A stretch of DNA of 64,000 nucleotides from Monocercomonoides exilis PA203 (lineage: Eukaryota > Protista > Preaxostyla): positions 310,001 through 374,000 of the forward strand of contig LSRY02000059.1 of the NCBI GenBank assembly GCA_001643675.2, read 5' to 3'. Positions 1 to 64,000 of this stretch are shown in pieces (the stretch's first letter is position 1; each line of letters starts with the position of its first letter). The position numbers were made by a program, and so were the translations under genes. The notes under the pieces were generated by a model, which made no database searches, had not been told where the DNA came from, and saw only the letters and a list, made by a program, of their open reading frames with translations.

Positions 1-2577
<2,577 letters not shown>

Positions 2578-2710
2578 ATTCAATTTTGTTCTTTGATCTC
2601 ATACCTCAATATAATTTTGAACGCTTGTTAAAAAGGATATGATTTGTTAAAAAAATGCTAATAAATACTCTAATAAATATATATGTTTCATTCTATCTAA
2701 ATAACAATTT

Positions 2711-5287
2711 TCAAGTTGCTTCCTGATGTTGTTCATAATGTTCTCCTTTCAACATTTGATCATCATTTGTTTTTGAAAAGTTCGAAATTTCATGGCACTT
2801 TTTTGATTTTGTTCGAAGCGTTGTAACTGTTCGCCAGCAATTTGCGCTAACTTGTACGAAAAGGCTTAGCTCTGTTGCGAGATACAGCCAAAAGCATGTC
2901 GGAAGTGAAGAGCCAAATTGATTGACTGACCCAATAGCTGCAACAGGAAAGAACACAATGGATGCAATCACTTCTGCGAGGAAAAGAAAGCTGAATGATG
3001 CTGAACTCAAAACAACAGCTCTGAGAATAAACAAGCATAAAAATAAAGAAGTTTGTCATATTGTTTGATGATAGTTATATTAATAAATAAGTATTCAGCA
3101 GACTTGAATGCACTGTTAAGACATTGTAAGATCACATCAACGATACACAAGGGGAACAGAGGAGTTGAAAGTCCTTTGACCTTTAAAAAAATTGATGGTT
3201 GCGATATACTTTGATTAAAAAAACAAAAAATTATAAAATAATCAAACTGTATCGAAATCTTCGTCTGTAACAAAACGGCCAACTATTCGATCAACTCCAA
3301 TTCCGAAGTAGATGGCAAGGCAAATAGCTCCGCACAACAAGCACTGAAGCAAATATTACAACACATATAAATGAATAAGAGAAGTGAAAGTTGTTATTAA
3401 AAAATAAAAAGCAGCAAACCAATGAAATAACAATGATTGTCATGTTTTGTATCCATTTTTTCTTTTTTGGTGAACCATCAGCCACAAGCGGTGACATCAC
3501 TGCAATGCAAATGCTGCTGACAATTCCTGCTATTTCAGCTGGAATTGATGTAATGTCACTCAGCACCGCAAGAGCTACACTTTGCAATCCAGGTGTTCTG
3601 GATGGAGCTTGTATTGCGAAAGAATTCAAATGTTGAATTTTTTTAAAGAGAAAAAAAAAGAAATGATAATTCAGCTTGGAATAATAAACCAAATCATACT
3701 TGTTGAGCCAGGTTTCAGTGAAGGTGCAGAAAGGGCAAGTGAGTTAGATACCATTCTCTGAGTGTTGTTAAGTATAGCAACACACAACATGGCTGCTGCT
3801 GAACTCAGAAGTGACTTGATAACTGACTTTAACGATTCATCAGAAGCTGCATTTGAAGAAGAAGAAGGCGAAGAGCGCGAAGATGGAGAAGGAGAAGATG
3901 TGAAGGATGATGATGTGGAAATGGGAGAGCATGTCATTGAAGACTCTTCTTGTTGTGGGGAAGATGATGAATGTTGTGAATGATATTGTATTTTTGGTGA
4001 AGAATCTTGATTGGAAGGAAATGCAGAGATTGAAATGTCTGAGTTGCAAGAAGAAGAGCCTGAATCCAAGAACACAGTTAATGTGGAAGAGTGAGGTGAA
4101 GAATCAGATGAAGCAGAGGAAGAAATGTCATTCCTCACTGGGGCATCAATTAGGGGTGTTGACTCATCGTCGTGTGTTGCTTCCTTATGATCCCTGTCTT
4201 CAATATTTTCATTCAGATTGTTATTCTTTTTTGAAGTTCTTGAACAAGGGAATTCGAATACGTTCTGGTTGTTACGTCGTAAAAACAGATATATTATCAT
4301 CATTGCACCTAAATTGTACACGTTTTAGAAAATTCATTAAAATATTAATTGAGAAAAGAATTATAATTAAAGTGAATTTGGATTTTTAACCTACGATAAA
4401 CACTGGAACTGCAGTTACAAGTGATGCTCCTGTAATGCCCAGATTTCCTATGACAAGTGCTGCTTCGAAAACTCCAACTGTAACAAGTGCAGATACTCCA
4501 TTAAATATAAATACGGCTCCGAACCACCATAAAGCAGAAAAGGCGCTTGATAATACACAATATGACAATGTAAAGGGGCAAAGTGAAAATTCCAAAATGT
4601 AGTACCACTTCGAGATGGTAATGTCTGAATCGGCCATTCCAACGAAATGAAGCAGAGGAACGCGCAATGGAATGAAAATAACACTGTGCATTTGATATGA
4701 AGATAAATTATCCTTCATAAAACAAATAATTCAAAGAAGCACACCCAATTAAAAGCCCATAAAGCATTGATCCAAAGAATAATGTAAGAAGTACTTTTCC
4801 TGTTGCTTTTTTGTTTCCTTAACAGCAAATGATTTTCAATATAAATTTTGAATATTTATTTATTCACTTGAAATTGATCAAAATCAATACCTGTTCCTGA
4901 AACACGACCAATAACAGCAGTTGTAAATGTATTCATAAACGATGAAACAAACATGACAAGAATATCAATTGTCACTGAAAATTATAAAATATGATATTTT
5001 AAAAATCTTCAATTCGAGTAAAATAATTTTTTATCATACATCGAGTAGATATATATGTTGATTGCTGCCTGCCAAGAAAAGAATCCATGCACCATTGAAT
5101 TGCAATATCTATAGATATAATCTGAAAGAAAATCGTTATTCATGTTTCTTTGTTAATATATTGTATAATTTCATACTAATGCATATTCAATAGATGCAAA
5201 AACCATTTCATTTCTTCCTCTTCCATTTTCGAAATTAATAAATTTCCAGAAGCGCTTGAAAAGCGAAGAACATTTTGTTTTTGACAT
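2711..5287 (-). CDS. MATE-family (multidrug and toxic compound extrusion)-like multi-pass membrane transporter, multi-exon
   Basis: Many hydrophobic exons. LRVPLLHFVGM...YYILEFSLCPFTLSYCVLSSAFSAL...NLGITGASLVTAV resembles the MATE 'GxxGAAxAT' helix. A Ser-rich loop (3671-4321) separates two membrane halves. Confidence 0.65.
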
Positions 5288-5534
5288 TTGAAAAAATATT
5301 ATAAGTTTCAGATCAATCTTGTTATCTTTTTGATTTTAAACGACAAATTATTGCTATTTATCAGTAATTCGTTTGTTTTAATATATAGTTTTTAATGATA
5401 CGTAATTCATGTAAATTTTAAATGTTTTTCTTAGATTCTTGAAGAGAAAAGGTAACAAAAGCCGTTCTAAAGATTCAGAGTTTCAACAAACTGAAAAATT
5501 ATATTCAAAACGTGAAAGAAAAAGATCATGATCT

Positions 5535-7835
5535 ATGACCGTTCTGGATATTATGAAAAAAGATGAAACGCCACAAGTGATCAACACTTTTTTTGATCCT
5601 TTTTTAATGGAAGAGGTTGATTCAGAAAGGATCCCAGTGTCTGTTTTACAACCTGGAATGCAGTGTTCTAGTATTTTTCTTATTACACATACTTCTTCAT
5701 CAAATCAAAGCTCTTTTTTGGTTGATAATACTGATTTTTCTTCTCAAGTATCAGATGAGCTTTTCTCTTTTGAAGGACGAATGCATTTGGAATCAAAAAA
5801 AGATACATTATTAGAAAATACCATAATATTACTTCCTGAAAGTTCAGTTTCCATTCAACAATTTAAACCTGTTTTACAGCCAACTCCATTGTTTAAACTT
5901 GAAGATAACTATGCAGAAAAACATCCATTTTCATCTGTTTTTCAGTCCAGTACAACAACAACTAACGATACAAAAAGCTTTCATGATAGTAAAGATTATA
6001 GAAAAAATGTTAAACATTCCGGATTACTTCCTTTGGTTAAAACAAGTGAATTTTCAAATATTAGGGAGCAAGTTGCGCAAATGGAAAATCATCAAAAACT
6101 TAAAGATGCGAATGTTTTTGATAAAATGAAAAAATATTCTCAAAATGGAATTAAATCAAGAATATCTACAGAAAATAATAAGTGTGGTCAAACAGGGAAA
6201 ATTCATCAAAGGATTCAAATGATGGAGAAAAGAAACTCTCCCAATGTCATTTCCGAGCAGCATTCCAAAAAATTCAGCACAACGCCTGAAGATTCATCGA
6301 TGCTTTTACAAACAATCTCTTCACCTCCAGCTTCTCCCAAATCTCGTTCGTCAAGTCCATCCTCTTTTCATTCCTCCTCTTCGCCAAGTTCAGATACATC
6401 TGATGTGGATGAACCTGTTGCAAATACTCTCCGTTTGTGGGAAAGCAGAAATTCAACTCAGCTGATCACATCTCCAAATGCCGATATTTTACGCAGAAAG
6501 GATCTAAATTGGACGATTGATCAAATGGTCTCTGCACTTCTCCGAGAATGGCGAATGAACGATAGAGACGATGAATGGATGACTAAGAAAAGGGAAGAGG
6601 TGTGGAGCGAATGGAGGAAAATGGAGCAAGTTGCTGTGACTGAAGAGGAGAAGAGGCAAGCAGAAGACAAAAAACAAGAACTTTTGGATAGATGCTTAAA
6701 AGAGGAAAGCATGAGGAAAAAAATCATATCCTCCGAAATCAAACAAGCGAAAAGGTTTTATGCGACATATGGCATCTGGGTTATGAAAAATTGGGCATCA
6801 TCAAAGACGGAAATACGAATGTGGGAAAGGGCTGCAAGAAAGCTTAACAGAAAAAACAAGAAATTACAAGAAAAACAACTGGAGGAGAACAATGAATTTC
6901 TTTATCGTATCGAAGAATTGGTTAACCTTGAAAAGAAAGACTGTGCACATAACAACGATAAAAATGAAGTTTGTTCATTTCAATCACAGTCTTCCACATT
7001 ATGTCACGATTCAAAAAATTTGCCTTCTCTTGATTCAGCTGTTTCTGCACAAGATAAGGCGGGATCAAATGTTCTTCAAATTCAATTAAATGAATCAGAA
7101 TCTCAACATTCGTTTAAATATACCTCTTTTTCTTCCTCTTCTTCTCCAACTACTATGACTTCTTCTTCGTCTTCTGTTCATTTAACGCTTCCGCTTCATT
7201 CTCCTTTTTCGTGTACTTCATCCATATCTTCTCCGTCTCATTCATCGTCTCGTCTTATTGAGAGTCAGAGGCAGATATTTGCTCAACCATCAATGCCAAG
7301 TGTAGTAAATATGACAAAAGATTCAGAGAATGCTGATTATCATTGCAATGAAGCTGAAGATTTACAAGCTACAAAATGTTTTTCAAAAAAAGATGGAAAA
7401 GAGCATAGTTCTCAGGAAATGATTTGTGATTCAAAAAACAATTTCTCCGTCGGACCTTTGTTTGATCATCCTCCGCCTCGCCCAGTTGTTGAATGCACTT
7501 TATTAAAAGAAAATACTGATTTTTCGTTCATCGCCCCATTTAAATCTTATCGTTCTGTTGACATTCGATCAAGTGCAACTAATTGCTCCCATAGCACACT
7601 TTGTCATGCTCAAAACACTTTTCAGGAGAAGAACAATCCACCTCCTCGAAAAAAGCATGGAAAAGTTTCACTTGTTCTCCCAGTTCATCAAAAGCCTCTT
7701 TTTGCAGCTCCTCTTCCTTACCCTCAACTTTCTATCACTTCACATATTTCTGCTGCTCAACCTATCACATTTACTATGCCTCCTATTCCAAAAGTTGATT
7801 TACCTATTGTATTTCCAAATTTTTTTGAATTTTAA
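5535..7835 (+). CDS. Hypothetical protein (766 aa; Ser-rich with a central Trp-containing coiled coil)
   Basis: Long intronless ORF; no family recognised. Confidence 0.7.
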   Translation: MTVLDIMKKDETPQVINTFFDPFLMEEVDSERIPVSVLQPGMQCSSIFLITHTSSSNQSSFLVDNTDFSSQVSDELFSFEGRMHLESKKDTLLENTIILLPESSVSIQQFKPVLQPTPLFKLEDNYAEKHPFSSVFQSSTTTTNDTKSFHDSKDYRKNVKHSGLLPLVKTSEFSNIREQVAQMENHQKLKDANVFDKMKKYSQNGIKSRISTENNKCGQTGKIHQRIQMMEKRNSPNVISEQHSKKFSTTPEDSSMLLQTISSPPASPKSRSSSPSSFHSSSSPSSDTSDVDEPVANTLRLWESRNSTQLITSPNADILRRKDLNWTIDQMVSALLREWRMNDRDDEWMTKKREEVWSEWRKMEQVAVTEEEKRQAEDKKQELLDRCLKEESMRKKIISSEIKQAKRFYATYGIWVMKNWASSKTEIRMWERAARKLNRKNKKLQEKQLEENNEFLYRIEELVNLEKKDCAHNNDKNEVCSFQSQSSTLCHDSKNLPSLDSAVSAQDKAGSNVLQIQLNESESQHSFKYTSFSSSSSPTTMTSSSSSVHLTLPLHSPFSCTSSISSPSHSSSRLIESQRQIFAQPSMPSVVNMTKDSENADYHCNEAEDLQATKCFSKKDGKEHSSQEMICDSKNNFSVGPLFDHPPPRPVVECTLLKENTDFSFIAPFKSYRSVDIRSSATNCSHSTLCHAQNTFQEKNNPPPRKKHGKVSLVLPVHQKPLFAAPLPYPQLSITSHISAAQPITFTMPPIPKVDLPIVFPNFFEF

Positions 7836-7869
7836 TATTTCATTTATGATGTTTTAACAAAAAATAAAA

Positions 7870-8407
7870 TACACCAAAAATTATTCAAAATGAGAATTTT
7901 TGCAATCGAATTAATAATTTTGCAAACGAATTAATAATAATTTCATTCATTAAAATAATTTTTCATTCAAATTAATAATTTTTGCGTTCGAAATGAAAAA
8001 TTTTCAAACGAAATAAAAAAATTTGTATTCGAAAAGAAAATATTTTCTGTTTTCATAGGAATTAAAATAATTTGAAATTCAAAAAATTTTCTTGAATAAA
8101 TAAAAAATTTCGAAAATTTTTCTTTCGTATGAAAAAAAAATGACAACACAAAATTATTTCTGATTCAAAAATGGCAAACTGATTTTCACAAAATTTGGTG
8201 AGTGTGCGAATAAATTTTTGTTAGGTTTACCACAATTATTAATTCGAATGTAAAAATTACTATTTCGTTTGAAAAAATTATTAATTCGTTTGCAAATTTT
8301 CCATATTGAAAACAAAAGTTCTCATTTTGTTTGCAAAATTATTATTTTGAATGCAATTTTTATTATTTTGAATGCAAAAATTCTCATTTTGAATAATTTT
8401 TGGTGTA
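7870..8407. mobile_element. Non-autonomous DNA transposon (MITE/foldback-like), about 538 bp, perfect 35-bp terminal inverted repeats
   Basis: tacaccaaaaattattcaaaatgagaatttttgca (7870-7904) is the exact reverse complement of 8373-8407. Internal inverted subrepeats tgcaaacgaattaataat / attattaattcgtttgca. Confidence 0.9.
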
Positions 8408-8649
8408 AATCACTAATTGAAAAGAATTTAATTTTTTTTTGAACTTTTAGTGCTTAAGCATTCACGTTTATAAACAAAAATTATTTTCTATCAAAGGATA
8501 CACTCTTTTTTCTTTTCATCTTGATCGTATATCAACTGTCGGACTTTTTGAATTATATTTATCCATAAGATTTATAACAAGAAAAATAATTTCTTATATA
8601 AAGTCAATCCAAAATTTTTCAATATATATATTTATTTATATTTATACAA

Positions 8650-8906
8650 GGGAGATTGTTTTTGAAATCATGTTTTTCCATTCAAATATTTCGGTTCAAA
8701 AATTTCACTTTAATATCACTGAAAGAACACTGAAAAGAGAAAAGGATTATTCAGTTCATCATCGTTTTTAATTTGGATTAAATATATGTCTGAGATGTTG
8801 TTCTGAAACCTTTTTTGTTTTTTTATGCAAAATCTCTTCCCAGTGACAAACAACCTTCGAAAAATTATCACTCCGAAAAAAGTCATGATATCAAAAATGA
8901 TTACCA
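8650..8906 (-). mobile_element. MITE family B copy (257 bp), inverted relative to the 61649 copy
   Basis: Ends gggagattgtttttgaaatcat ... atgatatcaaaaatgattacc. Reverse complement contains tgaataatccttttctcttttcagtgtt, matching tgaataagccttttctctcttcagtgtt at about 61800. Confidence 0.8.
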
Positions 8907-9395
8907 TATATTTATGTTTTTGAATCAGTTATTAATTTCTTGTTTATTCTTAATAATAAAAAAAGAAACACAAGAAATTAAAGAACGTGGTATAAAAAAA
9001 ATTCAAAAACTTTCAAATGAGCTGTTTTCATTGAATGAATAGAAACTGAGTATATTTCACCAGTTTCGTATCATGTTTATTATTGCAGAAGTTTTAAACA
9101 TAATGACGTTTTTAAAAATGATTGTCAATTCTCACTCATTTCATTTTGTTTGTCTTGTTTTATAAGCACGACAATGGAAATGATATATTTTCCTATTTCA
9201 CAATTTTGATCACTTATTCAAAGCTATATTCGAGGATCTGGGCTGTTGCAGGAGTTTTGTGAATGTAGTTCACAAGTCCACTTTCTTTTAAGCTTAAAAA
9301 AAAAATATTATCTGATGAAGATACATATAAATTATCATTCGTTACAACTCACAAAAGTTATTCCACTCTGTCGCGAGTTGAACCAGATCTCACTT

Positions 9396-9663
9396 GGGGG
9401 AAAATACCGACTTTCAAGCTTTTTTTGCACAAAGTGAGAAAAAATAGTTTCTCTTATCGCATTACTAAACTTAATCAGATTTCAAAACAAATTGAATTTT
9501 CATGTCCGTAAACAAACATCAATGATATAAAAACATTATGTTTTGTGACATCAAATGTATTTCTAAAAATAAATCCATTTATATCAAAATTTTTGATCAC
9601 AAAAAGTTCATTAAAGATGCATAATTATTCAATGAAAATAGCTGAAGTCAAATATTTTGTCCC
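9396..9663 (+). mobile_element. MITE family A copy (268 bp) flanked by ACTT direct repeat
   Basis: Colinear with 58571-58838 over its full length (same 268 bp). Ends GGGGGAAAATAC ... ATATTTTGTCCC; actt at 9392-9395 and 9664-9667. Confidence 0.88.
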
Positions 9664-9759
9664 ACTTGATAAATATGAAGCTTCCAAAGAGAGAAAATTG
9701 AAAAATCCAATGACTGTCACAAATGTCTTGTATTGGGAGGAAAAACCAAAAGCATAATT

Positions 9760-10769
9760 TATCCATTGGCAAGTCGAGTCAATACATTTTCTGACAGGTG
9801 TATTCGGTAGTCATCGTGCATCAAGACTGACCGTGTCTTCATGTATGGAAAATCAATCTTTTCAGGTTGACACAAGTGAAGAAAACCATCTCAATACAGT
9901 TTTCAAACAATTCCAATGAAATAGCGATGAATTTCGATTTCCGCGCAGCTATGAATTCAAGTTCGAGAGCCCAGAGACTGAAGTGATCATATATTGAACG
10001 ATTATTGTATCAGAAAACAAGGAGGAACAAAAATTCCATCAAGAAAATAGTGGAGCAACGATATGCTTTTTTCTTCTCTGTCAACAGGCGTGTGATCAAA
10101 TTCACGATTAATATTTGTTCTTCCCATTAGGTTCACCTTTCTTGTATCTTCATGGGCATGACAACCTGATTCATCAGCACAGAAGATCATTGAAGAATAT
10201 TTTCCACATGCATATTGAATTAAATAATTTTTGCATGAAATGATGTTTTGTTCGGAAATTTTCATTCTTTTTTCATCTCTCACGCTTGAAGAGACGACCA
10301 TCAATTCCTCGCTATCCCTTTTGATGAAAGAATAATGAAAATCATGAGATAAGGTTTTTGACAAACTTTCTCAACTTTTAATATTTTTTTTATTTTTTTA
10401 TTGGTGTGATTTGTTTTCTTTTATCTTCAGAATTCCTAGAATTTCATTGACTTGTTTTTATTGTTTACGAGAAATCAATATTTTCTTTATCTCCCAAACT
10501 TTTTTCCTTTTATAATTGGTTTGAATGTTGAAGAAAGGGCTCGGAGGGCAGTTGAGTGCCTTTGCAATTCGCATGTTTGAATGTGTTTTCACTTTTCTTA
10601 TCTTGCATGTGTTTAAGAAGGAACGAATTAACGAAACTTTTGTTTTTGAAGTGTTTTGCTGTCGAAATGATGAAAGGAACTGAAAGTCAAATAATCGAAT
10701 GAATACCATTAATACTGTTTCAAATAAAGTTAAGCTAAAAGTCGAAAACTCTGAAGATATTTGTATCAA
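9760..10769 (-). pseudogene. Degraded pogo/Tigger-like (DDE_1, Tc1/mariner superfamily) transposase
   Basis: Fragments in different frames with stops: SNMRIAKALNCPPS (HTH-like), IFCADESG (cf. IFNxDETG), KSISLLHYFLDGIFVPPCFLI, ISLELFENCIEMVF, SVLMHDDYRIHLS (cf. LLILDGHxSH). Confidence 0.75.
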
Positions 10770-11051
10770 AAGACAGACAAATCTTTATGTTAAAAAAAAA
10801 AAATAATAGTTTTAGAATTACAGTTTCCAACAATTAACAATTAACACGAATTGTGATTGACTATACAATATTATAGATTATAGTTTCAAAATTAAGATGC
10901 AACATTAAAAATAATCAATTCATTTTTTTAAGGAGTTTTTGAAAAATTCTTTTGACTTTTGATTTGTTTTATAAAACAAATGTTAAAAAAAAATATTTTT
11001 TTTTCTCTTCAAAATTAAAAATTAATAAAAACATTTTATAAAAAAGGAAAA

Positions 11052-11997
11052 TTATGTCCGTCTATGAGTAGTATGCTCAAACAGAACAACTTGAGTATAT
11101 TCATGAGTAACAATATCACGTCGAACAGTTTTTTCAGTTTGAGGAGTCTGAATAGCATAAACGTCAATTAAAACAAGAAATATAATAATAATGAAATAAA
11201 AAAATATTTATAAAATTTAACAATTTAATTAAATTATCTCATTCAAAAAGGCATACATGTGGATCAACGATAATAGTTTTTCTATCTCTCTTACTTTTAA
11301 ACTGAAGGCCACTAGTATTATCCGCAATTACTTCAAAATTTGGAGAAGAATTGCTTTTTAACGTTTGCGTGTCCCAATTGTAATAACTTAAATCTGTGGG
11401 CTTTGGTAATAACTTAGCTTTTCTAAGGAAATATTGATCAAATTTTTTCTCTGTTTTCAGACGATGACCGTAATCTATATATCCACTGACTTCTTGCTGC
11501 TTTGCATTGTAATCTCGAATAAAAATTATAACAGCAAGGCGACCTTCCCTTACAAGTTTCTCACGTGCAGCAAGCGCCTGTAAAAATGGAAAATTAGCCA
11601 AATCTTTTCCTTCAGAAGCCAAGACCTGGAATAACAAAATCAAAAGTTATTGATAAATAATATAATATAAATACGCCAAACCTGAGGAGCTTGATTAGAT
11701 TTTGCTTTTTTCAATGTTTCAGCTGCTTTTTTTCTAAATTCAAAATCTTCTCTTTTCAATGCATTTCCACGACCTCTAAAACCTAGTTCCACCATCTAAA
11801 AAAATTAAAAAATTAAAAAATGCATTTTAAATGAAGAGTAATACCTCCCTTGCAAGATCCTGGTCCTCTAAATAAAATAAATCTTCATCAGAAATTTGAG
11901 AGTCTAAATAATCCTCATAAGTCTTCATTCTCTCTGTAAAAGCAACAGTATCTGTTGAGCTAGGGTCAGAAGAAGAAGATGCAGGATCATAAGCCAT
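11052..11997 (-). CDS. CFAP299: Cilia- and flagella-associated protein 299 (C4orf22/DUF4464), 4 exons
   Basis: [26 protein letters not shown]...[48 protein letters not shown]...[11 protein letters not shown]. Confidence 0.9.
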
Positions 11998-12240
11998 TTG
12001 AACGAAAACTTACAACTTTTCTTCCCATTATCATAATATGAAATCTCTGATCACAATTATAATAAAATATTTATTCTCTTTAAAGAGTTGATTTCCAAAC
12101 GTTTAAACATTTGAAGATTATGTTTGTTGATTTTTTATATTTCGCATTTATTAACTTTGAATAAATTGTTTTGAACGTTTGAATACTGAATGTATTTTTA
12201 ATGATTTTTTAATAATAATTAATAAGATAAAAATTTAGAG

Positions 12241-13648
12241 ATGTCAGAATTAAATTCACGAAATTCTCGTAGAAAATGGACAACAGATCTTTCTGAATTA
12301 GACACAGATATTGGAGGATATGATTATGATTTACAAGCTGGAAAATTCTTAGGAATTGAAGGTGAAGAAAACACAGGTCTTCGAAGATTAGATGGAATTC
12401 CTATCACCCCGTTTAATATGAAGGATGAAATTAGGGATGGAATGTTTGATAGAGATGGAAATTTTCTTTTAAGTGAAAAAGAAAAAAGAGATCAATACAA
12501 AGATGCATGGCTTGATGAATACGAAGAAAAATGGGGGAAAGAGCCTTATCAAGTTTGAACCATTTTAACAAATTTAAAAAAACAATAAAAACTTTGTTAT
12601 TTTCGAATTATAGCTTCCAACAAAAGTGGCCAAAACATTTGATCGAGATGAATTGGATTCAGAAAAAAATGATGAGAGCGAAGAAAGTGACGAAGACGCT
12701 GAAGATGATCCATTGAAGCGAACTCAAAAGAAAAAAGTGATTGATTTTGTGGAAGAAGATGATGTTGAAAGCGATGATGAAGTGAAGCATGTTAATAAAT
12801 ATAACTTTGAATCAAAGCCTTTGAAAGAGCATGATGAAGACATGACAAGCGACAAAAGCGAGGAAGATGAGGAAGAAGGAGATGACGATGATACAAATGA
12901 TCAATTCATGGCAAAAGATATTGAAAAGCATGCAGAAAAAGAAAGATTAAGAGAGAAACTCGACAAAGAAGATGAAGAAGTTCTGAAAAGAGCACTTAAT
13001 CAAACAGACCAAATATCACAAAAATTAAATCATTCAGATCAGAAATTGACAAAATCACAACGGGATAATAAAAGAAAAGAGGAAATGAAGCAAATTGCAA
13101 ATGAATTTAATGATACAGACGATGAAGAAAAAATGGAAGATTTTCATGGAAAAACGAATAAACGATTGAAAGGAGCAGATGGAAAAGGATATCCTTTAGC
13201 CAACAATACTCATTCACTCGACATCGGCAATGAAAAACATGAAAACGAAATTGATGCAGATGCAGGTGCAAGTGATGACGAGTTTGATATGTTTTCTGAT
13301 CCGAGCAGCAAACCGACAAATGAATCGCTTCATTCGAAACCTGACTCCGAAAAGCCAGAAACACAAATAAGAAGAGAAATGCTCCAGATTATGAAGCCTG
13401 GAGAGAGCGTATGGGACTCGCTGAGACGAATAAAGAAAGAAATGGACAAAGAAAAAATGATGGAAAAAGGAAAGAATGGAAAGAAAAATAACATGGAAAA
13501 GTTTAGAAACAAAGCTTCTTCTTCAACTGCAGCTTCTCAACAATTCATGAAATTAACTGAGTTAGCAGACGAACTATTGCAAACATTTTCATATTCAAGT
13601 GCGTATGAAGATAGATACGAGACAATAAATATGTTGATAAACAAATAA
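12241..13648 (+). CDS. CD2BP2: CD2BP2/Lin1/U5-52K-like spliceosomal protein, 2 exons (intron about 12553-12613), no GYF domain seen
   Basis: GIPITPFNMKDEIRDGMFDRDGNF, DAWLD, LQIMKPGESVWDSLRRI, LTELADELL, AYEDRYE match conserved blocks of U5-52K. Confidence 0.8.
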
Positions 13649-14526
13649 AATAACTGCAAAATGCGGTTTTTTAAAATAATACTATTATTATAAATACTGT
13701 TGATAACAAACATACTGTTGATTGCTCGAAAATTATAAGATTTGAAGGACTAGAACATCAACTCCTCATGCCTAAGAGACAATCACAAAAGTTCTAAAGA
13801 AATTTTCAAATATGAAAAAACATTCAGTCATTTTTCTAATCAAATCTTGTGTAAAAATAATCATTTTTAGCAATTCAATTTTGAAAATAGTTTTATTTTT
13901 TGAATAAAAAAAGAGATAATAAGAAATTTGTATCTTTATTCACACTGTTGATATGACAATTAATGCAAATACTAAAAAAGAACGATTTATTCATAATAAT
14001 AACAAATTCATTTTTCCAAAAAAAATTTTTTTTGTTCTGTTGAAACAAAATAACGTTCTGTTAATTTTCAATAGTTTCTAAAAATTTCATTGTTTATAAT
14101 TTTCATTTTCATGACTCTCTTTTTCTTATGTTGTGATGATTGAAAACTGGATGAATAAAAATCTAATTTTCAGATTCCAATTTATTTTGAACTTTTTGAT
14201 TCACAAAATAATTAAATTCAAAGTTCAAACTTTTGTTTGAAAGATTAAAAGAAATAAGATTGAAAAGAAAATTCATAGACTGCAATAATTGTTATTCATT
14301 TAATTGACAATGTTCATCATTTTAACAGATTTTTTATTTTTTAAGTTTTGTTTTCCTTTTTTTGAAAAAATAATTAATTATTTTCTTTTTTAAAGTTGCA
14401 AATATTTTAATTGCATTTTTCAATTCTCAAAAATAATCATATATATGTCTTATTTGATGGAAGATATTTTCACATTTCCACATAAACATAAATCACTCAA
14501 TTATATGTTCAGATCATTCACCATTT

Positions 14527-15154
14527 ATGATTGAGTTTTTGGTATTTTGTGAGCTTATACAGATAGGTATATTTTATAATTGATTAATTACATATATCTT
14601 ATATAATTACATTTAAACAAACCACATGGTATTTACAATTCTTATTTTTCGATATTAATAAAAGGCTGCTCAATAAATTGCACTTTACAACAAGATAAGA
14701 GTAGCTGTGTAAAATCAAGATTTTGCATTTGGTGTAAAGCTGCAGTTTCAGTTTGTTTTCAATTATTTTTGAAAATTACTATATAATTTATAACAAAATA
14801 AAAAATAAATCTATTTTTTTGTTATCCAAAACAATTTTTGACCTTTCCTTAGAAATTGGATCCTGCATCGCCTCGTGCTCCATTGTGCCTTGATGGTATT
14901 GCAGTTAATTTCTTTTATTTGATTTTTATTTTTTGCTTATTCATTGAAAAATTTCAATTGCAGGAGGACAATATGGAGCTGATACCGGAGATAACATGAA
15001 TTACAAATGCGATTATAAGGAAAGCTTATGGCTCTCAGAATCAATCACATTACCTATTTTTGTGTTGATAACAGTTTTAGTATTCTTCGGTGGATTTGCC
15101 ATTTGCGAAGGCATACTGCTGTTTGTATGCATGAAATGCAAAAAGAAGAAATAA
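14527..15154 (+). CDS. Small type-I membrane protein with PSI-like Cys domain (119 aa, 4 exons; absent from ORF track)
   Basis: Exons 14527-14566, 14665-14750, 14853-14895, 14964-15154 splice in compatible phases to MIEFLVFCELIQIGCSINCTLQQDKSSCVKSRFCIWCKAAVSKLDPASPRAPLCLDGGQYGADTGDNMNYKCDYKESLWLSESITLPIFVLITVLVFFGGFAICEGILLFVCMKCKKKK*. Confidence 0.75.
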
Positions 15155-15426
15155 TACATCATTTCAAGTAACTTATTAAACTCAAAAGTCGATATATGTT
15201 TTTTTTTTGAATTTGTTAAATTTTTTTATTTTGATTTTCTTCATCTTCTCATTAAAATACTTTGAAAACACGCTACGAATTGAGAGATTTTCACCTTGGT
15301 TAATTATATCACATATTATTGAAAAATACTCCAAAGTATTTTGTGTGATCCGACCACCCGAAAGAAAAAGTTGATTAATATTGAGAGATAAAAATTTAAA
15401 GAAGATTTGATTCCAAACGATATCAA

Positions 15427-18400
15427 ATGGAATCAGTTGAAAAAGCATTTCAGGAAGGAAAAGTTTGCCTTGGAATTGAATGTTTTTAGATTCAGTGTAT
15501 TTTCACTTTAGATGCTTTTCCACGATATGGTTCAATTGGAATGTGGAAAGCTTAGCAAAGATTATGACACTTGCTTGACACAACTCCATGATGTATCAAA
15601 GGTTGTTCATTTAAAATTTCGTCATTTTTTCTTTTTTAAACTTTGAAAAATATCAAAATTCAAAAAAATCGATTAATATTCCTTGATTTCCATTTTTCAC
15701 TCTACGAATTAATTGGAATGGCTTATAGGAACTGAAGGATCTTGAACAACGATGTTCAGATCTGCACATGCCAGAGAAGAGACGCATATACTTTTTATTC
15801 ATTGCTTTGATGAGCGACTTAAACGATTGTTTACAGAGGCTTCATGACGTTTCTGAACGGAAAGTGACTCAGGGATATTTATTATTGGATTCTGAAATTG
15901 AATTCATAAGTGTTTGTTGAATTCCTTTCCATTGCTTTTATTTTATTAAACTATTCCTTCTTCGTTTTCATCAAAAAATGTTCTACTTTTCTTTTTTAAA
16001 ACTTCATATGATTTTCCTTTTTTTTATGATTCACTTGAAATTTTTATTTACTAATTATTTCTCTTTTGAAAAAAAAAATCTAATTACATTCGTTATTTCA
16101 GGACTTATCTGATTTGTACACGTTTTTTGAACAAGATTTATTTCCACACTTAGCTATCGAGCCAAGCTCCCTATGGATAAATGACATAACATTAGCCAAA
16201 GCCCCGGAAAGAGGGCTTGGTGTGGTGAGCCTATCGCTTCAGAAGGAGATTCTGCAGCAGGCCAGGAAGAGCATCATGGACGGGATTGTGAAGAAGGAGG
16301 TGGCACTGTGCACTCCACAGAGCATGGAGCTGGAGGAGATTCGGCACATGTTTTTCCGGCAGCAGGAGCGGGTGCTGCGCTGCGGGCTGTGTGTGCAGCC
16401 GCGCTCGGTGGTGTTTCTGGCGTCTGTGTTGTGTGTGGTGGTGCTGACGAACCATCGGCTGCTGGTGCTGTCGATGCAGAAGGAGCTGCTCCACTCGATA
16501 GAGCTCAGCTGGATTGCAGATGTGAAGGTGAAGGACAAAGGAAGAAGGAAGGAGAAGGAGAAGGAGAAGGAGAAAGAAAGGGAGAAGGAGAGGGAGAAGA
16601 ATGAGGCAGAAAAGGAAAGAGAGAGAGAGAAAGACGAAGTAGTAGAAACGAACCAGTTTGTGGTGTTTCTGCGAGGAAACGAAGAGAAGCCATTTTATTC
16701 GCTGGATGCAGTTCACTGGGCGAAGGACATCGGAACAGCTGCGCGCTTCTTTGCAGGGCTGATCAAAACATCTGCGCTGGCGGACTCAATCGGAAGAGGA
16801 ATGACCTCTCAGCTGTCTGGATCGCGTGCTCTGCAGTCGACCTCCCTCTCTGCCAGCTCTCTCTCTGCATATCCTTCTTCCACATTCCAGTCGCAGCAGT
16901 CGTTCTCTTCGCCTTATGGTACTTCCCTCTCTGCCTCTCCCACAGCCACACCGCAGCCAGGCAGCTCAGCCACCTCTTCCTTCTCTTCAGTCACCACTCG
17001 CTCTTCTGGCGAGTCCGGCCGCCTCGAAAAGGGCAGCGAGTTCGACCCTTCTTCCGTCCGCTCACCTCTTCCTTCTCTTGGCGTGTCTATCAAATGCTTC
17101 CCTTCTTCGATGCTGTCACCGGCGCCTTCTTCTCCAGTGCCTGGCTCACTCGCTGGCGCTGGGATGGATTCTGGAATGCCTTCTATTTCACCGCTTCAGA
17201 CATCGTTTGTGCCATCTGCACAGAAGGACAACGAGCCGTATCCGTTGAGCTCTTCATCGCCCCTTGCCATTTATGCCATGTCGCCTTCAGGAGCATCATT
17301 ATCCCTGGCGCCTGGCTCACCTACACTGGGACAGGCAGCCTACAGCCACCAAATAGCAAGTGCTGGAGCTGGCTCCTCACACGCATCGTTGTGTGGAGTA
17401 GCGCTGCATGGCGGAAGTGCTCAGAGAGAGGCGTGGATGCCGCAGGTGGCAGCAGCAGCGATGGACAGTGTTTCGCTGCGGGATGCGCCGTGGATGCTGC
17501 ACTTGTACATCGGCCGTGCAGACAACTTGTCAGCCACGTGTGCCCGACTGGGCATTCTGACGGGAGGAGTGAGGCTGTCCGTGTCTGTGGGGAGCCCGCT
17601 GAACTACCAGCACATCCGCCCGCACCTCATCCGCCGCTCAGCCGCCAGCCGCAACATCGCCTCGCCCCTCTTCGACGCTGCAATGGGCTTCCCGTTCTGT
17701 GCTGAGTCTGAGCCATTTGTGGAGGTGAGGCTGTTTGCAGAAGCGGGGTTGACAAAGAACGAGAAAGGGATTGGGATTGTGCGGGTGAGCTGTCTGGAGC
17801 TGTTCCTCTCGCCCAGCCACATGATTGATGGCTGGTTCGACATCGACCTCAGAGACACGAATGCCCTGCGCCCTATCATTTCTTCCCCTGCCATCGCTAT
17901 TTCTCGAAACCCTCTTGCACCGCCACAATATCAGAACAAAATGCATTCAGCTTCTGCTTCTTCTGGAAGAGAGCACGATTCAATGGGAATATCATTGCAA
18001 GGCAATGCTGCAGTTGGAGTGGCTTCTCATCCATTTGGCAATAATTCTGATGAAATGCAGCAAATTAAGCAGCAGCAGCAGAAACAACAACAACAAGAAG
18101 GAGACAAAGAGAAGAGCGAGAAGGAGAAAGAGAAAGAGAAAGAGCAAGACATGGCGAGGCGAAGAGAGCAGGCGAAGCGGAAGAGGATGATCGAGCGAGA
18201 AGAAGTCCCGCGTCTGCCAGCTGCAACAGCCGCGGAAGGCGGAGGATTTGACGATGTGGATGGGCGAGGGGACGAGTGGACGCAGATGCTGATGGGGCGG
18301 GTGGTGCCAGCGCGTGTGTATTTGCGGATGACGCTGTATGGGATGAGTGGGTGTGGGGTGCCTGATGCACTGGGCCTGCCGCTGCCTGGGCTGAGCACGC

Positions 18401-19405
18401 TGAAGGTGTTCCAGGTGAGGGAGGGGGTGCCTGTGGTGCTTGGAGGGGCAGCGATGGAGATTGCAGGGCTGATACACACAGACAGCGCAGATGATGGGAA
18501 GGCAGCAGAGAGAGAGTTTTTGAGGGAGAAAGAGGCAGAGAAGGCGAGGCAGGCACAGAAGGAGAGAGAGAAGGAGAGAGAACTCGAGGCAAGCAAAGAG
18601 AAGACACCAGAGTTGATGAGTCAAGGAGGAGTGAATGAGCAGCAGGAGACGGAGATTGTTGAGCCAAAGCGGCTGGGCGGAAACACAACAGGAGTGGTGA
18701 GACTGATCGATGTTGCGTCTCAAAGAACTTTGTTTTCACTCAAAAAGGTTTGAATTCTCTTTCTCTCTCTTTCTCTTTTAAAGTGACATTATTTAATTCT
18801 TGTTTTCCCTAAACATTTCTTATTTACATTAAACTTTTCAACAATATCTATCCTTTCATTTGTTCAGGCTGGGATGTTCAAGAAGGAGTATGAAGTGTAT
18901 GACAGAAAAGGCTATCTGTTTGCACGATGCTATCACAAACTGAAGACAATGAAGAAGAGAAAGATTCGAATGTTTCTCGAAGGCGGGGAGATGCTCTTTT
19001 CGATGAGTGGTTTGTTGCTAATTTTCTTATTTCACATTTATTATTTTCATATTTATCTCATTTACTTATGTTTTTGATTCATTACTCGACACAATTTATT
19101 TCTCTCTCTCTTTTTCCTCTCTTTATCTTTCTCATAAATCCTCAAACGCAATAAAACATAACATTTCATTTCTCTTCATTTCCAAACACTTTCACTGAAT
19201 CATTTTCATTGCGAATATTCCAGGTGAGTTTCAGAACGAAGTGTGGATTGAGGATTTTCTTGGGAGGCGTGTTGCGTCTGTTGTTGTTGGCGAAGGAGGG
19301 AAAAGCGAAAGCAGCGGACGAGTTGTGACAATCAACGTCAGCCAGCCAAACATCGACTCTTCTCTGGCACTCATCTTCACCATTTATGTAATGCTCACTT
19401 CTTGA
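15427..19405 (+). CDS. Multi-domain protein: PH-like + C2 + LURP-one-related/Tubby-C-like domain, multi-exon
   Basis: PH-like VVVLTNHRLLVL...SIELSWIADV...HWAKDI. C2-like LHLYIGRADNL...SPLFD..MGFP..VEVRLF..KGIGIVRV..DGWFDI. C-terminal VRLIDVASQRTLFSLKK|AGMFKKEYEVYD...LFSMSG|EF..WIEDFLGRRVASV...INVSQPNIDSSLALIFTIYV resembles LOR. Confidence 0.6.
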
Positions 19406-20426
19406 GACTGACAAAGTGCTTTGACTTCATCATTTACTCACATTATCACTTGCTGGTTGTGCTTTAATAAAGATTTATGATGATGGATTTGATGAAATTC
19501 AATATCATTTGGACAACTTTATCAATTTGAGATCCTTTTCAAGGAGACATACGTGCACTTGCTTGCAAAGCAAAGGTGAAACATAGTTCTCTAAATACTT
19601 TTCTTGATATTACAGCTAGACACACATAATGATTGCAATGAGAAGATTTAAGGATGACACAAAAATCTTAAGCGCAAAAAAGAAAACAAAATTAAAAAGA
19701 AATACGAATTCGAAACTGCAGAATGCAAAACTGATGAAGCAAGATAGCATTTTGATGTATTTCTCGCCCTACATTCTTTGTACTGATGACAACACTATTG
19801 AGAAGGAAGGAATAATGAAGCAATATGTTAATGGAAGGATAATAGCATAGAAAACAAAAAGAATAGAAGAGGAACAGAATGAATGGAGAAAAGAAGATCT
19901 TATTAGCAAATTCAATCTGCAGATCCAACAGTCATTTCCCATCAACCAATGAACATTATGAAATATTCATATAAAAATTTAGATAAGATGCTACATAAAA
20001 GATAGTATTTTTGCTTGATGCCATTCGACTTTTATTTACCAAATAGCGGGAATAACCTGACTCAACAGAGACGGGACAATGCCTTCATCACTTGTTTGAT
20101 GATTGGTTAACATTTCTTTTCCATTGGCTTCTTTGTTATGGATTTGATTTTTTTAGACTTTTTGACTTTTTCAAATGTTTTATTAATTTTACAAAATCAT
20201 TTCTGGCTTAATTGCAAGATTGTTCGATTTTTTTTTTTCAGAATTTTATTTATTTAAAGGAAATTTAGCTTCAACGAAAGAGAATTGAATTTAGCACATA
20301 GAATTATTTCTATTACCTGAAAATGCAAAAAGTTAATTCATCTTCTGATGTTATCAAACCATTTCAACTTCTGCAATATCTTTTACGTAAAGATTTTTTT
20401 GACATTAATTAATGTGTTTTCAAGAA

Positions 20427-20470
20427 CAAAAAAAAAAAAAAAAAAAAAAAAAAAGAAAAAGAAAAAGAAA
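20427..20470. repeat. Poly(A) tract followed by (GAAAAA)n
   Basis: Run of more than 25 A then gaaaaa repeats in intergenic DNA. Confidence 0.9.
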
Positions 20471-21123
20471 AATTTTTTTTTTCAATTCATGCTTTTTTCT
20501 TCATCATTCCAAACCTATAAAAAATAAAACTGAGAATTATTAGAATTACTCAGTTTAATTATTCCTTTTTCATAAAATATGTTCAACTTCAAGCATATTT
20601 TGTTCTCATTGAAAAACTTTCAAGAATCTTGTATGTAAAAGAATATCATACACACACATACACACAGAAATAAACTTGAAACTTCAAAAATATAATTTCA
20701 TTGAAGAAAATTATTAAACATATTTTGATCTCCCCCACAAGAAAATTATTAATGATTTCTCAGTTTAATATTCTTTTTTTCTCATTCATTTTGGCTTATA
20801 TCACTTTCCCATAAGTATGAAACGTATTGAATGCTTCTTTTCGCTTCGAAGATAATATTACAAAAAGAAATGAGCTCAAAATGAGGAGTATTAGAAATAA
20901 TATTTCAACTTCCATTTCTCAGATTAATTAAGCAGAATACAGAGATGAATTTATATGGAAAAATTATAAAATCAAGTGAAATAAGAGGAGCAACAGCCAA
21001 TAAAAATTTAATTGAATATTAGTGGTTTCCGAAGTTAAAGTGATTTGATCTGAGCCGTAATTTGCGTGAAATAGGATCATCCCTCAATCTTGTTCATTAA
21101 CACAGGATCATTAAAGCACAACA

Positions 21124-22811
21124 ATGTTGAAGATTGTTATGTTTATATTAAGTGTCGCTGTGGCGGAGGAATTTGAGGAATTGGATGACGAAAGCATCGA
21201 ATTAATTGAATTTCTTGATGGAATTACCCGTCGAAGAGATCTTGACCCAGTGGTTCTCGTTCCTGGTCTTGCAGGATCTCATTTAGAGTACAGAAATAGA
21301 ACAGGAACAAAGTGGAACACATTATGGTTGAACTTTGGTCGAACTTTGCCTGGATTATGGCAAGCATACAAGAAGGTCTTGCAGGTAAATTATGATCCAG
21401 TAACAGAAACTTACTCTTCAAACCCAAATATCGTAACACGCCCAGTTGATTATGGAGGACTTAAAGTCTGAATCTTTTCTCTTCTTTTTGTTTTAGTGCA
21501 ATTGCCTATTGGCTTACGTGCTTTTTCAACTTTATTGGTGATTAAGGGTGTTGACTATTTGGATCCTGTGGTAAAGACAGTCACAAAGATGTATCATCCC
21601 CTCATTAGAACTCTTCAAGAGACTGGCTATGAAGAAGGGAAAAATCTTTTTGGTGCACCTGTTTGATCGCTTTTGTTGAAGTTATTTTAATTATGAAAAC
21701 ATTCCTGCAAATTTACTTTCCTAACCCATATTTATAATTTTGTGAATGAATTTTGCTTTATTTTTAAAAGTATGATTGGAGACTTGCAAATGCAAAACAG
21801 GTGATGTCCAACGGGATGTATGCTCAACTGAAGGATCTGATTGAAAGAGCTTTCTCAATAAACAAAGGAAAGAAAGTGCATGTGATTGGTCATAGCTGCG
21901 GTTTGATTTTTTGGTTAAGCTTAAATCGAAAAATAAAAATTTTGATATAAATCTTTGTGGGTTGTCAACTTAATTGACTTATTTATGTTTTGATGGAATA
22001 ATGCATTGATGAAATCAAAAATATGTAATATACAATTGAAACCAATAATATGTAAATTTAGGTTGCATCTTTTTGAGACAATTTCTGAGTGATTACGTGA
22101 CAAAAGAGTGGAAAGAGAAGCACATTGCAAGCTTTATTTCAACAAGCGGCCCATATTCAGGCTCTGTGGAAGCATTTGCTCATCTTGCTGCCCCTCGCAA
22201 GTGGGTCATCCCAACACTGTCTCCAAATGATGTGCACGAATTGGTGCAGAACTTTGCAGGGATATATTGGATGCTGCCAAACATGAACGCTTTCCCTCCA
22301 TCGAAAGTGGTTGCTCGTATTCCTTCACTGAAAACAGTGATTACTGTGGAGAACATGACAGCAGCATTTGCCACAACAGGAAGGAGGATGAAGCTACAGG
22401 GTGTGGAGATGACTCAGAAACACATCAGCCACATGGAGCCTCCTCGTGTTCCAGTGCACATCTTTGTGTCGAATGGAAAGAGCACCACAAAAGAGGTTAT
22501 TTATGATGGCACAGCCAACAACTGGTGGAAGAAGGCAGGAACTGATGTCATCCAAGACGGAGATGGGACTGTTCCCATTGAGTCGCTTCTTGGTTTGTCT
22601 TTGTTGTCTGATAATAAAGATTCATGTTTTATTTCTTGATTTAATGTATTCAATTGCGTAATTTCTGCACTCCTTTTCAAAAGCACCTACAAAATGGAAG
22701 ACAATGCAGAATGAGCCTGTTGATCTGACTGTCATTCCAAGAGAGTCACACTTGGGAATTGTCGGATCAAAGCAATATCTTCTTGCTGTTCGTGACATCG
22801 TGTCCCGGTAA
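21124..22811 (+). CDS. LCAT / group XV phospholipase A2 family, secreted, 5 exons
   Basis: Signal peptide; PVVLVPGLAGSHLE, FGAP|YDWRL, KKVHVIGHSCG (nucleophile elbow), DGDGTVPIESL, SHLGIV catalytic His. Confidence 0.92.
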
Positions 22812-23763
22812 TATAACCATCAACACTCAATTAAAATTACAATGTATTTGTTTTTGTAATTCAATTAAGCACGCAGCAGGGGATGTTATCTTTGTCATTT
22901 GCTGTGCTAAACAAAAATGTTTTTTGTCATAAAGTTTTTTTATTTTGTTCTTTTTATTGTTTTTTCGATTAACAAGCTGTTGATTCTCCTTGTGAAAGAC
23001 TTTCAAAGTCTGTTTAACGAGTTATTTTTTTTGAAAATGTTTCTGTACACAAAGTTTTATTTAATGGAGATATCAAGATTAATATTGGTTGAAATGCCGA
23101 GTGTTTCTCGATTTTGTTGTTTTTGCTATTTTTATTGTTGACAATTATTTGAAAAACATATTTTGAAACCTGAAATCAAAAAGAAGAAAAGGATTTATCT
23201 TTTTTCATCTTTTGAAACCGGAATTTTCAGACTTATTTTATCAAAATGTTGTTTGATTTTGCAATGGCTCTTTTGAATATGCAACTTTTCCCATCAACAA
23301 GAGTATTCTCTGAATAAACAAAGCAGCATTGCCTCTTTTCGCACTTTTGTCATTCATATTTTTCCTTTTCAGGCTTAGTTTGTAATTTGAAGACGAGAAA
23401 CTTTAACATGAACAGTTCAATAATCCTTGTGTCTATCTCCAAAAGCTCAAAAAAATACACTCCACTCTTTAATAACAAATCAAAGGCCAATTCAAATGAT
23501 AAATTGAAGTACATTCATTGATGTTTCAGGTAATTTCAATGAAAAGAGTGATGTGCTCTTCAAAGTTTCAGAAGACTTTACAATAAAAAAAAAAGAAGAA
23601 ATGAAACAAGCAAAAATCAAACAATAATGTAATGCTAATATCAACAAAAAAATAAGCAACCTAACTTTGGTGTTATATCCCAAATCTCCTTAATGACAAA
23701 CAAACAACATCATTTTCCATTCAACAGAAAGCTTTTCAATGATTTATTATCCTTTTTATTAAT

Positions 23764-26700
23764 TCATGTTGATTTTTTGCTTTTAGAAGCAGTTGCTCTA
23801 ATCGGTTTCTTTTTATCTGATTTTTCTTCTTTTCCATCGATTTCCTTTTTATCCTTCGACTTTACAGTTTTAATGTTCTTTTTTGATCTTTCCTTTGCCT
23901 TTGTCAGATGAGAAGGCTTATCCTTCACAGAAGCATCTGAACTTGTTCTATGAACAGCCGAGGCAGGAGCCGAAGCACCAACCACAAACGAAGAGTCATT
24001 CGCAACAACAGCTGGGCTGACTGCCGATGCTGGCGGGGCAGTCACAGAAGACACTGCCTGCTGCTGAGCTGTCTGTGATCCCTCTGATTGCCCTGTCATT
24101 TGCTCGTCTGAGGAGATGTTGGGTGTGTCTGAGCTGTCTGAGCTGTAAGGAGAAGGCGTAGCTGAAGTAAGAGTGGATGAGGGAAACTGTGCAGGTGTGG
24201 GAGTCGTGGGAGTTACAATGTCAGCAGGTGAAAGAGACGTTCGGGCAGATGCCGCCACGCCAATCGAAGACGATGTCGATGGACGAGTCTGGCTGGAGAA
24301 AGCAATGGCAGGCGAAGGAGTGCGCGAAAGAGGCAGCGAAGATGGCACACTCAGCCGATGCGTTGTTGAGGACGTTTCTGAGTCTTGTCCAGCATCGCTT
24401 GCATCGCTGCTTCCAGACTGAGGCGGAACGGGAGATGGAGGCAAAGACATCGTCGGGTGATATGAAGAGGAAGAAGTCAGCGAAGAGGTCGATGAAATCG
24501 ATGAAGTGGAAGAAGTTGATGAGGAAGAAGAAGAAGAAGATGATGATGCAAAAGAAGGCGCAGAAGAAGCTGAGCGCATCTGTGGGCGAAGTGTAGATCG
24601 GATCGGAGCAAAAAGGGAGAGTCGCTTTGGAGCAGCAGGAAGAGAAGAAGTCGGCAGAATGGAGTGCGTTGTCAGAGAAGAGCTGGATGCTGTTGAAGCA
24701 GAGGAAGTTGAGCCAGCAGTCGGAAGTGTAGCGCTTGTTGACTGAGGAGAAGAGCTCTGCAGAGATGAGAGTGGATGAGCAGTCTGCAAAGGAGCAGAGG
24801 ATGCAGCCGTGGTTGGGTGTGACTGTCCAGAAATAGTCAGAATCAGCCCATTCGACAGAGACGGAGTGGATCCCAATTTCATTCCAGCTGGATTGCTGCT
24901 GGCACTCGAGACAGACGCAGCACTCGAGATTCGACTGGCAGAATTAGACGACTTTCTCTCTTTGATGTCTCGACTGGCCACACCTCCAATTGAACTGCCA
25001 CTCGAACTCTGCTGCGACGCTCCCCCGCTTTTTCTCTGCTCCTGCATCGTCTTTGCCTTCTTCTTCTTCTTCTTTCCGCTTCTCCTCACTCCCTTCGCAT
25101 CAGGCACATCGTCTTCTGTCCCTGTTGCACTGTCATCCTCTGTTCCATCGTCGCTGTCTGGGCGTGCCTTCATATCTGTCTTTCTCGTCATGGGACTCGC
25201 TCCTCGGCTTCCACTACCTCCTCCGCTGCCTCCGTCACCACTTTTTGAATGGAGAAGATGCTTCGAATGGAAAGGCGAAGGTGTTGGCGAAATGTGAGGT
25301 GAAGACGAACTGTTGGAAGTGGACGAAGAGCCAGAAAGCGAACAATAAGAAGCAAATGCAGAAAACGGCTGGATTGCAGATGAAGCAGCAGAAGAGGCAG
25401 TGAATGAGGCTGCTGAAGTTGAAGAAGCTGAAGATAGCGAAGAAGACGAGGTTGAATACGATGACGAATAAGGAGAGCTTGAGTGATATCCCATCGAAGA
25501 AGCACTTGAAGAGCCCAATCTCGGAGACATCATATTCTGCAGCGATGAACAGTCAGAAGCAGCCATCGCCGCTTCGATCTCAGCGAAATGCAGACCAGCC
25601 AGCTCGCGGAACGTGCTGTATATTTCTGACTGGTCGTTGTCCACATAATCCAGAAGCGTCTCCCCAAACGTCGCGCCCATCTCCTCCAAAATGGCTGGTG
25701 TGAAGTGGATGTCTTTGTACTTGCCTGTGTTGCAACCAGCAAACGACGCCTCCATCGTGAACGAGTTCACCAGCCCCATTTCTCGCCATATCACCACCCG
25801 TGCTGCTCCTTCTTTGGACTTCTGCACCCGGAAATCGCAGTCGTCGTAGCTGAATGCAGGTGCACGATGCGACAGCATGCGAGGAAACACCTTCTCTTGC
25901 AGAACAAGACGCGGGTTGTCTTTGTTCTCACAGCCAAAAATGAAAATGTTCTTCTTTCGTGAATGGCCGTGCAAGTCACAATAAAAGATAACTGGGCGGT
26001 CTTCACTGAATTTCTTTATCATCTGCTTGGTGTAGAAAATGGGTGGACTCTGCCTTCGTGTTGGCGCCTGCCATTGTCTGTTCAAGTCGAGTCCATGCAG
26101 ATTGGTACGATGGTTTCCCACAATAACGCCATCTGGATTCAGCATAGGCACAATCTTGAACACGAAATTGTCTCTGAGAATTCTCGCCTCCAAACTTGGG
26201 CCTGTCAGAAAGTCGATCAGCCCCTTCATCATATACGAGGCGTTCGTCTCTCCCGGATGGACCCGTGCAGAGAGCACAATTCCGCGCCTGCGCTTCATTT
26301 GCTCAGCTGTGCCTGTGAATGTTGTGACTGTCAGCAGATCAACAGCGTTGCCTGCGTGCGTCTGGCAGAGAGTTCGCCTTCTTACTACTTCCTTGCGCTG
26401 TGGGTCATGTTCAAGTTCATGCAAATAATTCTGCAAATCACTGTAGCTGTATGGGAAGTGATATGCCAAACAGCAAGTATCTCCAGCACCATAAGGAAAT
26501 TTCACCGAGAAGGTGAGCGTATAAGAAGCTGGCATCTTTTTCTTTGTCTGTGTTGGATAATATGCAATATCTTCTCCAACTCGATGCCATCCGTATCCTT
26601 TTTCTTTGGCTAGCATTTCAGAATACAGTACAGGCTTCATGCCATTGTTGTAAAGAGAATAAGGTTTTAAAAAATTGACGATATTAAATTTATATTTTAC

Positions 26701-27160
26701 ATCTTTCTGAATATTTGTCACTGTAAAGTAGTACCATTGCGTGTGCCCTCTCGTATTTGTATCTAATCTAAGTGTTAAGTCATATTCATACTGATAAACT
26801 TGCACAACTTTTTTCAAATTTCCACATTCGAATCTTGACTCAAATAGAAGTGTTGTGTCATCAGGACCTTCAAGTTGATAAATATATGGGTACATAACGT
26901 TTCCGACGGTCCCCTCATTTTCACTTCCTGGAGGTGGAGGGCTCATCATTACTTTGAAATCTGGGATTTCATATACAACGCGATTAATAAGAGGCTTTGT
27001 TGAAAACCCTCTTTCAAGATCTCTTGCTGCCATTTCAGCATCAAAACCTTCTCTCATTTGAACAATAGGCTCCACATAAGGAACACCATCAGGAATGAGT
27101 ATTGGATGCGCCATCAACGAAGTATTTAAACCAGTTCGAATTGTATCATCATTTTGCCCG
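23764..27160 (-). CDS. Cytosolic carboxypeptidase (AGBL/CCP, M14D tubulin deglutamylase) with long Ser-rich C-terminal tail; 5' end uncertain
   Basis: FESRFECGNL, HTQWYYF, ARVHPGETNAS, PMLNPDGVIVGN, DLNR, DLHGHS, FTMEASF. An AG acceptor near 27163 suggests an upstream exon. Confidence 0.92.
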
Positions 27161-27793
27161 CTCCTGTCATTAAATATCCAAAAAATTTGTTTATTCAAAA
27201 AATAAAAAACGTAATAAAGTTAAAAGGGTATGTTCTAACATTTTTTAAAGACTATTTATCCGTTAGTATTTAAAAAATCAACAAAACAAAATTTTAACTG
27301 TTGAAAAATGTATTGAGGGAGGATCAAGAGATAGATTTAAAATTTTATTCAAATCTTTTTTTGGGCAGGAAAAATATGTTGTTTTTCTCGAAGGATTATT
27401 ACATTTTATTTTTTTTCATTATAAATAATATCATTTGAAAATAATAATATGTCTGTAATTTTAAGAATGAATAACAACTTCAATGGAGTAAAATTCTGTC
27501 ATCTGACAATGCAACTGAAACATCAGCAATATTGTGATATTTTTATTAAAAATTTGAACACCTTTATGAATCAAAAATTTTAGTAGAACTTAAACTAATT
27601 GATTTTTTTGCTTGAATGTTCAAAAGAACACTTTTTCATTGAAAAGAAAAAAATAAACTGAATAACAATCACGAAAAGGATTAAAATGAAACAGTGAATA
27701 GAGACTTATCAACGACTAAGAAAAGTTTACAGAAAAAAGAAAGGGTTAAATGTATTTTTTGAAATGTTAGTATGAAGTGATAATAAAAGTATT

Positions 27794-30700
27794 TTAGAAA
27801 GGCTTTTCATCATCGTCATATCGATGAACAAGGTGAGTCTGAGCATCGTCATCTTCTTCTTGTAATAATTGTCTTTCCTGCTCTCTTTGATTGTCAATGT
27901 TTGATCCAGAATCATCTTCATCATCGTCACTATCTTTGCTCTTATTTACATCTTCCTCCTCCTCTTCTTCCTCCTCATCCTCATCCTCATCATCAGCTTT
28001 TGAAAGTTCCACTCGAAAAACACACTGATGATCTTCAACAGCATGCACAATAAGTTTACTCTCTTTTTGCTTCTCTGGTTGTGCGCTGAATTGGTTCCTC
28101 TTGTGGTGGATTGAAGTCTTCGATCCAGTTTTATTCCTTTCACTGCTTTGCCCGACCATTTGCAAAGCATGCGGTTCACCTCCTTCTCCTTCATCTTCAT
28201 CGTCACTTGGATCATTCTCTGTGAAATTTCTGTTTCTGCCTATTGACGGAAGCGGAGTAATAACATTTGGGGTGGAGCGAGAGAACTTGTACAATTGAGA
28301 GTTGCGATATTGAATGGGCGTTTGAACCGATGAAAGAAGTCGACTTTCTGACGCACTTCCACTGTTCATATGGTCTTTAGAGTGCTCTTCTGTGTAATCC
28401 TCGTGCTCTGACGTTTTGTCTTTAGATTTTTCTTCTTCTCCTTCAGTGTCAGTTTCAATCAACTCGAGTTCAATAGTTTCTGCAAGAGGAGATGGCTCGT
28501 GTGAATTTTCTTCTGAAATATGAGCAGCCTCTTCAATTTCTTCTGAAGAATGAGGTTCTATTTCTTTTGTCTCTGTTTCTATAGACAATTCGCTAGGTTT
28601 GCTTTCATCACTCTCACCAGATTTAACTGCATTTTCTATGTCTGCATGATCCCCTTCAAATTCTTCTTTCTTTTCATTTTCATTATCGTTTTCATTCTTA
28701 TTTTCATTTTCGCCTTCTTCTTCTTCTTCTTCAACAATTTGTGTGCGTTCCATTTCTTCTGATTTCTCCGAACGCACATCCTCACTATTTTCTTTATGTT
28801 CATTTGCTTGTTCATCTCTCAAGTGATCTTGAATTTCTTCTGCATCTGATGAATTTGCAATTGGCTCAAGTGGCTGTGCTGCTTCGTCTGTCTGCAAATA
28901 ATTGCTTAATGAAATATTTGAAGATTTGTGTGCGAGTGATCTTTCTGGTTGAGTCATTGTTAGTGTCAAGTTAAAATCATCAAATGAATCTGAGACTGTT
29001 GAAGTTGGTTGATAAATGTCTTCTTTTCGCTCATATGCTTCATTGCTAACTTGCTTATTATTATTATTCTCGATTGTCGTTTCTTGATTCACTTCTTTAT
29101 CATCCTTTTTTTCTTCCACTTCTTCATACTCATATTCATACTCTTCTTCTTCTTCTTCTTCCTCCTCCTCCTCTTCTTCTTCTTCCTCTTCTTCCTCTTC
29201 TTCAGCTTCCTCTTCTTCTTCATATTCAGATTCTTCAACTTCTTCAACTTTTTGAATGCTTTTCAGTTGCTCCATCTTTATGTTCAATTGTTCCTTTGCT
29301 TCTTCCAATTGCTTGTTGATCTTTTCTTCAAAATTCTGTTCGACTTGTTTCATTTCATTTGTTGCAGCCGAATTTGAAGCATTCACTTCTTCCGCCAAAC
29401 GCTTAAGTTCCTCAGACAATTGGTTTATTTCTTCATTTGTGTGATTAGCTGCATTCACTGACTGCTCACAAGCATGTTGCGATTCTGTTATCGCTTTGAT
29501 GCTATTTTGCACCTCTTCATTCAGATTCTTGATATCATTTGCGATTCTTCGGCACTCGTCCATTTCTCTCAATCTTTTTGACTGGTCTCGCACTCTGTCT
29601 TCAGATTCTCTCTTTATTTCTGTGCGAAGCATTTCTCTATCTTCCTTTTCAGCCATTCGCTCTGACTTCTCTTCATTAAGTTCTTCACGAAAGCCTTTAA
29701 TGGAATCAAGCGCATCTAAATATGTTTGGTGCATGCTTTCTATTGATGCTTTGTCTTCTTCTCGCTCTTGAATCAGATTGTTGATTAAGCTTTGCTGAGC
29801 AACCAGCTGCTGACTGTTATTCGTATACTCGGATTTCAGCTTGTTTATATCTTCAATCATTTCCTGCCTGATCTGCTTCTCTTCCTCTTTGCTCCTCTCT
29901 TCTTCTTCAATCCACCGTCTCCTTTCATCTTCAATTCTCAACGTTTCACTCGAAATAAATTGTGACATAACTTTTGACAAAGCTGTTGAAAACGATTGCC
30001 CTTCATCTTCGTCTCCTCTTTCTTCGGGATCAATCAGAGACAAAGCGCTCTGTGCAACAATTGTTTCAACTTGCCTCGGCAGCTCTTCCAAATACACTGC
30101 TTTTTCAGCAGTTTCCTTCACAATCATCTTTGTTTCAGCCGCATCTCGTTCTATCTTGTTCAAGCACTCTGCAATAACTTGCTGATCTTGAAAGTTTTGT
30201 GCTTGCAAAGCAGACACGTGACTTTTAACACTTTCTGCTATCAGCTCTTTTATTGATGATTGAGGCAATGCAGCAGAACCTTTTCGAAAAGACGACTCTT
30301 CTGCTCCATCTTCATTGCGAAGTGATGAATTATTCGTAATAGAACTTATTTCTTTTTTCTGGTGCTTCAGCTGCTCTTCCAGAATGCACAGCGAAGAAGC
30401 AATTTTTTCTGAAAAATTATCCAACACTTCTTGCACATCATTTGCTTGTTCCTAAATAATACATCAAATATTTTGTTTGCAGTTTTCACATTAAAAATTG
30501 GCAGGGAAATATTAAAAAATTTATTGTTTTCAAATTTGCAAGATTAAAATTATTCACGTAAGTAACTTTTATGCAAACCTCAAGTCGTTTATGGAGCGAA
30601 GTTTGGAGGGATGCGACCTTCACTTTCCATTTTGCTTCAATTCTCTTTTCAGCTGCTTCCACCGCAGATTCCACAGCTTCTGCAACAAGCGATTTTAAGG

Positions 30701-31597
30701 ATTCTTCTGACACAGAAGACGCTGAAGGGTTTGCTGTTTGTTGCAATAATGAAGTCGAGAGACGATTTGAAAGAGATAATGAAGTAGATGAACTGTTGAA
30801 AGGAATTTGGCCAGTCGTTCCTCCTAATCCCCTCGTTTGTCCTATCGTCGAATCAAGCATTTTCATTTTTGATGCTGCATCAATTTCCATTTGAGAAAAA
30901 GAAGCCATCGTTTTTAAAAATGAATTCTCAGATGGTTGAGGTTCTTGCTTTTTAAGAAGGGATAAACGCATTAATGGATTTGCTGAACCTTGATGTTCTC
31001 TTTCGATTTGATCAATGCGAGAGAATAACGAGTCAATATCAGTTTTAATTGTACCAATGGATTGCGACAATTCACCGATGGAATGCGTATGCTTTCGTAG
31101 AGAAGCAGAATGCTGATCAATATAAGATGATTGAGATTCAACTGTACATTCAAATGATGCTATTGAAGCCACAATCGACGCTACTTGCTTTGAAATAAAG
31201 GCAAGTGATGAAGGATAGGCTTGTTGTGAACTAACTGAAGAAGATGTTGATTCCAACGAATCAGAGGCAATTTGTTTTTGTTGTTCAAGATTCTTAATCA
31301 GTGAATGAGGAAGGGAATAAAATGCTTCTCCGAGAGATTGTTGCGATTGTTCACATTTAGTTAAACGTGATTCTTGTTGAATTAATGATTCATTTATATT
31401 GTTAAATTGTTTTAATTGCTCGTTAAATTTCTTTTCTGATAATGACTGTAACAATTGGGCAATTGTTTGCTTTTGACCTTTCAAAATACATTTTTTGAAA
31501 ATAATTCAACGAGTTAGCAAATAAATGCTAAAAACTTTCACTAACCTGTTTCTATTAATGGATCATCTTCATAGGAAGATTTTTGTTTTGCGTCCAT
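27794..31597 (-). CDS. Hypothetical coiled-coil/acidic protein (about 1200 aa, 3 exons)
   Basis: Exon MDAKQKSSYEDDPLIETG (about 31546-31597) joins ORFs 30486-31484 and 27794-30436 via GT-AG introns. Heptad- and Glu-rich. Confidence 0.65.
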
Positions 31598-31965
31598 TGG
31601 TCTCAAGACCAATATAACCCTTTTACTTTGAATCAAGATCTCTCATAACCATAAGCTTTTAATAAACTTCACTCAAAGATTCAGCTTCATTCATTTTCAA
31701 AACAAACAATAAAGATTTTTTATTGATATTTCATATATTGCTATAAAAATTCAAAAATAAATGATATAAACATTTAAAAAGGTGTTTTTTTGCATTTTGA
31801 GCAATCTAGATACACACAACTACAACTCTTTTGAAATACTAAAACTTTCACATTTTTCATGTTATGAAATTCGCATGCATTTATTCATTTACCATCCTTT
31901 TAAATCATATCCAAATTATTCATTCAAATCATAGAATCGATAAATTCAATCGAATTATCTCTCGC

Positions 31966-34900
31966 TCAAGTGGATGGAACGCTGTGTGCACTCTGCCCAG
32001 CCTCTCCTCTGAAAATGCTGCTTCCATGAACAGCAGCAATAATCTTTGTGCGAGGAAGTACTATCATTTCTCGCGCCTTCATTAAAAGCAATACACAAAT
32101 GAATAGAAAGTGGTAAAATAATAAAATTAATTAATTAATTAAAAAAAAAGAAAGAAAATGTGACTTCTTTATTTGACATAAGAATAAGAATGGATAAAAC
32201 CTTCTGTTCCAAAATCAATTCTTGCTTTTCATTTTGCACCTCCAGCTGTCTCAATGCTTTGTCGCGTGCTTTTGTCAGCTCAGCCAATTTTTTCTTTTGC
32301 TGGTCTATCAAAGCAGCATAATCAGATCTAAGAGAATTGCATTTCATTCAAATAAAACGGAAGTTAGATGAGAACGAATGGGATAAAAAAATAGAAAAGA
32401 ACAACGAACAAAAGAAAGAAAGAGAGGAAGGAAGGAAGGAAGGAAGAAAGAAAGAAAGAAACAATAAATAAATGGAATTGCAATTAATCGTTGTTTATTC
32501 TCAAACTTCTGCTTTGATGGCTCCTTTGTCGCATCTTCAAGCAAGTTCTGAATCTTCTTCTTTTCAGCATTCGCCTCTTCCTTTCTTTTCTTCATCGCTT
32601 CCATCTCTTCCTTAATCTTTCCGTTCTCATCTTCGCTCTTCTGCTCTTGCGCCGCAGCTTCCTGGGCGGCCTTCCTTTGAGCAGCCAGTTTTTGCTTCAA
32701 AGTGATGTACTGTGAGTGAAGAACAAGAAGAGAAGCTAAACTGTTGGGAGACGAATCAGATGGAATGAATAGATTTGGAGTTAAGTCTGATCCTTCTTCC
32801 TCTTCTTCTTCCTCTGCCTCTTCCTCTTCATCACCATCTTCTTCTTCCTCTTCCATTTCTTCTTCATCCATTTCTTCCTGCTCTTCCCCATCTTCTGTTT
32901 CCTCTTCAATTGAATCGTCCTTTTCATCTTTTTTGTTCCCATCAAGCAAATCATCCACCACTTCAATTCCCTCCATTTCAGAAAGAAGTTGCCTCTCATC
33001 TGTCATTTCAGAAGACTTCCCATCAGAAATAACTCCTTCCCTTTCCTCTTCTCTTCCTTCAACCGTCTGGCGAAGTGCTGTTTGAATTTCTGCGCTTTTC
33101 TTCTGAGCAGTTCGCATTTCTTCCTCCAAAAACGAAGATAAAAGACTGTTGTATTTTTGGAGCTGCTCTTTATTTTGTGGATTCTCATTTTCCAACACAT
33201 TTTCCTTCATCCTTTCAATCCCTGAGCCAAATTCCAGCGCCATAATCTGCTCCTTCAACGCAGAAATGATCTTTTCCCCACTTTCACACAGAACCATCTG
33301 CTGTGTGGTTGCTTTCAACTCAGAATTCAACGCCCTTCTTTCTGCTGTTCGTGTGTCTGCCTCTTCCTGCAGTGCAGCAATTGCCTCGTCTCTTACACTC
33401 TGCAGCTGCGCCACCCGCTCACTCACTTCGTCTGCCCCATGTTTTCCTTTCCATTCATGCTCAATCTCCTTCTGCAGCTCTTCAAACATCGCTGCTGCTT
33501 CTTCTGTCGATGCCTTCTCCATTGTTTGTGTGGCTGCTTCTTTCTGCTCATCCAGTTGTGCTCCAACATTTTGCACTTCTTGTTCCATCTGCTGTGCTCT
33601 TTGGAGAAGATAATCAATCTGAGCAGACTGCAATGAATCATCCACTGTCAAATGATCAGAATTGTCTCTTGTGCCCTTTTGTGTGTCATCTTTCACTCCA
33701 TCATTCTTTTCAGTCTTCATTTCACTCTGTTGTCTGATGCCTTCCACAGAGCAGTAGAAGTTCTGTGTCCATTTCACAAACTCCTCTTCTTCCTGTGCAG
33801 CAAGCATCCTTTTCCTCGAAATCAGCTTTTCTCCTCTTTTCACCCTTCTCTGCTGCTTCACCGCTTTCGCCTTCCTTTTTTCCTCGTCTATGAGCATCGT
33901 CTGCAGCTCGTCTATTTCTCCGTCTAATGTGTTCTCTTCGGCTGCTGTTGTGTCGAGGGAGCTCGATTGGCCATCAAGAAATGTAACAAGCGCTTTGCAG
34001 AAGCAGCGGCCATCCAACGATTGAGAGTTTGATGTTGATGACACATCTTGTGGATTATCTGGAGAAGAAGGTGAAGCTGTTGAAGGAGATGAACTTGTTC
34101 CACTTTCCATAAACAGCTCCAGATCGTCAATTAAGTCATCGTCTTCGTCTTCACTTTCATCAATTTCATCGTCATTGTCCTCATCATCACTCAACTCTGA
34201 TGTTTTTGACTGAGACGATTCGCTTCTTTTCTTCTCTCGTTCATTCGCTTCTGCTTCAATTCTGTTCAGAACTTGAAGCTTTGCCTCTGCTTTCTTCTTC
34301 TCCCCTTCTTCAAAGAGCTGTGTTAGAACTGCTATGTTCTTTTCTCTCTCTCTCTCTTCCTGCTCCATCTTCACCACGCCCTGCACTGCACCTTCCAGTC
34401 CTCTCTCTTCCTCCTCCCTCTTTCTCTCCATCCATTCTCTTCGCTTGTCCAGCACAGCCAGCTCGTCCTGCTGCCGCATCGCTTCTGTCATCAGCGACGT
34501 CAGCTCATCACGCAGCTGCCCTGTCTCATTCTGAACTCTCCTCGCTGCCATCGCCACTTGCCCCATCGCAGCAGAATGCGCAAACACTTCGTTCTTATCG
34601 TCATATGCAGAATTTGACTTTGATGAACTTGCAGAAGAAGAAGAGGAGGAGGAAGAGGATGATGATGCTGAAGAAGAAGAAGAAGAAGATGATGATGATG
34701 AAGCAGACGATGAACCAGAATTGCTTTGACTCTCTTCCATCTGCTCCTGCTCCATCATCTGCTTGAACTGCTCAAGTATTTCTGGCGGGAGTGTGCTGCC
34801 TGTCCAGAGCGATGAGTTCATCTTCATCCATTCGAGACGCCATTTCAGTGCTTTGTTGCCGCTGATCAGACGAGCGATCTCTCTTTGCGCTGCCTCCACT

Positions 34901-36533
34901 TTTCGGTTCAGCTCAGCCACGCTCAGCTGCGCATTGCACTTCACTGTGTTCTTCAAGCTTTTTGCACTAAACATTCAATGAAGCATTAAGGGGGATAAAA
35001 TTTCATTGATTGTTTCGAATGAAATATCACAAGAAAAATAAAAGTTGTTCGCATTCGAAGTTGAATAGAGTCAAATGAACAATGCTTTTCATTTGAAGAT
35101 GATTATTTTAACAAACCGTTGAGCAAACATAAGTGTCGAAATAGTCTCTTCTGCATTAAATGGATGCGCACTGGCACAGACAAGCAGCGTGGTTTTGCAG
35201 TTCCCTCCGAGTGATTCTTGAAGCAGCCGAGTCAGTTTGCTATCACGGAAAGGAACATGTGGGATCCCCTCGACAAGCGCATGTATACACATTCCCAGTG
35301 CAGAAAGCGATTGATTAATTTTCTTTGCCTAAAATTTAAAAATAAGAATCGGCGTTTTGATAATTGAAATAAAACAAAAGCATTTAGAGTTTCATTCAAA
35401 GAAAAATATCAATTGATATTTTGAATTTCATTAATTGATTTTTAATAATAACAAACTTCGTTGAGTGTTTGTCCAGTTGCTCCAGTCTTTTTCACTTTCT
35501 CTGAACCAGCCAGATCAACAAGATTCAACTTTCCTGTTTTTGTGGTTCCTTCGGGAGATTTCTGCTCTATCATTATAATAAAAACGCTGTGACTTCGCGA
35601 GCTTTTCGCATTCATCTGAGTGAAAGAAACAGCACGTGATGCCTCTCCCAACTTCAATAATTCTGATACTTCATCTTCTGATCTAACACACTTGAAGTTT
35701 GTAATTTAACATCATAAAACAGAAATATGTGGTTGATTAAAAGTTTATAAAGAAAAGTATTTACAGATAAAATTCTTCAAACAAGTTCAGTTGCATCGCC
35801 AACATATATGCCCCTTGTTGGAGACTCTCGCACTTGAAGATTAGATTGCGCTGGATTGAATAAATCTCTAATTTGCTCATTATAGATTTCAAGAAACGAG
35901 CATTTAGCTATGTATTCTGTTTCACTTTTGTCGTTAGCAATGTGATTAAAAATGTGTCGTGATGCTCTTGGAATCACTCCTTGAAGATCCTCTGCTCCAA
36001 TATCTGGACCAAACATTGAAAAACTTTTTCCAGCTCCGGTTTGTCCTAAATAATTGTTGATTACCTTAAAAGTCGAAAAAAATCAGTATCAAACCATATG
36101 CAAAAAATGTGCCATTAAAACCATTAATGACGTCGTTTACCGTCTCTCTCGCGGAATCTTGAAATAGCTCTACCTGTACAATTTTCAATCGATTCAGTTT
36201 ATTGTGTGATTTTATTCTAATCAAATAAATCAATAAACAATTCAAACTTGTGTTGTGTCTGGAGGGAAAATTCTATCAAATCTAAAGGTTTTCTGCCCCT
36301 CTGGCATTTCGATTTTAACAACATCTTTCCCCTCATATTTGATTGAAAATTGATCTTGGTTCGCTACGACCTCTGACATTTCACGTTGATTAAAAGGACG
36401 AAAACGGCATACAACTCTAATAACACATAAAGTCGTTTCAAAGAAATACACATAAAATAAAATAAAATATTGTCCATCTTCTAAATATCATACATAATTC
36501 AAACCTGATTCCACAAACTGTTTCGTTATTCAT
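31966..36533 (-). CDS. Kinesin heavy chain-like (kinesin-1 family-like) N-terminal motor, multi-exon
   Basis: [27 protein letters not shown] (P-loop), [44 protein letters not shown], neck [15 protein letters not shown], long coiled-coil stalk. Confidence 0.9.
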
Positions 36534-36716
36534 GACAGTTTTTGTTATGGAACAGGAAATTTTTATTAAAAAAATTTACAATTTTTTATTTAAAAAGTTT
36601 GATTTGTTGTCAAATACGTTATTGCCTCTCATGCATGTTCAAAGAAATCATAAAAAAAATAATCAATGATCAAAAAAAATTGAAATTAAACGAATATTGG
36701 CTTTTTCATCACCAAT

Positions 36717-39452
36717 TTATTTCTTTCTTCTTCCACCTCTCTTCTGGGTCTGCTTTGCAACAGCCATGATCTTCTCCTTTTTCTCATCCATCTCAATTTC
36801 CTCTGCAGATCGTGTGATATGGTGGATTTCATCAACATTAGTGGAACCTTGAGAAACACCCTTTGCATAAATGTTTGTTGTTTTGCCTTTTCCTTTCTTT
36901 GACTTCGAGTCCACATACTTTCTGCTAATCCATCTGTTTGGATCAGGCTCAGCCATTGGGTTATAAGACTTGGGGTATCTGATCTTCCTCTTCCTCTTCT
37001 TCTTCCTCTTTTCTGTCTCTTCAGCCACACTCGTGTCTTTAGCCTTCGATTTCTTCGATGCTTGGCTTCCCTTTGAGCTCATCTTCGCCTTTTCCGAAGA
37101 GCATCCTTTCAACAGCTCAGCAAAGCCTTCCAGTGAATTCACATCTTCTGTGTCTAAGATGTCCACAGAAGGCACATCCAGCATCTTCTTCTCTGTCACT
37201 GTGGGATTCAGAGCACATTCAGAAGTGATGCGACCCTAATAAGAAATTTTGATAAAAGATGATATATAAAATATTATGTTTGTTATTATTATAATTCAAT
37301 AAATAAAAAGAAATACAATGAAAAATATAAAAATCAAATAAAATAAAATAAATTCTTCATACAATTCTTCCAAATCTCTGGTAAGTCTCTGAGCTGCTCA
37401 GCATCTTCCAGAAAGTGATGGCGCTTTCGTAGTTCTGCTTCTGCTCTGAGTGTCTGGCTGCAGACATCGCCATCGAGCAGAAGATGGTCTCGACAGTCTG
37501 CACAGGCAGATGGAAGATAGGCGCATTGATCTGCCCGAAGCTCTGCTGCTGGGACTCAGAAGAAGAGGAAGAGGAGGGCACAATGGAAGAGGACGCAGCT
37601 GTTGAGAGGGGGACTACACCTGACTGGCAGTGGATGAACGGCAGAGAGAGGAGTGTGCTCATCGAAGGGAACCAGCGGGACGAGGCTGGCACGTCTGAGG
37701 AAACTGTGTCTGGAAGCGTCGGCACAGGCAGATTCAGCGCCTTTATCATCTCTTTCTCTTGTGAGTCTCTGATCTTCCTGTCGTCCCTCAGCTGCCTCAG
37801 CAGACTCGCTGTCTTTTCGAAGTCTTCAGTCGTGTTCTTCTTCGCTCCTTTGTCTCCTCCTTTCTTCCCTTTGCTCTGAATCGCGTTGAGCAGCCCTGAA
37901 ACAGGTGGCATCATCCGCAGCACAGGGTGGAAGTGTGTCATCAGCACCTGCTCTGCCTCGTCGTTGCGCCTCAGGCGGAAGAGCAGGTCAGCCATCAGAA
38001 GAGCCACACGCGATGTCTCCACAGGAGAAGGTGTGGCGCTGAAGGCATCGAGGAAGTCCCGCCCAATCTGCTCCATTCGCGACAGCTGCTTCTGCACCAC
38101 GCCTGCATACAGCATCTGCATCACGACGCCTCTTTCGTCGTGGATGCCCAGTGACTCGATCTGGTTCACGTAGTCACGCACTTGATCGAACTGGGGGAGG
38201 AAGGAAGGAGGGAAAATGAGAAGGAAGAATAATTGGTAAGGAACGAAGATGTTTATCAATTAAAAAAGGAAGGAAGAAAGAAAACAAGAAAGAAAGCAAT
38301 ACAAAAAATATAAAATTATTAATTAGATTTTCATAAAATAATTAAGTTTCAGAATAGCTACAAGCCTTTTTGGTGTTCAAAGACAGCGCAAATTTTGTAA
38401 AATGGATGATGCTGCGCTGAATCCCATTCAACTTTGTTTTCATAACGCCTTCACTCGAAGCGGCTCGAACCTATTTTATGTGACAGCAAGTAACAAATAA
38501 AAACATATGTCAAATATGTTCACAGAAATCAAAAGTTCAATGTTGTTAGCTGTGAATATTTCACATAAGAATGACGATTACCTTTTTAATGTCGATATCT
38601 TTGCAATTCCTTCCGAGAAGAGCAGCTGAATTCGCACATGCAACAACCAATACAGCTGGATCAGAAGGACGCAATTGTACGAGAGTGTCAAATATATGCT
38701 GCGCTTCCTCAAAATTGCCTGTTTTTGCCAGTGCATATCCTTTTTGTGCTAATATCACTGCAGTTTCATTTGCAATGTATTCTTCGTCTTCTTCTTCATT
38801 TTCTTCTCTACAAATTCTTTCGCTTTCATCGAGAACAGCTATTGCAGCAGAGTAATTTCCCATTGCAATAAAGCAACAGGCTTGATTGTATAAAGATTCA
38901 AAAGAAGGCGAATCTCCGCTTTTCTCTCCTGATAAGACAATTTTTCTAATTTCCTCAGGACGTGACATAGAAAGTGCTGCAAGGTAATTTGTTTTTAATT
39001 CCTCGTCTTTTGGATTTTCTTTAAACAAATCTCCATAAATCCTGGCGGCTCTTTTGAATTTTTCAAGTCGGAACGAAATTTGAGCATCCAAATGACGAAC
39101 GCACAAAGGAGGATTTTCAATCGATTTGATTATTGGATAAGCTTCTGCATAACGTTGTTGACGATATAAAGAATATGCCTTTTCAAAAAGTAAATTTTCA
39201 TCCTCTCCAATAAATTCTAGTGCTTCATCAAAGTTATCCAAGTGAAGGAGGCAAAGAACTTTACATTTTCTTGCATCAATATCATTTGGCTTGATGGAAA
39301 GAACTGGATAAAAAAAAGGTTAACATCAAAGCGTAGAATTGAAAAAGCAAACTTTTATCTGACAGCTCCTCTGCTTCTTCATACTCTTCTGCTTGAACTT
39401 TTTCTCCAATACGTAAAAATAATTGGTCAACTTTCTTTTTATCGGAAGACAT
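36717..39452 (-). CDS. SRP72: Signal recognition particle subunit SRP72, multi-exon
   Basis: N-terminal TPRs (FEKAYSLYR, LDAQISFRLE, ESLYNQACC) and C-terminal KKKRKRKIRYPKSYNPMAEPDPNRWI RNA-binding motif. Confidence 0.9.
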
Positions 39453-39512
39453 TGACAAGATCTTTGATCAATCACATGTATAATAATAAAATTAGAATTC
39501 TTGGATAACAAA

Positions 39513-41996
39513 ATGCCCAGAAAATCTCATTGTCATTGCTCCGAGCATTGCTCATCATGTGATTCTTGTCTAAGCGATAGTTGCACTTGTTCTTCATATT
39601 GTTCATGTTGCTCATGTTCATATTGTTCTTGCTCATCATCTTTTTCTTCAGAATCAACTTGTTCTTCATTTTCTTCTGATTCATCTTCCGTGGAATCATG
39701 GACTTTAACTGAAAAAAGACATTTGGCAATTAATAGAAAAGAAACAAAAAGAAGAAAGGCACATACAAGGAAGATTCAAAGAAGAAATCAAAACAAATAT
39801 TATTCAGGCAAGACTAGTTTCTTTACATTACTTCAGCAACAATCATTTATTCCAATTGCCACTCATTATTTTCTTCAATCATATTATTCTGAAAGTTATA
39901 TTATCAGGAAGTTTCTACGTTCTTGGCTTAAACAAATTATTGCTGAATATCCGAAAAAAAAGAAGACAAGAAGTGGAAGCAATGGACAACGTACTCGGAC
40001 TAAAACTTTTTATGATTTTATGCCTTTTCTTTCAAAAGTGACTGATGACAAAGATTGTCTCGAAAATACTGAAAATTTTTGCAGTGTTATCCCGAAACTA
40101 CTTCAAATGATAAGTGAAAAAATAACACAAGATGATTTGCATAACATTATCGGATCTATGTTTGGTGGAATTGTTCCGCCAGTTTCAGCATTTTTTCTAC
40201 ATTTTTTGTTCAACTTAACTTCACGTCGAAGTCCACTTTCCGATTCAACTGACAATCCGTTTTCGTCGGAAGAATCGTCAAGCTCTTCACCAGAATTATT
40301 TGATGCTGCAGAAGTGGAAAAAGACATGAGAACATTTTTGCAGACTGAATTACGAAAACGTAGAAAGGGGTCCTATCATCTTGCAGCGAGCGAAGCAGCG
40401 CATATTGTTTCTCTGCTAATTGGAGAGAAAAAAGATGATTCTGATTCATCTTCTGATTCAACTTCTGCTTTGTCTTCAGCAAAAGCTGCAGCAGTAGAGA
40501 CCCCATCATCTTCATCAGAAGACAATAAAATCGAAAACGAAAAAAAAGACTTATCTAAAAGATACATCGCAAAAATTTTGAGAAGAAAACGTAAAGTCGA
40601 AAAAGCAAGGCAAGAAAGGGAAAATAAAGTTGAGAACGAATGGAATATTCCTGAATCTCTTTTCACACATTCATTGGCCGAGTTTAAGGAAGGCTTGACG
40701 AACACACTTGCTCAGAGTCTGGATTTTATTATCAAAATCGTTTTGTATCACAGCACACCTCAATATGCTGTTGGATCAAATGTTTCATCTTCCTCTTCTT
40801 CTTCCTCTTCCTCTTCCTCTTCTTCCCAATCAACCTCTCCTTCCCAATCAACCTCTACTTCTCTTTCCGCCACGCTCTCCAAGATCAGCGATGCTGACAG
40901 CACTCTCTTCATCCCCCGCCTTTTCGATGGCTTCCGCCGCCTCATTGCAAATGTTGTTGGGTATGTCAAAGAGAATGTCCGTTCTCTGTCTCTGCTGGAC
41001 GCATGGGAAGTGATCAGAAGACTCATTTTGCGTGTCGTGATGCTGCTGACAGAGAAAAGCATGAAGAATTTGAAGGAAGAGAAGGAAAAGGAGAAGGAGA
41101 AGAGGAAGAAGAAGAAGAAGGAAGAAGGGAAAGAGGAAGAAAAAGAAAAGCAAGAAAAAGAAGGAAAAAATTCTTCTTCTTCGCGTAAATCATCTGGAAG
41201 TTTGATTGCAGTTGATGAAGGCGATCCTCTTCTTTCTTATTTCATCTCTTCAATGTGCTTTTCTCAGCCTCGTTCTTCTCGCCGTTCACTTCAAAAGCGT
41301 CACTCATCATCTTCTTCTTCCTCCTCCTCCTCTTTTTCTTCTTCCTCTTTTTCTTCAATTTCTCCCTCAAAACGTAAAGTTCTCTCGTATTTTTCGATGA
41401 TTCTAACAGATTGTGCCATTCACTTGTATTCAATTGAGAAGGAAAAGAAAGAATTGAGAGAACAAAGACAGATGAGCAGAGAATCTGCAAATATTTCATC
41501 GGTTTCTTCTGCTTCTGCTTCTGCTTCTGCTTCAGTGTCATCTTCATCTTCTTCTTCCACTCCTTCCTCTTCTCCTTCTTCCGTCCCTTCTTCCGTCCCA
41601 ACAGCTTCCTTTGCCGACTTCCTTCTTCATTCTGCTTCTTCAACCACTCAACCTCAACCTCAACCTCAATCTCATCCTCAGCCAAGTTCCCCAAAAGAAG
41701 CAGAGGTCATTCCTGATTCATTGCCTCCACTGCCTTCTATCGACACCTCAAGTGACATTCAGGCATTTGCATCGATTGCTAAGACTGCCTTGAAAAATAA
41801 TGCGATTTATCACGAAATGGTAAAGACTCAAAAGGAAAAAGAAAAAGAAAAAAAGAAGAGAGAGGAGATAGAGAAGAAAGAGAAAGAAATGAAAGAAAAT
41901 GAAATGAAAATGAAAGAAAAAGAATCTGCTGCCAAAAAGCATGATGAGGACGAAGAAAAAGGAGGAGCCGGAGATTTTAACAATGAATATATCTAA
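39513..41996 (+). CDS. Hypothetical protein with Cys/Ser-rich N-terminus
   Basis: Intronless ORF of about 827 aa from ATG 39513; starts MPRKSHCHCSEHCSSCDSCLSDSCTCSSYCSCCSCSYCSC. Confidence 0.7.
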   Translation: MPRKSHCHCSEHCSSCDSCLSDSCTCSSYCSCCSCSYCSCSSSFSSESTCSSFSSDSSSVESWTLTEKRHLAINRKETKRRKAHTRKIQRRNQNKYYSGKTSFFTLLQQQSFIPIATHYFLQSYYSESYIIRKFLRSWLKQIIAEYPKKKKTRSGSNGQRTRTKTFYDFMPFLSKVTDDKDCLENTENFCSVIPKLLQMISEKITQDDLHNIIGSMFGGIVPPVSAFFLHFLFNLTSRRSPLSDSTDNPFSSEESSSSSPELFDAAEVEKDMRTFLQTELRKRRKGSYHLAASEAAHIVSLLIGEKKDDSDSSSDSTSALSSAKAAAVETPSSSSEDNKIENEKKDLSKRYIAKILRRKRKVEKARQERENKVENEWNIPESLFTHSLAEFKEGLTNTLAQSLDFIIKIVLYHSTPQYAVGSNVSSSSSSSSSSSSSSQSTSPSQSTSTSLSATLSKISDADSTLFIPRLFDGFRRLIANVVGYVKENVRSLSLLDAWEVIRRLILRVVMLLTEKSMKNLKEEKEKEKEKRKKKKKEEGKEEEKEKQEKEGKNSSSSRKSSGSLIAVDEGDPLLSYFISSMCFSQPRSSRRSLQKRHSSSSSSSSSSFSSSSFSSISPSKRKVLSYFSMILTDCAIHLYSIEKEKKELREQRQMSRESANISSVSSASASASASVSSSSSSSTPSSSPSSVPSSVPTASFADFLLHSASSTTQPQPQPQSHPQPSSPKEAEVIPDSLPPLPSIDTSSDIQAFASIAKTALKNNAIYHEMVKTQKEKEKEKKKREEIEKKEKEMKENEMKMKEKESAAKKHDEDEEKGGAGDFNNEYI

Positions 41997-42186
41997 AAAA
42001 ATGTATACAAAAATTATTTCTTGTGAGTTGATCCAAATCTTCCATTTCAAAATTTTAATTAAAGATCTTGGATCATTGTTCCCACTTTTGCATATCATTT
42101 TAAACACAACTTTTTTTATTTATTTGCCCTTGTAATTTTTAAGACTTATTTGATATTTTAATCAAATTCTCTAACAAAATAATACA

Positions 42187-45100
42187 ATGGCAATGAGATA
42201 TGGAGCTTCTAGAGGAGGTAATCTTGCCTCAAAAATGAAAGATCTTATCAATGAAAATCAAAGTCTGGCTTTTATTTTTCTTTAAGAGTTATGAAATAAC
42301 ATTTATATCATACGAAAATTTTTGTAATTTGCATCATGGTGCGCTGTCAGTGTTTTCACTTTCATCGTTCACTTCGTTTTCAAATCGACCAAGAAGTGTT
42401 TTCGGTGCACCATATATTCCACGTCGTCAAAAAGCTATTTTCCCAACAATAGAGTATAATTATCCATCATTTTCAGATCCGTTATCTAATCTGTTGGATA
42501 CAATCGAAGAATCAGATGATAATGATGATCAAATTCAAATCATGCAAGAGCAATCAGAGGCCCAAAATGAATTGTCATCTCAAATTAAAGATATAGAAGA
42601 TCATTGCTTGGATAAAAAGACTCTTGAAGCGGTTGTATCGACAAAGCAAAATCAGGATGTCTTATTTAGACCTTCGAAGGCGAAAAGTGAAGGAACTAAT
42701 TTTCAGACAAAGTTAGATTTATTCTATGATACATTTTTGAATCGAAGGCAGACCGTACTTCTTCTTTCGGTCAAAATGGGGCCTTATATGGAAATGCTGA
42801 AACAAAAAAGCCAATCATCCCAAGGTCATGGTGAAATGGCCGAAGGAGGATCAAGTCCACAATCAGATTCAGATACAAATGAAGGAATTGCCTCGCTTCC
42901 TCAATGGAGCCTAATCCGTGTGCGGAGCGGAGATGATGTGGGCGTATTGTGCGAGTCATTCTGCCTTCAACAAGCACTCCCGAATTCTGCTGTGCCAATA
43001 CTTTCGAGTGTTGTGAAGGTGGCTGTGGAAGAAAGAGCCAGAAAAGAAGAGGCGATGGGCGAAAGCATCGGAGAAGAGCTGAAGAAAGCGCGGAAGCTCA
43101 ACCAGGACGAGAAAGACGGCAGCTCATCCGAAAAGGCAGGTGCAGAAGGAGATGCAAGCAGCGGTGAAAGAGAGATTGAAGCAGCACATCCAGAAGATGT
43201 GGTGTCAGAGATGGAGCAGCACGTCCGGCGGATTGCGCTGACGAAGCGGAGACTGAAACAGCAGCAGATTCAGCAGCAAGGGATGACGATGAAGCGGTGG
43301 GGCGCTGCAGCAATGAAGATTATGGCTGCCCAGCGCCACCAGCTGATGCTGAAGGGCACCACAATGCAGAGCGGATCGCGTCCAGGCAGCGCTTCTTCAT
43401 CGCCTATTTCTTCCTCAACATCCGCAGGAGACGAGGAGTCAACAGCAAAACAGGACGAAGGCGCAGATGGTGTGGCTGTGCAGGTCGCGTCGATTGACCA
43501 GCCAGTGCCGTTGGCTGGCACTCCACTGCCAACAGATGAATCTTCTGCATCATCTTCCTCTTCATCCTCATCTTCTTCTTCTTCTTCTTCTGAAAGCAGT
43601 GCCAACAGCAACAACTTGGCGTCTATGTTCCCAGCAGGTGCCATCCCATCTGCTGTTCTTCTGGAAGAGTATCCTTCTTCAACAGCATTCGCTTCAGCAG
43701 ACATCGATCCATTTGCTGAGCAGATGGAAGCCATCAGAAAGGCAGAGGCGTTTGAAGACGAGCAGAAACGGCTGATTGACGCAGAGCTGAACAACGAAAA
43801 GAAGAAGAAGAAGAAGAAGAAGAAGAAGAAGGCCAGTGCAATGGATGGCACATCATTGCTTTATTCAACAAAGGAGATTAAGAAAGTATCAAATCTGCGC
43901 TCAAAAGGAGAAGAGGAAGAAGGCGATTCGAAAGATGACGAATCTCGAAGGAGCAAGTCAGCTGGTGCAAACAGAGAGGAAATCGGTGCGAATAAGGCGA
44001 GTGAAGGGAAAGTGCTGACGAAGAATGAGCAACATCGACAGGAAGTGCTGCGGGCGATTGAAGAGGCGAACCGGCAGCGCATTCAGAAGTACAGAGAGAA
44101 GCTGGAGAAGCAGGAGAAGGAGAAGAAGCCGAGATATCATCTGAAGTCGTCGAAGGAGCTGGAGGAGGAGTATGAGTGGTATTATGAGAGTGAGAGCAAG
44201 AGCGAGGAAGAGGAAGACGAGGAGGAAGAGGCAAAGGGAGAGGAGGCATCTGCAAAGGCAGGGGAAGAAGGCAACGAAGCAGGAAAAGAAGGAGGAAAGG
44301 GAAAAGGAGAAGGAGAAGGAGAGGCAGGGAAAGAAGAAGGAGAAGAGAAGAAGAAAGCGAAGAAAGCGAAGAAGACTCGAATTGAACGACTGTATGAAGA
44401 AGGGAAGCAGAAGCAGCGGAAGGAGCTGGCAGACGAAAAGAAGGAGAAGGAGAAGCTGAAGCAGCCCCCGCCGATTAAGCCGCCACCTCCTCCCACAAAG
44501 CTGCAGACATTCTACCGGCTGCACGAAGAGTCAGAGCAGATAGAGAAGAACAGAAAGAGGGCAGAGCTGCAGCGGAGGGAGCAGTTGGAGAAGTCGATTG
44601 TGGAAGGGACGAAGGCATCGCCGTTCAAGCCGACGATTTCGAGCAAGTCGAAAAAGATGGCTGCGAACAGGAACTGGAAAGACGCGACGAGTGAAAGAGA
44701 GATCGACAGGCTGCGCATTGAGGCGAAGGAGCTGGGGCTGGACGACACGCAGACAGCAAACTACTTCTTCAACAAAGAGGTGGAGAAAGAGAGAGGGATG
44801 ATGGCATCAGGGAATGGAGAAGGAGAGGACTTGGGAGCAACCTCAGCGACTGTCAGCACATTTGGAGAAGGAGACGGGTCCGAAACAGCACGCACACGCA
44901 CAACGATGTCATCTCGTATGTCAACAAGAACAGTAAACACGCCTGGCAGAAGGGCAACAGCAGGGCTGGCAGAGCAGGTATACTCGTTCAAGCCGAAGAT
45001 CAGTGCGAAGTCGAGGAAGATTGCAGAGAACGCGTTTCAGAGGATGAAGAAGGAGGAGAAAGGGGAAGGGGAAAGAGAAGGAGAAGGAGAAGGGGAGAGG

Positions 45101-48100
45101 GAGAGGGAAGAGAAAGGAGAGAACGAAGGGAGAGAAGAGGCAGAAACTGGGCAGAACAGAGAGGGCATGAATCAAACAGGAGAATATGAGTTTGAAGCAT
45201 CTGACGGTGAATACGATTCAGAGAGGAGAGAAAGAAGAGTTCCGCCGCTTCCTTTGGAGAGCAAAGGAGAAGGCGACGGAAGAGCAATGGCAAAATCAGG
45301 CGATGCGGCAGAGACAGCGTCGATTGCCTCAACTCGATCGCGCCGGTCAGAAAAGAAAATGCCATCGTTTTTGGATCGGGTACAGATAGACATCAAGCAG
45401 AGAGAGAAGCTGAAGGAAGGCATTCAGAAGTGGTATCCAGAAGAGTACACATTCACCCCCACGACATATTCAAAGAGATCGCCAAAGGAAGTGGAGGAGT
45501 TTATGAAGGAGCAGGAGAGGAGGAGGAAGGAGAAAGAGGAAGAAAGAGAAGGAGAAGAAGGAGAGGAAGAGGAAGATGAATATGATGAGAATGGCAATTT
45601 ACGTGGTTCAAGTGGCAAATCCAAAGGGAAAGCAGCTGATGAAAAAGCAGAGCAACAAAAGAAGGAAAAGAAATATGATGCAGTTGAATATGCCACAAAC
45701 CGTCTGTATTATGATGGCCTGAAAAGAGAAGAGAAGAAGCGGGAGGTCGAAATCAAGACGATGGACCCGGCCTTCCAGCGTCCCATTGTGTACTCCACAT
45801 ACTCCTCCTTCACACACGCAGCAGCGCCTCGCATCAACGACGCCTTTCGCAGTGTGGCTGATGGACTTGTGCCGACTGTGGAGAAGAAAGAAGAACGAGC
45901 CAGAGCGAAAAAGACAGTGTCGATGGGGCAGACGCTCTCAACACCCAATCCTCTGAACTCGTCTGTTGTGTCTGATGTTAACTCTCCCTCCAGTTCTTCT
46001 GCTGAGATCGGCTCGTCATTCACCCCTGGCTCTCGTCCTTCCTCAACCACACTGTTATCACACACATCAGATGCATTCAGCCCTGCAAAGACACCTTCTT
46101 CACAGAAGCACCCAGAACTCTCTCCAATTTCAACCACACCTTCGCCAGGCAGACGCGGACAAGCTGTTCTGCCTCCGACTTCGCCAAAGGTTGCAGCGTC
46201 GTTCACGTCTTCTGCAGTCCACGCCTCGCTTTTTGAGTCAATTGGCTCATACTCCTCGTCAACCTCTTCTCCGCATGCCCACTCGCCAGTCAGAGCATCT
46301 CCTTCTTCATCAGCAAGGATGGGCAGCAGCTGGGCAGATGGGAGCAGCAGAGGAGAGGTGATGACACCGCAGCGGACAGAACAGATGCAGAAGCGCTTTG
46401 CAGAAGGCGTGGTGACGAAGGAGGCTGGTGTGGATGCGAAGAGGAAGCTTCTGAATGAGGCAGCGAAGAAAGAAAGTGAGATGAAGAAAGTGAATGATAA
46501 ATCGAATCTTCTTGTCAGAAAAAGGAACGAGAAGTGGAGGGAAGTGTTCCAGATGCTCTTGAAGGAAGACCTGAAGAGAAAACAAGAGGCAGAAAAGAAG
46601 GAGAACAAGCAGAGCGAAGAAGGAAATGAAGAGAATTCTCAAACTTCTGATGCTAAAAACGCTGAAGCAGATGAGAACGGATCAAATGAAGGCAAATCTT
46701 CTTCATCTTCTTCTTCTTCTCAGAAGAATCATCATCCACAAACCATCACATTGGATGCCTCTCTGATTGTATCTACATTGGAAGACCAATACGCATTAGA
46801 TCTCCTTCTGCTGCTTGACTTTGCGTCTATCACATTTGTGGAGCGGGAGAAAGAGCGGAAGCTGTGGGAGCTGTTTGAACTGGAAGTGATCAAGCGATCG
46901 GGTGTGGCTGGTGTGCGCACACGTGTCAGGCCTTTGACACGGGAAGAGAGGGAAGAGGTGAGGAGGAAGAGGAGAGGAGAGAAAGGAGAAAAGGGAGAGA
47001 AGAAAGGAGCAGCACATGATGCTTCGTATGATGATGATCATGAGGTTTATTATCCGCCACACTTTGAGTTGGAAGAAGAGGAAGATGAAGAACAGGAAGA
47101 CGAAGATGAAATGACTGGAGAGTTGAATGAAGAACTTGCTAAAAATAAACAGGAAGAGTCTGAAGAAATGCAAGAAGCAGACGCCACAAAAGAAACAGAA
47201 AAAGCTGAAGGAGAAGCAAGCGACATGTCACATGAAGAGAAAGAGGAGTCAACCGCTGCCAGTCAAATGCACTCGAATCAGCTGGCAACACCAGCCACTT
47301 CTCACTCAATCCTCAGCAGCCGAGGACAGCCCTCGTCTTCTCTTACCACACCTTCAAGGCGCCAGGCACAGCTCTCTTCCACTTTTGCCTCACAGGCATC
47401 TCGTCGCTCGATGACACAGCAGAGTCTGACGATGTCAGGGTCACTTTACAATTCTTCATTGGCATCCAACTCGTCAGCTGGTCTCACCCTCTCTTCACAC
47501 GGACCAGAGCTGTTCTTCACTGGGCATGTGATAGACGATGTGGATGAGAATGCGTTTGTGGCAATGCTGAGCGATGCCGTCCTGCTGTACGGGAAAGAGA
47601 AGCTGATCATCACTCGCACTGAGGCTGAAATGAAGAGAGTTCCAAAGAAACACAGTGAAGAAGAAGAAGAAAGAGAAGGAGGAGAAAGAGAAGGAGAAGA
47701 GACACAACAGAAAAAGGAATCAGCAGAGTCGAATGAAGAAAGTTCAGTGCCAATTTCAGAAGAGACAGAAAAGGAAGAGAAACCCATCAGTGAAGAATCA
47801 ACAAAAGGCCAATCATCTGAACAGCCAGAGGAAGCAGGGCAGTCAGAGGCAGTTGGAATTGAGCAGCTGTCGCTTGAGATGTACTGCCTGGCAAAAGATT
47901 GGCTGCATATTCCCTCGCAAAGAGAGATGGAAGACGAGAAAGAGCTTTCTGTCCAGATCAAGCGTGTGCGCATGCCATCCAGTGCGAAGAGCACAAATGC
48001 GACGGTGAAGCTGACGAAGAGCCAGATGATTATGAGAGAGAGAGAGAAGGAGAAGGAGAGGCAGAGGGAGATAGAGAGACAGCGCTGGGCAGCTGGGAAG

Positions 48101-48988
48101 CCTGTTTTGACTGCCACTCCTCCTGCTTCTCTGGCTGCGAAGAGGAACAGTCAGAAAGAAGGAGAAAAGAAGGCAGATGAAAATGTGAAGCAGCAAAAAG
48201 CAAAATCAGCAAAGACAGAAAGACAGAGAAATTTGCAGAAGGAAGAAGAAGAACAAGAAAAGAAGGAAGCAACTGAAAGTGGATTGACTTCATACCAAAC
48301 ACCAAAAATAGAGTCAGAAGATGAAAGAAATGAATCTGGTGAAAATAATAAAGAAACAAATCAGGCAGAAAATGGAGATGAAGAGGAGAAGGAGGAGGAG
48401 GATGAGGAAGAAGATGAAGAAGAAGACGAAGAGGAAGAGGAGGAAGAGGAGGAAGAGGAAGAAGAAGAGGAGGACGAAGATGATAACGCAGAACAAAAAG
48501 CAGAAGCCAAGCCGCTACAAGCAGGTCCATTTGGGCATGATATTCCTATGGATGATGAATCAGAAGAAGAAGAGGAAGAAGAAGCGGAGGAGGAAGAGGA
48601 GGAGGAAGGAGAAGAAGGAGAAGGAGAAGGAGAAGAAAACAAAACAGGCGCCACAGACAACACAGACAATACTTTGCAAAGCAACCAGCCAGAACCAGCA
48701 GCCACAACAGTAGCAGCAGCTCAGCCAGTTAGACAGGGGCCTTCGTTTGCTTCTGAACTGAGAGGGATTTCATCTTCGTCCTCAGCCGAACAGCAACTTC
48801 AACAGGAACTCATGCAACTTGCAGAGGCTGAAGGCGACGCTGGGCTCATGGAAATATTGAAACAAAGTATGGTCGACCAACAAACAAAAAGAAATGCAAA
48901 AGACAATGCAAATGAAGATGAAGACTACGAAGCAGATTTTGATGGAAGCGAAAGTAACGATGGATTAGAGGAATACATGTTTGACTAA
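42187..48988 (+). CDS. Very large (about 2200 aa) charged low-complexity protein with dispersed RLY / F[KT]P[KT]I motifs
   Basis: Short exon 1 (42187-42217) splices into the 2245-aa ORF. Motifs IERLYEE, FYRLHEE, SPFKPTIS, YSFKPKIS, YTFTPTT, TNRLYYD. Confidence 0.75.
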
Positions 48989-49387
48989 AAACAACCTTCT
49001 ACTTAAAACTGTTATCATTCTCTTTTAATTAATTTTGTCTTTTTTTATTTTTTCAGATTTTCATTTCATATAATTTAACAAAAAACAACATTTTTTGATC
49101 ATATTGCCCATCATCTATCTTCTTTTTATTAAATCATTCGTTTGGCTTTTAAATGAGTTCTTTTGATCCTTATATAACATATCCACAAAAAAAACAGGTT
49201 TTTTAAAAGCTTTTTATTGCGGTTGTTCTGATAGCTTTTTTTAATAACTTTGAAAACAATTTTTTTCTTTTTTTATTTATTTGTTGAATATGTGACTATT
49301 GCTATTTAAAATTGACTTAATACAACAAATTAGAGAAGCCATTCTTCTGAATCTTCCACTCCAATTCTGACTCCATCACTTCCACCA

Positions 49388-50739
49388 ATGACAGCAGCAA
49401 CTCCTTCAGATATTTTAAGGTTGACGCTTATTTACTACTAGTTTAAATTTTTGTCTTGTAATATTTTTTGTTTTTACTAACAAATAGATTTTTGAGCAAA
49501 CTAGTGCAAGATTTGATCAAGCACAAGCATGGATGGCCATTTGCTACTCCTGTGGATGTAGATGCCTTAAGTATTCCTCAATATCGAGAAATAATTAAAA
49601 AGCCAATGGACCTCGGAACAATTAAAATGAACATAGAAAATGGTTATTATGAGGATGATTACCTTGCATGCTATGGTGATATTGTCTTGGTGTGGGATAA
49701 TTGCTTCAGGTTTAATCCACCTGACACTGATGTGTCGATGATGTGCAGTACTTTGCAGAAATTCTTTTTAAAACGAATTGAAAATAGTGGCTACTTTACA
49801 GATAATCAAATACAATTCGCTAAAGCGCCTCATCCAATGAAATATCAAAAGCCAACAACTCCAGGCTTTGTTCTTGGAGGCCAAGGGTCCGGGCAGAAGA
49901 AAAAAGGATCTGGTTCGGGTTCTCATAAGAAAAAATCAAGTTCATCACAAAAAAAGCAATCATCTGTACACAGGCACACAGCAAATGCAGCTGCATCTTC
50001 AAAGGGGAATGTTCAATCATATGCTTCTTTGAAACAGCCTTACGAGCAAGCTCCACTTTCCCACAAACGACAATCTCTGAGGTCCGCTGGCTCGTTGCCT
50101 GACTTGGATCGCCTTCTTTACCGTTTTGAAGGAGATGAAATTCCCTTATCAAACGAAGAGATGGTGCAGCTTGTGGCGACTTTGGATGCGCTTCCTGAGC
50201 GATTTATGGAGAAAATAGTCCAATTTATCCAGCAGATCTCGCCTATGACGCCTGTTGATTCTGTAGGCGATGATGTGATCGAATTTAGCTTGGATGACAT
50301 GGATGTGCGTGTTGTGAGACATCTTCAGAAGTATGTTGAAGGGTGTGTTGATGTAATCCAAAAGGCAATTGAACGAGGCGATCCTGTGGAAGAAAAGGAA
50401 GAAGCCGACGAACAAATGGCAAAGGATGATGATGAAGATACAGATGAAATTAAAGAGAAAGATGGAGATGAAAATGAAAGCCACAGAGAAGAAGAGGCTA
50501 AAAAGGAGAACGAAGTGGAAGAAGAAAGAAAAGTTCAAGATCCCGGAACGGATATCGGAAATGATAATGATAAAAAGGATGTGGACTTGTTTCCTCTCAA
50601 AAGCGAAACTGTTGAAAGCGACGTTAAACAATCTGAGAATACCCAAATCAACGAAATTGTCCTTACAACTCAGGAAAGCAATATCTCCCCTCAGACTGAC
50701 AATTCACACCACATCGACGGAAAAAATGATATCGAATGA
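49388..50739 (+). CDS. Single-bromodomain + ET(NET) domain protein (BET/GTE-like), 2 exons
   Basis: HGWPFATPVD, YREIIKKPMDLGTI, VWDNCFRFN (conserved Asn). ET domain PLSNEEMVQLVATLDALPERFMEKIVQFI...IEFSLDDMD. Confidence 0.88.
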
Positions 50740-50930
50740 GCCATTTTTGCTTCCTAAAACACTTCATCTTATAATGCACATCTCTTCCATTTCACGTAGC
50801 CATGTGTTCTCCTGTTTTAACTTTGTTAATGTTTTTATTTTTTATTCCGGTTTTTCTCTTCACTTCATATTTTAGTTTGTTTTTTTTACAAAAAAATAAA
50901 ATTCAACAAAAAAAATTGTAATTTGTTTAT

Positions 50931-52683
50931 TTATTTATAATCGTCTTTGAAGCTCCCGCGAGGTTGCAAATTTGATGATTGGAGATCTGATAAAAGCTTC
51001 TGTAGGGCTTTCTGCCTTTGTATGTTTTTCCCATCATCAATTGTTGTGTTTGCTATTTCAAGCGATCCAGATTTGCACAATCCGAGATAATTCATAAGAT
51101 CTGAAATGCCAGCTGGGGTGAGAGACGTGGTTGATTTCAAAACAGCATCGAGGCAGAGGAGAAGAGAGCCCACTGGCGGTCCAAATGGCACAACCTTGAT
51201 TGGGCTGTCTGGATACTGATAGTTCATTAAGCAATACGAATAAGAATCAAAATGAGGTTGAATTTGTGAATGAAATGATGAATGAAATGAAATGTTTGGT
51301 GATAAAGAAGTAGATTCTGCTGGAATCGAGGAAGAAGATGATGAAAATGGTAAAGGTGATGGTGTTGAAGTTGGCAGAGGATGAATAAATGAGGAAGTGA
51401 ATGACTCGTCTGATGAATTGGTTGATGAAGTGAATTTAGAATCTTCGTTAAGCTCTGTTGCAAAACTTGAAGGAAAACCAGGCTGCAAATCTGTCATAGT
51501 CGATTCGCTATTTTCATCGTCAATTCTGTTTATTACAAAAAGAGCAGGAAACAAGTTCTGAAATGAAGAAGAAAGATGGCGATAAAATTCTGCAGTCTTT
51601 CTAGCAAGAGACGAACTACTAGCAGTTCCAATCGTTTGTAGTAAAGAAGAATCGCCACTCGCAGGAATTAGCGATGTCTCTGTTTTAACACGCTGCGTGA
51701 CCCCAAACCATTCGTCCTCTGCTGTTTGTCCGCTCTTCTTTTCGCCTTGCCAAGGGATATATCTCATCAGCATAATCGGAAATCGAATAAGAGGAGTTTT
51801 CATCTTCTTTGAAGACGGAGATGGATGGATTTCTCTCAAGCGCATATCCGAGTTGTGAATTTGTGAGTTTGTTATATTATTACTTGAAATAATTGTCGAA
51901 GAGTCGCTCATTACGAAGTATTTCGGATAACACTCTGATTCTTCAGAATATTCGTTATTTTCTGTTTCGCAAAAAAATCCATGTGCTAACTGATCACTTA
52001 TTTCAAATTTTGAAAGCTTTTCTCCAAGTGTTTGTATGTACCAAATAGCAACGCTGGTCAACAAATCCAGGCATTGTTCCTCTGCTTCTTCATTTACAGA
52101 AATTTTAATTTATTCTTTAAAATAAAATGAGCAAACTTAAAAATCCTTCATGTTCTGCTATTATAGCAACGACGCGACGCAAGAGATGATAAGCTTCCTT
52201 TTTTCCTCCTGGAAGAGGTGAAGGGGAAGGTGAAAGATTTAAAACATTTGAAGGATTTATTTTTGAGTCTGTTGCATTTGGAAGTTCTGATTCAGGAAGA
52301 TAGCGTTGTATTTTACGTAGGAGCTGAAGATTTTTAAAGATTGGAGAACAAGGATTTGCAAATGGAAGTGAACTATTCAAAAATCGTAAAATTTTTTGAT
52401 TTCAAAAAAAAAAATCAAACCCTTCGAATGAGTAATCCAATGTGTTATATGATACTGACGTTGTATCAAATTTTATTAATTCTTCTGATGAAGTCTCATC
52501 GATTGTGAGTTAAATAAAAAAAAGTATTTTTTTTAAAAAACTTTAATATATTAATTCAATGCAACTATAAACTTCATCAATTTCTTTTGTGTCAAGTATA
52601 TTTTCTGATTGACTCCACCAATAACAAAGCAGATCATCATCAATGACTTCCGATAAATAGTTAAAGTCTTGCGATAAAGACAT
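50931..52683 (-). CDS. Bromodomain-associated (BTP) histone-fold protein, TAF8/SUPT7L-like, 4 exons
   Basis: Own ATG at 52683 (MSLSQDFNYL...). Spliced LLRRVVAIIAEHEGFL|KAEEQCLDLLTSVAIWYIQTLGEKL matches the BTP histone-fold pattern. Confidence 0.6.
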
Positions 52684-52791
52684 AATAAATTAAGGGGAAA
52701 TAAAAAAGTCATTTAAAGAACCAAAAAAAATGAATACTTTATTTTTTGCAAAATGAGACAGTAAAAACAGCAAAAACAATTAACAACAATA

Positions 52792-54996
52792 TTACGTTGA
52801 TTGATTTGTCGAAGAAGAAAATTGGGCAAAGCCAACCTGAATACCGTTTGACGAATCAGGTTGAGTGGCATGAGCAGGAGGAGGAGGAGGAGAAGGTGAG
52901 CAGCGGTGTCTGACTGCTGATGGAGAAGAAAGAGGAGGGTGCAAATGATACGAAGGAATGGCACCAGCAGATTCAACAGGATGAGGTGGGTTCATCTGGC
53001 TGTGGGCATCTGCTGCAGCTGAGGCAGAAGAAGCAGGATTAGCAGAGGAAGAAGATTGCTGGCTGTAGTAAGTGAGGAGCGGTTGGAAATGTGGGTGCAG
53101 AAACGTCGAAGGAGACGGCGGCTGGTCAGGGCCTGGAGAGATTCCGGTTTGTGTAGCTGATGCTCCTGCCGGCAAGGACAAAGAGGAAGATGTGGGAGAG
53201 TAGTAGCCAGAGGTAGGCGAGCCAGCCTGTGCGTGGGGGCTGAGGAGAGGGAGAGTGGCAGCAGAGGGAGAAGGAGACATGAGGCCGAAGGGATCAGAGC
53301 CAGGCACAACGAGGTTGGGCAGCAGGATGTCGGCAATGGCCTTGGCGAAGAGGTCAGAGCAGTCCACAATGCGAAACTCGCATTCCGTGGGGAGGGGAGT
53401 GGCTGAAGGAGAAGAAAGAGAAGGAGAAGCTTCGGAAGTTTGAGGGGATTCTGGCGATGCTGAAGACGTTGACGGTGATGCAGTGCTGTCAGTTGGAGCA
53501 GGTGCTTCGTTTGATGCTTTGGCTTCGCCTTCAGCTTCACCTTCAGCTTTGCCAGAGACGCTTTTGTTGGGACGAGTCATTGGACGAATAAACTGGGAAG
53601 ATCCAACTGGGGAAGAAGAAGACGAAGATGATGACGATGGTTGCAGTTCATTTGATGTTTTGAGGCAAGAATTTTGTGTGAATGGATGAGAGTTGGTAGC
53701 AATAATCCATTTGATGTTGCTCTGTATTTGCAATTTCATGTTTAAGCAAAAAAGAAGAAGGATATAAAAAATGATAAACGAATTCTTTTTTCAAACCTTT
53801 TTGAGCTTCTTCACAACATTGTCGTCATTCAGAGCCAAATGAGAGATGACAGCTGACACAGAAAGAGCACCACGTTCCATGTATGCATCAGCAGCATGCA
53901 TCAATGTGCCTCCAGATCGTGTCATATCATCGTAAATGATGACATGCTTCCCTTTCACATTTCCAATCACATCCATCACTTTTGTATCTGTGAATGATCT
54001 TGTCTTTCTGACAAATGCAATGTCGGTTTTGTATGCTTTGGCAAACGCTTCAACCCTATTTTCATTGAAATGATGAGATTAATACATGTTAACGAATTGT
54101 TTTAGTTGATAGTATCTCAAAACGCATACCATTTTGGTCTACCCAAATCAGCTGATGCAAACATAAAGGACCCTTCGGGAAATGGCAACTCTCCAATGGC
54201 TTTTTGGAGAGTCTCTTGCCCATAAAGTTCGGCTCTCAATATGTCCCCTTCAAAATAATGTAAAATACCTTTTCAAATTTTTTAAATAATTGAAGAAATT
54301 GTAATTTTCGTTGTTTTCTAAAAGTTAATAAAATACAAACCATTAACATGCAAATCAAGAAAAAGAAATGCATTTCCGTAGCCGAATGCAGGAAGTCTTG
54401 ACAGCAAGCGAATGTTGGCTAAAAAAGAAATGAACATCTATTTTGCTAGTCCAAAGCGAGACAAACCTTTGCATGTTACAACTTCTCCAAATTGTGTTGC
54501 TCTTTCCATTGTAGAATAGCCCTAAAAAAAAGTTGAATTAATATTGGATCATGAATTATTCTGCAAACCAAGAAAGGAATGACAAATATTCTGGATCGAG
54601 TGCCAAATGAAGACAATGAAGCAGCAACCTTTGTAAAAATGAACAATGAACAATGGAATGCAGAGATTTTCACGTGCAATTGTTAAAAACACACTCGAAA
54701 AAGCTCCATGAAGTCAGAATCAGAACACAGTGATGAAACATATATGCAATCCTTTCCAAATAAATTTGTTTGGTTTCCTGCCATAAAGCGAAGTTGTGAT
54801 TCCCCTTCTGCTGTAATCTTTCTTTGAATGGGTATTGGTGTTGCTAAAAAGTTTAATAAAGCTCTTTATCAGAATCGCAAAAATATCCCTCAAAAATACC
54901 ATTGATGTCGCGATTTTTAAGTTTTTCCAATAAAAGATCTGCAAAGTATTTAGAATTTTTGCTCCAAAAAAGAAGGACTTGCTGTGGCTCCTCCAT
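52792..54996 (-). CDS. PRPS: Ribose-phosphate pyrophosphokinase (PRPP synthetase), multi-exon, with Ser/Pro insertion and C-terminal extension
   Basis: IFVIPFL|GYSTMERA, FLDLHVNG, FASADLGRPKW, VIIYDDMTRSGGTL (PRPP-binding loop), AVISHL, IIATNSHP, IVDCSDLFAKAI. Confidence 0.9.
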
Positions 54997-55183
54997 TCGG
55001 CCGAATATTAATGTTTTTGATCTTTTTGACCCATCACACTTAAAAATGATAATTGTTTCAGTATTCATCAAATATTACTTAAATTACTCTTGAAACAAAC
55101 AATAAAGTTTTTGTTAAAAATGAATTTTCATTATTTATTAAACGAATTATACAAATACAGCTTTGAAAGATAATTAGATTTTG

Positions 55184-58100
55184 TTATAAATCATCTTCAT
55201 CAATTTTTCCTTTCTTCTTCCTTATATTACCTCCAATTTCAACTTTATTTTCTTGTGAATTGTATGCCTCCATAATTTGTTCTGCGGTAGTTGCATCTTC
55301 TGGGGATTTATCAGGTCGCACTCTGAGAAAACGAGGGAAACGAAGAGCAAGTCCTCTTCCATCTTCAAACTATAAGTTTTATATTCAAAAAATAGTTGAT
55401 TCAACAAAAAAAAAAATCAAAAATTGTCAAAATAAATTGAATGTTAAACCATCTCGCTTGCTGCTGTATGAAGAGGAGATATCGAGAATTCTGATCCTTT
55501 CACTTCCCAAACAGTCCATGGCTCAAACCAAACATCAGGTTTAAGACGAGGATCAGTTGAATGTGAAACATTTTCTGGAGGATTTGTTTTAATATGATCA
55601 GCTGCCTCTTCTGGGAATGTTTTCAGAAATTCTTCATCAAATCCTGTTCCAATCTGTTTGAAATAATTATAAAAATTCAAAAATGAAAGATCATAAGAAA
55701 AGAATCAAAGAATGAAGAATGAAGAAGTCTCACAAGCCTTTGTAACAGTCTGAAATGTGTCCAACTCAGGATTGTAGCACGCGAGCAGAAAACTTCCAAA
55801 CCAGCTGTTTCTTTTCCCTGTTCCGTATTTTGCGCCAATCGGAACTAAATCAAAGGAATCGCCCAGAGCATTCAAATAATCCTTCTTCAGTTTCACCCAC
55901 GCATAGCTTCTCCCTGGCACATATCCTGCATTCAACGACTTCACCATGAGCCCCTCGCATTTTGCTTTCACTGATGCTTCCATCGTTTCCATCATAGCTT
56001 CTTCGTCTTCGGGATCAGAAAACGAAGCAAACTGGAACATTTTGGGGATTTCCACAAAATTTTCTCTCAAAACCTTCCTTCGCACGCTGAGTGGCTTGTT
56101 CATCATGGTTTCTCCGTTGTAATAAAGCAGGTCAAATGCCATCACACAAACCTGCACTTTGATTTCGTCGATTCGCACATCTTTCTTCGATCGTGTTGAA
56201 AGCGTCTGAAAAGGCTGAATGCAGTTTGTCTCTCGATCAAATGCCACCACTTCTGTATCCAAAATAAACCCTCCATTTTTAGCACCGCTTCCAGCATGCT
56301 TTTTGTGTGAAGCCTTTCTTTCATTAGCTTTTGTGTTGGAACTTGAAGCTGGTTCTTCATCCATCTCATCACTGTCTTCGTCTTTTTCTGTTTCTCCTTC
56401 ATGTTCGCTTTCTTCTTCGCTGTCTGGTTTTGGTTGGTATGCTGCTGCCACAATTTGCAGTGCATCAGGGAACTTTCCTGTGAGATTCTCGCAGTTGCGA
56501 GAAAAGACACTTGGTGAGTGGCCTTTCGCTGTTGACAAAGTGACAATTGGCAATCCCTGCAATGCAGGTTGCTGTGAAGATGGAGAGGCTGAAGGAGATT
56601 TCACACTTTGACCATCATCTTCGCGAGACTTTATTGCACCCTCAGGAAAATGGAACTGTGCTCTCTGACCATCGTACTTGTACTCACATGTATATTTCTC
56701 TCCAAATGCAGAAACTTTCTGTATTGCTTCTTTTGCACTCGTCATTGGCTTTGCCAGCATCGCCATGATGGGCACACCTGGTGTTATGGTGCATGAATCC
56801 TCCAAACCCCGAACACCACCACTGCTATTTACTATCGCAGCTGATATCTTGTCAAACGAATTTGTCAATGCCCAGGCACTCTCTACAATGGCACGTGCTT
56901 CACAAAGTTCTCCCACAAACAGAGAATAATCTTGTGGAGCACTCGATGGCTTTGTGATTGCAGCTGCATGTGCTAAAGCACCAAGAATAGTCTTCATTCC
57001 CAAATGGGAACGAAGCTTTCCCTATGAAAATGGAGTGTTGAAAAAAATGAAAGTGCTTCAAAGTCAAACAAATTTTAAGAAATGTGCAATTGAAAACCTG
57101 TAAAGTCCTAACAAGAAACTTTATCTCGTTTTGCCTACAAGCAGCAAACATATTCATAATTCTACCTTTCTTTTCCTGCAAATATATAATTGTAATAAAT
57201 ATAAAGGCGTTAATTATATAACTCATTTTCATTCAGAAAATGAGCGCAAACATCTCTTTTTCCGGATAAAGCAATCTCTCTGAACATTTTAAAAATATGT
57301 GAACAGGTTAAAGGAGCTGGTTGGATAAGCAATCTTTGTGTGGATTTCAAATCTTGAGCAAGATCTCCCAAGTCAGTTTTATCTTTTAAATGTTTTTTTA
57401 TTGTTTCAACTTTTGTTCCAGAAGTCTAAAAATGTGAAATTTTTGAGCATAAAACAATGAGCACTCAAAGAAATATCTACTTAAAAATGTTTGCATACAT
57501 CGGCAAGGCATTGTATTAGAAGAGCGTCTCCAACACCCAGCTCTAATTCTTCGTATGGTGGACCAATCTTTCAAAATATTATTTCATAATTTATGTGGAA
57601 TCATAATAAATTATACCATGTCTGAGCATAAATACAAAACAGTTACGAAATCTTTTGGTGTTTGCAAAAGAACTGCTCGAAACAAATTGCATAACATTTC
57701 TAGATGATCCAATCTATTCAAAATTTTTTATTATTAAAAACAATTACAAAAAACTTTTTTTGAAAATGATTATGTGTACCGTTTTGTTGTTGATTCCATT
57801 GTTGTGAATGTTTTTGCAACTTCAAGATATGGAACAGGAGCTCCAGCCTTCCAATGATGTTCAATAGTTGGATCTTTCACATATCCTCTTTTGTAGATTG
57901 TTATCAAATAGATAAAATATTTATTATTTTTATATAAATTTGGAAAAAAAAGTATACATCGATTCTGGTGTTCCATTACAATATCCTCGAGCTTTTGACC
58001 CAGCTTTAGCGCCTGATCCGATGACAGGTCGATGAGTTGTTTTTGAAGTGTCATATAATTTTAGATGAACTAATTCCTTTGAAATCTGTTTTAAAGGTTT

Positions 58101-58367
58101 TGCTTCTTCCAAAGAAGAATCATCACTTTCATTTAAATCATCTGCGTCTTCAGATAATTCTGCTTCAAGATCGTAATCACTAATTGGAGCTTCTTGTTCT
58201 GATGGAGTTAATACTTCTTCTGTTTTCGATAGCTCCTTCGGTTTCACAATTTCTTTTTTCTAAGGTATTATAAATTTTAAATTTAAGTAAATTAAAATGA
58301 ATTAATTTGACAAATATTGAGTTACCTTCCCAAAAAAAGACAATAAATTTGGTTGAGTTGTTGACAT
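55184..58367 (-). CDS. LIG1: DNA ligase I (ATP-dependent), multi-exon
   Basis: N-terminal PIP box [22 protein letters not shown] (motif I), [54 protein letters not shown]. Confidence 0.95.
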
Positions 58368-58570
58368 TTTTTAATATGGGTGGCATGGTTATTGTTTTAA
58401 ATTCATTGATTGGACATTTTGAATGTTCAAATTTATCTGAAGTTCAATTAAATGAAACAGACAATATTCTATTTGAATTATTTTTGTTAATAATTGCAGT
58501 TGTTTAAAAAAATAATTATTTTTGCCTCAAAAAATAAGTCATAATAAAAATGAGAACAATTAAATCATAT

Positions 58571-58838
58571 GGGGGAAAATACGGGTTTTCAAGCTTTTTA
58601 TGCACAAAGCAAGAAAAAATTGTTTTTCTTATAACAGTACTAAACTTTCTCAGATTTTAAAATAAATTTGATTTTCATATCCGTTAACATGTATCGTTGA
58701 AATCAAAACATAAAGTTTTCCAATATTTCACGAATGTCAAAAAATGCACCAATTTTTATTGCATTTTTTGATCTCAAAAAGTCAATGAAAAGTGCATAAT
58801 TTTTAAACGAAAATGCCTGAAGTGAAATATCTTTCCCC
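58571..58838 (+). mobile_element. MITE family A copy (268 bp) flanked by ATAT direct repeat
   Basis: Colinear with 9396-9663. Ends GGGGGAAAATAC ... ATATCTTTCCCC; atat at 58567-58570 and 58839-58842. Confidence 0.88.
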
Positions 58839-59047
58839 ATATAATAGACATATTTTAAATATATTTTTTCAATTAGAAAAAGTGGAACAAAATTGAAATA
58901 AGTTTGATATAAATGCGATAAAATAAATTCTTTTTCAAAATGACTCAATCAATTTTAAAAACTTTAAATACTGGTTTATCGATCATAAAGTTGATTGAAG
59001 AAAAATTGGTGTAAGATCAATTGAAATTTTGCAAATAAATATTTGTC

Positions 59048-60076
59048 ATGGAACGATTGAATTTTTTGGAGGTTCTTGAGCGTGCAGAAAAAAGAATAAC
59101 GCTTCCAACGCACACGCCAATAACTCCGGAAGAGAAAAATAATTCCTTAATAAAAAAAGCTTGTCAAAAAAGCGAAGATCCCATTCACGGATTTTTCCGC
59201 TTGACAGGTTTCACAAGAACAGAATTTGATATGTTGCTTCTTCTTCTTGATTACGAATTACCTCAACATCGTGGAAAGCAAAAGGCAATTCAAAATATTG
59301 ACGAACAACTTTTTGTTTTACTCAATTTCCTTCATTTGGGCTCAACATCAATGACAGAACTTTTGACTTATCCATTTTACAAATCACATAGCTCAGTTAC
59401 GCAGTTATTTCACAGCATCGTTGGAAACATAAAAGATACACTTGTTAATTTACTTTTGATTTTTCGTAAAGATAGAATCAAAGAGTTGCAAGAGGTTGGT
59501 CTAATTATGGATTGTGCAATTGTGCCTATTAACAGGCCAAGTGGAAAATTGGCAGATGGAATGAAATTTTTTAGTGGAAAACATCATTCTTACTGTGTTA
59601 AAGTTGAAATTGGGGTCAACCCAAAGAACGGATTAGCTAGCACAATCAGCGATTTTTACCCAGGAAGCGTTCATGACTATGAAATATTCAAAAATCACTA
59701 TCCAACCTTCTCTCAACATCTCAAAGGTTCCAAAATCATTGCAGACTCGGCCTATATGGGAGCAAAAGCAGAATTGGGAGCTATTATTACAAAACCCCAA
59801 GGAACACCATATCTATCGAAGCACAGGGTTATTGTGGAAAGGTTTTTTGGACGATTAAAGACTTTATTTACTGTGTTCAGAAGAAATTGGCCTATGGATA
59901 TTAAAACAGTTGAAGATTTTTTTATTGTTTCAGTTTGTTTAACCAATTTTCTCATTTTACACAATCCTTTAACGAAATCAGATTGCGATGCAAACGAGTT
60001 GATTATTTACGAACTTCACACTCAATTTTATCAAAAAAAAAGAAAGCGAAAAAGAAAGCGAACGAGCAGTATATAG
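59048..60076 (+). mobile_element. DDE_Tnp_4 transposase (PIF/Harbinger-ISL2EU-IS5-like), catalytic triad intact
   Basis: LIMDCAIVPINRP, FFSGKHHSYCVKVE, YPGSVHDYEIF, IIADSAYMG, HRVIVERFFGRLK. N-terminal FFRLTGFTRTEF...EQLFVLLNFL helical block. Confidence 0.92.
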
Positions 60077-60241
60077 AAAGACAAAGAAAAAAACTTAATC
60101 TTGCAAATGAGAATTCAACTTTTGAATATTCAAAGTCAATCCAAAGAATTGGTTTGTTTTTGTTTTTACGCCCATATTGTTCTTTTGAGCATGAAAAGAA
60201 CATTTTTTCACTTTCATATTTCCATTATTTATCATTTTAAG

Positions 60242-60828
60242 AAGAATCAACAGAATCAGATGACCCATACTGCGAACGATTTTCCAAGCGTCCAGATCAA
60301 GAGAAAAAACAAAAACATTCATTATTGGAATTAGAAGAAAGAGAAGAAATAGAAATAGATGATGATTCAACTTTTGAAGAAAAAGAAAAAGAAAAAGAAA
60401 AAGAAAAAGAAAAAGAAAAAGAAAAAGAAAAAAGAAAAACTGTCAATTTCAATATTTCTGAAAGAAATGAAGATAAGTTGAAGGAAATAGAAAGAATAAA
60501 CGATGATACAAGAAGTTGCCCTTTTTCTTGGTTTCTTCCAGATCAATGGGAATCAGCTCGTTTGCGGAAGACGACTTCATCTAATCAGTTTTTATTGAAT
60601 TCTTCTTTGCCCCTAATAAATACACAATATTCTTCTCAGGCTTCACTGAATGAAACGGCAATTACTCCTCAACCACAGTCAAATACTCCAATTTCGTCTT
60701 TGCAATTGATTTCAACTCATCATTTATTTTCTCAACAATCAGATTCTTCTGCATCTTCAGATTCAAACTTATCTCGGGCGCGATCTTCTTCTTTCTCATC
60801 CAATGAAAATCATAGTCAAACAAAATAA
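60242..60828 (+). CDS. Probable terminal exon of the transposase gene (acidic, EK-repeat, Ser-rich)
   Basis: Phase-compatible with donor ATT G|GTTTGT at 60151 via intron 60152-60241. Contains ORF 60325-60828 and (GAAAAA)n. Confidence 0.55.
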
Positions 60829-61648
60829 CAATTACTGTATTCAAATAACCACATGAAGGCCATTATCATCTTTATCATTTATTTAAATAAACATTCACCA
60901 AATTTCTCTCTCATTTCTCTCTTTTTTTTAAAAAAAGGAATAAGAATTTTTAGAATTATAAGATTTTTTCTTTTGTTTTATTTTTCAGAAAAAATTTTTT
61001 AAACTAAAACTTCATTTTCATTCTTTGTTATTTCATATCCAATAAAAATTGAAGTTGAAATGAAAATATTGCAAAATGTGAAAAAATTTAAGAAAATACA
61101 ATTAGAATCTCGTTAAAAGCTAAAATGGAACATCCAAAACATGTTACAATATTCAAAGCTTGTGTATATGAAAGAGAATACATCAATAATATAAAAAGTC
61201 ACATTTAAGAAAAATTGACAGAAAAAACTCAAAAATTATAAAAAATTGATCACACACATTTCTTTTTGATGATGAGCCATAATCTTTTGTTCAGTTTTCA
61301 TTCAAAGTGAGTGAAAAATGCACAAAAACAAAAACTTGCGATCATTTTGTGTTGATCATAAAATTGCCCTTTTAACCAAAAAAAAGTTTAAGGGAATTCG
61401 AATTAGATGAAGCAAATTTGGATAAGTTGAAGGAAATTGGAATTGAGTGAACATATTTGAATTTATTGATTCTAACTAAAATAGGTCTTTTTTTTAAAGA
61501 AATGATAATTCATATTTTGATTTTCATTTATTCTCATAAAAAAATTTTTTTGTTCAATCACATGATGTTGTTAAAATAATATTCCCTTTGCATTGATATT
61601 TATTCAGTTGTTTAGGAATAATTTGCCTGCAAAAAATATTTTGTATAT

Positions 61649-61905
61649 GGGTGTTTATTTTTGAAATCATATATTTTTTCGGTGTGTTGATTTTTTAAGA
61701 TTGTTGATTATTCGAAAGTAATTTTCATTTCAAAAGAAAAAAAGCATAATAATTGTTTTTCACGTAAATGTTTTCGTTAAATAAAAAATTAAAATGTTTT
61801 GAATAAGCCTTTTCTCTCTTCAGTGTTTTTTTATTGTTATTCAAGATATATTTTTGCACCGAAATTTTTGAATGAAAAAAGTTATGATTACAAAAATAAT
61901 CACCC
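61649..61905 (+). mobile_element. MITE family B copy (257 bp), 23-bp TIR, ATAT direct repeat
   Basis: gggtgtttatttttgaaatcata vs reverse complement of right end gggtgattatttttgtaatcata (21/23). atat at 61645-61648 and 61906-61909. Confidence 0.88.
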
Positions 61906-62666
61906 ATATTTTAATTTTTCAATAAAAAATTAAACTTTCAATCTTGAAATTTTTTCACTTTGAAAAAACGAAAAGTTGTCATTCGAATTTCAAACGTTAT
62001 TAATTAAATCTCAAATTTTCTTATTTTGAACTATTCTTGGAGTTTAAAAAAATACCAAAAGAAAAACCAAAATTTTGGCAAAAATAATAAACTGGGCAGC
62101 TATGATAATAGTGATAATTTTTTCCATTATGATGATGTCTATCTTTACGAATGCACGAGTGTTTAAAAAATTTTTTTCTTAGAATTATGTTTGAATTTTG
62201 TTTTTGATCTTAATGAATAAGAATTTTGAATTCAGAGATGTTAATGAAAGAATTTGAAAAAATAATGAGAAAATTAATCGACAAAATCAAAGTTAAATTA
62301 TGAAATAATTTCTTTCTTTGACCCAAAAAACATTCTATATTTTGCTATGTTTTATTTGACAAAAAATGAATTCGTTTAAATTTTCATGAGTGAAATTATG
62401 ATGGTATTAAAAATTAATGTGTTTAATTAAATAAAATAGATCCTTTCGTTTAAATTTCCAGTGATCATAAAAATGCATTTTATCTTCAAATTAACCTCAC
62501 AACTCATAAAATTTCACCATCATGTCAATAATAACATTATTAGGCATATCTTTCCGTAATAGTAATATTTGGTGAGTTGGAATGATAATTTCAAAAAAAA
62601 TTGAAAATTTTATTCTCACATTAAAATTAAACAAAATGAACTTTTCAAAAAAATAAAGACACATAA

Positions 62667-62928
62667 AAGTGATAATTATCGAAATTTTAACATTTTCCGA
62701 CGTATGGAAATTATGAAAATTCATTGTCAGAGAAAATCAATTAGTCAATGAAATGAAAAAATCATTTCAATAGTGTCACAAGTCAAAGTTTGATGTTAAT
62801 GAAAGACTGAGATGTTTTTCGTTTAAAGTTATCCCTATCATGTGTTCATTGAAAAAAAAAAAAAAAAAACAAATTAATCAAACCAATATTTTTTAGTTCG
62901 AAATAAATAAATTAAAAAACAATCACAC
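62667..62928 (+). mobile_element. Degenerate MITE family B copy
   Basis: aagtgataattatcgaaatt...aattatgaaaattcattgtca matches the left part of the 63137 copy. Right end aaaaacaatcacac lies at the expected distance. Confidence 0.5.
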
Positions 62929-63136
62929 CACTCCAACAACGTTCTTGATGCAATTCATTTGTTTAACCATTTCACTTTTTCAACTATATAAATATCATAT
63001 CAAACGATATTATTTGATTTCTAAAACTGATGTGAAAATGCTGATGTAATTATTTTCTTTATTGATCATTCGATCCATGAAATGACTAAGAATATCTTGG
63101 ACAAATATCCAATTCGTGTGTTGATTTTCATAACAT

Positions 63137-63391
63137 AGGAAATTATTTTTGATATCATAACTTTTTTCGGAGTGTTCATAATTATGAATATTCATTGTCA
63201 TTGGTTAACTAATTATCATTCTAATGAATAATGTTTCTTTATCGTTTCAAAAGACATAATTTTTCTTAAAAAATAGCATTGTCGTCATAAAATTGATCTT
63301 TTTCTTTTCAAAGTTCGTTCACGAATATTCATAAAAAATATTCTTCCCGAAATTTTTGACAGAAAAAATTTGATTGCAAAAATAATCACCC
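63137..63391 (+). mobile_element. MITE family B copy (255 bp)
   Basis: aggaaattatttttgatatcataacttttttcggagtg ... ccgaaatttttgacagaaaaaatttgattgcaaaaataatcaccc; flanks acat / agat. Confidence 0.8.
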
Positions 63392-63908
63392 AGATGAAAA
63401 AAAAAAACCAATAGGAACGATTTATCAGGATTTTGCAGTTTAGAAAACAGTATCGAATTTTTGGATTAGCTTTGAAAATTAGCAATTTTCATTGAAAATT
63501 TCTCACATTACCATTTGCAAGCAAAAAATTTCTAGAATTAATTGTTTCTAACATTGCACTTTTAAATTATGTCAATTTTGTAAATATAAACGTTTTTATC
63601 ATAGATTTCAATTTCTCTTGTAAAATGAAATGTATAAATAATAAGTTAAGAAGAGAGAATAACAGAATTATATAAATGTTGAAAAAATGATAAATATTGT
63701 AAAAAATGAACTTTGATTGTCACTTGTTGAACGAATAATTATAAAAAACATTAATCACGAATATCTCTTGATTTAATAAATATATGTTTATGTTACCAAA
63801 ATCTATATCACACTAAAAAAATTAAAAAAAGTGAATTGAATGACGTACAATAATTATAAAGTACGACATTTATTGAAATGTAAATAGTATCATGAATAAT
63901 CACAATTG

Positions 63909-64000
63909 TCATGTTTTATGTTCATTATCTGAGTTTACACCACTTCCATTATCTTCATCATCATCATCATCTCCTTCGTCCTCTTCTCTCTCTTCATTGC
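63909..64000 (-). CDS. 3' end of a gene entering from beyond the window (acidic tail)
   Basis: NEEREEDEGDDDDDEDNGSGVNSDNEHKT* with a GC rise at the window edge. Confidence 0.5.
   Translation of the reverse strand, partial: NEEREEDEGDDDDDEDNGSGVNSDNEHKT

What the first reader, a model, noticed from the sequence alone, without database searches (positions are those of the whole stretch)
59048..60828. Harbinger/IS5-like transposase that needs a -1 shift at an A9 slippery run and then splicing to reach full length
Seen: the 342-aa DDE ORF reads CAA AAA AAA AGA (A9 at 60033-60041, containing an A_AAA_AAA heptamer) and stops about 12 codons later. The -1 frame continues as a basic helix KKKAKKKANEQYIERQRKKLNLANE up to a typical local donor ATT G|GTTTGT (60152). 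A 90-nt intron ending tttaAG (60241) then joins in exact phase to EESTESDDPYCERF...LELEEREEIE... and ORF 60325-60828, giving about 563 aa. Known: X_XXY_YYZ A-rich heptamers drive -1 frameshifting in bacterial IS1/IS3 elements. Inference: this may be a eukaryotic DDE_Tnp_4 gene making short and long products by recoding plus splicing. It could equally be a simple 1-nt homopolymer indel (assembly error or inactivating mutation). The host-like intron and low-complexity tail, with no obvious own TIRs, also raise possible domestication.
Basis: partly seen in the sequence, partly recalled or inferred. Interest (0 to 1): 0.75.

Follow-up and report, generated by a model that had tools for sequence, protein, structure and literature searches.

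The report
Broken copy of a protist transposon
This is one damaged copy of a repeated jumping-gene family in a gut protist, and its apparent ribosomal frameshift is a two-letter surplus that sister copies lack, likely a private mutation or sequencing error and not a recoding signal, so it is ordinary.

Summary
The A9 run, the early stop, the basic helix in the -1 frame and the in-phase 90-nt GT..AG segment are all in the window. The recoding reading fails. In DNA contigs of four runs (one sample) the element is multicopy. The dominant contig in three runs has two A fewer at 60033 (A7) and reads straight into the helix. In the fourth run only 73 of 1141 depth shows this gap. 13 of 15 homologues carry the helix in frame at the A7 spacing; a -1 shift would add one lysine. 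No stimulator folds downstream, and the whole DDE domain lies before the run. This copy also has private, mostly amino-acid-changing substitutions (6 of 7 listed), some at conserved sites, as expected of a decaying copy. The stop inside the candidate intron is absent from most copies, so splicing is plausible but not needed for frame, and no RNA was available. Private mutation versus assembly error could not be separated. Domestication is not supported. It is a DDE_Tnp_4 (PHIS/IS5-like) transposase whose closest relatives are annotated Monocercomonoides exilis proteins; element ends were not found.

The parts
59048..60076 (+). 342-aa ORF of this copy: N-terminal helical part, full DDE_Tnp_4 domain (D155, D233, E264), then an out-of-frame 13-residue tail after the A9 run
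60033..60041 (+). A9 run; dominant sister copies have A7 (and G at 60043), so this copy carries a 2-nt surplus that shifts the frame
60037..60151 (+). continuation in the family's frame: basic helix with the ANE-x-Y motif, in frame with the DDE domain in homologues
60152..60241 (+). candidate 90-nt intron (GTTTGT...AG, 51% T, 25.6% GC); stop-free and a multiple of 3 in most copies, where 60239 is T; splicing untested
60242..60828 (+). low-complexity charged and serine-rich tail with the W-F-L-P-D-Q-W motif (about 60529-60549) shared with four paralogue gene models
58843..61500 (.). multicopy body of the element as far as it was tested; it runs on past 61500 and neither end was defined
58571..58838 (.). 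268-nt high-copy MITE-like repeat, GGG...CCC ends, flanked by a 4-bp ATAT duplication; abuts the element's left side; relation to this transposase unknown

Best explanation
The locus is one copy of a multicopy DDE_Tnp_4 (PHIS/IS5-like) transposase gene whose sister copies read through the A-run in a single frame, and the A9 here is a two-base surplus, likely a private slippage mutation in a decaying copy or an assembly error, not a programmed frameshift. Shown: the family has A7, the helix is in frame in homologues, and this copy differs from the majority by private, mostly non-synonymous changes. Inferred: intact copies make one cut-and-paste transposase of 562 aa if the 90-nt segment is spliced or 592 aa if not (DDE core, basic helix, disordered tail); this copy would make at most a 342-aa protein with a cut helix and altered conserved residues, and is probably dead. 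Within this reading I put real private mutation at about 0.55 and assembly error at about 0.35.
For: Two letters left out at 60033 in X2 12.2 of 12.2, X3 18.8 of 22.2 and X4 552.1 of 666.7 depth; the other X4 contig (114.6) also loses two letters there, at 60038 and 60043. 60043 reads G in X1 843.6 of 976.7, X2 12.2 of 12.2, X3 22.2 of 22.2, X4 552.1 of 666.7, giving QKKEAK as in paralogue P0009. 13 of 15 homologues long enough to test have the helix motif 31 residues after NPL, the A7 spacing; a -1 shift gives 32. In the wider family 99 of 118 aligned relatives run 45 or more residues past NPL (median 57) against 37 here. 6 of the 7 coding sites where all four runs mostly differ from the window are non-synonymous (8 of 9 with two less clean sites; neutral expectation 79%), including A157 where 15 of 16 homologues have T and L302 where 10 of 13 have H. 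Depth over the element is several times the flank in all four runs (medians 3.7, 5.6, 7.5 and 36 times) and annotated paralogues at 93% and 91% identity exist. No downstream structure beyond shuffles: -3.4 against -2.8 +/- 1.8 kcal/mol.
Against: In run X1 only 73 of 1141 depth (4 contigs) shows the 2-nt gap; I attribute this to short contigs that end at the run, which is inference, and 97 of its 342 laid contigs are 99% or more alike to the window, so some may carry A9. One diverged copy (X3 record 13, X1 record 1) has 3-4 gap letters at places not shown, so a second copy shifted at this run is not excluded. All four runs are one sample and one study and may be the source of the assembly. Only the 40 best-supported substitution rows were shown (549 and 72 hidden), so the 6 of 7 count is a selected sample. 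Depth is not a copy number. 14 of 118 distant relatives end within 38 residues of NPL. No RNA data.
Confidence: 0.9

Rival explanations
1. Programmed -1 ribosomal frameshifting (or +1 transcriptional slippage) at A9 makes short and long transposases as a regulated feature, as in bacterial IS1, IS3, IS5 and IS630 elements.
For: The heptamer and the -1 continuation exist. Frameshifting is used in IS1, IS3, IS5 and IS630 families (PMC5009743, passages) and 9A runs are slippage-prone and used by IS genes (PMC1088944, abstract). The state of A9 in a few X1 contigs and one diverged copy is unresolved.
Against: The site is not conserved: dominant copies have A7 and are open. Homologue spacing fits A7, not the shifted product. 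In IS elements the shift fuses a DNA-binding ORF to a downstream catalytic ORF, whereas here all three catalytic residues precede the run. No stimulator; the heptamer is common in local ORFs. This copy looks decayed.
Confidence: 0.03
2. Sub-question, assembly error: the genome has A7 (or another in-frame form) at this locus and the extra letters are a consensus error in a homopolymer within a repeat.
For: No contig of X2, X3 or X4 that covers the run shows A9. A published M. exilis assembly paper reports that 454 and Nanopore errors concentrate in homopolymers and that multicopy parts are polished less well (PMC8767320, passages).
Against: The window's other private alleles are missing from the contigs too (59952 T in none of the four runs), which fits the stated loss of rare variants from contigs, so absence of A9 is not evidence. 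The copy carries many private substitutions and a nearby one at 60043, as a real decayed copy would.
Confidence: 0.35
3. Domesticated transposase: a host gene that lost its ends and gained an intron and a low-complexity tail.
For: No TIR pair was found around the gene in the window; the candidate intron looks host-like.
Against: Multicopy sequence extends through non-coding flanks from about 58843 to past 61500, with several diverged haplotypes. Private changes are mostly non-synonymous and hit conserved sites. The tail motif is shared by paralogues at 52-56% identity, so it is a family trait.
Confidence: 0.04
4. Sub-question, no intron: the 90-nt segment is coding in intact copies, which make one unspliced 592-aa protein, and the TAA at 60238-60240 is a second nonsense lesion of this copy.
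For: 60239 is T in X1 1707.9 of 2025.7, X2 12.2 of 12.2, X3 21.3 of 27.9, X4 313.3 of 470.9, which turns the stop into Leu and leaves the segment stop-free and a multiple of 3. GC does not drop at the donor (0.27 before, 0.28 after). A diverged copy has C at 60240, which removes this AG.
Against: The segment is 51% T against 20-31% in the flanking coding parts and 25.6% GC, like published M. exilis introns (25-27.6% GC, mean 119-124 bp). GTTTGT is the top hexamer at GC-rich to AT-rich transitions elsewhere in the window, 7 against 1. The majority allele gives a canonical TAG acceptor. One diverged copy has a 1-nt insertion inside the segment. Paralogue tails are shorter (73-79 aa to the W motif against 115 spliced, 145 unspliced).
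Confidence: 0.35

Closest known systems
Monocercomonoides exilis 'putative DDE superfamily endonuclease' gene models (P0001 MONOS_10634, P0002 MONOS_8985, P0003 MONOS_5270, P0007 MONOS_5433, P0009 MONOS_16012, P0026 MONOS_10039)
   Same: 93% and 91% identity for two truncated models, 50-62% for nine others; same DDE core, in-frame basic helix and, in four models, the W-x-x-P-x-Q-W tail motif.
   Different: This copy has the 2-nt surplus and a longer tail; its 342-aa product is not in the collection by exact look-up.
[quoted passage not shown]
   Same: DDE_Tnp_4 domain; the model puts the first D in a strand, the second D after a strand and before a helix, and the E in a helix; nearest Atlas clusters are DDE_Tnp_4 proteins.
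   Different: No second ORF (Myb/SANT or YqaJ) and no THAP domain found in the window; TIRs and TSD unknown, so no subgroup can be assigned.
Bacterial IS5-family transposases and recoded IS elements (IS1, IS3, IS5, IS630)
   Same: Distant similarity to NF033581 (E 3.3e-9) and an A-rich run in the gene.
   Different: 36.5 bits against a cut-off of 140; the run is not conserved and lies after, not before, the catalytic domain.

Membership tests
DDE_Tnp_4 (PF13359) transposase | Profile match above the curated cut-off over the whole domain | tested here: met
   80 bits against 24.8, profile 1-158 of 158
DDE_Tnp_4 (PF13359) transposase | Catalytic D, D, E triad | tested here: met
   D155 and D233 invariant, E264 nearly invariant in 17 sequences; the best fold matches are transposases and integrases, none at E <= 0.001
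Transposable element (mobile, not domesticated) | Several related copies, including non-coding flanks | tested here: met
   Depth step and several haplotypes from about 58843 to past 61500; paralogues at 93% and 91%
Transposable element (mobile, not domesticated) | Terminal inverted repeats and target-site duplication | tested here: inconclusive
   No convincing pair in 58400-64000; right end lies beyond the stretch laid
PIF/Harbinger | Second ORF with a Myb/SANT domain | tested here: not met
   No Pfam family in six frames of 60829-64000 read through stops; upstream lie the MITE and a host gene; a decayed or more distant ORF is not excluded
PIF/Harbinger | 3-bp TWA target-site duplication | tested here: inconclusive
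   Element ends not found
ISL2EU | THAP domain in the transposase and a second YqaJ ORF | tested here: not met
   No such Pfam hit
Bacterial IS5 family | NCBIfam IS5 model above cut-off | tested here: not met
   NF033581 36.5 bits against 140
Programmed -1 frameshift / slippage site | Shift site conserved among copies and homologues | tested here: not met
   A7 and open frame in dominant contigs; 13 of 15 homologues at A7 spacing
Programmed -1 frameshift / slippage site | Downstream stimulatory structure | tested here: not met
   Three windows fold no better than mononucleotide shuffles; pseudoknots not modelled
Programmed -1 frameshift / slippage site | Shifted product detected | not testable with these tools
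   Needs a reporter, ribosome profiling or proteomics
Spliceosomal intron 60152-60241 | Spliced RNA reads | not testable with these tools
   No RNA holder listed
Spliceosomal intron 60152-60241 | GT..AG ends, host-like donor and composition | tested here: met
Domesticated transposase | Single copy under purifying selection | tested here: not met
   Multicopy; 6 of 7 listed private coding changes non-synonymous

The most novel reading that the evidence does not exclude
The A9 is real and is kept in a sub-lineage of copies as a leaky -1 frameshift or slippage site that throttles a full-length transposase, which would be IS-style recoding in a eukaryotic DNA transposon, combined with an optional in-frame intron.
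Probability: 0.03. Interest if true: 0.7.

Novelty: new member of a known kind. Interest (0 to 1): 0.1.

Why it matters
As found, it matters little: a frameshifted copy of a repeat family. It is a useful warning that A-runs in repeats of AT-rich protist assemblies mimic recoding sites and should be checked against sister copies. What is left of mild interest is the family itself: a DDE_Tnp_4 lineage in an oxymonad with no partner ORF seen, a conserved tail motif and undefined ends. A search for Monocercomonoides + DDE + transposase listed one paper, on Merlin (listing only). If recoding were true it would be notable: none of the 12 listed of 41 papers contains 'ribosomal frameshift', and the held part of a large recoding review has no occurrence of 'DNA transposon'. 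These searches are narrow and do not prove absence from print.

Tried and rejected
No whole genome is held for this window, so copies could not be listed one by one. No RNA holder was listed; this says nothing on expression or splicing. Protein searches with the -1 frame piece (longer proteins) and the 3' ORF found nothing; both are weak for short or low-complexity queries. Exact look-up of the 342-aa ORF and of a version from an inner ATG was negative. Inverted-repeat and self-BLAST searches gave MITE ends but no ends for the transposase element. Six-frame Pfam scan of 60829-64000 gave no family. PDB sequence search gave only two weak unrelated hits; the fold search gave no match at E <= 0.001, with ISCth4, piggyBac and Tn5 transposases on top. 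Earlier scan findings: none by sequence or place. One literature search returned nothing. Rejected: A10 as the original state (homologue spacing and contigs give A7); the 342-aa ORF as a complete natural form with an NLS tail (homologues continue in the other frame); the MITE ends as the transposon's own TIRs (the MITE has both its own ends and a 4-bp duplication, and no matching right end was found). I did not look at supplements of any paper.

Full report
Observation. The window has an ATG at 59048, a 342-aa ORF to 60076, and nine A at 60033-60041. The ORF holds a complete DDE_Tnp_4 domain at 154-300 with D155, D233 and E264 conserved. An AlphaFold model (mean pLDDT 79) shows a mixed strand and helix core and a last helix 310-340 that runs across the break.

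Source. The best homologues are annotated Monocercomonoides exilis proteins, at 93% and 91% identity for two truncated gene models and 50-62% for nine more; 21 proteins passed E 0.001. The organism is therefore inferred to be this oxymonad or a very close relative. No whole genome was held.

The element is a repeat. Contigs of four DNA runs (one sample, one study) were laid on 57300-61500. Depth left of 58567 is flat (about 34, 4, 4 and 104). From 58851 to 61500 it is a median 36, 3.7, 5.6 and 7.5 times higher. Depth is not a copy number, but several distinct long haplotypes cover the same place, with 3, 32 and 53 differing letters. Non-coding flanks are included, and the right end lies beyond 61500.

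The A-run in sister copies. Two letters are left out at 60033 in X2 12.2 of 12.2, X3 18.8 of 22.2 and X4 552.1 of 666.7 depth; the remaining X4 contig, a diverged copy, also loses two letters, at 60038 and 60043. Position 60043 is G in most contigs of all four runs. The majority thus reads Q-K-K-E-A-K-K-K-A-N-E in one frame, like LQKKEAKRIANE in paralogue P0009. Against this: in X1 only 73 of 1141 depth shows the gap. X1 is broken into short contigs and has many one-letter homopolymer losses, and one loose end at 60039 continues as expected for A7, but I cannot exclude A9 in some X1 contigs. One diverged copy has three or four gap letters at places the table did not show.

Protein register. 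Of 15 stored homologues with the NPL motif and enough sequence after it, 13 have the helix motif at offset 31; the two most distant have no match to the motif. The window gives 31 with A7 and 32 with A10 or a -1 shift. Among 144 further relatives from a whole-library search with P0026 (576 hits at E 0.001, best 150 listed), 118 aligned at NPL, 99 of them run 45 or more residues beyond it, and 14 end within 38. The helix is ordinary in-frame coding sequence, and the lesion is a 2-nt surplus, not a missing base.

No signs of recoding. The 70-100 nt after the run fold no better than shuffles. In-frame A_AAA_AAN heptamers occur 18 times in 11,501 codons of long ORFs in the window. In bacterial IS elements the shift fuses an upstream DNA-binding ORF to a downstream catalytic ORF (PMC5009743, passages); here the catalytic triad lies before the run. 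9A runs are slippage-prone in bacteria (PMC1088944, abstract), so a little accidental read-through is possible if A9 is real, but nothing suggests selection for it.

This copy looks decayed. Of the 40 best-supported substitution rows shown (549 hidden), nine fall in the ORF before the run. Eight are non-synonymous; leaving out two that X2 does not show, 6 of 7 are. The neutral expectation is 79%; 6 of 7 has P 0.55 under it and 0.009 under an assumed purifying rate of 35%. The window has A157 where 15 of 16 homologues and the sister copies have T, L302 where 10 of 13 have H, and F121 where 10 of 14 have L. This argues against domestication and for a dead copy.

Mutation or assembly error. No contig of X2-X4 covering the run shows A9, but none shows the window's 59952 T either, and the tool states that contigs drop rare variants. 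A paper on an M. exilis assembly reports homopolymer frameshift errors and poorer polishing of multicopy parts (PMC8767320, passages). The two cannot be separated here; I put them at about 0.55 and 0.35.

The intron. For: 51% T and 25.6% GC against 20-31% T and 30-35% GC in the coding parts, published intron GC of 25-27.6%, GTTTGT as the top donor-like hexamer in the rest of the window (7 against 1), a TAG acceptor in most copies, a 1-nt insertion inside the segment in one diverged copy, and shorter tails in paralogue models. Against: the only stop in the segment, TAA at 60238-60240, is TTA in most copies, so the family frame is open for 592 codons without splicing; GC does not fall at the donor; the diverged copy lacks this AG. 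No RNA holder was listed. I put splicing at about 0.65. The 3' ORF does belong to the protein: its W-F-L-P-D-Q-W motif recurs in four paralogue gene models, which are predictions.

How it likely works. Intact copies would express one DDE cut-and-paste transposase (562 or 592 aa) with a basic helix and a disordered tail; this follows from the domain and from established knowledge of PHIS and IS5-like transposases, and was not tested. This copy would give a truncated, mutated product or none.

Classification. It is a DDE_Tnp_4 protein that works like PHIS/IS5-type transposases. It cannot be filed as PIF/Harbinger or ISL2EU as defined in PMC4482050 (parts 1-2 of 4 read): no partner ORF or THAP domain was found and the ends are unknown. 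It falls far below the bacterial IS5 cut-off.

Verdict. The sequence observation is right and the recoding and domestication readings are not supported. It is a frameshifted copy of a repeat family; interest 0.1.

Noticed in passing
window 58571-58838 and 9396-9663: 268-nt MITE-like repeat with GGG...CCC ends and 4-bp flanking duplications (ATAT, ACTT); 77% identical pair; depth hundreds to over a thousand times the flank. The transposase that moves it is unknown; a 4-bp duplication does not fit the six PHIS groups as I read them.
   Followed up: partly
window 61649-61905, 8650-8910, 63138-63395: A second MITE-like family with GGGTG...CACCC ends; the 61649 copy has a 4-bp ATAT duplication.
   Followed up: partly
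window 55184-58367, minus strand: ATP-dependent DNA ligase gene (Pfam DNA_ligase_A_M for 55708-57021). Its 5' exons seem to reach an ATG at 58367, head to head with the repeat, but this is inferred from recalled motifs; the upstream ORFs gave no Pfam hit. One intron appears to start with GC (GCTTGT near 55737).
   Followed up: partly
window 10005-10370, minus strand: 122-aa stop-to-stop frame with IFCADESG, recalling an IS630/Tc1-type transposase remnant (motif recalled); no Pfam hit.
   Followed up: partly
proteins P0008, P0027 against P0026: Near-identical paralogue models end at EDS (264 aa) or continue into the charged tail (372 aa), so the tail junction is variable, or variably predicted, in another subfamily too.
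   Followed up: no
window 58842 / 60994: One X4 contig joins the MITE end to 60994 on the opposite strand, suggesting a MITE inserted into another copy of the element.
   Followed up: no
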